Shown here: positions 1 through 64,000 of the stretch, in pieces
Numbering within the stretch: position 1 is the stretch's first letter
How the letters are laid out: the number at the start of each line of letters is the position of its first letter
Source of the DNA: Escherichia coli
Lineage (GTDB): Bacteria > Pseudomonadota > Gammaproteobacteria > Enterobacterales > Enterobacteriaceae
Assembly (NCBI RefSeq): GCF_003018255.1
Contig: NZ_CP027440.1
Reading direction: 5' to 3' (one strand)
Length of the DNA stretch: 64,000 bases
The notes under the pieces: generated by a model
What the model was told of the DNA's origin: nothing
The model's input: the letters and a program-made list of their open reading frames with translations, nothing else
Databases searched by the model: none
Translations under genes and position numbers: made by a program

Positions 1-945
1 CCAGATAATCGCCACACCAGTAGCAACAATTTTATCGCTTCCCCACAGCGTCAGTACCAGCGCGCTCAGGGCGAGCACAAACGGTGCGCCCGCTAAGGCC
101 AGTTTCACCGAACGTTTGAGAATAAACGACGAAAGCGATGTCCCGACAAAGCTGGCGATACCAAAACTCAGCAGCACCAGGGTTAAGCCATCAACACCGA
201 ATCCCGCCAGATTCATATACACTGGGCGAATATAAGTGAAAAAAGCAAACTGTCCGGCAAAGGACATAAAGATGGCGATCATCCCGGCCATCACTCCCGG
301 ACGTTGTAATAAGCGGAAAGTATTTTGTTTCTGATGCGAAGGTTCACCTGGCAGCGAAGGCAGTGATTTGATAATCCAGAAAATACACAGCACGCCCATC
401 GCCGCCGCCGCATTAAAGACATTGCGCCAACCGATAAGCTCGCCTAAAAAACTGCCCAACGGCGCAGCAATCACCAGCGCAATAGAAACCGCGCCGAAGA
501 TCACCGACAGCGCCTTCGGCACCGTACGCGGCGGTACCAGACGCATGGTCAGCGACGCCGACATCGCCCAGAACCCGCCCAGCGCCAGCCCCAGACAGGC
601 GCGACCGATTAACAGCAGACTGAATGAGTTGGCAAAGGAAACCAGCAAACAGGAAAGCGTCAGCAAAACGGCGAACAGAATGACAACGTAGCGGCGGTCA
701 GTGGCCTGAATGGTCTGGGTAATAAACAAACTGGCAAACATCGCCACAAAGGCGGTCACGGTCACCGATTGGCCGGCAACCCCTTCCGAAATGCCTAAAT
801 CCTGGGCCATTGGCGTCAACAAACTGACAGGCAAAAACTCAACGATAATCAGACAGGCGACGCAAAACGCCACCGAGAAAACGGCTGACCAGTTCGGTCG
901 GGTGATGGCATTCGCGCCGCGGTTTTCAGCAATAAATTCACTCAT
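1..945 (-). CDS. nepI: Purine ribonucleoside efflux pump NepI (MFS transporter); partial, C-terminus cut by window edge, start codon at 943-945
   Basis: Reverse-strand translation from the ATG at 945 gives [43 protein letters not shown]..., an MFS-type membrane protein; position next to yicN/adeQ matches. Confidence 0.8.
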
Positions 946-1155
946 GGTGTTACCCGTGGCATGTTTCAGGGGAAAAGCCGACCAGTCTAACATTGAAATG
1001 TGTGATGCATTTAACGTTTTTGCAACTTTTACGATGTTGCTTGAGCTGGAGTTAAGATCGAAACGGAACAGGGCAAAGATTACCGGATGCGGCATGAACG
1101 CCTTATCCACCCTACAGGTCAGGCGCGGTCTGTAGGCTGATAAGACGAAGCGGTT

Positions 1156-1608
1156 TTAATGCAGCCAGTGAACGCCCTCGGCAGGCTGAAAGAACGCGTT
1201 ATAGCGCATCTGAAAAGCATTAATATCCTGCATTTCAGGTTCGGTTTCGCGCAGAAAACCCAGCGCCAGCCTGACCTGAGCATCGGTAATGGGAGCGGCA
1301 AGGCGGGCTTTTTGTAAAATCCGATGCCATTGCAGCAAGTTCTGTTCGCTACCATCGACAATGACAATTTGCCAGATGAGCAACACCTGCGCGGCGTTTT
1401 GCAGGTGCGACTCATCCGGACGATGCAAATAACGTAAAAATTCGTCACCGGCTGACTTTCCCATTTGATCGACCATCGACTCCACGGGTACGACATCGAT
1501 ATTCAGCCGATCGCTGAGACGGCGAATCGCTTTTCTGGCCCCGGATGTCAGCACCCGAAAACCAACCACAAACACTACCGCCAGCGTGGCGAGCATTATC
1601 CAGATCAT
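1156..1608 (-). CDS. yicN: DUF1198 family protein YicN (about 150 aa)
   Basis: ORF 1156..1635; chosen start is the internal ATG at 1606-1608 (MIWIMLATL...), preceded by an AGGAG Shine-Dalgarno. Confidence 0.7.
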   Translation of the reverse strand: MIWIMLATLAVVFVVGFRVLTSGARKAIRRLSDRLNIDVVPVESMVDQMGKSAGDEFLRYLHRPDESHLQNAAQVLLIWQIVIVDGSEQNLLQWHRILQKARLAAPITDAQVRLALGFLRETEPEMQDINAFQMRYNAFFQPAEGVHWLH

Positions 1609-1660
1609 GAGTTCTCCTGCGTAATCAGAACTCATGATATCTGGAAAACCTCGCCAGTTA

Positions 1661-2995
1661 CTAATCCACCAGAATAATCTTCAGTGCAAACAGAGCTGCG
1701 ACCACCACCACACACAGGTTCAGATCGCGCCAGCGCCCGGTGCACACTTTCATGATGCAGTACGACATAAAGCCGAGTGCAATCCCTTCGGTGATCGAGA
1801 AAGTAAAGGGCATCATCACCGTGGTAATAAACGCAGGTACCGATTCGGTAAAATCATCCCAGTTAACGCGCGCCAGACTTGAGGTCATCAACACGCCAAC
1901 AAAGATTAACGCTCCGGCGGTTGCGTAAGGAGGAACCATCGCCACCAGCGGTGAGAAGAACATAACCAACAGGAACATAACGCCGACCACAACCGCAGTC
2001 AGCCCCGTGCGACCACCGACTGCCACACCAGAAGTACTTTCAATATAGGCGGTAACAGACGAGGTGCCGATAAACGCACCCGCCACCGAACTGACGCTAT
2101 CAACATACAGCGCCTTATTCATATTAGGGAATTTACCGTTACTATCTATTAAGCCAGCTTTATCAGTTACACCAATTAATGTTCCTGATGAATCAAATAG
2201 GTTGATCAGCATAAAGGAGAAAATGATACCGGCGAGTTCAAGTGATAACGCGCCGCTCAAATCCACTTCACCAATGACGCTGCTAATATCAGGCGGAATG
2301 GAATAGACGCCGCTAAAATGAACATCACCGAAAAATAATCCACAGCAAGACGTCACCACAATAGAAACAAGCACCGCGGCATGAAAATGACGTGATGACA
2401 ACACAGTTATAATAAAAAACCCTAAAATACCTAACAACACGCCGTGAGAACTTAAATCGCCAATCATCACCAGGGTGTCTTTATTGGCGACAATAACGCC
2501 AGTATTTTTTAATCCCATTAAGGCGATAAATAATCCGATTCCGCTGGTGATACCAATACGTAAACTTAATGGAATGTTGGAGATCATCCAGTACCGGATA
2601 CGAAACAGCGTGAGCAAAAATAGCCCAACTGCGCCCCAGAATATCGCGCCCATCCCGGTCTGCCAGGAGATACCCATCGCCCCCACGACCACGAAGGCAA
2701 AGAAGGCGTTCAGGCCCATTGCCGGAGCCAGTGCCACGGGTAAGTTAGCAAATACCCCCATCGCAATACTGCCGATACCGGCAATCAAACAGGTGGTAAC
2801 AAACACCACTTTCGGGTCCATTTGTGCCGCACCGAGGATTTGCGGGTTCACAAAAACGATGTACACCATGGTTAAAAAAGTGGTCATCCCCGCAATCAAT
2901 TCTGTGCGGACGGTGGTCCCATGCTGAGGTAGTTTAAATAATCGCGAAAGCGTCCCTGATTCATTACTCACGTAATCGGTATTGTCATTATTCAT
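1661..2995 (-). CDS. adeQ: Adenine permease AdeQ (NCS2 family), 444 aa
   Basis: ORF 1661..3073; NCS2 transporter sequence; start assigned to the ATG at 2993-2995 (MNNDNTDYVSNESG...). Confidence 0.85.
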   Translation of the reverse strand: MNNDNTDYVSNESGTLSRLFKLPQHGTTVRTELIAGMTTFLTMVYIVFVNPQILGAAQMDPKVVFVTTCLIAGIGSIAMGVFANLPVALAPAMGLNAFFAFVVVGAMGISWQTGMGAIFWGAVGLFLLTLFRIRYWMISNIPLSLRIGITSGIGLFIALMGLKNTGVIVANKDTLVMIGDLSSHGVLLGILGFFIITVLSSRHFHAAVLVSIVVTSCCGLFFGDVHFSGVYSIPPDISSVIGEVDLSGALSLELAGIIFSFMLINLFDSSGTLIGVTDKAGLIDSNGKFPNMNKALYVDSVSSVAGAFIGTSSVTAYIESTSGVAVGGRTGLTAVVVGVMFLLVMFFSPLVAMVPPYATAGALIFVGVLMTSSLARVNWDDFTESVPAFITTVMMPFTFSITEGIALGFMSYCIMKVCTGRWRDLNLCVVVVAALFALKIILVD

Positions 2996-3169
2996 TTTTT
3001 TGTCCATTGGAGGAGATTTAATCCCTTGCTTTTGTAAAACAAATGACAACAACGGTTCAGTGATAATTATCACATTTCAATTGCACATTAATGGATATTC
3101 TTTAATAATCTCGCGACGTTTCTTTATGATAAATAATAATCAAATTGATAAAATCAAAATGAGAAAAAT

Positions 3170-4936
3170 ATGAATAATTCTATTAACCATAAATTTCATC
3201 ACATTAGCCGGGCTGAATACCAGGAATTGTTAGCCGTTTCCCGTGGAGACGCTGTTGCCGATTATATTATTGATAATGTCTCTATTCTCGACCTGATCAA
3301 TGGCGGAGAAATTTCCGGCCCAATTGTGATTAAAGGACGTTACATTGCCGGTGTTGGCGCAGAATACGCTGATGCTCCGGCTTTGCAGCGGATTGATGCC
3401 CGCGGCGCAACGGCGGTGCCAGGGTTTATTGATGCTCACCTGCATATTGAATCCAGCATGATGACGCCGGTCACCTTTGAAACTGCTACCCTGCCGCGCG
3501 GCCTGACGACCGTTATTTGCGACCCTCATGAAATCGTCAACGTGATGGGCGAAGCCGGTTTCGCCTGGTTTGCCCGCTGTGCCGAACAGGCAAGGCAAAA
3601 CCAATACTTGCAGGTCAGCTCTTGCGTACCCGCCCTGGAAGGCTGCGATGTTAACGGTGCCAGTTTTACCCTTGAACAGATGCTCGCCTGGCGGGACCAT
3701 CCGCAGGTTACCGGCCTTGCAGAAATGATGGACTACCCTGGCGTAATTAGCGGGCAGAATGCACTGCTCGATAAACTGGATGCATTTCGCCACCTGACGC
3801 TGGACGGTCACTGCCCGGGTTTGGGTGGTAAAGAACTTAACGCCTATATTGCTGCGGGTATTGAAAACTGCCACGAAAGTTATCAGCTGGAAGAAGGACG
3901 CCGGAAATTACAACTCGGCATGTCGTTGATGATCCGCGAAGGGTCCGCTGCCCGCAATCTCAACGCGCTGGCACCGTTGATCAACGAATTTAACAGCCCG
4001 CAATGCATGCTCTGTACCGATGACCGTAACCCGTGGGAAATCGCCCATGAAGGACACATCGATGCCTTAATTCGCCGCCTGATCGAACAACACAATGTAC
4101 CGCTGCATGTGGCATATCGCGTAGCCAGCTGGTCGACGGCACGCCACTTTGGTCTGAATCACCTCGGCTTACTGGCACCCGGCAAGCAGGCCGATATCGT
4201 CCTGTTGAGCGATGCGCGTAAGGTCACGGTGCAGCAGGTACTGGTGAAAGGCGAGCCGATCGATGCACAAACCTTACAGGCGGAAGAGTCGGCGAGACTG
4301 GCACAATCCGCCCCGCCATATGGCAATACCATTGATCGCCAGCCAGTTTCCGCCAGCGACTTTGCCCTGCAATTTACCCCCGGAAAACGCTATCGCGTTA
4401 TTGAGGTAATCCATAACGAACTGATCACGCACTCCCGCTCCAGCGTCTACAGCGAAAACGGTTTTGATCGCGATGATGTGTGCTTTATTGCCGTTCTTGA
4501 GCGTTACGGACAACGACTGGCTCCGGCCTGTGGTTTGCTCGGCGGCTTTGGCCTGAATGAAGGTGCGCTGGCTGCGACGGTCAGCCATGACAGCCATAAT
4601 ATTGTAGTGATCGGTCGTAGCGCAGAAGAGATGGCGCTGGCGGTCAATCAGGTGATTCAGGATGGCGGCGGGCTGTGCGTGGTCCGTAACGGCCAGGTAC
4701 AAAGTCATCTACCGTTGCCCATTGCCGGGCTAATGAGCACCGACACGGCGCAGTCACTGGCGGAGCAAATTGACACCTTGAAAGCCGCCGCCCGTGAATG
4801 CGGTCCGTTACCGGATGAGCCGTTTATTCAGATGGCGTTTCTTTCCCTGCCAGTGATCCCCGCGCTGAAACTAACCAGTCAGGGGCTGTTTGATGGTGAG
4901 AAGTTTGCCTTCACTACGCTGGAAGTCACGGAATAA
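3170..4936 (+). CDS. ade: Adenine deaminase, 588 aa
   Basis: ORF 3170..4936; metal-dependent amidohydrolase motif ([12 protein letters not shown]); divergent from adeQ across an AT-rich intergenic region. Confidence 0.9.
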
Positions 4937-4964
4937 TAAAAAAAAGCCCGGCGTCATGCCGGGC
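4936..4964 (-). terminator. Rho-independent terminator hairpin after uhpT (GCCCGGC-GTCAT-GCCGGGC with a flanking A/T run)
   Basis: 7-bp GC stem at 4946-4952 / 4958-4964; A-run at 4936-4945 gives a U-run on the minus-strand transcript. Confidence 0.6.
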
Positions 4965-4982
4965 AAAAGTCACCAGTTAAGT

Positions 4983-6374
4983 TTATGCCACTGTCAACTG
5001 CTGAATTTTTTTCTCGCGGCGGATTTTGCGTTCTTCCATCACCGCCACTATCGCCATCAGGCAGATACAACCAATCGCGGCGATATCCAGCGCGGCGAAG
5101 GTGCCTGCCCAGCCGGTAAGGCCAAATACCGGCGTCCCATCGGCAATCATTCCCAGACCTAACTTGGCAAAGCTGTCACCAATCAGGTAAGCGAAGGTGC
5201 CTTTAATACCATCGGCAGCGCCAATCGCTTTTTTAGGTACAAAGCCAACAGCAGCCACACCAATCAACAATTGCGGGCCAAAGACCAGGAAACCCAACGC
5301 AAAGAGAGAAGCCAGGTAGATATATTCGTTGCTGGCGTGTTGATACACACCGAGCGTGGCGATAATCAGCGCCAGCGCGATACAGGCCACCAGGCCACGG
5401 CGACCGTTCGCCAGGTCAGAGAGCCAGCCCCACAGCAGCGTACCGACCAGCGCACCAGCTTCAAACAGCGTAAAGCCCTGAATCGCCACCGCTTTAGAGA
5501 GTTTCAGTTCCTGGAACGCATACACGGTTGACCACTGGTCGATACCAATACGCACCACATAGAGGAAAATGTTGGCGAAGCACAGCAGCCAGATCACTTT
5601 GTTTTTCAGCACATACTCAACAAAGATCTGCCACTTGGTCATATCGGTAGATTCTGTCTCTTTGTCCTCTTCGCTGATCTCCTCGCCGAACAGCTCTTCA
5701 GCTTTGCCGAGGCCATAAGATTCCGGGGAGTCGCTGCCGTAACGCAGGCCGATAAAACCGACAATCAGCGCGATAATCGACGGGAAAATAAACATGCCGA
5801 TGACATGACCATCGAACAGGTAATTTGCGCCGAACAGCGCCACACCTGCTGCGCCTGCACCACCAAGGTTGTGAGAAATGTTCCAGAAACCGAGGAATGT
5901 CCCGCGTTTACGACGCGGCGTCCATTTGGTGATGGTGGAGTAACTGCACGAACCGCCGGTACTCTGGAAAAAGCCGCTCAAGGCGTAGAAGGCAATCATC
6001 AGGAACAGGCTAACCGAGCCGCTGCCCATACTGGCACTGAAGCCCAGCATACAAATGGCGGACAGAATCAGCATGAACGGCAGGAATTGTTTGGTGTTTT
6101 TGCCGTCGGCGTAGTAAGAAACCAGCGTTTTACCCACGCCATAAGTGATGGAGAAGCCCAGGCCGATCATCCCCAGCTGCGTCATGCTCAACCCGTAGGT
6201 CGAGATCATGTCGTTCTGCGCGATGTTAAAGTTCTTGCGAATCAGGTACATCGTAAGGTAGCCGATAAAGACCACCAGGTAGGATTGCATGAACGGTTTG
6301 AACCACATTTTGCGCCGCACTTCGAGCGGAAGGTCCAGGGTCGGCTTGCGAACCTGGTTTAGGAAAGCCAGCAT
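4983..6374 (-). CDS. uhpT: Hexose-6-phosphate:phosphate antiporter UhpT, 463 aa
   Basis: ORF 4983..6374; MFS organophosphate antiporter sequence ([33 protein letters not shown]...). Confidence 0.95.
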
Positions 6375-6571
6375 GGGTTACTCCTGATTTCCCTTCATAC
6401 TTCAAGCCGCAGGTGCCTTAGCTGCACGCATTCCTCCCGGTCACATAGTTCACTATGCTCCCGGGACTCACGCGTTTGCTGCGTTCCTGCAACTTGAATT
6501 ATTTTGGGAAAGAATTAATGAATGATGGCATTGTAAAAATCAGCAGCAAATCAGGCCTGAGATAGCGTCCA

Positions 6572-6603
6572 GGCAAAACCTGGAAAATTTCTTAGTTTTG
6601 CCG
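6572..6603. promoter_or_regulatory. Perfect 8-bp inverted repeat GGCAAAAC-N16-GTTTTGCC upstream of uhpT; candidate UhpA-binding element
   Basis: Read directly from sequence in the uhpC-uhpT intergenic region; functional assignment is inference. Confidence 0.4.
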
Positions 6604-6629
6604 GATATGAAGTGAAAAGGTGAGATGCA

Positions 6630-7949
6630 TCACGCTTCGCGCGGTGTCTGGGCGTTCAAAAAGGGCAGTAACAGCAGTGCGGAAACCCCGGCGGCAATGG
6701 CGATAACCACAAAAAATCCGCTCCAGTGCCAGGTATCGAGCACTTTCGCCAGCGGCCAACCAGCAAGCGACGCCCCCAGATAAGCAAACAAGCCGACAAA
6801 CCCCGTCGCCGCCCCTGCCGCCTCTTTGTGGGAACATTCTGCCGCCGCCATGCCGATTAACATCTGCGGGCCAAAGACAAAAAAACCAATGGTGAAGAAG
6901 CAGGTTGCCTGCATCACGTAGCTGGCAAATGGCATCAGCCACAGCGAGCCGACTGAAAGCAAAATTCCGGCGGCGAAAATCAAATTCATCGGCCCGCGGT
7001 TGCCGTTAAACAATTTGTCCGAGCCCCAACCCGCTACCAGCGCACCGATAAATCCACCCAGTTCAAACATCGTCACTGCCGTATTCGCCGTGACCAGATC
7101 GACGCCCAGCGTCTCGGACATATACAAATTGCCCCAGTCGTTGATTGCCGCCCGGACCACATAGACCAGCACATAGCAAAACGAAAGCAGCCAGATATAC
7201 GGATTCAGTAACACATATTTGGTGAGGATCTCTTTACGCGTCAGCCCTGCCCCTTCTTGTTGTTGAGCTATCTCCAGCGCGTCGTGCCGCCATTCACCAA
7301 CCGCCGGTAAACCTAACGCCTGCGGGCGATCGCGCAGCCGCCAGCAGAGAAAAATCCCCACGACTATCGCCATACAACCCGCAATCATCATCCCGGCACG
7401 CCAGCCGTAATGCAGCGCGCTCGCTGCCATCACAATGGGAATGAGTGCGCCGCCGACGTTATGCGCCGTGTTCCATAATGCCCACCAACCGCCGCGCTCG
7501 GTACGAGAATACCAGGCGGTTAACAGACGCGCACACACCGGTGAACCCCAGCCCTGGAAAAAGGCGTTCAACACCCAAAGCACGGCAAACGCCCATAGCG
7601 ACGTCGAGAAGCCAAACAGAATGTTGATAATGCCCGTGGCAATAAGCCCTATCCCCATAAAATAACGGGCATTTGAGCGATCGCTGACAATGCCGGAGAC
7701 AAACTTCGACACGCCGTAGGTAATGTAAAACAGGGTCGCTAACAGGCCAATATCGCTACGGCTGAGCACGCCGTTAGCAAGGATTTCTGGTACGGCGGCG
7801 TTAAAACTTTTACGCGTGAAGTAAAACAGCGCGTAACCCAGCCAGATGGTCAGCAGAATATGCCGACGCCAGTAGCGATAGCGGGCATCAATTTCATGTT
7901 TATCAGTCAGTAATGGCGCATCGGCAGGCGCTTTCAGAAACGGCAACAT
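6630..7949 (-). CDS. uhpC: Glucose-6-phosphate sensor/MFS protein UhpC, 439 aa
   Basis: ORF 6630..7952 (MMLPFL...); second Met taken as start. Confidence 0.9.
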   Translation of the reverse strand: MLPFLKAPADAPLLTDKHEIDARYRYWRRHILLTIWLGYALFYFTRKSFNAAVPEILANGVLSRSDIGLLATLFYITYGVSKFVSGIVSDRSNARYFMGIGLIATGIINILFGFSTSLWAFAVLWVLNAFFQGWGSPVCARLLTAWYSRTERGGWWALWNTAHNVGGALIPIVMAASALHYGWRAGMMIAGCMAIVVGIFLCWRLRDRPQALGLPAVGEWRHDALEIAQQQEGAGLTRKEILTKYVLLNPYIWLLSFCYVLVYVVRAAINDWGNLYMSETLGVDLVTANTAVTMFELGGFIGALVAGWGSDKLFNGNRGPMNLIFAAGILLSVGSLWLMPFASYVMQATCFFTIGFFVFGPQMLIGMAAAECSHKEAAGAATGFVGLFAYLGASLAGWPLAKVLDTWHWSGFFVVIAIAAGVSALLLLPFLNAQTPREA

Positions 7950-7958
7950 CATCGAACC

Positions 7959-9464
7959 TTAGACATAACGTTGAGGTAGAGAAACGCTGACACGCGTGCC
8001 GTGCAGACAGGAAATGTGTAATGTGCCACCCAGCGCCGTTACGCGCTCGCGCATTCCGGTAAGGCCAAAACCGTGTTGCCCGGAATCTGGCGGTAAACCG
8101 CTGCCATCGTCTTCAATCACCAGCATTAACCGCTCATCATGCTGCCAGCCTTGCAGCGTGACCGCGCTGGCATCGGCATGTTTCACAATGTTGTTCAACC
8201 CTTCCTGGCAGACGCGAAATAGCGTCACGCGCTGGTTTTCGCTTAACGCTGATTCATCGATTCGCCATTCGAGATGACTGACAATGCCGCGCCCTTCCAG
8301 CTCCATTTCCCGCATCAGTGAGCGGATGGCCTGCTCCAGGGTGAGATCATCCAGCTGGCGCGGACGTAACCGCCCTAACAAGCGGCGCACCGCGTCGTAA
8401 ACGCCCAGCGATAGTTGTTCGATGAGCTGCCCGCTCTGTTTCACGCTGGCGTTATCCGCCGCGAGCCGCTGGACAATGCCCGCTTGAGTTCGAATAGCAG
8501 TAATGGTCTGACCGATATCATCGTGCAGCTCACGTGCCACATCACGGCGCACGCTCTCTTCGGTTTCCAGCAACCGTTCAGCGAGATGCTGATTGCGCGC
8601 CAGTTCCTTTTGCAGCGACTGGTTAAGTTCACGCAACCGCTGGATGCCTGCGCCCAGTAACAACCCTGTCAGACTTTGCACCAGCAGCGAGAGCAATAAA
8701 TCCACCGGATGATCGCGCCAGGTTTGACTGGCGATCAGCGCGATGGCGTTCATCAACGTCGCAATTAGCGCCCCTTGCCAGCCATAGTGCCAGGCCAGCG
8801 CGATAATCGGCAGCGCCAGGCAGAATGGCGTAAAGCGCGACAGTTCGTCCGGCAATCCCAACTGGAGCCAGAGACTGATAACAAACAGCAGCAAGTACCA
8901 GACCAGATGCCGCCCACGCCAGTTGATCGGTTGAGAAACTAACGACGGGCCGAGCGGCAGCCAGGTGTTATTGGCGAGATAGTGCCAGAACACCAGACAT
9001 ATCGGGGCCAGCGTCAGGCCGCCAGTTAAAGTCAGCAACAGCGCATTCCACGACTCTTTGCCGTGCCAAAGCCAGGGCAGCGACTGCAACAACGCCGCCG
9101 CCGTTAATGCCGCCCCTTGTAGCAGCAAGGTGCGCCAGTCACGTTGATGGCGATAGCGCGAGATCAGCGCCACGGGCAGTAACGTCAGTAAACTACCGAT
9201 CATCAATAAGAAGAAATGGGTTAAACCGACCGCCTGCGTTAACCAGTAAATCAGCAGCCACTCCGCGCCCAGCAACACCGGCCAGTATCCGCGCGGGCAT
9301 TGCAGCATTAGCCCCAGACGCAGACCAAACGGAAATAACAGCACCGCCATATCAGGGCGCTCAACCAGGTGCAGGCTGATACTCCACAGGCAAAACCATG
9401 CGGCAGAGAAGATAAAAAAGCAGGCAATAACGGTAATTAAGCGGGAGAACAACGTCTTCATCAC
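7959..9464 (-). CDS. uhpB: Sensor histidine kinase UhpB
   Basis: ORF 7959..9464; N-terminal membrane domain plus HisKA_3/HATPase C-terminus; start overlaps uhpA stop by 4 nt (ATGA). Confidence 0.9.
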
Positions 9465-10051
9465 CAGCCATCAAACATACGGCGCGCCAGTTCAACGTCG
9501 TTACTGACGCCCAGTTTTTCCATCAGATTGGCGCGATGGACGTGTACCGTTTTCGGTGACAAGCCCAGTTCGGCGGCAATCTCTTTCACCGCCATTCCTT
9601 GCGCCAGTTTTTCTGCCACCTGGCGTTCGCGTTTGGTTAGCGGGTCCTGGCGACCGGATGCCAGTTTAATGGCAATATCCGGCGTCAGATAACAGCCGCC
9701 AGTGGCAACCGTATGCACCGCAGCAATGAGTTCATCCGGGCTACAGCGTTTGGAGAGAAAGCCGCGCGCCCCGGCGTTAAGCGCCTGCTCAACCAGCGCC
9801 GGACTGTCGTGAACGGAGAGCATAATTGTCGCCATGCCTTTCGGCAGCTGGCTTAGAAGCTCCAGACCGGAGATATCAGGCATGGAGATATCGCAAATAC
9901 ACACCTGCACACCGCGCCCCGGCAGCCCCGCCAGCGCCTCGCGCCCCGAACCAAACTCGGCAACTACCTGCAAATCAGGTTCCAGCCCCAGCAGCTGCGC
10001 AAAGCCGGAGCGGACGATAAGGTGATCGTCTATAAGGGCAACGGTGATCAT
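9461..10051 (-). CDS. uhpA: Response regulator UhpA (NarL/FixJ family), 196 aa
   Basis: ORF 9461..10051; receiver domain plus LuxR-type HTH. Confidence 0.95.
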
Positions 10052-10123
10052 GATCTTGTCCTGGAGGGTAATAAAACGCGCTTACCTTAACGATAAGCGC
10101 GATGTTGTTCAAGCCTTGAGCGG

Positions 10124-10414
10124 TTACTGAAAAAACACCGCAATCTTGTTAAACATGGTCGGATCGGACTGATTACGCTGCACTTTCACCACATCTTCCA
10201 GCTTGTCGATTTGGCTTATCATCTGCTCCAGACGCTGGTCGTCATTGACCAGTAGCCAGATGTGGCTTTTGTCGCTGTCCTGAATCGGCAGGCAGAGAAT
10301 ACCTTCAACGTTAAAAGCGCGACGGGCAAAAAGGCCACAAACGTGGGTCATTACGCCCGGATGGTTGCGAACGGTGAGTTCGAGAATCACGTTGTCATGA
10401 GTTGTGTTTTGCAT
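10124..10414 (-). CDS. ilvN: Acetolactate synthase I small (regulatory) subunit, 96 aa
   Basis: ORF 10124..10414 ([40 protein letters not shown]...). Confidence 0.95.
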
Positions 10415-10417
10415 GGC

Positions 10418-12106
10418 TTATTCCCCCACCATTTCAGTATTCGCCGCACCTGGCGGCACCATCGGGTACACTTTTTCTTCGGCATCAATGCGCACGTGGA
10501 TCAGCGCCGGGCCAGGGCGATTGATGATTTCCTGCAATGCAGCCTGCGGATCGGCTTCGTTATTCAAATCACAGGTTTCGAGGCCGAATCCTGCGGCAAT
10601 CTGCATAAAGTTGATTTTGCCCGGATAGGTAGCGGCAAAAACGCCCTGCTTGTAGAACAGACTCTGTTGCTGATGCACCAGCCCCAGCGCTTCGTTGTTC
10701 ATCAAAATGATTTTAACATCCAGCTGATTTTCACTGGCGGTCGCCATCTCCTGAATATTCATCATCAGGCTGCCGTCGCCGGAGAAGCACAACACTTTGC
10801 GGTCCGGGTTCGCCAGCGCCGCGCCAATCGCCGCAGGCAGGCCAAAGCCCATCGTGCCCAGCCCGCCGGAGGTCAGCCACTGGCGTGGGCGATTGAGCGG
10901 ATAGGCTTGCGCCGTCCACATCTGATGCTGACCCACGTCAGTGGTAATAATCGCGTTGTCATCCACGCAGGCGGCAACGGCATTAATCAGGCCGTAATGG
11001 CTTAATGGATCGCACGCTTTCGGGATTGGACACGGGAATTCACGCTGCAAATCCGCCACCAACTGGTGCCACTCTGCACGCGGTTGCGCTTCCACCAGCG
11101 GGATCAACTGCGCCAGCACGTCATCAACATCCGCCTGAATTGCCACATGCGGTTGCTTGATTTTGCCCAGCTCTGCGCGGTCGATATCGACATGAATAAT
11201 TTTGGCATTCGGACAGAACTGCTCGGTTTTGCCAATCGCCCGGTCATCAAAACGCGCACCGAGTACAATCAGCAGATCCGCCTCCTGCAAAATATAGTTG
11301 GTGCTGCGCACACCGTGCATCCCCAGCATACCCAGCGACAGCGGATGTGCTTTTGGCAACATACCCAGTGCCATTAAAGTCATGGTGGTAGGCAGTTGCG
11401 CTTTCTCCGCCAGTTCACGCACTCGCGCAGGCGCGTTGATCACACCACCACCCAGATAAAGCACCGGGCGTTTGGCGGCGTTAATCATCGCCGCCGCGTC
11501 ACGAATACTTTCTTCGCTAAAGGCGGGTGCGGCGGCTTTTTCTGCCATAGCGGGCTGTGTTTCAATCTCAAAAACTGCCGTTTGCACATCCTTAGGAATG
11601 TCTATCCACACCGGGCCAGGGCGGCCTGATTGCGCAATACGGAAGGCATCGCTCATGACCTGCGGGAGTTCTTCGATATGTCTGACCAGATAGTTGTGTT
11701 TGGTGATGGGGATAGAGATGCCGTAGGTGTCGACTTCCTGGAAGGCGTCGGTGCCGATCATCGAGGCGGGAACCTGACCAGTAATGCAAATCAGCGGGAT
11801 GGAGTCCAGCCGTGCATCGGCAATGGCGGTCACCAGGTTAGTCGCCCCCGGTCCGCTACAGGCCATACAGACCGCCGGTTTACCGTCGGTGCGCGCCATT
11901 CCCTGAGCGATAAACCCCGCGCCCTGTTCATGGCGAGCCAGAATATGGCGGATTTGCGTGCTTTGGCTTAAGGCATCGTAAACAGGCAGGATAGAACCGC
12001 CCGGAATGCCCGTCACAATCTTAATGCCCTGCTGTTCCAGGAAATGAACGATAAATTCTGCGCCGGTAAAGCGCTTACGCGTCGATGTTGTGCCCGAACT
12101 TGCCAT
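10418..12106 (-). CDS. ilvB: Acetolactate synthase I large subunit, 562 aa
   Basis: ORF 10418..12106; thiamine diphosphate enzyme sequence. Confidence 0.95.
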   Translation of the reverse strand: MASSGTTSTRKRFTGAEFIVHFLEQQGIKIVTGIPGGSILPVYDALSQSTQIRHILARHEQGAGFIAQGMARTDGKPAVCMACSGPGATNLVTAIADARLDSIPLICITGQVPASMIGTDAFQEVDTYGISIPITKHNYLVRHIEELPQVMSDAFRIAQSGRPGPVWIDIPKDVQTAVFEIETQPAMAEKAAAPAFSEESIRDAAAMINAAKRPVLYLGGGVINAPARVRELAEKAQLPTTMTLMALGMLPKAHPLSLGMLGMHGVRSTNYILQEADLLIVLGARFDDRAIGKTEQFCPNAKIIHVDIDRAELGKIKQPHVAIQADVDDVLAQLIPLVEAQPRAEWHQLVADLQREFPCPIPKACDPLSHYGLINAVAACVDDNAIITTDVGQHQMWTAQAYPLNRPRQWLTSGGLGTMGFGLPAAIGAALANPDRKVLCFSGDGSLMMNIQEMATASENQLDVKIILMNNEALGLVHQQQSLFYKQGVFAATYPGKINFMQIAAGFGLETCDLNNEADPQAALQEIINRPGPALIHVRIDAEEKVYPMVPPGAANTEMVGE

Positions 12107-12153
12107 GCTCCAGTCCTTTTCTTCTGGGCCGACTTTCCGGGAGGTGCTTAAAC

Positions 12154-12190
12154 GAAAAACCCCGCCCGGTTTGCGCCGGCGGGGTTTTGG
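12154..12190 (-). terminator. ilvB leader attenuator (intrinsic terminator hairpin with U-tract)
   Basis: Minus-strand CCCCGCCGGCGCAAACCGGGCGGGG followed by TTTTTCGTTT, between ivbL and ilvB. Confidence 0.7.
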
Positions 12191-12211
12191 AATCGTGTGT
12201 TGTTCCAGTCC

Positions 12212-12310
12212 CTACGGCGCATTGCCGACGACCACCACCACACGCACGACGACCACTGCGGCGGATGGCGCAGTTGGTAGTAGTTTTGCGTTGAGCATGG
12301 AAGTAGTCAT
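12212..12310 (-). CDS. ivbL: ilvB operon leader peptide, 32 aa (Val/Leu-rich)
   Basis: Minus-strand ORF ATG ACT ACT TCC ATG CTC ... encoding MTTSMLNAKLLPTAPSAAVVVVRVVVVVGNAP with a run of Val codons. Confidence 0.85.
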   Translation of the reverse strand: MTTSMLNAKLLPTAPSAAVVVVRVVVVVGNAP

Positions 12311-12436
12311 TGGGGACCTTGTTGGTTTTGTGTTTAACAATATTTATACAAGCACAGCTTTACAGGGGAGACAATGGAAAATTTTTCAGCAAGGGAAAAT
12401 TGAGGGGTTGATCACGTTTTGTACTGAATTGCAGGT

Positions 12437-12513
12437 AACAAAAAACCCCGCCGGAGCGAGGTTTCGTCAGTCGCCTGCGGCTGGTAACCGCAAAGCACAC
12501 TGTATTATGTCAA
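12437..12513 (-). ncRNA. istR: IstR-1 antitoxin sRNA of the tisB/istR type I toxin-antitoxin locus (approximate ends)
   Basis: Minus strand reads GTTGACATAATACAGTGTGCTTTGCGGTTACCAGCCGCAGGCGACTGACGAAACCTCGCTCCGGCGGGGTTTTTTGTT, ending in an intrinsic terminator; a TATACT -10 lies just upstream. Confidence 0.6.
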
Positions 12514-12619
12514 CACTGAAAGTATACGTGTTCCGCGCAGAACGCGCAATTTCGGCACGAATTTTGACGTATTTAGTGCATAGTTGAGTATCGATCACAG
12601 TTTGCGTTTTGTCCAATAT

Positions 12620-12639
12620 TACTGTTTATTTATACAGTA
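12620..12639. promoter_or_regulatory. LexA box TACTGTTTATTTATACAGTA at the tisAB promoter (TATAAT -10 at 12646-12651)
   Basis: Canonical CTGT-N8-ACAG SOS box read directly from sequence. Confidence 0.8.
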
Positions 12640-12873
12640 AACTTCTATAATATCACTGTACGCAATGTGTTATGCGGGGGCCGCATCGTTACCCGGCGCA
12701 CTAAGTCCTGGCAGAAACGGGTGGTGCCGTCAGCGCCTTAACCCCGCGTGAGCACACTGTGTTATGTCAACAAGCACAACGTTTCTCCTTGAGATACCGC
12801 GTGCACAACAGCTGGCAACAGGCAGCGGAAAGGTACGTCAGCTGGCAGTGCTCCTGAACCACAGGAGACGCGT

Positions 12874-12963
12874 ATGAGCCTGGTGGATATCGCCATTCTT
12901 ATCCTCAAACTCATTGTTGCAGCACTGCAACTGCTTGATGCTGTTCTGAAATACCTGAAGTAA
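12874..12963 (+). CDS. tisB: Type I toxin TisB, 29 aa (SOS-induced membrane peptide)
   Basis: ORF encodes MSLVDIAILILKLIVAALQLLDAVLKYLK, followed by an intrinsic terminator. Confidence 0.85.
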   Translation: MSLVDIAILILKLIVAALQLLDAVLKYLK

Positions 12964-12983
12964 TTCAGATTCAAGTCGCACTA

Positions 12984-13014
12984 AAGGGGAGCGGGTAACC
13001 GCTCCCCTTTTATA
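12984..13014 (+). terminator. Intrinsic terminator after tisB (AAAGGGGAGCGGG-TAAC-CGCTCCCCTTTT)
   Basis: Perfect GC-rich stem followed by a T-run. Confidence 0.8.
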
Positions 13015-13242
13015 TTTAGCGTGTGGGTTGGTGTCGGATGCGATGCTGACGCATCTTATCCGCCCTACCATCCCTCCCGGCAACATTTATTGCCGCTTTT
13101 GTTTACATATTCTGCCGCTAAACAATTCCCCATTCCTGGCGTATATCTGGCTAACATTTATCAATGTGATAGATTCCTCTCCCGCATTTATGGGAATGCG
13201 TAGTGACTTATTCTAATTATTTTTATAAAAGCATCCGTGATA

Positions 13243-14427
13243 ATGAAAAGGCATAGAAACGTCAATTTGTTATTGATGTTGGTATTACTCGTGGCCGTCG
13301 GTCAGATGGCGCAAACCATTTATATTCCAGCCATTGCCGATATGGCGCGCGATCTCAACGTCCGTGAAGGGGCGGTGCAGAGCGTAATGGGCGCTTATCT
13401 GCTGACTTACGGTGTCTCACAGCTGTTTTATGGCCCAATTTCCGACCGTGTGGGTCGCCGACCGGTGATCCTCGTCGGAATGTCCATTTTTATGCTGGCA
13501 ACGCTAGTCGCGGTCACGACCTCCAGTTTGACGGTATTGATTGCCGCCAGCGCGATGCAGGGCATGGGCACCGGCGTTGGCGGCGTAATGGCGCGTACTT
13601 TGCCGCGTGATTTATATGAACGGACACAGTTGCGCCATGCTAACAGCCTGTTAAACATGGGGATTCTTGTCAGTCCGTTGCTCGCACCGCTAATCGGCGG
13701 TCTGCTGGATACGATGTGGAACTGGCGCGCCTGTTATCTCTTTTTGTTGGTTCTTTGTGCCGGTGTGACCTTCAGTATGGCCCGCTGGATGCCGGAAACG
13801 CGTCCGGTCGACGCACCGCGCACGCGCCTGCTTACCAGTTATAAAACGCTTTTCGGTAACGGCGGTTTTAACTGTTATTTGCTGATGCTGATTGGCGGTC
13901 TGGCCGGGATTGCCGCCTTTGAAGCCTGCTCCGGCGTGCTGATGGGCGCGGTGTTAGGGTTGAGCAGTATGACGGTCAGTATTTTGTTTATTCTGCCGAT
14001 TCCGGCAGCGTTTTTTGGCGCATGGTTTGCCGGACGTCCCAATAAACGCTTCTCCACGTTAATGTGGCAGTCGGTTATCTGCTGCCTGCTGGCTGGCTTG
14101 CTGATGTGGATCCCCGACTGGTTTGGCGTGATGAATGTCTGGACGCTGCTCGTTCCCGCCGCGCTGTTCTTTTTCGGTGCCGGGATGCTGTTTCCGCTGG
14201 CGACCAGCGGCGCGATGGAGCCGTTCCCCTTCCTGGCGGGCACGGCTGGCGCGCTGGTCGGCGGTCTGCAAAACATTGGTTCCGGCGTGCTGGCGTCGCT
14301 CTCTGCGATGTTGCCGCAAACCGGTCAGGGCAGCCTGGGGTTGTTGATGACCTTAATGGGATTGTTGATCGTGCTGTGCTGGCTACCGCTGGCAACGCGG
14401 ATGTCGCATCAGGGGCAGCCCGTTTAA
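13243..14427 (+). CDS. emrD: Multidrug efflux MFS transporter EmrD, 394 aa
   Basis: ORF 13237..14427 (track start is GTG); ATG at 13243 gives MKRHRNVNLLLMLVLLVAVGQ... Confidence 0.9.
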   Translation: MKRHRNVNLLLMLVLLVAVGQMAQTIYIPAIADMARDLNVREGAVQSVMGAYLLTYGVSQLFYGPISDRVGRRPVILVGMSIFMLATLVAVTTSSLTVLIAASAMQGMGTGVGGVMARTLPRDLYERTQLRHANSLLNMGILVSPLLAPLIGGLLDTMWNWRACYLFLLVLCAGVTFSMARWMPETRPVDAPRTRLLTSYKTLFGNGGFNCYLLMLIGGLAGIAAFEACSGVLMGAVLGLSSMTVSILFILPIPAAFFGAWFAGRPNKRFSTLMWQSVICCLLAGLLMWIPDWFGVMNVWTLLVPAALFFFGAGMLFPLATSGAMEPFPFLAGTAGALVGGLQNIGSGVLASLSAMLPQTGQGSLGLLMTLMGLLIVLCWLPLATRMSHQGQPV

Positions 14428-14434
14428 GCGCACA

Positions 14435-14932
14435 TCACCGCAGCATCGTCATCAGCTCCATGGGAGAACGATGCTGCTTTATCAGATCACGCATCACCCG
14501 CATATGCGGTGCGGAGTAAGAATAAAACGCCTGATAGCCCGCACATAGCATGCTGTCTGGCGTCTCCTCCCGAGCGTGCGGACACAGCCGATGCCAGTCG
14601 CACGCCTGGCAGTCACGGCGCGATTGCGGGTTTTCGCTGCCACACCATTTTTGTAAGGTGGCGTCAAAAAGCTCAATCGAAATACGACTGATATCTGCCC
14701 GCACCCAACACTCAAACAGGGCAATTAAAAATTTCCCCCACAGCTCTGCTGTCACCGAAGCGGCCGTCAGATCGCCCCGGTCATCAAATTCAAGATAGGG
14801 AATGAGCTGTACGGAGCGGATGCCCCGCTGTTTGAAATTGTGATAAAAATCGGCAGGTTGCAAAGCATCCTTATACTCTACAACCAGTTTATGCCTGTCC
14901 TCTTCAGCATCAATGACCTGACTTCCTGTCAT
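14435..14932 (-). CDS. yidF: Uncharacterised protein YidF, 165 aa
   Basis: ORF 14435..14932; 4-nt overlap with yidG. Confidence 0.8.
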   Translation of the reverse strand: MTGSQVIDAEEDRHKLVVEYKDALQPADFYHNFKQRGIRSVQLIPYLEFDDRGDLTAASVTAELWGKFLIALFECWVRADISRISIELFDATLQKWCGSENPQSRRDCQACDWHRLCPHAREETPDSMLCAGYQAFYSYSAPHMRVMRDLIKQHRSPMELMTMLR

Positions 14933-15291
14933 GCGACTCTCTCAATAAATACGATAAGTTGATGTATATGCGTTACAGCAAACAGTATTGCGAGAGATAA
15001 CACCGCGAGGGAGATCAAAAATTTGTCACGGACTACGTGAAATTGGGAAAAATCGCTATTCGTGACATCCATTAAATTGCGATTACGGGTGTAGTGCCAG
15101 AGGATCAGCGCCACGATGGCGAGGATGCCAATCGAAATCCAGAATAACATGCCCGCCTGGTGCCAGTTGTGTTTGATAGCCAACGCCATCAACGCGCCGT
15201 AGCCCAGCATGGTACGAAACCACGCCAGTGATGTGCGCTCCGGCTGCAGTCCTGGGTCGGCAATGCGTCTGGCTTTGCGGCTATCCGGCAT
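14929..15291 (-). CDS. yidG: Inner membrane protein YidG, 120 aa
   Basis: ORF 14929..15291; hydrophobic small protein. Confidence 0.8.
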   Translation of the reverse strand: MPDSRKARRIADPGLQPERTSLAWFRTMLGYGALMALAIKHNWHQAGMLFWISIGILAIVALILWHYTRNRNLMDVTNSDFSQFHVVRDKFLISLAVLSLAILFAVTHIHQLIVFIERVA

Positions 15292-15628
15292 ACAACACCA
15301 GTCCCATAACGATCACCGCCACGACCATCAATATTAAGCTGATGATTAATAAGCTGTTGGTGTAGGGCAGGTCCTCTTTCAGACGCATCGCTTTTTCATT
15401 GCGTAACCAGCGCAAGTAGCCATACATCGCTAACCCGCCGGAAAACAGACACAACAACAACGCCAGCAGTTCGCGAATGACGGGCGTGGCGAAATCTGGC
15501 GCAAGTTGGTCAAGCCCAACCCCCGCCGCCAGAAATCCTAGTGCGGTACGGATCCACGCCAGAAAAGTACGCTCATTAGCCAGCGAGAAGCGGTAATCGG
15601 GCGCTTCTCCGAGGCGGGAAATTTTCAT
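15281..15628 (-). CDS. yidH: Inner membrane protein YidH (DUF202), 115 aa
   Basis: ORF 15281..15688; start assigned to the internal ATG at 15626-15628 (MKISRLGEAPDYRF...). Confidence 0.75.
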   Translation of the reverse strand: MKISRLGEAPDYRFSLANERTFLAWIRTALGFLAAGVGLDQLAPDFATPVIRELLALLLCLFSGGLAMYGYLRWLRNEKAMRLKEDLPYTNSLLIISLILMVVAVIVMGLVLYAG

Positions 15629-15687
15629 TGTTGCTCCTTGTAAACTGTTCCTCGCCGAAAAATTAGGCCAGGAACAGCAATAATGCA

Positions 15688-17181
15688 TCAGAACTTCTGT
15701 TTTTTCTCTTCCACCTTCACCCCTTGTGTCGGTAGGCCGGTGTCATAGTCGCGTACTACTGGCGAATAGCCATCTTGTGGGCGTGGACGAAATGCCCCCA
15801 TCCAGCGCGGCTGTGCATCTTTACGCCACGGACGCAGGCTCCATTGGTAACTGCGGAACGGATCGCGAATTTTGTCCATGTAATCCAATAAGGCGTCATG
15901 CATTTTGCGGCGAACGTCGGCAAAACGGATATCATCGATCAGGTTATGCATTTCATTTGGGTCATTACGGCGATCGTAAAGTTCATCACTGGTGAAGAGG
16001 TTGAGTACCAGTTTAAAGTCATCCGTCACCCAGCAACGCACCGGAATAAAACCGCCAAAGCTGTCATGCTCAATCTCGTAGCGGTTAAATTCCACCATTA
16101 CGCCGCGTGGCTCTTTCACGGCAAGGATATTTTCCCCCGGCAGAATCTCTGGTTTTTCAATATCTGCCAGCGCCATCATTGTCGGCAGTAAGTCAATATG
16201 ACTGACTGGCGTATCGACCTGTCGCCGCTCCCCTTGCGGCGAACGGATGATCAGCGGAATGCGGGTGATGTCGTCATACATCGCCGCCCCTTTACTGATC
16301 AGCTTATGTGCGCCCATCATTTCACCATGATCGGAGGTATAAATGACCCACGTATTTTCACGTTGCTCTGGCGTTAAGGCATTGATGACACGTCCGATTT
16401 GGTCATCAACAAAGTCATTGCAGGCAAAATAGAGCGGATGGTGATAAAGCCCGTCATCACCGACTGGCGATGGCATCGCCTGCGCCCATAAGCGGTGATG
16501 TTCCGGTTTGTTCGCCAGGTCATCCTGTGATTTCTCGCCAAGTTCGTAGTAAAAATCAGCGTATTTCTCTAAATACTCCACCGGACAGGTGAACGGGTGA
16601 TGCGGCTCATCATACGAAACCACCATCAGGAAAGGTTCGTCGGCGCGCGCGGGCTGTTGCAGAAAATCTACCGCCCGATTGCTGATGCGGTGCGCCCAGG
16701 TGAAGGTTTCGTCGATATGGTTCGCCTGTAAATCCTCAACGCTGTTTAGGCCATTGCGCCACAGGCTGATCTCTTTTTCCGTCAGTTCGCTAAGGTAGTT
16801 CGCCCCATCGAACCAGTAATCAGCGTCCCACTCCGGCGGACACTCGCCAGTGCCGAAATAGTCATGACCGTCGAGATGCCATTTGCCAATGTAACAGGTG
16901 TGATAGCCCGCATCCTTAAAGTAGCGCCCCATGGTGGAAATGTTTTTACCTGGCGCGACGTTGTTGGTCCACGGGCCGGACTGGTTAGCGTAGATACCGG
17001 TAAACAGCCCGGCGCGCGCTGGTGTACAAACCGGTGAACAGGTATAGGCGGAATTAAAGCGAATACTTTCCGCCGCCAGACTATCAATATTTTGCGTATT
17101 CAGCGGCTTACCGCTATAGCAACCGACCATATTGGTGGCCTGGGTATCGGTCATGATGAACAGAAAATTGGGGCGTTTCAT
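15688..17181 (-). CDS. yidJ: Putative sulfatase YidJ, 497 aa
   Basis: ORF 15688..17181; sulfatase signature region (CSPVCTPARAGLFTG). Confidence 0.9.
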   Translation of the reverse strand: MKRPNFLFIMTDTQATNMVGCYSGKPLNTQNIDSLAAESIRFNSAYTCSPVCTPARAGLFTGIYANQSGPWTNNVAPGKNISTMGRYFKDAGYHTCYIGKWHLDGHDYFGTGECPPEWDADYWFDGANYLSELTEKEISLWRNGLNSVEDLQANHIDETFTWAHRISNRAVDFLQQPARADEPFLMVVSYDEPHHPFTCPVEYLEKYADFYYELGEKSQDDLANKPEHHRLWAQAMPSPVGDDGLYHHPLYFACNDFVDDQIGRVINALTPEQRENTWVIYTSDHGEMMGAHKLISKGAAMYDDITRIPLIIRSPQGERRQVDTPVSHIDLLPTMMALADIEKPEILPGENILAVKEPRGVMVEFNRYEIEHDSFGGFIPVRCWVTDDFKLVLNLFTSDELYDRRNDPNEMHNLIDDIRFADVRRKMHDALLDYMDKIRDPFRSYQWSLRPWRKDAQPRWMGAFRPRPQDGYSPVVRDYDTGLPTQGVKVEEKKQKF

Positions 17182-18893
17182 AGGCTATCCTTCGCGTCGG
17201 GAGTAAAGGTTACGGCTGGGTCGTGACGATGCCGCCAGCTATCAAAAATCAGGTAGACAATCACTACGGCGGCAATGAAATAACTGATCATCGCTAACCA
17301 GCGCGTACCGTAGCCGCCGAATTCAGCCAGCCCGGCATAGACGCCAATCATCGCGAACAGGATGCCCATTGACGCGATCTTGACGTTTTTCCACGGTTTC
17401 ATGTCCACCGCAAACGCATCTTTGAAGGTGAACGGCGTGGCGCGCGGTTTGATAAAACCGATCACCAGCATCACGACCACGTTGATGCAGAACGTACAGG
17501 CCAGCACATAGAGGAAATGGAAGTCGAACTTCACCAGATAGTTGATGGTGATGTAGCTGATTATGCCAATCCCCATCGCCACTTTTGCCGCCAGCGCCGG
17601 GATGCGCGGGAAGAAAAAGCCCATAATGATGATGGTAACCAGCGGCACGTTGTAAATGCCGTTGAGCTGTTTCATCCAGCTATACAGCCCCTGCGGCGCG
17701 TTGGCGATCCACGGCGCTACCAGCACCGAAACGATGGCGATAAAGAAACCAAATTTGCGCCCGACGGTGACCAGCTGCTGCGGCTCGGCATTCTGGTTAA
17801 TGATGCGCCGGTAAATACCCATACTGAATAACGTACTGGCGCTATTCAGAAAGCCGTTGAAGGTACTGATCACCGCACCAAATAACACCGCGCCGAAGAA
17901 ACCCACCAGTGGCACTGGCAGAACGTTATTGACCAGCGTCGGGTAGGCCATGTCGGCTTTCGGTAGATCCTGATACAGATGAAACGCAATCAACCCTGGC
18001 AGCACCAGTACCAGCGGGTCGAGCATTTTCAGCACCGCCGTTAACAGCGCCCCCTTTTGCCCTTCCGCCAGGCTTTTTGACGCCAGCGTGCGTTGCACGA
18101 TGCCCTGATTTGTACACCAGTAAAAGGTGTTCACCAGAATCAAACCGGTAAATGCCGCGCCAATCGGCAAGGGATCGGTCGGGCCGCCGACTGAGTTTAA
18201 TTTCTCGGCGTGAACGGTGGTGAGTTGCTCAATGCCCTGCATAAAGCTGCCCTTGCCCATCGCGATCAGGCCAAATACCGGCACCATCAACCCGCCAATA
18301 ACCAGCCCAATACCGTTAATGGAGTCCGCCACTGCCATTGCGCGCAGTCCGCCGATCACCGCATACAAAATTCCCGCCAGACCAAGCAAAATAACCAGTA
18401 ACCAGATAGCCGCACCATCGGAAAGTTGTAGCGACTCACCCACATGAAACAGGCTGTTGAGCGCCAACGCGCCGGAATAGAGAACAATCGGCAGAAAGCA
18501 GACGCCGGTGGCAATGAGGAAGCAGAAGTCGATGATAATACGCGTCGTTTTATCATAACGTTCCTCCAGAAAATCGGGGATGGTGGCAATGCTGCGCTTC
18601 AGATAGCGCGGTAAAAAGATTAGCGCGAGGAAGATCAGCGTCACTGCAGAGGTGACTTCCCAGCCCATCACCGACATGCCACTTTTGTAGGCCTGCCCAG
18701 AAAGGCCGACCAGTTGTTCCGTGGAAAGGTTGGTTAGCATTAACGAAGCGGCAATAACCGGCGCTTTTAGTGAACGTCCGGCAAGAAAATAGCCTTGTTG
18801 CGATCCGGTATCTGTTTTACGGACCTTCCACCAGGTGATGACCGCTACCAGCAGCGTAAAACCGACAAAACTCAAGATTTGTAACGAATTCAT
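17178..18893 (-). CDS. yidK: Sodium:solute symporter family transporter YidK, 571 aa
   Basis: ORF 17178..18893; polytopic membrane protein; 4-nt overlap with yidJ. Confidence 0.9.
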   Translation of the reverse strand: MNSLQILSFVGFTLLVAVITWWKVRKTDTGSQQGYFLAGRSLKAPVIAASLMLTNLSTEQLVGLSGQAYKSGMSVMGWEVTSAVTLIFLALIFLPRYLKRSIATIPDFLEERYDKTTRIIIDFCFLIATGVCFLPIVLYSGALALNSLFHVGESLQLSDGAAIWLLVILLGLAGILYAVIGGLRAMAVADSINGIGLVIGGLMVPVFGLIAMGKGSFMQGIEQLTTVHAEKLNSVGGPTDPLPIGAAFTGLILVNTFYWCTNQGIVQRTLASKSLAEGQKGALLTAVLKMLDPLVLVLPGLIAFHLYQDLPKADMAYPTLVNNVLPVPLVGFFGAVLFGAVISTFNGFLNSASTLFSMGIYRRIINQNAEPQQLVTVGRKFGFFIAIVSVLVAPWIANAPQGLYSWMKQLNGIYNVPLVTIIIMGFFFPRIPALAAKVAMGIGIISYITINYLVKFDFHFLYVLACTFCINVVVMLVIGFIKPRATPFTFKDAFAVDMKPWKNVKIASMGILFAMIGVYAGLAEFGGYGTRWLAMISYFIAAVVIVYLIFDSWRHRHDPAVTFTPDAKDSL

Positions 18894-19059
18894 CTCATAG
18901 CCCTTATTTATGTTTATGTCCCGGACGCATGAATATAGGGAGAGGTAAAATGCGTCGGGTCAGGCAGTCAGATTCTTAAAATACAAACGTCGTATCCCTG
19001 AACGGATTGTTTTCTGTTAAGTTCAGGTTGTGAGCATAATTCGCCGGAGGGATATTAAA

Positions 19060-19926
19060 ATGAATGGAAAATTGCAAAGTTCGGATGTAAAAAACGAAAC
19101 TCCGTACAATATTCCCTTATTGATTAACGAAAATGTGATCTCCAGCGGAATTTCTCTGATATCGCTCTGGCATACCTACGCCGACGAGCATTATCGGGTG
19201 ATCTGGCCGCGGGACAAGAAGAAACCGCTTATCGCCAACTCATGGGTTGCGGTGTATACCGTACAAGGATGTGGGAAAATTCTTTTAAAGAATGACGAGC
19301 AAATAACTCTGCATGGCAACTGTATTATATTTTTAAAGCCAATGGATATTCACTCTTATCACTGTGAAGGTTTGGTCTGGGAACAGTACTGGATGGAATT
19401 TACCCCCACCAGTATGATGGATATTCCCGTCGGTCAGCAAAGCGTTATTTATAATGGCGAAATTTATAATCAGGAACTCACCGAAGTTGCTGAATTAATT
19501 ACTTCACCAGAAGCAATAAAAAATAATCTGGCAGTCGCTTTTCTGACGAAAATTATTTATCAGTGGATTTGTCTTATGTACGCAGACGGTAAAAAAGATC
19601 CACAACGGCGGCAAATTGAAAATTTAATTGCCACTTTACATGCCAGTCTGCAACAACGCTGGAGCGTAGCTGATATGGCTGCCACGATCCCCTGTAGCGA
19701 AGCCTGGTTGCGTCGTCTGTTTTTACGCTATACCGGCAAGACGCCGAAAGAATATTACCTCGATGCGCGTCTGGATCTGGCGCTATCGCTATTAAAACAA
19801 CAAGGAAACTCGGTTGGCGAAGTCGCTGATACGCTCAACTTCTTCGACTCCTTTCATTTCAGCAAAGCCTTTAAGCATAAATTTGGTTATGCGCCGTCAG
19901 CTGTGCTGAAGAATACGGACAGGTAA
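19060..19926 (+). CDS. yidL: AraC-family transcriptional regulator YidL
   Basis: ORF 19030..19926 (track start is GTG); ATG at 19060 follows a GGAGG Shine-Dalgarno; C-terminal AraC-type HTH. Start codon uncertain. Confidence 0.75.
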   Translation: MNGKLQSSDVKNETPYNIPLLINENVISSGISLISLWHTYADEHYRVIWPRDKKKPLIANSWVAVYTVQGCGKILLKNDEQITLHGNCIIFLKPMDIHSYHCEGLVWEQYWMEFTPTSMMDIPVGQQSVIYNGEIYNQELTEVAELITSPEAIKNNLAVAFLTKIIYQWICLMYADGKKDPQRRQIENLIATLHASLQQRWSVADMAATIPCSEAWLRRLFLRYTGKTPKEYYLDARLDLALSLLKQQGNSVGEVADTLNFFDSFHFSKAFKHKFGYAPSAVLKNTDR

Positions 19927-20015
19927 TAACCAGAATGGCGAGTGTGTAAATGACTCGATGATGTTCAGAAATACCAGGTGGAGTACCATTTACGGCGACT
20001 CCACCCGGAAAAGAG

Positions 20016-21677
20016 TTAACCGATACTCCAGAAGAGCACCGCCAGTAATTGGGGGGTGATAATGCGCAGGAACATCACTAACGGATAGACAGTGGCGTAA
20101 GAGAGCGCCGCCGCACCGCTGGTTGGATGAAGATTATTAGCAAACGCCAGCGCCGGAGGATCGGTCATGGAACCTGCCAGCATCCCGCACATGGTCAGGT
20201 AATTCATTTTGGCTAACATCCGCGCCAGAATGCCAACAGTAATCAGCGGAACGGCGGTGATCAGGGCACCATAACCAATCCAGCTTAGCCCTTCGCCATT
20301 GACCAGGGTATTCACAAAATCCCCACCAGATTTCAGACCAACGACCGAGAGGAACAGCACAATGCCTAACTCGCGTAGCGCCAGGTTAGCGCTTGGTGGC
20401 ATAAACCAGTACAGCTTGCCGATACTGCCGATACGCCCGAGGATCAACGCCATAATCAGCGGACCGCCCGCCAGCCCGAGTTTCAACGCCGCCGGGAACC
20501 CAGGCACAAAGACGGGAATAGAACCTAACAATACGCCAAGCCCGATACCAATAAACACTGGCAGCATCTGAACCTGTTGCAGTTTTTGCTGCGCATTCCC
20601 CAGCACATTGGCAACGGCATCAATTGCGGACGGACGCCCCACCAGGTTGAGGATATCGCCGAACTGCAGGCTGATATCGCTACTTGCAACTAATTCAACA
20701 CCAGCACGGTTCAGGCGCGAGATAACAACGTCATAGCGTTCTTTAAAGTGCAGGTCGCGAATACGTTTACCGAGCACGTTTTCATTGGTGACCACCACAC
20801 GCGCGACGCGCAAATCAGTGCCTTTCGTAGACAGCGAGGTATCGACCTCCTGACCAATCACCAGTTGCGCATTATGTAAATCCGCAGGCTGCCCCACCAG
20901 ATGCAGCAAATCGCCCAGTTGAATAACGGTTTCTGGCGAAGGCACTTTTAGGGTTTCTTCTCGTTTCAATCGTGAGCAAATAACTTTATCGCCATTGAGA
21001 ATCGGCACATCTTTAATGGCTAAATTATGCAAATTAGGATTCTCAACTCGGATGTTAATCGTCCTGATTAGCGCACCGCCGTTGGTTCGCGTGGACTCGT
21101 GCTGCTGGGCCTCAGTCTCAACATTGACGCGGAAAATAACCCGCAGCATCCACATAGTGAACAAAATGCCGCAAATCCCAAATGGATACGCCATCGCATA
21201 GCTCATCCCCATTTGATCGACCATCGCCATCGGTGTCCCCAGGTCGCGCAAGATCTGCTGCCCTGCCCCCAGCGCTGGCGTATTGGTGACCGCGCCGGAA
21301 AAAATCCCCAGCACTACCGGCAGTGGAATATCAAACAGTTTATGCAGGATGGCGGTAACCAGACCACCGATGATGACGATCAGAACAGCAAACAGGTTGA
21401 GGCGTAATCCGGAGACGCGCAATGAGGCAAAGAAGCCCGGCCCTACCTGAATCCCGATGGTATAAACGAACAGGATCAGGCCAAACTCCTGAATAACATG
21501 CAGCATATCGCTACTTAATGTCATCCCCGCCTGAGAAACAAAATGGCCGACGATGATCCCACCGAACAGCACGCCGCCAATGCCCAATCCAACACCGCGA
21601 AACTTGACGTTGCCGATAAACAACCCGACGACCGCCACCAAAGCCAGAATACTGACCGTTAATGCTATATCACTCAT
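20016..21677 (-). CDS. yidE: Putative transporter YidE (AAE family), 553 aa
   Basis: ORF 20016..21701; start assigned to [14 protein letters not shown]... at 21675-21677. Confidence 0.85.
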
Positions 21678-21828
21678 CGTCCATTTCTCTTGAGATAACA
21701 TTTTAATTGCTACGGATTATGGCTGAATCGGTGAAGCAGATTTGCCTTATAGCGCACATTATCACGGGAAAGAACGTGCCGAAATATCTTAAACAGGCGA
21801 AAATTAACGCATTGTTGAAGAAGAAAGA

Positions 21829-21857
21829 CAAAAAAGCCCCACCAGAATGGCGGGGCA
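21829..21857 (-). terminator. Intrinsic terminator after ibpB
   Basis: GC stem (GCCCCACC/GGCGGGGC) with an adjacent A/T run. Confidence 0.5.
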
Positions 21858-21871
21858 AAGAGAATAGCTAG

Positions 21872-22300
21872 TTAGCTATTTAACGCGGGACGTTCGCTGA
21901 TAGCGATACGCTGCGCTGCGATGGGTTCAGGCTCATTACGAATTAAATCAATATGCAGTAAACCGTTTACGAAGGTTGCACCAGAGACTTCCATATTTTC
22001 AGCCAGCGTAAAGCTCAGGCTAAATGGCTGATTCATAAGCCCTTGATGCAGCCATTTTTTCTCTTCTTTTGGCTGCTCCGGCGTGCCTTTTACGCTCAGG
22101 CGCGTACCTTCCAGTTGAATCTCTAAATCTTCCTGACGAAAACCTGCCAGCGCAAGGGTAATGCGGTAGTGGTTATCGTCGCTTTTCTCAATGTTGTACG
22201 GCGGGAAGCTCTGGCTTTCACCGGCGTTTTGCAGTGCGTTGGCCAGTTTGTCAAAACCGATCCATTGACGCATCAGTGGGGATAAATCGAAGTTACGCAT
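21872..22300 (-). CDS. ibpB: Small heat shock protein IbpB, 142 aa
   Basis: ORF 21872..22396; start at internal ATG ([16 protein letters not shown]...); alpha-crystallin domain. Confidence 0.9.
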
Positions 22301-22411
22301 AGTCATTTCTCCTTCTAAGAAGCGAGTAAGTACCTGCAAATCCGAAGATTCGCATATGCTCCCTGACGGCGAGCATGGAGATGTCAGGCCGCGCAAGGCG
22401 GCCTTAGGGAA

Positions 22412-22825
22412 TTAGTTGATTTCGATACGGCGCGGTTTTTTCGCTTCCGGAATCACGCGTTCGAGATCGATATACAGCAAACCATTTACCAGGTTAGCAC
22501 CACGAACATGAATGTTCTCAGCTAACTGGAATTTGCGTTCAAAGTTGCGTTCAGCGATGCCCTGGTACAGATAGGTGCGCTCTTTTTGTTCGTCGGCGTG
22601 AGCACCTTTCACCACCAGCAGATTATCCTGGGCGGTAATTTCCAGTTCGCTCTCAGCAAAACCAGCCACAGCGATAGCAATGCGGTAATGGTTTTCGTCT
22701 ACCAGTTCAACGTTATACGGAGGGTAGCCGCCATTACTCTGGCTCTGGTTGTTTTCTAAGTGGTTAAACAAACGGTCAAATCCAATAGCAGAACGGTAAA
22801 GCGGGGATAAATCAAAGTTACGCAT
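22412..22825 (-). CDS. ibpA: Small heat shock protein IbpA, 137 aa
   Basis: ORF 22412..22831; start at [16 protein letters not shown]... Confidence 0.95.
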
Positions 22826-22917
22826 AATCAATAGCTCCTGAAATCAGCGAGAATCTAAGACCTTCCACAATGGACAGGTCAGGTAGCCAGAACCCCCATC
22901 AGGCGCGTCCTCATCGG
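22826..22917 (-). promoter_or_regulatory. ibpA 5' UTR (ROSE-like RNA thermometer region)
   Basis: About 90-nt leader between the sigma32 promoter and the ibpA start, containing the SD AGGAG; thermometer function is from established knowledge of ibpA. Confidence 0.5.
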
Positions 22918-22921
22918 CTAC

Positions 22922-22956
22922 GATGTAAAAATGGGTCTGGAAATGAACTTTTCAAG
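22922..22956 (-). promoter_or_regulatory. sigma32 heat-shock promoter of ibpAB (CTTGAAA-N13-CCCATTTTT)
   Basis: Minus strand reads GGCTTGAAAAGTTCATTTCCAGACCCATTTTTAC; matches the sigma32 consensus TTGAAA / CCCCATNT. Confidence 0.8.
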
Positions 22957-23130
22957 CCTTATCAGCGGACTTTTTTTTGCAGTTTATGGTCTATTGCATA
23001 GACTGAGGGGGCAGCACGAAACGTTAAAGTGCGATAGCCGCCACAGTGCGACGTTATGATGATGTTATTTTCAGCAAGGGATCGCTATAACTCATCAGGC
23101 CAACACCCACGATCAACAGATGAATTTATT

Positions 23131-23463
23131 ATGATAAGAAATGTGTTGTTAGCGTTCATGATATGCAGCGGAATGACATTACTCGGAGGATGCTCCAGCG
23201 TGATGTCCCATACCGGAGGGAAAGAAGGAACATATCCCGGCACCCGCGCCAGCGCCACCATGATTGGCGACGATGAAACCAACTGGGGTACTAAGTCGTT
23301 GGCGATTCTCGATATGCCGTTTACCGCTGTGATGGACACGCTTTTACTGCCGTGGGATGTGTTCCGCAAAGACAGCTCGGTGCGCTCGCGCGTTGAAAAA
23401 AGCGAAGCCAACGCGCAAGCCACCAATGCGGTTATTCCACCCGCCAGAATGCCTGATAACTGA
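23131..23463 (+). CDS. yidQ: Lipoprotein YidQ, 110 aa
   Basis: ORF 23056..23463; start at MIRNVLLAFMICSGMTLLGGCSS (lipobox). Confidence 0.8.
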   Translation: MIRNVLLAFMICSGMTLLGGCSSVMSHTGGKEGTYPGTRASATMIGDDETNWGTKSLAILDMPFTAVMDTLLLPWDVFRKDSSVRSRVEKSEANAQATNAVIPPARMPDN

Positions 23464-23464
23464 T

Positions 23465-24715
23465 TTAGCGATCAGTTTCGGTGATCCACAGCTGGCCACC
23501 TTCCATCCACGCCAGCCATCGACCATCCGGCGAGAAGACCACGGCGTCCGCAGAAGGTGGATTGGCGTGGTTTTCGGTTAAATACTCAACCTCGCCGCTT
23601 TGCGCATGGGCGCAAGCAATTCGATTATCCAGCACAAAGCCCAACCATTCTCCTGATGGATGCCAGTTAAATGCAGACTGAATATCCGTTTTGTTATGGG
23701 TTAACTGGCGCGGCTCGCCGCCCTGTGGCGAGATAAGCCACAGTTGCACAATGCCGTTATCATCACGCATTAAAAACGCGATTTGCGTACCCTGCGGATT
23801 ACAGCGCACCCAGTGGCGCGGGACGTTGACTAATCCCGGATAAGCCCGATGGTGGGTAAAGGTTAAACGTCGCTGCACGACGCCACGCGGTGGCGCAGGC
23901 AGGGTTGTTTCCGTTCCGCTTAACGGCGCATCACCTGCCACTTTCCAGCCAGCTTCATCTTGCGGCAACTCGACAATAAACAGCTCCGGCACTTTCGCGC
24001 CCTTTGCCGAAAGTGTGTCGCCAATAAACGCCAGCGCGTGATTTCCTACCCATCCTTCTTCATAAGCACGATTGATTTCATTACTGCCAGGCTGCGGCGT
24101 GGGCGTTGTTTTACTCACCAGTACGCACCAGTGGCTACCGCTGTATTCACGCGGATGCTGCTTTTGTACGTTGACCGGGCCAAACGGTACCGCAACACCG
24201 ACATTTCGCAAATCCAGCGCCGGGCAGAGTTCATGCATTACATGGTCGTTATAGGTAAAGCTCACCCTTTCACCGTTCGGGCTAAAGACATGTACATGAC
24301 TGCCGCCACGCAGTGCTCCTGGGGTGTACGGCGCGGTAATATCCATTGCATCGAGATTGCTCACCTTGCCGCCTTCAACAATCACTCCGCGTCGATGATG
24401 GAAGTCGTAATGCCATGTTTCATCAGGATTTTCCGGGCCGTGGATGAAAACATATTTCTCTGACTTCGGATGAACGGTCACCACGCCGACGTACGCGCCC
24501 TGTGACGCGCGATAGATAACCTCGACCTCGCCGGTATGGATATTCACACGCTCAATGGTCTCGCCGGTAAACGACGCCCCTGAAGGACGCACGTCAAATA
24601 CCAACCACTGACTGTCGGGCGTCCAGGTATTGGTATTGGTGAGCAGGTGATTACGGAGAGCAAAGGTTATCTGTTTCATGGCGCGGTCCTGATACAAAAC
24701 GGGTCCCGCCATCAT
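23465..24715 (-). CDS. yidR: Uncharacterised protein YidR (DUF3748); start codon uncertain
   Basis: ORF 23465..24715, 416 aa. Confidence 0.8.
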   Translation of the reverse strand: MMAGPVLYQDRAMKQITFALRNHLLTNTNTWTPDSQWLVFDVRPSGASFTGETIERVNIHTGEVEVIYRASQGAYVGVVTVHPKSEKYVFIHGPENPDETWHYDFHHRRGVIVEGGKVSNLDAMDITAPYTPGALRGGSHVHVFSPNGERVSFTYNDHVMHELCPALDLRNVGVAVPFGPVNVQKQHPREYSGSHWCVLVSKTTPTPQPGSNEINRAYEEGWVGNHALAFIGDTLSAKGAKVPELFIVELPQDEAGWKVAGDAPLSGTETTLPAPPRGVVQRRLTFTHHRAYPGLVNVPRHWVRCNPQGTQIAFLMRDDNGIVQLWLISPQGGEPRQLTHNKTDIQSAFNWHPSGEWLGFVLDNRIACAHAQSGEVEYLTENHANPPSADAVVFSPDGRWLAWMEGGQLWITETDR

Positions 24716-24779
24716 ACTTCACAAGGACTTCACTTTCAGACAATAGTCTTTTGCCATCGTGATGAATGTGAGTGAAAAG

Positions 24780-25844
24780 ATGGAACATTTCGACGTGGCG
24801 ATTATTGGCCTCGGCCCGGCAGGTTCGGCGTTGGCGCGAAAGTTAGCAGGCAAAATGCAGGTGATCGCGCTGGATAAAAAGCACCAGTGTGGTACTGAAG
24901 GTTTCAGCAAACCCTGCGGCGGTCTGCTGGCACCGGACGCGCAGCGATCTTTTATTCGCGATGGACTGACGCTTCCTGTCGATGTGATCGCCAACCCGCA
25001 GATTTTCAGCGTCAAAACCGTCGACGTCGCCGCATCGCTCACGCGTAACTACCAGCGAAGCTATATCAATATTAATCGCCATGCTTTCGACTTGTGGATG
25101 AAATCTTTGATCCCCGCCAGCGTTGAGGTTTACCACGATAGTCTGTGTCGAAAAATCTGGCGTGAGGATAATAAATGGCATGTCATTTTTCGTGCAGACG
25201 GTTGGGAGCAGCATATTACCGCCCGCTATCTGGTCGGTGCCGATGGTGCCAACTCGATGGTGCGGCGACATCTCTACCCGGATCATCAGATTCGTAAATA
25301 TGTCGCCATCCAGCAGTGGTTCGCAGAGAAACATCCGGTACCGTTCTACTCCTGCATCTTTGATAATGCGATAACTGACTGTTACTCATGGAGTATCAGC
25401 AAAGACGGTTATTTTATCTTTGGCGGTGCCTATCCCATGAAAGACGGTCAGACGCGTTTCACGACGCTGAAAGAGAAAATGAACGCCTTTCAGTTCCAGT
25501 TTGGTAAAGCGGTGAAAAGCGAGAAATGTACCGTGCTGTTTCCCTCACGCTGGCAGGATTTTGTCTGCGGTAAGAACAACGCCTTTCTGATTGGTGAAGC
25601 GGCGGGATTTATCAGCGCCAGTTCGCTGGAGGGGATTAGCTATGCGCTGGATAGCGCAGAGATTCTGCGTTCGGTGTTACTGAAGCAGCCGGAGAAGAGC
25701 AACGCCGCCTACTGGCGCGCCACCCGCAAACTGCGTTTAAAACTCTTCGGCAAAATAGTAAAAAGCCGATGCCTGACCGCACCGGCTTTAAGAAAGTGGA
25801 TTATGCGCAGTGGTGTGGCGCATATTCCACAGTTGAAAGATTAG
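24780..25844 (+). CDS. cbrA: FAD-binding oxidoreductase CbrA (colicin E2 tolerance), 354 aa
   Basis: ORF 24759..25844 (track start GTG); ATG at 24780 gives [19 protein letters not shown] (Rossmann GxGxxG). Confidence 0.85.
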
Positions 25845-27133
25845 CCAACGCGCTTCACATCGCCCACCAGCAGGATGTAAGAGAGCGCGCCAATCAACGC
25901 GACGGCGGAGATATAAACCAGTGCAGGTGCGAAACCGTAACCCTGCGCCAGGTACCCCACCACCAGCGGAACGGTGATGCCGCCCAGACCACCGGCAAAG
26001 TTAAACACGCCGCCGGTTAAACCAATCAGGCGCATCGGTGCCAGAGAAGAGACCAACGACCAGGTAATCGAAGCAAAACCGTTGCCGAAGAATGCCAGCG
26101 CCATCAGGCACATAATCATCATCGGATCGTTGGTGTAGTTCGCACCCATAATGCAGGTGGAGATCAGCAAGCCGCAGATAATCGGCGTTTTACGCGCAAA
26201 GCCCAGTGAAAAGCCCTTACGTACCAGCAGATCCGCGACCCAGCCTGAGAGCAGGACGCCAATAAACGCCGCAAGGAACGGCACTGTGGTCATAAAGCCC
26301 GCTTTCAGCGCCGTGATTCCTTTTTCCTGAGTTAAATAGTTCGGGAACCAGGTTAAGAAGAACCACAGTGTAGAAGCCACCGCAAATTGCCCAAGATAGA
26401 CACCGATCAGTTTACGATGGAACACCAGTTTCCAGTCTTTGGCTGTTAACGGCTGACGCGCCTCTTTCTTCACCGGCGCATCGCCATCCACCAGACCACC
26501 GCCATCACGAATGTAATCCAGTTCAGCTTTGCTGATGCCTTTGGTCAGACGCGGCGGCTGATAAACCTTAAACCAAATCAGCGACCAGATAATGCCGATA
26601 CCACCGGTGACAATGAACACCCAGTGCCAGCTCAACATCTCCTGAATCCAGATCAGCAGCGGAGTCAGAAACGCCAGACCGACAAACTGACCAGACGTAT
26701 AAAAACCAACGGCAGAAGCACGTTCATGTTCCGGGAACCAACTGGTTACCATCCGGTTATTGGTCGGGAACGCGGGCGCTTCGAAAATACCGGTTATCGC
26801 GCGCAGACCAATTAATGACATTAAGCCCGTGGCAAAGCCCTGGAATAACGTCGCCACTGACCAGCCAAATATCGCAATAAAATAAGTCACGCGTGAACCT
26901 ACGCGATCTAAAAACCAACCACCGGGGATCTGACATAGCGTATAAAGCCAGGCGAAGGCTGAAAATACATAGCCCATTTGCGCTTTAGTAATACCAAACT
27001 CTTCCTGAATATGGGCAGAAGCCACGGCCAGGTTAGCGCGGTCAACATAACAAATGACCACCGTAATAAAGATCATCACCAGCGTCAGATAACGCCGACG
27101 CCCCGGCTTTGCTGCATTAACGGGAATATCCAT
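25841..27133 (-). CDS. dgoT: D-galactonate:H+ symporter DgoT, 430 aa
   Basis: ORF 25841..27178; start at [16 protein letters not shown]...; MFS transporter. Confidence 0.9.
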
Positions 27134-27252
27134 AGCGAGCTTTCTCCAGATTTTGGGCATAGCGAAGCCGCTCACCATGCCCTGTAATTTACAGAGGGTT
27201 ATATTTTTGTATTACTGTTTTAGTGCCCGATGAGGGGCTTACGTGGCAGGAA

Positions 27253-28401
27253 TTACCACTCTGCTACGCTGTTATCTTCATGACGCCAGAGCGGATTACG
27301 CCAGTCCGGGGCATTTTTACTGAACTCAATAACTTTAGCTTCGTCGATTTCCACACCTAAGCCCGGTTTCGTTAATGGTTTAAAGAAACCGCCGACCATG
27401 CTGAAGTCTTCTTTGTTTTTCACAAAGTCGAGTAACTCCGCGCCTTTGTTGTAATGAATGCCCATACTTTGTTCCTGAAGTACGGCGTTATAGGAAACAA
27501 AGTCGATATGCAGGCAAGCCGCCAGTGCAATCGGTCCGAGCGGACAGTGCGGCGCAAGGGTCACGTCATAGGCTTCTGCCATTCCGGCAATTTTGTAGCA
27601 TTCGGTAATACCGCCCGCGTGGGAGAGATCTGGTTGCAGAATCGAAATACCACCCGCCTCCAGCACACGTTTAAAATCGAAACGTGAGAACATGCGTTCA
27701 CCCGCCGCCAGTGGAATATGCGTTTGTGCCGCCAGTTTCGGGTAGTATTCGGCTTGTTCCGCCAGCACCGGTTCTTCAATAAACAGTGGGCGATACGGCT
27801 CCAGTTCTTTAATCAGCACTTTCGCCATCGGCGCGCTGACGCGACCGTGGAAATCAAGACCAAACTCAATCTGATTGCCAAAAGCTTCACGAATTTGTGC
27901 CACGGTGTTGACCGCCGCATCTACCGCGCGGGAGTTATCAATTAGCCCCAGTTCTTCACAACCATTCAGTTTGAAGGTATCGAAGCCGATTTCGCGCAGG
28001 GTTTTTATGCCGTCGATAACATCCGCCGGACGATCGCCGCCGACCCAACTGTAGGCTTTAATTTTGTCGCGAACCAGGCCGCCCATCAGTTGCCAGACCG
28101 GCGCATTCAGCACTTTGCCTTTGATATCCCATAACGCCTGGTCGATCCCGGCGATGGCGCTCATCAGGATTGGACCGCCACGATAAAATCCGGCGCGATA
28201 CATCACTTGCCATAAGTCATTGATGCGCGATGGATCCTGACCAATCAAATAGTCACCCAGCTCGTGAACTGCCGCTTCCACCGTGCGGGCGCGGCCTTCA
28301 ATCACTGGCTCGCCCCAGCCGACCACGCCTTCATCGGTTTCAATTTTCAGGAACATCCAGCGGGGAGGTAAACGATACGTGGTAATTTTGGTGATTTTCA
28401 T
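27253..28401 (-). CDS. dgoD: D-galactonate dehydratase, 382 aa
   Basis: ORF 27253..28401; enolase-superfamily sequence. Confidence 0.95.
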
Positions 28402-29015
28402 TGCACTGCCTCTCGATACGCCTTAACAAATGCTGCTGCCTGCTGCGCGGTGCGTTCTACGGACTGCCCGGCGCGATAGAGATCGCTGCCTAAGCCCGCC
28501 CCTGCACAACCTGCGTCTATCCACTGCGCCAGGTTTTCTGGCGTCACGCCGCCAACGGCAAAGACTGCGATGTCCGGTGGTAATACCGCTTTTAACGCTT
28601 TGATGTATTGCGGACCAAAAGCCGATGACGGAAATATTTTCAGCGCCTGAGCGCCCGCGTCGAGCGCGGTAAAGGCTTCGGTCGCCGTCGCACAGCCGGG
28701 GCAGACGGTCATGCCGTAGCCCACCGCACGGCGGATCACTTCACTATGGATATTGGGCGTAACGATGAGCTGACAGCCCATTCTGGCGAGCGCATCGACC
28801 TGTTCAGGTTTGAGTACCGTACCTGCGCCAATCAACGCCTTGTCGCCATACGCATCAACGATGGCGGGAATGCTCTGCTCCCATTGTGGAGAATTCAGCG
28901 GGATTTCAACCGCGTCGAACCCGGCGTCAATCACCGCGCCAACATGTGCCAGTGCCTCGTCGGGCGTAATGCCGCGCAAAATGGCGATCAGCGGGAGTTT
29001 AGTTTGCCACTGCAT
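28398..29015 (-). CDS. dgoA: 2-dehydro-3-deoxy-6-phosphogalactonate aldolase, 205 aa
   Basis: ORF 28398..29015; 4-nt overlap with dgoD. Confidence 0.9.
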
Positions 29016-29877
29016 GAGCGATGCTCCTTATACCAGCCTGAAATGCCGTGTCGCCTGCCACCGCCGTCACGTCGCAACCCATCGCCTGAAAGGCTTGCTG
29101 GTAGCGCACGGTCAGCGATGTTCCGGCGACAAGGGTGATGACTTGTTGATGGGTCACATAGTCGCGCATACTGGCGACCTCTGCGCCAATCAACAAACCA
29201 GAGAGAAATTCGCTGACCTGTTCGCGGGGAAGTGTTCCCAGCACATGCGAGGCGCGAACTTCAAAAAGCTGCGGCAATATGTCGGGAGCATTAAGGCCAC
29301 GCTCAAGACCAGCCGCGAAAGCATCGGCAGAGTTTTCCTGCGGCGGCAAACCTGCGCCAATCAATGAGTGATTTAACAGTAAATGATGTAATTCACCGGT
29401 CATCACGGTGCGAAAATCGTTAATTTGCTGGCTATCGGCCTGCACCCATTTGCAATGCGTACCGGGCATGACATAAAGAGAGGAAGGAGCGAGAGTGCGC
29501 GCGCCGATCAATTGTGTTTCTTCGCCGCGCATCACATTGTGGTTATCGTCATGAGAGACGCATAATCCGGGAATAATCCAGATATTGTCGCCAGCAGATG
29601 TTAATTGTTCGCCAATAGACGAAAAACGTGCAGGAACGGATAAATACGGCGCGACTTTCCAGCCGACATTGCTGCCGACCATTCCTGCCATTACCACTGG
29701 CGTATTCTCTTCACGCCAGTCGGTCGTCACTTCTGCTAACACCGCAGCCGGAGATTTTCCGTTCAGGCGCGTGACGCCTGCTTCTGATTGCCTGCTCTCC
29801 AGGCAGTGGTCGCCCTGATAAAGCCAGGCGCGCAGATTGGTCGATCCCCAGTCAATTGCGATGTAGCGAGCTGTCAT
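28999..29877 (-). CDS. dgoK: 2-dehydro-3-deoxygalactonokinase, 292 aa
   Basis: ORF 28999..29877. Confidence 0.9.
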   Translation of the reverse strand: MTARYIAIDWGSTNLRAWLYQGDHCLESRQSEAGVTRLNGKSPAAVLAEVTTDWREENTPVVMAGMVGSNVGWKVAPYLSVPARFSSIGEQLTSAGDNIWIIPGLCVSHDDNHNVMRGEETQLIGARTLAPSSLYVMPGTHCKWVQADSQQINDFRTVMTGELHHLLLNHSLIGAGLPPQENSADAFAAGLERGLNAPDILPQLFEVRASHVLGTLPREQVSEFLSGLLIGAEVASMRDYVTHQQVITLVAGTSLTVRYQQAFQAMGCDVTAVAGDTAFQAGIRSIAHAVAN

Positions 29878-30563
29878 GTGATTTCCTTTAACCTTCGTGT
29901 CGAGCTGGCAATCATGGTAAGCGCCGCCTGCTCTGCCGCATCGCCGTCCTGATGCCGTATAGCATCGAACAGCGCCTTATGTTCCTGGAGCGTTTGCGGC
30001 ATGTTGGCCTCATCGCCCATCCAGGTTCGTTCAAAAACCGCCCGCTGCAGCGAACTGATCGCAATGCTAAGTTGCTGTAACACCGGGTTATGCACCGACT
30101 GCAGCACCGCCTCGTGGTAGCGAATATCCGCTTCGTTAAACGCTTCGCGGTCCTGATTGTTGGCAATCATCTCGTTCAGCGCCGATTCAATCTGCGCCAG
30201 ATCGCTGGAAGTCGCGCGCTCTGCTGCCCAACGGGCAATCGCCGGTTCCACCAGATTTCGCACTTCGCTCATGGCACTGATAAGCCGTGGGTCGTAGTCG
30301 TTTTCCAGCACCCATTGCAGTACGTCAGTGTCGAGGTAATTCCACTGGTTACGCGGTGCCACAAACGCGCCGCGATAACGTTTCATTTCAATCAGCCGCT
30401 TCGCCATCAGCGAACGGAACACCTCACGGATGATGTTGCGCGAGGTTGCAAACTCCTCACAGAGTTCCGCCTCAGCCGGAAGCGGCGAGCCTGGCACGTA
30501 TTTACCGTGAACGATCTGTTTACCCAGCGTAATGACTATGCGATCGGTTTTATTGAGAGTCAT
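29874..30563 (-). CDS. dgoR: GntR/FadR-family repressor DgoR, 229 aa
   Basis: ORF 29874..30563; N-terminal winged HTH. Confidence 0.9.
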   Translation of the reverse strand: MTLNKTDRIVITLGKQIVHGKYVPGSPLPAEAELCEEFATSRNIIREVFRSLMAKRLIEMKRYRGAFVAPRNQWNYLDTDVLQWVLENDYDPRLISAMSEVRNLVEPAIARWAAERATSSDLAQIESALNEMIANNQDREAFNEADIRYHEAVLQSVHNPVLQQLSIAISSLQRAVFERTWMGDEANMPQTLQEHKALFDAIRHQDGDAAEQAALTMIASSTRRLKEIT

Positions 30564-30673
30564 GGAGAGTCCTTGTGCTCTGTATGTTCTTCTCTACTTT
30601 ACCCCGATCGATGCATAACGCGGCAACTTTGTAGTGCCAGCGTGATGACGTTCGCGTTTGCCGCGTGCGTAAT

Positions 30674-30702
30674 GTAGTACAAAATTATATTGTTGTACTA
30701 CA
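30674..30702. promoter_or_regulatory. Candidate DgoR operator: inverted repeats TGTAGTACAA / TTGTACTACA upstream of dgoR
   Basis: Two 10-bp repeats 9 bp apart read from sequence, plus a related half-site TTGTAGTGCCA about 35 bp upstream. Confidence 0.6.
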
Positions 30703-30840
30703 ATTTAGATCACAAAAAGAACAATGCATAAAAAAATGACATGCGTCGGGCAGAAATCTGAAAAGGGATATCAGGCGCTAAACAGGAGGAAAAGAAGAGT
30801 ATGCTTTCAACGGCTTAGCTACTCGTTTAAAGGATTAATC

Positions 30841-31497
30841 ATGAAGTTGAATCTTAAGGGATTTTTTAAGGCTGCCGGTTTGTGTTCTTTGGCATTTGCG
30901 TTGACCGGATGTATCACCTGGGGATTGGTTTCCAATACTGCAGGCCGTCCACATGCCGAGCAATGGCGGTCAGACACGATTAAGGGTTTATCGCTGGCTG
31001 AAGACAGTAACGGTACGAAAGGCTATGTTTTTGTTGGTGAATCGTTGGACTATCTGTTGACCACCGGCGGCGGTGAGGTGGTTAAAATGCTGAACGATCC
31101 GGCAATTCATGGTGAAAGAATCACCGTTTCTGATAACGCGAAATTTATTTTAAGCAGCAGTAATAAGAAATTCTCTGGTGCTATTACGCTCTATTACGAC
31201 TGGAACAACGAAGAAGATAAGGCACTGGCAACACAATATGGTTTTATTTGTGATACCCGCCGTTGTACATGGATGCTGGACGGCCTGAAAGGCTCTATCC
31301 ACCAGAAAAATAAAAAAGCGGATTACTCAAACGTGATGGTTTTCCATCAACCCTTTACGGTGGGATTTTATGAGTACAAAGCATCAGATGGCGTTCCGCG
31401 CGGCCTCGTTAATGCGCTGCTGCCAGTCACTCTTACGCTGGATATAGTAACGTCACCACTCCAGTTCCTGATTTTATGCACGACCAGAAATTGTTAA
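30841..31497 (+). CDS. yidX: Lipoprotein YidX, 218 aa
   Basis: ORF 30724..31497; start at [24 protein letters not shown] (lipobox) after an AGGA Shine-Dalgarno. Confidence 0.8.
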
Positions 31498-31540
31498 TCG
31501 CTGCGGGCAAACGCATTCATGCCGTTTGCCCGTTCACTGA

Positions 31541-32353
31541 TTAATTCAGCACATACTTCTCAATAGCAAATGCCACGCCATCTTCAAGGTTAGATTTGGT
31601 GACAAAGTTCGCCACTTCTTTCACCGAAGGAATAGCGTTATCCATCGCCACACCGACGCCTGCATATTCAATCATTGCGATGTCGTTTTCCTGATCGCCA
31701 ATCGCCATGATTTCTTCCGGTTTAATACCTAACACGTCGGCCAGTGATTTCACACCCGTACCCTTGTTAACGCGTTTATCGAGGATTTCGAGGAAGTACG
31801 GCGCACTTTTCAGCACGGTGTATTTTTCTTTCACTTCCTGCGGAATACGCGCGATGGCCTGGTCGAGGATGGCAGGTTCATCAATCATCATCACTTTCAG
31901 GAACTGGGTATTGGGGTCCATTTTCTCCGCTTCGCAGAACACCAGCGGAATGGTGGCAACGAAAGATTCATGCACCGTGTAGTAGCTGATATCTCGGTTG
32001 GCGGTGTACAGCGTGGTGCGGTCCAGGGCGTGGAAATGAGAACCGACTTCGCGGGAGAGTTTTTCCAGGAAACGGTAGTCGTCATAGCTGAGAGCGGTTT
32101 GCGCCACAGTGCTACCATCGGCGGCCTTCTGTACCAGCGCGCCGTTATAAGTAATGCAGTAGTCGCCCGGCTGTTCCATGTGCAGCTCTTTCAGGTAATT
32201 ATGAACACCTGCATAAGGGCGGCCCGTCGTCAGCACGACATTTACGCCACGGGCGCGAGCTGCGGCAATCGCATTTTTAACGGCGGGTGAAATGGTGTGA
32301 TCGGGCAGCAGAAGGGTGCCATCCATATCGATAGCAATAAGTTTGATAGCCAT
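31541..32353 (-). CDS. yidA: Sugar phosphatase YidA (HAD superfamily, Cof-type), 270 aa
   Basis: ORF 31541..32353; begins MAIKLIAIDMDGTLL (HAD motif I). Confidence 0.95.
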   Translation of the reverse strand: MAIKLIAIDMDGTLLLPDHTISPAVKNAIAAARARGVNVVLTTGRPYAGVHNYLKELHMEQPGDYCITYNGALVQKAADGSTVAQTALSYDDYRFLEKLSREVGSHFHALDRTTLYTANRDISYYTVHESFVATIPLVFCEAEKMDPNTQFLKVMMIDEPAILDQAIARIPQEVKEKYTVLKSAPYFLEILDKRVNKGTGVKSLADVLGIKPEEIMAIGDQENDIAMIEYAGVGVAMDNAIPSVKEVANFVTKSNLEDGVAFAIEKYVLN

Positions 32354-32467
32354 GAGTTCCCCAGGTAGATTGGTTCCTGACCCATGCTAACGCGATTCCG
32401 CTCAAAAATCAGTACAACACCCTGGGGAAAAGGGGGATGCAACGCGCGTTGCGTGCTCCCCATTTGC

Positions 32468-32866
32468 TTAGCGGAAGAGTTTCCCTTTCAGCAGTTCCAT
32501 GCCTGCGGAAAGCAGATCGTTATTGGCTTGTGGTGACACTTCACCTTGCGGTGAGAGTGCATCAATAATCTTCGGCAATTGTTCTGCCAGTAAACTGGAA
32601 GCCGTACTGGTATCCACGCCCAGTTTTTGCCCGAGATCGGACACCGCATTTGTGCCGAGCGCCGATTCCAGTTGCTCGCCGCTAACCGATTGATTGCCCT
32701 GTTGATTACTCAGCCAGGTTGAGAGAATGGCCCCTAAGCCGCCACTTTGCAGTTTTTCCAGCAGCACCTGAATACCGCCCTGCTCCTCAACCCAGCTCAA
32801 AATGGCCTGATATTTCCCCGCATCGCCTTTCAGAAAGGCACCGACAACTTCATCAAAAAGCCCCAT
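32468..32866 (-). CDS. yidB: DUF937 protein YidB, 132 aa
   Basis: ORF 32468..32875; start at MGLFDEVVGAFLKG... Confidence 0.85.
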   Translation of the reverse strand: MGLFDEVVGAFLKGDAGKYQAILSWVEEQGGIQVLLEKLQSGGLGAILSTWLSNQQGNQSVSGEQLESALGTNAVSDLGQKLGVDTSTASSLLAEQLPKIIDALSPQGEVSPQANNDLLSAGMELLKGKLFR

Positions 32867-32948
32867 GATAATCACCTGTAAAGCGTTACGTGTTGACCCA
32901 AAAAGTATAGATCTGCGGGATGATAATTGCGGATTGCAGAAATAAAAA

Positions 32949-32976
32949 GGGCGAAGATGATCTCCGCCCTTTTCTT
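32949..32976. terminator. Bidirectional intrinsic terminator hairpin (GGGCGAAGAT/ATCTCCGCCC) with A/T runs on both sides
   Basis: Read directly from sequence downstream of gyrB. Confidence 0.6.
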
Positions 32977-32986
32977 ATAGCTTCTT

Positions 32987-33084
32987 GCCGGATGCGGCGT
33001 TAACGTCTGATCCGGCCTACAAAATCATGCAAATTCAATATATTGCAGGAGTCTCGTAGGCCTGATAAGCGTAGCGCATCAGGC
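32987..33084. repeat. Pair of REP (repetitive extragenic palindrome) elements in opposite orientation (BIME-like)
   Basis: GCCGGATGCGGCGTTAACGTCTGATCCGGCCTAC and the inverted copy GTAGGCCTGATAAGCGTAGCGCATCAGGC. Confidence 0.8.
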
Positions 33085-33105
33085 ACGCTCGCATTGTTAA
33101 CGCCA

Positions 33106-36621
<3,516 letters not shown>

Positions 36622-36622
<1 letters not shown>

Positions 36623-37722
36623 TACAGTCTCATTGGCATGACAACATAAGCCGCGCTCTGGCTGGCCGCATCTTCAATCTGCACGCTGGAAACCGAATCG
36701 GTCAGCATCATGCGGACGTTTTCGCATTTCAGTGCGTTCAGAACATCCAGCACATAGCTGACGTTGAAGCCGATTTCCATCTCCGCACCGCTATAGGTAA
36801 CGTCGAGGATCTCTTCCGCTTCTTCCTGTTCTGGGTTGTTGGCGGTGATTTTCAGCTGGTTTTCGCTGACATACAGACGCACGCCGCGGAATTTCTCGTT
36901 AGAGAGAATTGCCGCACGGGCAAACGCCTGCTTGAGCAGATCACAGCCAGCTTCCAGATGCTTGTCCGGGTTCTTCGGCAGAACGCGACGGTAATCCGGG
37001 AAGCGACCATCCACCAGTTTCGAGGTGAAGATAAAGTCGCCAACGTGGGCGCGAATGTTGTTGCTGCCAATCTGCACGCGCAGCGGATTGTCGCCGCCGT
37101 CGAGCATACGCATCAGTTCAATCACGCCTTTACGCGGCACGATCACCGAATGGCTTGGCAAAGATTGACCAATTGGCATTGAACAGACCGCCAGACGGTG
37201 GCCGTCGGTCGCCACGGTGCGCAGTTCTTCACCTTCGGTTTCAAACAGCATACCGTTTAAGTAATAGCGAACGTCCTGATGTGCCATAGAAAACTGGGTC
37301 GCTTCAATCAGACGCTTCATCGTCGCCTGCGGCAGGGTAAATTCGACTTCGCTCTGCCAGTCATCGAGGTTCGGGAAATCTGCCGCTGGCAGGGTAGACA
37401 GCGAAAAACGGCTACGCCCGGAGCGCACCAGCATCCGCTCACCTTCCAGCTGCACGGCAATTTCCGCGCCTTCAGGCAGACCACGGCAGATATCAAAGAA
37501 TTTGCGCGCCGGAACGGTCGTCGCCCCTGGTTCGTGCGGCTGAACCAGCGCAACGCGTGCCACCATTTCCATCTCGAGATCAGTACCGGTCAGCGACAAC
37601 GTACCGTCAGCAACCTGTAACAGCAGATTACCGAGAATCGGTAGCGTAGGACGACCACCTAACGGACCGCTCACCTGTTGTAGCGGTTTTAATAAATGCT
37701 CACGTTCTACGGTAAATTTCAT
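36622..37722 (-). CDS. dnaN: DNA polymerase III beta sliding clamp, 366 aa
   Basis: ORF 36622..37722 ([37 protein letters not shown]...). Confidence 0.97.
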
Positions 37723-37726
37723 AGGT

Positions 37727-39130
37727 TTACGATGACAATGTTCTGATTAAATTAGAGAAATCTTCTTTGATATCGTGGCTCTCTTCACGCAACTGCTCGA
37801 TCTTCCGGCAGGCATGAAGCACCGTCGTGTGGTCACGACCACCAAACGCATCGCCAATCTCCGGCAGACTGTGGTTAGTCAGCTCTTTCGCCAGCGCCAT
37901 CGCCATCTGGCGCGGACGTGCCACCGAGCGGGATCGACGCTTGGAAAGGAGATCCGCGACTTTGATCTTGTAGTACTCCGCCACCGTCTTCTGAATATTG
38001 TCGATGGTGACCAGTTTTTCCTGCAATGCCAGCAAGTCGCGCAGCGCCTCACGCACGAAGTCGATGGTGATCGCCCGTCCGGTAAAGTTGGCGTTAGCAA
38101 TAACGCGGTTCAGCGCGCCTTCCAGCTCACGTACGTTAGATCGTAGACGCTTGGCGATAAAGAACGCCACTTCGCCCGGCAAACGAATGTCGTTTTCGTC
38201 GGCCTTTTTCATCAGGATCGCCACGCGGGTTTCCAGCTCTGGCGGTTCGATCGCCACAGTCAGCCCCCAGCCGAAGCGGGATTTCAAACGATCCTCAACG
38301 CCGTTGATCTCTTTAGGATAGCGATCCGAGGTGAGAATGATCTGTTGATTACCTTCCAGCAGGGCGTTGAAGGTGTGGAAAAACTCTTCCTGAGATCGTT
38401 CTTTATTAGCAAAAAACTGAATATCGTCGATCAGCAGTGCATCTACGGAACGGTAGTAGCGTTTAAACTCTTCGATCGCGTTGTTTTGCAGGGCTTTAAC
38501 CATGTCCTGAACAAAGCGCTCGGAGTGCATATAAACCACTTTGGCATTCGGCTTGCGCGCCATAATGCCGTTACCCACCGCATGCAGCAGGTGAGTTTTA
38601 CCCAGACCCGTGCCGCCATAAAGGAACAACGGGTTATAGGCACCGCCAGGGTTATCTGCCACCTGGCGAGCCGCCGCGCGCGCCAGTTGGTTAGATTTAC
38701 CTTCAACGAAGTTATCAAACGTGTGTTTGACGTTTACGTTAGAACGATAGGTCGGTTCTGCCGGAGCCGGGACGTTATCCCAACCCGAGCGCGTAGAAGG
38801 CGCAGCACGTTGCGGCTGCGTTTGCGCCACCTGTGCAGGGGCCGCGACGTTGCTCGTCACTGCCGCTTGTGGCGTTTGCGTCACCGGTTTGGTGCCGACT
38901 TCAAAACGCAGCTGTGGGGCATCCGCTCCGCAGAAACTGGTTAGCAGTCCATTGATATTATTAAGGTACTTGTCCCGTACCCAATCGAGGACAAAACGGT
39001 TTGGCGCGTACAGGGCCAGCGTGTTATCGCTCAGTTCCGCCTGCAATGGGCGTATCCACATACTGAATTCTGTGGCTGGTAACTCATCCTGCAATCGGGC
39101 AAGACACTGCTGCCAAAGCGAAAGTGACAC
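37727..39130 (-). CDS. dnaA: Chromosomal replication initiator DnaA, 467 aa, GTG start
   Basis: ORF 37727..39142; start placed at the GTG at 39128-39130 to give [30 protein letters not shown]... Confidence 0.95.
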
Positions 39131-39253
39131 GGCGGACTCCACTCGAACAAAAGTCGATAATGACTAAGGCTGAAACATTCATGATTGTTGACGTACGTCG
39201 AAAAGACCCTGCATGAGGGTGACGCACGAACCGCTGTCTGCGGTTATATGCCC

Positions 39254-39479
39254 GATCAAGATCCTGCAAAACGATCGGGACCGCGGATCATAGCCTAAAC
39301 TGCGCAAGAGATCTTCTGTTTCTCACAGATTTTCCCGATTTATCCACAGGACTTTCCAGAACTCGCTAAGTGTAAACGATCCTGCCGCGGGCCGGGCACG
39401 ATTTACGCCGCATATTGGAAAATTTAATGACCATAGACAAAAATTGGCTTAATCGATCTAATAAAGATCCAGGACGATC
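39254..39479. promoter_or_regulatory. dnaA promoter region: cluster of 9 GATC Dam sites plus a consensus DnaA box TTATCCACA at 39340-39348
   Basis: GATC counted directly at 39254, 39260, 39273, 39286, 39310, 39378, 39455, 39466 and 39476; about 0.9 expected by chance in 226 bp. Confidence 0.8.
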
Positions 39480-39605
39480 CTTGCGCTTTACCCATCAGCC
39501 CGTATAATCCTCCACCCGGCGCGCCATGCTGGTTTTCACTGGTGTGAGGCCGTACATTTTCCCTGCGAAAAGGTGCGGAAAAGCGCGGTAAATAAGGAAA
39601 GAGAA

Positions 39606-39634
39606 TTGACTCCGGAGTGTACAATTATTACAAT
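39606..39634 (+). promoter_or_regulatory. Candidate sigma70 promoter for rpmH (TTGACT-N17-TACAAT)
   Basis: Near-consensus -35 and -10 hexamers with 17-bp spacing, about 100 bp upstream of rpmH. Confidence 0.6.
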
Positions 39635-39724
39635 CCGGCCTCTTTAATCACCCATGGCTTCGGTGTCCATCGTTTCATTTTTCGGCGGATATCCAATAAA
39701 GCCATTGAATTTATTCAAGTTTAG

Positions 39725-39877
<153 letters not shown>

Positions 39878-39893
39878 TAAAGCTAACCCCTGA

Positions 39894-40253
39894 GTGGTTA
39901 AGCTCGCATTTCCCAGGGAGTTACGCTTGTTAACTCCCAGTCAATTCACATTCGTCTTCCAGCAGCCACAACGGGCTGGCACGCCGCAAATTACCATTCT
40001 CGGCCGCCTGAATTCGCTGGGGCATCCCCGTATCGGTCTTACAGTCGCCAAGAAAAACGTTCGACGCGCCCATGAACGCAATCGGATTAAACGTCTGACG
40101 CGTGAAAGCTTCCGTCTGCGCCAACATGAACTCCCGGCTATGGATTTCGTGGTGGTGGCGAAAAAAGGGGTTGCCGACCTCGATAACCGTGCTCTCTCGG
40201 AAGCGTTGGAAAAATTATGGCGCCGCCACTGTCGCCTGGCTCGCGGGTCCTGA
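39894..40253 (+). CDS. rnpA: RNase P protein component, 119 aa, GTG start
   Basis: ORF 39894..40253; start codon is GTG. Confidence 0.95.
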
Positions 40254-40474
40254 TAGCCCTCATTCGGGTCTATCAACGCCTGATTAGTCCGCTACTCGGG
40301 CCGCATTGTCGTTTCACTCCAACCTGTTCAAGCTACGGAATTGAGGCATTGCGCAGGTTTGGAGTGATAAAAGGCAGTTGGTTGACGGTGAAACGCGTAT
40401 TAAAATGCCACCCTTTACACCCTGGTGGTGACGATCCCGTCCCGCCCGGACCATTTGATACCAGAGAACACTAA
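40217..40474 (+). CDS. yidD: Membrane protein insertion efficiency factor YidD, 85 aa
   Basis: ORF 40217..40474; overlaps the rnpA 3' end by 37 nt. Confidence 0.9.
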
Positions 40475-40476
40475 CG

Positions 40477-42123
40477 ATGGATTCGCAACGCAATCTTTTA
40501 GTCATCGCTTTGCTGTTCGTGTCTTTCATGATCTGGCAAGCCTGGGAGCAGGATAAAAACCCGCAACCTCAGGCCCAACAGACCACGCAGACAACGACCA
40601 CCGCAGCGGGTAGCGCCGCCGACCAGGGCGTACCGGCCAGTGGCCAGGGGAAACTGATCTCGGTTAAGACCGACGTGCTTGATCTGACCATCAACACCCG
40701 TGGTGGTGATGTTGAGCAAGCTCTGCTGCCTGCTTACCCGAAAGAGCTGAACTCTACCCAGCCGTTCCAGCTGCTGGAAACTTCACCGCAGTTTATTTAT
40801 CAGGCACAGAGCGGTCTGACCGGTCGTGATGGCCCGGATAACCCGGCTAACGGCCCGCGTCCGCTGTATAACGTTGAAAAGGACGCTTATGTGCTGGCTG
40901 AAGGTCAAAACGAACTGCAGGTGCTGATGACGTATACCGACGCGGCAGGCAACACGTTTACCAAAACGTTTGTCCTGAAACGTGGTGATTACGCTGTCAA
41001 CGTCAACTACAACGTGCAGAACGCTGGCGAGAAACCGCTGGAAATCTCCTCGTTTGGTCAGTTGAAGCAATCCATCACTCTGCCACCGCATCTCGATACC
41101 GGAAGCAGCAACTTCGCACTGCACACCTTCCGTGGCGCGGCGTACTCCACGCCTGACGAGAAGTACGAGAAATACAAGTTCGATACCATTGCCGATAACG
41201 AAAACCTGAACATCTCTTCGAAAGGTGGTTGGGTGGCGATGCTGCAACAGTATTTCGCGACGGCATGGATCCCGCATAACGACGGTACCAACAACTTCTA
41301 TACCGCTAATCTGGGTAACGGCATCGCCGCTATCGGCTATAAATCTCAGCCGGTACTGGTTCAGCCTGGTCAGACTGGCGCGATGAACAGCACCCTGTGG
41401 GTTGGCCCGGAAATCCAGGACAAAATGGCAGCTGTTGCTCCGCACCTGGATCTGACCGTTGATTACGGTTGGTTGTGGTTCATTTCTCAGCCGCTGTTCA
41501 AACTGCTGAAATGGATCCATAGCTTTGTGGGTAACTGGGGCTTCTCCATTATCATCATCACCTTTATCGTTCGTGGCATCATGTACCCGCTGACCAAAGC
41601 GCAGTACACCTCCATGGCGAAGATGCGTATGCTGCAGCCGAAGATTCAGGCAATGCGTGAGCGTCTGGGCGATGACAAACAGCGTATCAGCCAGGAAATG
41701 ATGGCGCTGTACAAAGCTGAGAAGGTTAACCCGCTGGGCGGCTGCTTCCCGCTGCTGATCCAGATGCCAATCTTCCTGGCGTTGTACTACATGCTGATGG
41801 GTTCCGTTGAACTGCGTCAGGCACCGTTTGCACTGTGGATCCACGACCTGTCGGCACAGGACCCGTACTACATCCTGCCGATCCTGATGGGCGTAACGAT
41901 GTTCTTCATTCAGAAGATGTCGCCGACCACTGTGACCGACCCGATGCAGCAGAAGATCATGACCTTTATGCCGGTCATCTTCACCGTGTTCTTCCTGTGG
42001 TTCCCGTCAGGTCTGGTGCTGTACTATATCGTCAGCAACCTGGTAACCATTATCCAGCAGCAGCTGATTTACCGTGGTCTGGAAAAACGTGGCCTGCATA
42101 GCCGCGAGAAGAAAAAATCCTGA
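40477..42123 (+). CDS. yidC: Membrane protein insertase YidC, 548 aa
   Basis: ORF 40477..42123. Confidence 0.97.
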
Positions 42124-42228
42124 TTCGGTGAGTTTTCGCTAAAATAAGGGCGGTCAGTTGACCGCCTTTTTTCTTTTCGTAGGGCGGATAAGCACCGCAC
42201 ATCCGCCACACAAAGCAACAGGAACATC

Positions 42229-43593
42229 ATGAGCGATAATGACACTATCGTAGCCCAGGCCACGCCTCCGGGACGTGGCGGCGTTGGCATCCTGCGCATC
42301 TCCGGCTTCAAAGCCCGTGAAGTTGCCGAAACCGTGCTGGGTAAACTGCCTAAGCCGCGCTACGCCGATTATCTTCCGTTTAAAGACGCCGACGGCAGCG
42401 TGCTCGATCAGGGGATTGCGCTATGGTTCCCTGGCCCGAACTCGTTCACCGGCGAAGATGTGCTGGAACTGCAAGGTCATGGCGGTCCGGTGATCCTCGA
42501 CCTGCTGTTAAAACGCATTCTGACCATTCCCGGCCTGCGGATTGCTCGCCCGGGTGAGTTTTCCGAACGCGCGTTTCTTAACGATAAACTCGACTTAGCC
42601 CAGGCCGAGGCGATTGCGGATCTTATCGACGCCAGTTCGGAACAGGCGGCCCGTTCGGCACTTAACTCGCTGCAAGGCGCATTCTCCGCACGGGTTAATC
42701 ATCTGGTAGAAGCCCTCACCCACTTGCGCATTTACGTTGAAGCGGCAATTGATTTCCCCGATGAAGAGATCGATTTCCTCTCCGACGGCAAAATTGAAGC
42801 CCAGCTTAATGACGTGATTGCCGATCTCGATGCAGTGCGTGCTGAAGCACGTCAGGGTAGTTTGTTGCGCGAAGGGATGAAAGTGGTGATTGCCGGACGT
42901 CCTAACGCCGGTAAATCGAGCCTGTTAAACGCGCTGGCTGGCCGTGAAGCAGCAATCGTAACCGATATCGCCGGAACTACGCGTGACGTGTTGCGTGAGC
43001 ATATCCACATTGACGGAATGCCGCTGCATATCATCGACACCGCCGGGCTACGTGAAGCCAGCGATGAAGTGGAACGTATTGGTATCGAGCGCGCGTGGCA
43101 AGAAATTGAACAAGCCGACCGCGTGCTGTTTATGGTCGATGGCACCACGACAGACGCCGTTGATCCAGCAGAGATCTGGCCGGAGTTTATCGCCCGTCTG
43201 CCAGCGAAACTGCCGATCACCGTGGTGCGCAATAAAGCCGATATCACCGGAGAAACGTTGGGGATGAGCGAAGTGAACGGTCACGCGTTAATTCGTCTCT
43301 CTGCAAGGACTGGTGAAGGTGTGGACGTGCTGCGTAACCATCTCAAACAGAGCATGGGCTTTGACACCAACATGGAAGGCGGCTTCCTGGCGCGTCGTCG
43401 TCACCTACAGGCACTGGAACAGGCGGCAGAGCACCTGCAACAGGGTAAAGCGCAACTGTTAGGAGCCTGGGCAGGCGAGCTGCTGGCGGAAGAACTGCGT
43501 CTGGCGCAGCAGAACTTAAGCGAGATCACCGGGGAATTTACTTCTGACGACCTGCTGGGGCGAATTTTCTCCAGCTTCTGTATTGGTAAGTAA
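42229..43593 (+). CDS. mnmE: tRNA modification GTPase MnmE (TrmE), 454 aa
   Basis: ORF 42229..43593; G-domain motif [12 protein letters not shown]; C-terminal CIGK. Confidence 0.97.
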
Positions 43594-43601
43594 CCGCGCT
43601 T

Positions 43602-43637
43602 GCGAAGCCGCATTCTGACTGTCAGATGCGGCTTCGC
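43602..43637 (+). terminator. Terminator-like hairpin after mnmE (GCGAAGCCGCAT...ATGCGGCTTCGC)
   Basis: 12-bp inverted repeat immediately after the stop codon; weak T-run. Confidence 0.5.
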
Positions 43638-43744
43638 TTCATTGTTAGCACTCCTGTTACTCCTCAACCCTTTTTTTAAACATTAAAATTCTTACGTAAT
43701 TTATAATCTTTAAAAAAAGCATTTAATATTGCTTCCCGAACGAT

Positions 43745-43760
43745 TGTGATTCGATTCACA
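43745..43760. promoter_or_regulatory. CRP-binding site TGTGATTCGATTCACA at the tna promoter
   Basis: Perfect TGTGA-N6-TCACA palindrome about 90 bp upstream of tnaC. Confidence 0.8.
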
Positions 43761-43835
43761 TTTAAACAATTTCAGAATAGACAAATTTCTTGAGTATTAT
43801 ACTGTAGCCTCGTGTCTTTCGAGGATAAGTGCATT

Positions 43836-43910
43836 ATGAATATCTTACATATATGTGTGACCTCAAAATGGTTTAATATTGACAACAAGATTGTCGATCA
43901 CCGCCCTTGA
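43836..43910 (+). CDS. tnaC: Tryptophanase operon leader peptide TnaC, 24 aa
   Basis: Encodes MNILHICVTSKWFNIDNKIVDHRP with Trp12 and the terminal Pro24-stop. Confidence 0.9.
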   Translation: MNILHICVTSKWFNIDNKIVDHRP

Positions 43911-44130
43911 TTTGCCCTTCTGTAGCCATCACCAGAGCCAAACCGATTAGATTCAATGTGATCTATTTGTTTGCTATATCTTAATTTTGCCTTTTACAAA
44001 GGCCATCTTTCGTTTATTTACTTGTTTTAGTAAATGATGGTGCTTGCATATATATCTGGCGAATTAATGGATATTGCAAATGTAATATTCACAGGGATCA
44101 CTGTAATTAAAATAAATGAAGGATTATGTA

Positions 44131-45546
44131 ATGGAAAACTTTAAACATCTCCCTGAACCGTTCCGCATTCGTGTTATTGAGCCAGTAAAACGTACCACTC
44201 GCGCTTATCGTGAAGAGGCAATTATTAAATCCGGTATGAACCCGTTCCTGCTGGATAGCGAAGATGTGTTTATCGATTTACTGACCGACAGCGGCACCGG
44301 GGCGGTGACGCAGAGTATGCAGGCCGCGATGATGCGCGGCGACGAAGCCTACAGCGGCAGCCGCAGCTACTATGCGTTAGCCGAGTCAGTAAAAAATATC
44401 TTTGGTTATCAATATACTATTCCGACTCACCAGGGCCGTGGTGCAGAACAAATCTATATTCCGGTACTGATTAAAAAACGCGAGCAGGAAAAAGGCCTGG
44501 ATCGCAGCAAAATGGTGGCGTTCTCTAACTATTTCTTTGATACCACGCAGGGCCATAGCCAGATTAACGGCTGTACCGTGCGTAACGTCTATATCAAAGA
44601 AGCCTTCGATACTGGCGTGCGTTACGACTTTAAAGGTAACTTTGACCTTGAGGGATTAGAACGCGGCATTGAAGAAGTTGGCCCGAATAACGTGCCATAT
44701 ATCGTTGCGACCATCACCAGTAACTCTGCAGGTGGTCAGCCGGTTTCACTGGCAAACTTAAAAGCGATGTACAGCATCGCGAAGAAATACGATATTCCGG
44801 TGGTCATGGACTCCGCACGCTTTGCTGAAAATGCCTATTTCATCAAGCAGCGTGAAGCAGAATACAAGGACTGGACCATCGAGCAGATCACCCGCGAAAC
44901 CTACAAATATGCCGATATGCTGGCGATGTCCGCCAAGAAAGATGCGATGGTGCCGATGGGCGGCCTGCTGTGCATGAAAGACGACAGCTTCTTTGATGTG
45001 TACACCGAATGCAGAACCCTTTGCGTGGTGCAGGAAGGCTTCCCGACATATGGCGGCCTGGAAGGCGGCGCTATGGAGCGTCTGGCGGTAGGTCTGTATG
45101 ACGGCATGAATCTGGACTGGCTGGCTTATCGTATCGCGCAGGTGCAGTATCTGGTCGATGGTCTGGAAGAGATTGGCGTTGTCTGTCAGCAGGCGGGCGG
45201 TCACGCGGCATTCGTTGATGCAGGTAAACTGTTGCCGCATATCCCGGCAGATCAGTTCCCGGCACAGGCGCTGGCCTGCGAGCTGTATAAAGTCGCCGGT
45301 ATCCGTGCGGTAGAAATTGGCTCTTTCCTGTTAGGCCGCGATCCGAAAACCGGTAAACAACTGCCATGCCCGGCTGAACTGCTGCGTTTAACCATTCCGC
45401 GCGCAACATATACTCAAACACATATGGACTTCATTATTGAAGCCTTTAAACATGTGAAAGAGAACGCGGCGAATATTAAAGGGTTAACCTTTACCTACGA
45501 ACCGAAAGTATTGCGTCACTTCACCGCAAAACTGAAAGAAGTTTAA
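44131..45546 (+). CDS. tnaA: Tryptophanase, 471 aa
   Basis: ORF 44116..45546; start at [32 protein letters not shown]... Confidence 0.97.
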
Positions 45547-45637
45547 TTAAAACACTCAGAGTGGCTATAAGGATGTTAGCCACTCTATTACCCTACATCC
45601 TCAATAACAAAAATAGCCTTCCTCTAAAGGTGGCATC

Positions 45638-46885
45638 ATGACTGATCAATCAGAAAAAAAACACTCTGCATTTTGGGGTGTTATGGTTATAGCCGGTACA
45701 GTAATTGGCGGTGGGATGTTTGCTTTACCTGTTGACCTTGCCGGAGCCTGGTTTTTTTGGGGCGCTTTTATTCTTATTATCGCCTGGTTTTCAATGTTAC
45801 ATTCAGGGCTATTATTATTAGAAGCAAACTTAAATTATCCCGTCGGATCCAGTTTTAACACCATCACCAAAGATTTAATCGGTAACACCTGGAACATTAT
45901 CAGCGGTATTACCGTTGCCTTCGTTCTCTACATCCTCACTTATGCCTATATCTCTGCTAATGGTGCGATCATTAGTGAAACGATATCAATGAATTTGGGT
46001 TATCATGCTAATCCACGTATTGTCGGGATCTGCACTGCCATTTTCGTTGCCAGCGTATTGTGGATAAGTTCGTTAGCCGCCAGTCGTATTACCTCATTGT
46101 TCCTTGGGCTGAAGATTATCTCCTTTGTAATTGTTTTTGGTTCTTTCTTCTTCCAGGTCGATTACTCCATTCTGCGCGATGCCACCAGCACCACGGCGGG
46201 AACATCTTATTTCCCGTATATCTTTATGGCTTTGCCGGTGTGTCTGGCGTCATTTGGTTTCCACGGCAATATTCCCAGCCTGATTATTTGCTATGGCAAA
46301 CGCAAAGATAAGCTAATCAAAAGCGTGGTCTTCGGTTCGCTGCTGGCGCTGGTGATTTATCTCTTCTGGCTCTATTGCACGATGGGGAATATCCCGCGAG
46401 AAAGCTTTAAGGCGATAATCTCCTCAGGCGGCAACGTTGATTCGCTGGTGAAATCGTTCCTCGGCACCAAACAGCATGGCATTATCGAGTTTTGCCTGCT
46501 GGTGTTCTCCAACTTAGCTGTTGCCAGTTCGTTCTTTGGTGTCACGCTGGGATTGTTCGATTATCTGGCGGATCTGTTTAAGATTGATAACTCCCACGCC
46601 GGGCGTTTCAAAACCGTGCTGTTAACCTTCCTGCCACCTGCGTTGTTGTATCTGATCTTCCCGAACGGCTTCATTTACGGGATCGGCGGTGCCGGACTGT
46701 GTGCCACCATCTGGGCGGTCATTATCCCCGCGGTGCTGGCAATCAAAGCTCGCAAGAAGTTTCCCAATCAGATGTTCACGGTCTGGGGCGGCAATCTTAT
46801 TCCGGCGATTGTCATTCTCTTTGGTATAACCGTAATTTTATGCTGGTTCGGTAACGTCTTTAACGTGTTACCTAAATTTGGCTAA
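45638..46885 (+). CDS. tnaB: Low-affinity tryptophan permease TnaB, 415 aa
   Basis: ORF 45638..46885. Confidence 0.95.
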   Translation: MTDQSEKKHSAFWGVMVIAGTVIGGGMFALPVDLAGAWFFWGAFILIIAWFSMLHSGLLLLEANLNYPVGSSFNTITKDLIGNTWNIISGITVAFVLYILTYAYISANGAIISETISMNLGYHANPRIVGICTAIFVASVLWISSLAASRITSLFLGLKIISFVIVFGSFFFQVDYSILRDATSTTAGTSYFPYIFMALPVCLASFGFHGNIPSLIICYGKRKDKLIKSVVFGSLLALVIYLFWLYCTMGNIPRESFKAIISSGGNVDSLVKSFLGTKQHGIIEFCLLVFSNLAVASSFFGVTLGLFDYLADLFKIDNSHAGRFKTVLLTFLPPALLYLIFPNGFIYGIGGAGLCATIWAVIIPAVLAIKARKKFPNQMFTVWGGNLIPAIVILFGITVILCWFGNVFNVLPKFG

Positions 46886-47016
46886 ATCCTTCAAGAAGCC
46901 AGCCATTCGCTGGCTTCTTGCCTCTCAGGAAATCACTTATGTCCAAATGGCAACTCGCCTGATCCTCCTTCACCACGTATGCTTTGCGTCACCTTACTAT
47001 CAGGACGCTTTAGCCC

Positions 47017-48192
47017 ATGTCCCGCTTTTTGATTTGTAGTTTTGCCCTGGTTTTACTTTATCCCGCAGGGATTGATATGTACCTCGTTGGTTTACCGCGC
47101 ATCGCCGCCGATCTCAATGCCAGCGAAGCGCAGTTGCATATTGCGTTCTCCGTTTATCTGGCGGGGATGGCGGCTGCGATGTTATTTGCCGGTAAAGTGG
47201 CCGATCGTTCAGGGAGAAAGCCTGTCGCCATACCCGGCGCGGCGCTATTTATTATCGCCTCGGTGTTCTGTTCACTGGCTGAAACCAGCGCGTTATTTCT
47301 TGCAGGGCGATTTCTACAGGGACTGGGCGCGGGCTGTTGTTACGTAGTGGCGTTCGCCATTTTGCGCGACACGCTGGATGATCGACGTCGGGCTAAAGTG
47401 CTGTCGTTACTCAACGGCATTACCTGCATCATTCCGGTGTTAGCGCCGGTGCTCGGACACCTGATTATGCTTAAATTCCCTTGGCAGAGTCTGTTCTGGA
47501 CGATGGCAACGATGGGCATCGCGGTACTGATGTTGTCTTTGTTTATTTTAAAAGAAACGCGCCCTGCGGCCCCCACAACTTCGGACAAACCACGAGAAAA
47601 TAGCGAGTCACTGCTTAATCGGTTTTTCCTCAGCCGTGTTGTTATCACCACCCTCAGCGTTTCGGTGATCCTCACCTTCGTCAACACGTCGCCAGTATTG
47701 CTGATGGAAATCATGGGTTTTGAGCGCGGAGAATACGCCACCATTATGGCGTTGACCGCTGGCGTCAGCATGACCGTTTCATTCTCCACGCCGTTTGCGC
47801 TGGGAATTTTTAAGCCACGTACGTTGATGATCACCTCACAGGTGTTATTCCTGGCGGCGGGGATCACCCTTGCCGTTTCACCTTCCCATGCGGTTTCGCT
47901 GTTTGGTATCACGCTGATTTGCGCCGGTTTCTCGGTAGGTTTTGGTGTGGCGATGAGTCAGGCGTTAGGGCCGTTTTCATTACGCGCGGGCGTAGCCAGC
48001 TCGACCTTAGGTATTGCGCAAGTTTGCGGTTCGTCACTGTGGATTTGGCTGGCGGCGGTGGTTGGTATCGGCGCATGGAATATGCTGATCGGGATTCTGA
48101 TTGCCTGTAGCATAGTGAGCCTGTTGCTGATTATGTTCGTCGCGCCTGGACGCCCGGTTGCCGCTCATGAAGAAATCCATCACCACGCTTGA
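47017..48192 (+). CDS. mdtL: Multidrug resistance MFS transporter MdtL, 391 aa
   Basis: ORF 47017..48192. Confidence 0.9.
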
Positions 48193-49126
48193 TCTCAATC
48201 TGCTGCTCTGTCTGCAACTGCTGATGCAGGAGCGCAGCGTGACCAAAGCGGCGAAGCGGATGAACGTGACCCCTTCGGCGGTGAGTAAGTCGCTGGCAAA
48301 GTTAAGAGCGTGGTTTGACGACCCGCTCTTTGTGAACTCACCGCTGGGGCTGTCGCCCACACCGCTAATGGTCAGCATGGAGCAAAATCTGGCGGAGTGG
48401 ATGCAAATGAGCAACCTGCTGCTGGATAAACCGCACCACCAGACACCGCGCGGCCTGAAGTTTGAGCTGGCAGCAGAATCACCGCTAATGATGATCATGC
48501 TTAATGCGCTGTCGAAACAGATCTACCAACGTTACCCGCAGGCGACCATCAAATTACGTAACTGGGATTACGATTCCTTAGATGCCATTACTCGTGGTGA
48601 AGTGGATATTGGTTTTTCCGGTCGCGAAAGTCATCCCCGTTCGCGGGAGCTGTTAAGCTCGCTACCGTTAGCCATTGATTATGAAGTGCTGTTTAGTGAT
48701 GTGCCCTGCGTCTGGTTACGCAAAGATCATCCGGCACTGCATGAAGCATGGAATCTGGACACCTTTTTACGTTATCCGCATATCAGCATTTGCTGGGAAC
48801 AGAGCGATACCTGGGCGCTGGACAATGTGTTACAGGAGCTGGGGCGCGAACGCACGATTGCTATGAGCCTGCCGGAATTCGAGCAGTCACTGTTTATGGC
48901 AGCACAGCCCGACAATCTGCTACTGGCGACCGCGCCGCGCTACTGCCAGTACTACAATCAACTCCACCAACTGCCGTTGGTTGCTCTTCCTCTCCCGTTT
49001 GATGAAAGCCAGCAAAAAAAGCTGGAAGTCCCTTTTACCCTGCTGTGGCATAAACGGAACAGCCATAATCCGAAGATCGTCTGGTTACGGGAAACCATTA
49101 AAAATCTTTACGCGTCGATGGCATAA
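48167..49126 (+). CDS. yidZ: LysR-family transcriptional regulator YidZ, 319 aa
   Basis: ORF 48158..49126; start at ATG 48167 ([14 protein letters not shown]...); overlaps the mdtL 3' end. Confidence 0.85.
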
Positions 49127-49270
49127 CCGAATCGTATGAAACGCGACCCAATTTCACAATAAAATGTAAAAAAGTTGTAATAAGCTTGTCTGAATCGAAC
49201 TTTTAGCCGCTTTAGTCTGTCCATCATTCCAGTAAATGATTACTCTTGTATTCATAATGGACCATTAAGC

Positions 49271-50032
49271 ATGGAGCGAAAAATGGCGACTCACTTTGCC
49301 CGAGGGATTTTAACGGAAGGACATCTGATTTCTGTTCGTCTCCCCTCCCAGTGTCATCAAGAAGCCCGAAACATTCCCCCTCATCGTCAAAGCCGTTTTC
49401 TGGCGTCCAGAGGTTTACTCGCAGAACTGATGTTCATGCTGTATGGCATTGGCGAATTGCCGGAAATCGTCACCCTGCCGAAAGGAAAACCGGTTTTCAG
49501 CGATAAAAATTTGCCTTCGTTTTCTATTTCCTATGCCGGGAATATGGTCGGCGTGGCGTTAACAACCGAAGGTGAATGTGGCCTCGATATGGAACTACAG
49601 CGTGCGACACGCGGGTTTCATAGCCCACACGCGCCCGATAACCACACCTTTTCCAGCAATGAATCGCTATGGATCAGTAAACAAAACGATCCTAACGAAG
49701 CGCGGGCGCAGCTCATCACGCTGCGCCGAAGCGTGCTAAAACTAACCGGTGATGTTTTGAATGACGATCCGCGCGATCTGCAACTACTGCCCATTGCCGG
49801 ACGCCTGAAATGTGCTCATGTAAATCATGTAGAAGCGTTATGCGACGCGGAGGACGTGCTGGTGTGGTCCGTGGCGGTCACGCCCACGATTGAAAAGCTC
49901 AGTGTCTGGGAGTTAGATGGCAAACACGGCTGGAAAAGCCTGCCCGATATTCACAGCCGCGCCAACAATCCTACCAGCCGGATGATGCGTTTTGCCCAGC
50001 TCTCTACCGTGAAGGCTTTTTCGCCAAATTGA
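49271..50032 (+). CDS. yieE: Putative phosphopantetheinyl transferase YieE
   Basis: ORF 49271..50032, 253 aa; start could alternatively be the ATG at 49283. Confidence 0.75.
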   Translation: MERKMATHFARGILTEGHLISVRLPSQCHQEARNIPPHRQSRFLASRGLLAELMFMLYGIGELPEIVTLPKGKPVFSDKNLPSFSISYAGNMVGVALTTEGECGLDMELQRATRGFHSPHAPDNHTFSSNESLWISKQNDPNEARAQLITLRRSVLKLTGDVLNDDPRDLQLLPIAGRLKCAHVNHVEALCDAEDVLVWSVAVTPTIEKLSVWELDGKHGWKSLPDIHSRANNPTSRMMRFAQLSTVKAFSPN

Positions 50033-50053
50033 TAGACAACCACAGGAGTCATC

Positions 50054-50620
50054 ATGTCTGAAAAATTGCAGGTGGTTACGTTACTGGGGAGCCTGCGCAA
50101 AGGCTCATTTAATGGCATGGTTGCACGTACCCTGCCGAAAATTGCTCCGGCGAGCATGGAAATCAATGCGTTACCTTCCATTGCCGACATTCCCCTGTAT
50201 GACGCTGACGTACAGCAGGAAGACGGTTTTCCAGCAACAGTTGAAGCTCTGGCGGAACAGATCCGTCAGGCTGACGGTGTGGTAATCGTCACGCCGGAAT
50301 ATAACTACTCGGTACCGGGTGGGCTGAAAAATGCCATCGACTGGCTTTCCCGCCTGCCGGATCAACCGCTGGCAGGTAAACCGGTATTGATTCAGACCAG
50401 CTCAATGGGCGTGATTGGCGGCGCGCGCTGTCAGTATCACCTGCGCCAGATTCTGGTTTTCCTCGATGCAATGGTGATGAACAAGCCAGAATTTATGGGC
50501 GGCGTGATTCAGAACAAAGTTGATCCGCAAACCGGGGAAGTGATTGATCAGAGTACGCTGGACCACCTGACCGGGCAATTGACCGCATTTGGTGAGTTTA
50601 TTCAGCGAGTTAAGATCTAA
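50054..50620 (+). CDS. chrR: NAD(P)H-dependent FMN reductase / chromate reductase ChrR (YieF), 188 aa
   Basis: ORF 50054..50620; AGGAG Shine-Dalgarno; flavodoxin-like fold sequence. Confidence 0.9.
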   Translation: MSEKLQVVTLLGSLRKGSFNGMVARTLPKIAPASMEINALPSIADIPLYDADVQQEDGFPATVEALAEQIRQADGVVIVTPEYNYSVPGGLKNAIDWLSRLPDQPLAGKPVLIQTSSMGVIGGARCQYHLRQILVFLDAMVMNKPEFMGGVIQNKVDPQTGEVIDQSTLDHLTGQLTAFGEFIQRVKI

Positions 50621-50623
50621 ATA

Positions 50624-50658
50624 AAAAACCCGCCAGCAATCATGCATGGCGGGTTTTT
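50624..50658. terminator. Bidirectional intrinsic terminator between chrR and adeP (AAAAACCCGCC...GGCGGGTTTTT)
   Basis: GC stem flanked by an A-run and a T-run. Confidence 0.8.
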
Positions 50659-50673
50659 AACGCGCTATCGATT

Positions 50674-52011
50674 TTAGTGAGCGTCGATAAAGACAATCTT
50701 CAGGATAAACAGCAGCGCAACGATGATTACGCACGGGCTAAGGTCACGCAGACGTCCGGTACCAATCTTCATCACGCAGTAGGAGATAAAGCCCAGCGCG
50801 ATACCTTCAGTAATCGAGAAGCTGAACGGCATCATCACAGCGGTAATAAACGCCGGAACAGATTCAGTAAGATCCTGCCAGTTCACGCGAGCAAGACTTG
50901 AGGTCATCAACACGCCAACGTAAATCAGCGCACCAGCTGCAGCGTAGCCTGGCACCATCCCCGCCAGCGGCGACAGGAAGATAACCAGCAGGAACAGCAG
51001 ACCAACAACCACTGCCGTCAGACCGGTACGACCGCCAACGGAAACGCCGGAAGAAGATTCAATATACGCCGTAACAGAAGAAGTACCGATAAACGAACCG
51101 GTCACCGAAGAGATACTGTCGACATACAGCGCCTGCTTCATGCGCGGGAATTTACCTTTCTCATCAGCCAGACCTGCTTTATCGGTCACGCCAATCAGCG
51201 TACCGGAGGAGTCAAACAAGTTGACCAGCATGAAAGAGAAAATCACCCCTGCCAGCCCAAGGTTAAACGACCCGGCTAAATCTACATGACCCACGACACT
51301 CATTACGCTCGGCGGCGCAGAAACGATGCCATTATAGTGGACATCACCCAGCATCCAGCCCAGCAGCGTTGTCACCACGATGGAAACCAGCACCGCCGCG
51401 TGAATATTGCGCGAGGCCAGAATGGCGATGATGAAGAAGCCGAGGATCCCCAGCAGCACGCTGTGAGAAGTCAGATTACCGATGCTCACCAGCGTTTCCG
51501 GGTTAGCGACAATCACACCTGCATTCTTCAGTCCCATCATGCCAATAAACAGGCCGATACCGCTGGTAATGCCCACACGCAGACTCACCGGAATGTTGGC
51601 TATCATCCAGTAGCGAACGCGGAAAATCGTCAGTAACAGCAGACCAATCGCGCCCCAGAAGATTGCGCCCATCCCGACCTGCCACGGCAAGCCCATCGCC
51701 TGCACAACCACAAAAGCGAAGAACGCATTCAGGCCCATAGCGGGTGCCAGTGCAACTGGCAGGTTAGCAAACAGTCCCATCATAATACTGCCGAATGCAG
51801 CAATCAGACAGGTAGTAACGAAGACGGCGCTGGTATCCATGCCAGCAACGCCAAGAATTTGCGGGTTAACAAAAACGATGTAAACCATCGTCAGGAAGGT
51901 GGTAAAACCGGCGATCACTTCGGTCCGTGCCGTCGTGCCATGTTCGCGCAGTTTAAACACGCGTTCCAGCATCCCCTGGCCAGAAGCCTGGGTTGTGTGT
52001 TGTTGACTCAT
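50674..52011 (-). CDS. adeP: Adenine permease AdeP (YieG, NCS2 family), 445 aa
   Basis: ORF 50674..52011; paralogous to adeQ in this window. Confidence 0.9.
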   Translation of the reverse strand: MSQQHTTQASGQGMLERVFKLREHGTTARTEVIAGFTTFLTMVYIVFVNPQILGVAGMDTSAVFVTTCLIAAFGSIMMGLFANLPVALAPAMGLNAFFAFVVVQAMGLPWQVGMGAIFWGAIGLLLLTIFRVRYWMIANIPVSLRVGITSGIGLFIGMMGLKNAGVIVANPETLVSIGNLTSHSVLLGILGFFIIAILASRNIHAAVLVSIVVTTLLGWMLGDVHYNGIVSAPPSVMSVVGHVDLAGSFNLGLAGVIFSFMLVNLFDSSGTLIGVTDKAGLADEKGKFPRMKQALYVDSISSVTGSFIGTSSVTAYIESSSGVSVGGRTGLTAVVVGLLFLLVIFLSPLAGMVPGYAAAGALIYVGVLMTSSLARVNWQDLTESVPAFITAVMMPFSFSITEGIALGFISYCVMKIGTGRLRDLSPCVIIVALLFILKIVFIDAH

Positions 52012-52177
52012 TATCTATTTCCGAACAAGGAGGGAAAATCCGTCGCTATCGTATACCAAAATGAGACAATATGGACGGCTGAAGATAACTTTTTTTCATT
52101 GTATTTGCTTATACGGCAACGATTGCGTCATGCGAATTGGCATGACGAAAACGTTAAACTAACGATAAAGGAAAGAC

Positions 52178-52843
52178 ATGTCCCAGATAGAAGCGGTATT
52201 TTTCGACTGCGACGGTACGCTGGTCGATAGCGAGGTCATTTGCTCTCGCGCCTATGTCACGATGTTCAGGGAATTTGGCATTCACGTTGACCTGGAAGAG
52301 ATTTTTACCCGTTTTAAAGGCGTAAAACTCTACGAAATCATCGACATCATCAGTAAAGAACAGGGCGTGACGATGGTCCAGGCCGATGCCGAGCACGTTT
52401 ACCGCGCAGAAGTAGCACGTCTGTTTGATACCGAACTTGAGGACATCGCTGGAGCGAACGAATTGCTGGCAAGCATTAACGTGCCGATGTGCGTCGTCTC
52501 TAACGGTCCGGTCAGCAAAATGCAACATTCGCTTGGTAAGCTCAACATGCTGCACTACTTCCCGGAAAAACTGTTCAGCGGCTATGATATCCAGCGTTGG
52601 AAGCCCGATCCGGCATTAATGTTCCATGCGGCAAAAGCGATGAATGTGAACGTTGAAAACTGCATTCTGGTCGATGACTCCAGCGCAGGTGCGCAATCAG
52701 GGATAGATGCCGGAATGGAAGTGTTTTACTTCTGCGCTGACCCGCACAATAAACAGATCGTTCACCCGAAAGTCACCACCTTTACCCATCTTTCGCAATT
52801 ACCGGAACTGTGGAAGGCGCGTGGTTGGGATATTACGGCATAG
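52178..52843 (+). CDS. yieH: HAD-superfamily phosphatase YieH, 221 aa
   Basis: ORF 52178..52843; begins MSQIEAVFFDCDGTLVDSE (HAD motif I). Confidence 0.9.
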   Translation: MSQIEAVFFDCDGTLVDSEVICSRAYVTMFREFGIHVDLEEIFTRFKGVKLYEIIDIISKEQGVTMVQADAEHVYRAEVARLFDTELEDIAGANELLASINVPMCVVSNGPVSKMQHSLGKLNMLHYFPEKLFSGYDIQRWKPDPALMFHAAKAMNVNVENCILVDDSSAGAQSGIDAGMEVFYFCADPHNKQIVHPKVTTFTHLSQLPELWKARGWDITA

Positions 52844-52909
52844 TTATTCACACTCCCTTCACTTACTCCACTTAAATTGGCACGCAAAGGTAAGTAAAGG
52901 GAGTTTGAT

Positions 52910-53383
52910 ATGTCTGTTTCACGTCGGGTAATTCATCACGGACTGTATTTTGCGGTTTTAGGGCCGTTAATTGGTGTTCTGTTTCTTGTCCTCTACATAT
53001 TCTTCGCAAAAGAACCGCTGATTCTTTTGGTAATAATACAGGTACTTCCATTGTTTCTCTTAATGTCGATAACTACGGGAGCTATTCCTGCAATGTTAAC
53101 TGGCGTAATGGTCGCCTGTCTGCCGGAAAAGATCGGGTCACAGAAACGTTATCGTTGTCTGGTTGGCGGCATAGGTGGAGTCGTTATCACCGAGATCTAT
53201 TGCGCTGTTATCGTACATATTAAGGACATGGCTTCCTCAGCGTTATTTGAAAACATTCTTTCTGGTGAAAATCTCGTTGTCCGCATCATCCCAGCATTGC
53301 TGGCAGGCGTGGTGATGAGCAGAATCATTACACATCTACCCGGATTGGATATTTCATGTCCTGAAACAGACTCTTTAAGCTAA
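52910..53383 (+). CDS. cbrB: Inner membrane protein CbrB (YieI), 157 aa
   Basis: ORF 52910..53383; hydrophobic. Confidence 0.8.
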   Translation: MSVSRRVIHHGLYFAVLGPLIGVLFLVLYIFFAKEPLILLVIIQVLPLFLLMSITTGAIPAMLTGVMVACLPEKIGSQKRYRCLVGGIGGVVITEIYCAVIVHIKDMASSALFENILSGENLVVRIIPALLAGVVMSRIITHLPGLDISCPETDSLS

Positions 53384-53417
53384 GCGGAATGTTTTATCTA
53401 TTTGTCATTAAATGTTG

Positions 53418-53458
<41 letters not shown>

Positions 53459-53464
53459 TTAAGC

Positions 53465-60505
<7,041 letters not shown>

Positions 60506-60506
60506 T

Positions 60507-61447
<941 letters not shown>

Positions 61448-61449
61448 AG

Positions 61450-61600
61450 TCATTAATTAATGGTTTTTATAACGAACATCCAGGTTCGAAAATTAATTTA
61501 GTTGCGTGCAGAGAAAATAGCAATGCTCTATTTATAAAAGTATGATCATGCTCGCAGTTATTAATTTTGTGTAATTTTAGGATTTTATAAAGTTATATAT
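61450..61600. promoter_or_regulatory. AT-rich bgl promoter / upstream silencer region
   Basis: Roughly three-quarters A+T with many A/T tracts immediately upstream of the bgl leader; H-NS silencing is from established knowledge of the bgl operon. Confidence 0.6.
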
Positions 61601-61603
61601 AAC

Positions 61604-61632
61604 AAATCCCAATAATTAAATTATTGGGATTT
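61604..61632 (-). terminator. phoU terminator hairpin (AAATCCCAATAATT-A-AATTATTGGGATTT)
   Basis: Perfect 14-bp inverted repeat 10 bp past the phoU stop. Confidence 0.75.
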
Positions 61633-61642
61633 ACTTGGTGAA

Positions 61643-62368
61643 TTATTTATCGCTATCTTTTTCTGCCAGCAGTTTATCGAGCTCGTCACCACCGACGTGA
61701 CGGAAATCCTGCCCCTTCACGTAGTAGAAGATAAACTCACAAATATTCTGGCAGCGGTCGCCGATACGTTCGATTGAACGCGCACAAAACAGCGCGGTAA
61801 GTACGCTTGGAATGGTGCGCGAATCTTCCATCATGTAGGTCATCAGCTGACGAACAATACCTTCGTACTCCTGATCGACTTTTTTATCTTCACGATAAAT
61901 ACGTACCGCTTCATCAATGTCCATCCGCGCGAACGCGTCCAGCACGTCGTGCAGCATCTGGATGGTATGACGGCCCAGCGACTCCAGACTTACCAGCAAT
62001 AGCTGATGCTGCTGGGAGAATTTCTCCAGTGCAGTACGGCAGATTTTGTCCGCCACGTCGCCAATACGCTCCAGCTCGGCAATGGTTTTACTGATCACCA
62101 TAACCAGACGCAGGTCGCTCGCCGTCGGCTGGCGTTTGGCAATAATGCGCACGCAGGCTTCATCGATCGCCACTTCCATCATGTTGACGTTCTTGTCGCC
62201 TTCGATGACGCGCTTCGCCAGATCGCTGTCCTGGTTGTGCATTGCAGTGATCGCATCAGAAAGCTGCTGCTCCACCATGCCGCCCATGGTCATCACCTGC
62301 GTGCGGATGCTTTCCAGTTCGGCGTTGAACTGGCCGGAAATATGTTTATTAAGATTGAGACTGTCCAT
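61643..62368 (-). CDS. phoU: Phosphate signalling complex protein PhoU, 241 aa
   Basis: ORF 61643..62386; start at [19 protein letters not shown]... Confidence 0.95.
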
Positions 62369-62382
62369 AACGCACTCCTGAA

Positions 62383-63195
<813 letters not shown>

Positions 63196-63246
63196 TCAGG
63201 CTTACCGTAGGCCGGATAAGGCGTTTACGCCGCATCCAGCAAAGTG

Positions 63247-64000
<754 letters not shown>

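Follow-up and report, generated by a model that had tools for sequence, protein, structure and literature searches.

A BIME-1 repeat next to a predicted intrinsic terminator in the gyrB-yidB spacer of Escherichia coli

Introduction

Descriptions of REPs, BIME-1 and its IHF site date from the 1980s and 1990s onward, and the consensus for IHF binding is WATCAANNNNTTR. BIME-1 are single units in which a y and a z1 REP are parted by a long, well-conserved linker, L (Ton-Hoang et al. 2012, PMC3333891); this linker frequently contains an IHF site (Nunvar et al. 2010, PMC2817692; PMC3333891), and IHF is the documented partner of the class (PMC2817692, PMC3333891). BIME-2 are composed of Y and Z2 REPs with short linkers in tandem, and it is for these tandem y and z2 units that strong gyrase binding and cleavage has been documented (PMC2817692, PMC3333891, PMC6379681). 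The association of gyrase that was documented by Espeli and Boccard and by Topo-Seq is with BIME-2 (PMC6379681); in the Topo-Seq data BIME-2 contain more gyrase cleavage sites than expected, and IHF sites slightly fewer (PMC6379681).

Several effects on gene expression have been attributed to these repeats. REP hairpins can protect 3′ ends from exonucleases, according to references given in PMC6061677, and attenuation associated with BIMEs has been published, according to references given in PMC3333891; for a REP to down-regulate translation, its distance from the stop codon may not exceed 15 nt (Liang 2015, as cited in PMC7967276). REP-derived RNAs are also represented in Rfam; naRNA4, for example, derives from the Y/Z2 array REP325, which is a BIME-2 array (PMC4550694).

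The REP locus between yidB and gyrB already served as an example in a 2021 paper (PMC7967276, Fig. 5B). A preliminary description of this locus, made from the sequence, had proposed a pair of inverted REPs and a bidirectional hairpin terminator downstream of gyrB, and had linked such pairs to mRNA stabilization and to targeting by gyrase and IHF. The analysis presented here finds that description right in outline and the repeat and terminator already known, with nothing new; the discovery value of the locus is small. The best explanation, held with high confidence, is that a dispensable copy of BIME-1 lies in the gyrB 3′ UTR, just before an older, conserved terminator.

Organization of the gyrB-yidB spacer

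The window is a stretch of 64,000 nt of E. coli DNA (NZ_CP027440.1); a 401-nt query taken around the site matched 5,425 of 5,426 complete E. coli genomes, with a top identity of 99.3%. As gyrB and yidB are both encoded on the minus strand, the spacer between them (32867-33105, 239 nt) is downstream of gyrB and upstream of yidB; the K-12 spacer between the same genes (3877466-3877704) is of equal length. Read in the gyrB sense, the spacer consists of the stop codon, a 21-nt flank, the Z1 REP, the L linker and the Y REP, followed by approximately 12 nt, a terminator hairpin with its U-tract, and a yidB leader of approximately 73 nt. The features are as follows.

33106-35523, minus strand: gyrB CDS (NCBIfam NF011501, 1384 bits, and TIGR01059; gyrB in the RefSeq annotation of matching genomes)
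33085-33105, minus strand: flank of 21 nt from the gyrB stop to the Z REP, a weak and degenerate match to the BIME-1 outer flank
33084-33055, minus strand: short Z-type REP (z1), GCCTGATGCGCTACGCTTATCAGGCCTACG, with 0/30 mismatches to the published sequence
33056-33066, minus strand: exact copy, within the Z REP tail, of the natural IS621 target ATCAGGCCTAC (target from PMC11208160)
33021-33054, strand not assigned: BIME-1 L linker, AAAATCATGCAAATTCAATATATTGCAGGAGTCT(C), about 35 nt, identified by a match to RF02751 and by the Y/short-Z layout of other copies
33033-33045, plus strand: IHF-like core ATTCAATATATTG, agreeing with WATCAANNNNTTR at 8/9 specified positions
32986-33020, plus strand: Y-type REP, TGCCGGATGCGGCGTTAACGTCTGATCCGGCCTAC, with 3/35 mismatches to the published TGCCGGATGCGGCGTAAACGCCTTATCCGGCCTAC
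32970-32978, plus strand: T-run TTTTCTTAT, which gives the hairpin a bidirectional look
32973-32945, minus strand: predicted gyrB intrinsic terminator with stem AAAAGGGCGGAGAU/AUCUUCGCCCUUUU and U-tract UUUUUAUUU at 32948-32940 (whole element 32940-32973)
32867-32939, minus strand: yidB leader and putative promoter region, with a -10-like TATACT at 32910-32905
32468-32866, minus strand: yidB, DUF937/YidB family, 132 aa (NCBIfam NF008509, 288 bits), the next gene after gyrB

The gyrB reading frame has 805 codons and ends with TAA at 33108-33106; its start in the list of open reading frames is a TTG at 35523, however the profile match runs only from residue 2 onward, and the true ATG is therefore probably at 35520. 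The NF008509 profile covers residues 4-135 of a longer GTG-initiated frame that ends at 32468; because the match begins at residue 4, the true start of yidB is placed at 32866, and the K-12 gene is 399 nt long. The yidB leader may act as the promoter region of yidB (32867-32939), as suggested by its -10-like hexamer; by eye, C(C/T)TATACTT was also seen in Pseudocitrobacter and Kluyvera, about as far from the ATG of yidB. A generic promoter scan found no match to the sigma-70 consensus in the spacer. A small-ORF reading was considered; mechanical ORFs in the spacer reach only 23-28 codons and overlap the repeats. The RefSeq feature table for K-12 contains only CDSs at the gyrB-yidB site, with no repeat feature.

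Classification of the repeat

The REPs were compared with the sequences published by Durrant et al. (2024, PMC11208160) and with those quoted in PMC7967276; the naming of the short Z REP as z1 is as quoted in Ton-Hoang 2012 (PMC3333891). The two inverted REPs that had been proposed at 32987-33084 are borne out by this comparison, as Y differs from the published sequence at three of 35 positions and Z at none of 30; dinucleotide-preserving shuffles of the whole window (100 for Y) gave no chance match at three or fewer mismatches for either REP. The comparison with the REP consensus thus returned a good match and not a poor one, while the sequence of the long Z (z2) fits the spacer poorly, with at least 17/37 mismatches. 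The Y REP is an imperfect palindrome of approximately 35 nt that ends in GGCCTAC (GTAG on the opposite strand), as is characteristic of the Y type; the Y and Z REPs are mutually inverted and their GTAG/CTAC tails point to the linker. As expected of REPs, the elements are extragenic, lying from the gyrB stop to the yidB start, and are present in many copies per genome; the 401-nt query, which includes the REP pair, finds a median of 16 matching places in an E. coli genome. Further REPs are located within the window at approximately 63207-63241 and approximately 1081.

Both REPs are predicted to fold as hairpins, the Z REP at -15.0 kcal/mol. The hairpin of the Y REP is kept in the window but weakened, at -13.1 vs -20.9 kcal/mol, by substitutions at three positions where it departs from K-12 and the consensus; the K-12 Y REP at the same site is itself identical to the consensus derived from 66 copies at other loci. 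A perfect 9-nt inverted repeat (32996-33004/33096-33104) was rejected as not meaningful, since it arises from a lineage-specific G-to-T change and is absent in K-12. The same G-to-T change creates the palindrome GTTAAC within the Y REP.

Copies of the linker were collected with the exact 20-nt word TGCAAATTCAATAWATTGCA, which was scanned in one genome per species across 100,044 species. The matches to this L core are found in Escherichia (E. coli, E. albertii, E. whittamii and other clades) and Pseudocitrobacter, with a few isolated elsewhere. Among the 86 copies from other loci or genomes with full flanks, 68 display the arrangement Y-L-short Z seen in the window; 10 have a Y REP with a different partner, and seven are unrelated matches by chance. 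When 66 independent copies are reduced to a consensus, a Y REP and a short Z REP appear on either side of the linker AAAATCATGCAAATTCAATATATTGCAG..., and the window copy agrees with nearly all of the well-conserved columns in these three parts. Typical copies also have outer flanks, roughly CAGATTGCTGACAAAGTGCGCTTTGTTCA beside the Y REP and ATTTTGCGTTTGTCATCAGTCTCA beside the Z REP, which are mutually inverted repeats; these flanks are present in most copies, with a conservation of approximately 60-90% per column in the consensus, and are not part of the definition of BIME-1 quoted in PMC3333891. The left flank of the gyrB copy bears no relation to CAGATTGCTGACAAAGTGCGCTTTGTTCA, and its right flank matches only weakly.

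Judged by its sequence, the gyrB-yidB repeat is a BIME-1 (RIP/RIB), with one y and one z1 REP inverted around L. It is a single unit at 32986-33084 with no tandem array, and sampled E. coli genomes that carry this long allele are uniform in the length of the 401-nt region. The repeat shares with described BIME-1 the REP types and their inverted orientation, the linker of approximately 35 nt with an IHF-like core, the single copy, and the position at the 3′ end of a transcription unit; it differs in lacking the usual outer flanks and in the three substitutions of its Y REP. With BIME-2 it has in common the Y REP and the principle of an inverted pair, however the z2 REP, the short S linker and tandem repetition are all absent from the gyrB-yidB copy.

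Allelic states and distribution

Variation between strains at this site was surveyed in the 5,426 complete E. coli genomes, which fall into three main classes: a long allele in 4,602 (85%), a short allele without BIME-1 in 699 (13%), and a long allele with IS621 in its Z REP in 90; about 35 genomes fall outside these classes. In the short allele a stretch of approximately 135 nt, comprising the plus-strand T-run, the BIME-1 and the gyrB-side flank, is replaced by the 39 nt GGACTGACGACTAAGTCATTTTATCAGCAACAAAAAGCC; the terminator stem and the sense U-tract are kept. The long allele is common to E. coli, E. albertii and strain E69. A BIME-1 is also present after gyrB in E. whittamii, where it has the canonical left outer flank and a different downstream neighbor.

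The gyrB-yidB spacers of Pseudocitrobacter, Kluyvera and Pluralibacter are 102-114 nt long and contain no BIME; each has its own GC hairpin and U-run 20-35 nt past the gyrB stop, in a place that corresponds to the E. coli terminator. As the BIME-1 is shared with relatives, absent in neighboring genera and polymorphic, it is considered to be old within Escherichia and to have been repeatedly lost or disrupted. BIME-1 is non-autonomous and would have colonized the site within the genus Escherichia, with the terminator being older. The distribution fits a dispensable passenger repeat better than a locus-specific regulator.

The linker, IHF and Rfam families

The preliminary description left the linker unnoticed as a conserved repeat motif. 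Within it, ATTCAATATATTG is the lone match in the spacer with at most one mismatch to the IHF consensus, and as DNA the linker is predicted to bind IHF and to be bent by it. Neither IHF peaks nor mapped gyrB 3′ ends specific to the locus turned up in the literature searched, and gyrB and yidB have no entry in the supplementary data of Adams 2021 or Kasho 2021. Of the two partners proposed for the REP pair, IHF agrees with what is documented for the BIME-1 linker; gyrase, however, is documented for BIME-2, and the z2 REP and tandem units of the strong gyrase sites are missing here. No gyrase data specific to gyrB-yidB were found in the literature searched. For annotation, the gyrase link therefore belongs to the other BIME class.

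The sole above-threshold Rfam match at the site is RF02751 (ES036/CssrF) at 33021-33063 on the plus strand, which scores 56.9 bits against a gathering score of 37.6 and covers the full model (1-43). ES036 is listed as an sRNA family, however it appears to model the BIME-1 linker and not a unique gene; since the 43-nt model coincides with the L linker and the REP tail, every BIME-1 copy should match it. We take the match to recognize the repeat and do not count it as support for an sRNA gene here. The opposite reading, in which the linker is an independent sRNA gene on the plus strand, would account for the strand and score of the Rfam match, and would agree with reports that approximately 80% of REP loci are transcribed (PMC4550694) and that the locus has a weak divergent TSS (PMC7967276). 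It is nevertheless extremely unlikely, given that any BIME-1 copy matches the model, that the plus-strand fold of the linker is no better than that of shuffled sequence (z = -0.5), that the promoter scan of the spacer gave no match, and that a hairpin with a T-run separates the linker from the yidB leader; a full-text literature search on ES036/CssrF returned only unrelated papers. An ES036 "sRNA" match at this position is thus best annotated as the linker of a repeat, with no distinct gene.

A second family, RF02564 (naRNA4, CssrE), gives a partial match to the Y REP and the terminator of 36.4 bits, below its gathering score of 59.5. The Rfam consensus of naRNA4 carries the long Z, consistent with the z1/z2 nomenclature.

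The predicted gyrB terminator

The hairpin that had been placed at 32949-32976, downstream of gyrB, stands up well to folding. A repeat finder reports arms at 32945-32958 and 32960-32973 that are 93% complementary; in the gyrB-sense RNA, 14 predicted pairs enclose a loop of 3 nt at -20.4 kcal/mol (z = -5.0), and none of 200 shuffled sequences was as stable. The GC-rich stem-loop is followed on the sense strand by the U-tract UUUUUAUUU and lies past the gyrB stop, as in an intrinsic terminator. In common with enterobacterial Rho-independent terminators, it has a GC-rich stem with a U-tract directly 3′ and comes after the final gene of the operon; it differs in the symmetric look produced by an upstream A-run and in having been missed by the generic terminator scan, which listed nothing at the hairpin site on either strand. 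With that scan empty, the call rests on folding and on comparison across genera. The Term-seq supplements searched for the 3′ end of gyrB contained no gyrB or yidB entry.

Both E. coli alleles have kept the stem, as have E. albertii and strain E69, and on this comparison the terminator stands out as the part of the spacer that is conserved and functional, at which transcription of gyrB would end in vivo; this is useful for annotation. Two independent transitions in the stem, one in the lineage of the window and one in E69, each give a G.U pair in the gyrB-sense RNA and an A.C mismatch in the antisense RNA, which is a small hint of possible selection on the sense transcript.

The terminator had also been called bidirectional, and for this the structural look holds, with an A-run on one side of the hairpin and a T-run on the other; the antisense stem is weaker, however, no convergent gene is present, and the T-run is absent from the short allele. 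A working bidirectional terminator would also halt antisense RNA begun on the plus strand in the yidB leader, before it reached the REPs and antisense gyrB. The K-12 stem is perfect both ways (-23.3 and -21.7 kcal/mol), and a weak divergent TSS has been reported between yidB and gyrB (PMC7967276, Fig. 5B), which would agree with some antisense role. In the window, on the other hand, the antisense fold has an A.C mismatch, reaches -14.8 kcal/mol and ends in a tail of only UUUUCUU; the transitions in the window lineage and in E69 spare the sense and not the antisense stem; the 699 genomes with the short allele have no plus-strand T-run at all; and the spacer gave no match to a sigma-70 promoter on the plus strand. 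As gyrB and yidB are co-directional, there is also no convergent gene that would need termination on the plus strand. Function in both directions is therefore considered unlikely, and the term bidirectional appears to describe only a structural resemblance; an antisense role draws no support from the comparison of alleles and relatives.

The repeat in the gyrB transcript

Because it precedes the gyrB terminator, the BIME-1 is placed inside the gyrB 3′ UTR and is expected to be co-transcribed; it would start 21 nt past the gyrB stop and end approximately 12 nt ahead of the intrinsic terminator. For the gyrB 3′ UTR as a whole the predicted fold has -72.5 kcal/mol (z = -5.9), and in it the tails of the two REPs pair with each other over the linker. 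As RNA, the REPs and the linker would form a long imperfect hairpin that could slow 3′ exonucleases and would add little beyond the terminator hairpin. The BIME-1 may have an effect on the expression of gyrB or yidB.

The stabilization of upstream mRNA that had been put forward for the REP pair is plausible in general; at this locus, however, the terminator 3′ of the REPs would itself protect the end, and 13% of E. coli genomes as well as three genera are REP-free. A stronger version holds that the pair is kept for a job specific to the locus, either stabilizing the 3′ end of gyrB mRNA or attenuating read-through into yidB. It would be in keeping with the transcription of the REPs upstream of the terminator, with the stability of the 3′ UTR fold, with the exonuclease protection and attenuation reported in the references of PMC6061677 and PMC3333891, and with the retention of the BIME-1 in E. 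albertii, strain E69 and 85% of E. coli genomes. Such a job has a low probability, as a strong terminator hairpin would already provide a protected end, the BIME-1 is missing from 699 E. coli genomes and from the three neighboring genera, IS621 disrupts it in 90 genomes, and the Y REP of the window has decayed from -20.9 to -13.1 kcal/mol. The REP (33084) is also 21 nt from the gyrB stop (33106), beyond the 15-nt range of the sole translational effect with experimental support, as cited in PMC7967276; the class of stop-codon REPs that stall ribosomes was ruled out on this distance. A dispensable repeat that was inserted ahead of an existing terminator remains the preferred account.

Possible turnover of the spacer and the IS621 target

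In the gyrB sense, the 39 nt specific to the short allele include TTGCTGATAAAATG-ACTTAGT, which is identical at 18 of 22 positions to the outer flank TTGCTGACAAAGTGCGCTTTGT; the likeness has a shuffle p of approximately 0.004 before correction for six comparisons. This stretch could be the remnant of another occupancy by BIME-1, or could be due to chance. Given at least three structural states within one species and a flank-like substitute, the spacer could record turnover of BIME-1, the short allele being what a BIME-1 of earlier date or opposite orientation left behind once its Y-L-Z core was excised. This reading is very unlikely; if true, REP/BIME excision, possibly by the REP-associated transposase, would here have left a natural trace of a rare kind.

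IS621 is a member of the IS110 family with a bridge-RNA recombinase, and the site holds an exact copy of its natural target; the window itself has no IS621 there. In the interrupted long alleles the junctions lie precisely at GTAG|GCC of the Z REP, and the tail of this REP would be a live target for the REP-specific IS621. The number of interrupted genomes (90) was obtained with a longer query anchored in unique sequence; a first junction query matched 1,254 and was not specific to the locus, because IS621 sits in many BIME-1 copies. The site offers a natural example of the target of a bridge-RNA recombinase in use, and the polymorphism in the presence of BIME-1 and of IS621 could be a small lineage marker.

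Divergence and alleles of the gyrB-yidB BIME-1

The 291-nt alignment of the window with K-12 contains 16 differences, and 12 of them are located within the BIME-1 or the flank on its gyrB side (window 32986-33105; 1585-1705 in the K-12 sequence, L001). Divergence is roughly 10% in this segment versus 1-2% in the surrounding sequence; the repeat thus either evolves much faster than the sequence around it or undergoes gene conversion. In 699 E. coli genomes the BIME-1 is replaced by a 39-nt substitute (671-709 of the short-allele sequence L002, in place of window ~32970-33104). On the gyrB-sense strand this substitute matches the canonical outer flank motif, the conserved sequence beside the REPs in most full-length BIME-1 copies, at 18 of 22 positions, with a shuffle p of about 0.004, uncorrected.

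The Z REP of this BIME-1 is also a target of IS621, a member of the IS110 family of bridge-RNA recombinase elements. In NZ_CP027577.1 the element (L094, 3760-5037) splits the REP precisely at GTAG|GCC, corresponding to window 33059/33060, with AG at either junction. When 5,426 complete E. coli genomes were searched with a query anchored in unique sequence, 90 had the identical insertion, and many of these are STEC-like strains.

Tandem units and stray contigs

Escherichia sp. MOD1-EC7003 (L072, 388-982) carries at least five tandem Y-L-Z units with a 115-nt period and one 230-nt gap, and L-containing units therefore form arrays in some Escherichia lineages; the tandem arrangement is seen in two further sequences as well, L071 and L066. 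These arrays run against the quoted single-copy rule for BIME-1, and are probably 'atypical BIMEs'. Complete E. coli-type Y-L-Z BIME-1 units also turn up in unrelated assemblies, each time on a very short contig:

L073, Methylobacterium frigidaeris, 261-nt contig
L074, Alkalicoccobacillus porphyridii, 720 nt, coverage about 1
L044, Collinsella MAG, very short contig

These three are most likely E. coli contamination. The same origin is only suspected for the match to the L core (the exact 20-nt linker word) in Desulfosporosinus sp. OT (L015), which lies so near the end of a 262-nt contig that its flanks are unreadable.

Neighbouring genes

In E. whittamii the gyrB BIME-1 adjoins no yidB; its neighbour is a convergent hydrophobic ORF of 35 codons, which is followed by its own hairpin and could be a small membrane peptide or toxin-like gene:

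L060 5184-5291, convergent, downstream of gyrB, 35-codon ORF, MKKFIDILILIIFIVAVILGIGYAILLHSLPAMRY

The yidB leader of the window contains a -10-like TATACT (32905-32910, minus strand) with no acceptable -35 element; the motif recurs, as C(C/T)TATACTT, in Pseudocitrobacter and Kluyvera at a similar distance to the yidB ATG.

Other REP and Rfam matches in the window

A second REP cluster lies at 63177-63241, where a Y REP adjoins a degenerate Z-like palindrome, and further Rfam matches above the gathering score are istR, ROSE_2 and AsdA:

63207-63241, minus strand, Y REP, 1/35 mismatches
63177-63205, degenerate Z-like palindrome beside this Y REP
about 1081-1115, weak Y-like match, 5/35 mismatches
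12440-12569, minus strand, istR, 150 bits
22819-22891, minus strand, ROSE_2 thermoregulator, 96.6 bits
38540-38620, plus strand, AsdA, antisense RNA of dnaA mRNA, 101.9 bits

Follow-up and report, generated by a model that had tools for sequence, protein, structure and literature searches.

An apparently intact tna operon control region between mnmE and tnaA on an Escherichia coli chromosome

The intergenic region between mnmE and tnaA on the Escherichia coli chromosome analysed here is, with very little room left for doubt, an ordinary and intact control region of the tna operon, which would operate by the canonical mechanism as its functional steps are described in the K-12 literature. The region lies in a window, meaning the whole analysed stretch of 64 kb, the gene content of which runs from yicN to pstA on the dnaA side of the origin. 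In the alignment with a characterised tna leader that the first-pass annotation had proposed as a check, the 537 bp differ from the tnaCAB locus (b3707-b3709) of K-12 MG1655, which we take to be the strain in which the tna mechanism was worked out, by 21 substitutions and not by a single indel. The gene order mnmE-tnaC-tnaA-tnaB and all spacings are identical in the two strains, as are the CRP core, TnaC with its UGA stop codon, the boxA-like sequence, the first 85 nt and the last 44 nt of the tnaC-tnaA spacer and the TnaA protein, whereas four substitutions are found upstream of the CRP site, nine in a patch between the -35 and -10 positions, one in the 5'UTR, seven in the middle of the spacer and two, both synonymous, in tnaC (F13, TTT for TTC; K18, AAG for AAA). 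TnaB carries four substitutions compared with its K-12 counterpart, and tnaA and tnaB are both intact.

At the protein level, TnaC is identical residue for residue to the nascent chains of the stalled-ribosome structures PDB 6I0Y (chain 7) and 4UY8, and it scores 71.1 bits against Pfam PF08053 (cut-off 25; positions 1-24 of 24 covered) and 44.3 bits against NCBIfam TIGR02616 (cut-off 23.55). Because of the K-12 alignment without indels, the identity of the peptide to these chains and the profile scores, the assignment as tna control region is one by direct identity and not by resemblance. In 5,419 of 5,426 complete E. coli genomes, the annotation 'tnaC: tryptophanase leader peptide' is found under the match to the 537 bp, and the homologous stretch is annotated as tnaC, tnaA and tnaB. 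The tna leader is already known, being among the best characterised bacterial regulatory regions, and this copy has nothing unusual to it; its main use is that of a positive control, as a real and complete regulatory unit that was recognised from raw sequence with correct coordinates.

Proposed mechanism and extent of the region

We infer every functional step of the mechanism from the K-12 literature (PMC8429421, PMC12360218, PMC10941005, PMC5748587); what is read here directly is which elements are present, where they lie, whether they are intact and how well they are conserved. Initiation would take place at a weak sigma-70 promoter and would require CRP-cAMP to occupy 43745-43760, which would make the operon subject to catabolite repression, and the transcript would begin with tnaC. 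When free tryptophan is low, the ribosome would end translation of tnaC at the UGA codon and leave, exposing the boxA-like sequence and, next to the stop codon, the C-rich rut region, upon which Rho would load at the exposed rut and terminate transcription at pause sites within the 220-nt spacer before tnaA is reached. When tryptophan is high, it would bind in the exit tunnel together with the nascent TnaC (Trp12, Asp16, Ile19) and block the RF2-mediated release of TnaC-tRNAPro (Pro24); the stalled ribosome would then cover rut, so that RNA polymerase could read on into tnaA and tnaB. Pairing of the small RNA Spot 42 in the spacer may add a further layer of catabolite control.

The first-pass annotation had considered the CRP site, tnaC and the long spacer to be all the elements needed for this regulation. 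That list left out the core promoter, the Shine-Dalgarno sequences, boxA and rut; as all four are present, the conclusion drawn from it stands. Its view of 43594-44130 as the complete control region can be upheld only in part. The interval is bounded exactly by the mnmE stop codon (43593) and the tnaA start codon (44131), comprises the whole mnmE-tnaA intergenic region of 537 bp and holds all tna elements (Table 1), but nothing indicates that the first approximately 150 nt (43594-43744) belong to the control region. A nearly perfect stem-loop follows directly upon mnmE, and none of 200 shuffled sequences folds as well. This structure is probably the mnmE terminator and is not counted as a tna control element; if it is the terminator, it would probably insulate the tna promoter from read-through. 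No family was matched by an Rfam scan of 43000-45000 with E values up to 1, as is expected for the tna leader because it acts via a peptide and not via a structured RNA.

Table 1. Coordinates of features in and next to the tna control region (positions are those of the window)
Feature	Position	Strand	Remarks
Stem-loop, 36 nt, nearly perfect	43602-43637	+	directly 3' of mnmE stop (43593); -27.4 kcal/mol, z -4.4
Variable AT-rich stretch	from stem-loop end to CRP site		from conservation comparison
CRP-cAMP binding site core	43745-43760	.	TGTGATTCGATTCACA, TGTGA-N6-TCACA; 22-mer at 43742-43763
Core promoter region (predicted)	43771-43805	+	weak -35 and overlapping -10 candidates; consensus scan: TTCAGA-18-TATTAT
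-10 candidates	43795-43800; 43798-43803; 43800-43805	+	TATTAT; TATACT; TACTGT
Polymorphic promoter patch, 17 bp	43786-43802	+	9 differences from K-12
Shine-Dalgarno sequence of tnaC	43821-43825	+	GAGGA, 10 nt before ATG; read from sequence
tnaC, 24 sense codons and UGA	43836-43910	+	encodes MNILHICVTSKWFNIDNKIVDHRP; W12, D16, I19, P24
boxA-like sequence	43902-43910	+	CGCCCTTGA; spans Arg23, Pro24 and stop codon; pattern match; identical to K-12
tnaC-tnaA spacer, exactly 220 nt	43911-44130	+	tnaC stop ends at 43910, tnaA ATG at 44131
Proximal spacer with candidate rut region	43911-43995	+	C-rich, G-poor, unstructured; begins right after stop codon
Spot 42 pairing site (predicted)	43936-43949	+	AGCCAAACCGATTA; complementary to K-12 spf nt 50-64 (TAATCGGATTTGGCT), one bulged base
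Shine-Dalgarno sequence of tnaA	44118-44123	+	GAAGGA, 7 nt before ATG at 44131; in nearly invariant last 40 nt of spacer
tnaA, tryptophanase, 471 aa	44131-45546	+	TIGR02617, 1010 bits (cut-off 826)
tnaB, low-affinity tryptophan permease, 415 aa	45638-46885	+	NF007235, 926 bits

For comparison beyond K-12, eight E. coli strains that sample the range of identities were aligned together with E. albertii, E. whittamii and one further representative of an Escherichia species. E. albertii, E. whittamii and strain SCPM-O-B-8794 (labelled E. coli) share the TnaC peptide, the CRP site and the tnaC 5'UTR with the window, and the length of their spacers is the same within a few bases. On the other hand, tnaC of E. 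whittamii and SCPM-O-B-8794 ends with UAA, and the middle of the spacer and the upstream regions have strongly diverged in these two. The variability is distributed very unevenly over the region, in the pattern that the known mechanism predicts.

CRP site and core promoter

The CRP core is the sole match to TGTGA-N6-TCACA in the 64-kb window, with 0.03 matches expected from dinucleotide-preserving shuffles, and its 22-mer agrees with the CRP consensus at 15 of 22 positions. The claim of a perfect CRP palindrome is correct with respect to the position, 43745-43760, but the palindrome is limited to the two pentamer arms, as the central TTCGAT is not self-complementary. The core is invariant in the eight E. 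coli strains and the Escherichia species representatives; across the genus one of the 22 positions of the 22-mer varies, versus 53 of 92 (58%) in the AT-rich DNA just upstream. With a K-12 tna leader that we take, after Stewart and Yanofsky, to be 319 nt long, transcription would start at approximately 43812 in the window, which puts the centre of the CRP site (43752.5) at -59.5; with a start at 43814 the centre would be at -61.5. Class I and class II CRP sites are centred at -41.5, -61.5, -72.5 and so on, -61.5 being the classical position. The literature searched for the tna transcription start, the CRP position and TorR boxes in the tna promoter provided nothing usable. In E. coli, tna is described as activated by CRP and subject to catabolite repression (PMC5748587, PMC8429421), and activation by CRP and repression by glucose would apply here by reading across from K-12, to which the CRP site is identical.

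Downstream of the CRP site the promoter differs from the one known from K-12. Nine of the 21 substitutions are crowded into a 17-bp patch between the -35 and -10 positions, where the window reads ATTTCTTGAGTATTATACT and K-12 AAACTCTGAGTGTAATAAT; the window has TAT-TATACT in place of the extended -10-like TGT-AATAAT of K-12 and is without the TG. A match to window positions 43761-43835 is present in 5,399 E. coli genomes, for which identity bands were sampled and eight sequences were inspected; of these genomes, 812 are identical to the window across this interval and 2,986 differ at one to three positions. Approximately 3,800 genomes are thus window-like (at least 95% identical), while 1,475 (approximately 27%) are K-12-like (88% identical). 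The window carries the majority type of promoter in E. coli, and the K-12 type is the minority. For work on indole signalling and on tnaC-based tryptophan biosensors, the minority status of the K-12 promoter haplotype is a by-product of modest interest from this comparison, as is the occurrence of UAA-ending tnaC in some Escherichia species. Experiments in K-12 do not cover the promoter strength of the window haplotype, even though this is the majority type.

It is conceivable, if rather unlikely, that the promoter haplotype shifts the output of the operon quantitatively, by changing basal or maximal tna transcription and hence indole production, which would refine the canonical mechanism and not replace it. 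The dense packing of the nine substitutions between the two promoter elements and the separation of the genomes into two discrete haplotype classes point in this direction, as does the variability of the patch between Escherichia species, in which its flanks are invariant. Across the genus, 18 of the 48 positions that separate the CRP site and the presumed start vary. However, both haplotypes are common and therefore presumably both functional, an A/T-rich -10-like hexamer is kept at the same place in both, and the changes could be neutral in a promoter that depends on CRP. That the patch marks two functionally different classes of tna promoters in E. coli is to be regarded as doubtful; if true, the intensively investigated promoter of K-12 would represent the less common type, and the majority of strains, this one among them, would differ from it in the level of indole production or in the degree of CRP dependence.

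Spacer and leader peptide

The distance between tnaC and tnaA, previously given as about 220 nt, is exactly 220 nt, and the C-rich rut region and boxA-like motif for which a search of the spacer had been suggested are both recognizable. The boxA-like motif is not significant on its own, with two matches in the window and 4.3 expected; in its favour are its position and its identity to K-12. A role of the tna boxA sequence is reportedly the subject of a study by Konan and Yanofsky from 2000. The ratio of C to G is 1.5 in the first 60 nt of the spacer, 1.67 in the first 90 nt and 0.56 in the rest, and the 60 nt that are richest in C over G (43885-43944) contain 21 C and 10 G, a composition that reaches no more than the 96th percentile among 60-nt segments of the 64-kb sequence. 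When folded, 43902-43990 does not surpass shuffled sequences (z -0.17), and the first 85 nt of the spacer are 100% identical in K-12 and seven other E. coli strains. An unstructured C-rich stretch following the tnaC stop codon has the appearance that a Rho loading site should have. According to the literature the rut site has been mapped in the K-12 sequence, to which the proximal stretch is 100% identical here.

Within the proximal spacer, 14 of 15 nt are complementary to Spot 42, which suggests 43936-43949 as coordinates of the target site, and repression of tnaA by Spot 42 has been found to need the spacer tract that contains this pairing site (PMC5748587). The predicted duplex of the leader with Spot 42 over its whole length is uninformative (-53 kcal/mol, with 22 of 200 shuffles as good).

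As an alternative to Rho, transcription could be attenuated in the spacer by an intrinsic terminator consisting of a hairpin and a U-tract, as in the trp operon. In a consensus scan, GCCTTTTACAAAGGC (43989-44003), with CATCTTTCGT after it, stands out as terminator-like, and this is the only such hairpin between tnaC and tnaA. However, with 6 bp and -5.5 kcal/mol (z -1.5) it is a weak hairpin, a poor U-tract forms its tail, the scan finds two terminator-like sites where 0.7 are expected, and the stem is not kept in E. albertii or E. whittamii nor, more generally, conserved across Escherichia. As termination in the tna leader has moreover been attributed to Rho (PMC12360218, PMC8429421), an intrinsic terminator is very improbable, and Rho-dependent termination is the preferred reading.

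Across Escherichia, 17 of 85 positions vary in the proximal, 38 of 95 in the middle and one of 40 in the distal part of the spacer. The conservation of the last 40 nt (44091-44130), just downstream of the highly variable middle part, exceeds what the Shine-Dalgarno sequence of tnaA alone would need. An open reading frame of 36 codons at 44034-44144, which overlaps the start of tnaA, was considered as a second small gene and rejected, as neither its start nor its frame is preserved in E. whittamii and the differences between strains are mostly non-synonymous.

With respect to the leader peptide, translation of 43836-43910 bears out the 24-codon tnaC with Trp12 and with Pro24 as the final sense codon, after which the UGA stop codon read by RF2 comes directly (CCT TGA at 43905-43910). 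Changes at the Trp12 and Pro24 codons, which would have spoken against the assignment, were looked for and none is present. The genes tnaC, tnaA and tnaB are all located on the + strand, with tnaC upstream of tnaA. Trp12, Asp16, Ile19 and Pro24 are the critical residues of TnaC (PMC10941005), and the identity with the peptide of the published experiments and structures (PMC8429421) argues for tryptophan-dependent arrest of the ribosome at the stop codon also in this strain.

Nine distinct tnaC alleles were collected in Escherichia from the eight-strain sample and the loci of a pattern scan. Seven of the 75 tnaC positions vary, and all seven variable sense positions are synonymous third positions. 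Because synonymous changes make up only 18% of the possible single changes in tnaC, so that seven out of seven would arise by chance with a probability of approximately 6e-6, the TnaC peptide is under strong purifying selection across the genus. That the short open reading frame and the palindrome arose by chance in AT-rich intergenic DNA and have no regulatory role, for which one could cite that reading frames of 24 codons are common (104 of at least 20 aa within 7 kb), is refuted by this pattern of conservation, with sense changes in tnaC that are synonymous only and a CRP core that is unique in 64 kb and invariant next to strongly varying DNA, as well as by profile scores far above the curated cut-offs and the identity of TnaC to the structurally characterised peptide.

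The synonymous variation of the nine alleles is confined to codons 11-22, while codons 1-10 are invariant (window 43812-43865 including the 5'UTR), and in the tnaC 5'UTR (43812-43835) two of 24 positions vary across Escherichia. The invariant first codons and the near-invariant 5'UTR hint at a constraint at the nucleotide level on translation initiation, or are due to chance.

A minor variation concerns the stop codon. The tnaC gene ends with TAA and not with TGA, with the peptide unchanged, in E. whittamii, in SCPM-O-B-8794 and in a contig of a metagenome-assembled genome (MAG) (homologue loci L012 3409-3446, L013 6869-6906 and L014 269-306), while TGA is kept by the sampled E. coli strains and E. 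albertii. RF2 acting at UGA is central to the mechanism as published, which makes natural leaders with UAA a small curiosity.

Related leaders and distribution of the region

Leader peptides that couple translation to transcription termination occur in other systems. The tna leader of Proteus vulgaris likewise combines a tryptophan-containing leader peptide, a spacer and Rho, but it differs in its spacer, in its longer peptide and in that the ribosome stalls ahead of the stop codon. This Proteus vulgaris tna operon leader is reportedly the subject of a study by Kamath and Yanofsky from 1997. The attenuator of the trp operon (trpL) also uses a leader peptide with Trp codons to couple translation to transcription termination, but senses charged tRNA-Trp via alternative RNA hairpins and an intrinsic terminator, whereas the tna leader has no conserved terminator hairpin and would respond to free tryptophan on the ribosome, with termination by Rho. 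In the ornithine-sensing leader speFL-speF an arrest peptide dependent on a small molecule masks rut and prevents Rho termination as in tna (PMC12360218), but peptide, ligand and regulated gene differ and the two leaders have no sequence relationship.

Besides Escherichia sequences, a pattern scan for the TnaC core in 100,044 species genomes yielded a single mis-binned MAG contig and a single chance match, and it did not find a leader of the Proteus vulgaris type. The chance match (L015), in a Polyangiaceae MAG, lies inside a longer reading frame and is unrelated. The MAG contig (L014, JAIJJM010000386.1, labelled MAG: Collinsella sp.) is 3.1 kb long and carries an Escherichia-type tnaC-tnaA leader together with the junction of the effector island; almost certainly it stems from Escherichia and was binned wrongly.

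Within E. coli, megablast of the 537 bp retrieved a match in 5,419 of 5,426 complete genomes, always on the chromosome. The remaining seven genomes have no match to the region. In strain AH62 (NZ_CP055259.1) only the first 44 bp match, at the mnmE terminator, and the tna leader appears to be missing; in strain 1802D011 (NZ_CP149549.1) an IS1 is inserted inside the tna control region. The complete genome closest to the window is that of DETEC-S792 (approximately 99.5% identical), in comparison with which the window is without two copies of IS200C (4939-4944 and 32941-32946) and without a 127-bp element between tnaB and mdtL (46886-46894).

In approximately 790 genomes less than 80% of the 537-bp query is covered, mostly owing to an effector island between mnmE and tna. 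Such an island replaces the native DNA in O157:H7 strain 4276 (L004 1-600) and in EC21Z-144 (L007 1-2500) and carries in both a type III effector gene of the ShET2/EspL2 family; in O157:H7 the stretch with the mnmE stem-loop is swapped for island DNA and tnaC is kept. The island junction corresponds to approximately 43741-43744 of the window; the CRP core begins a few bases further downstream and is intact.
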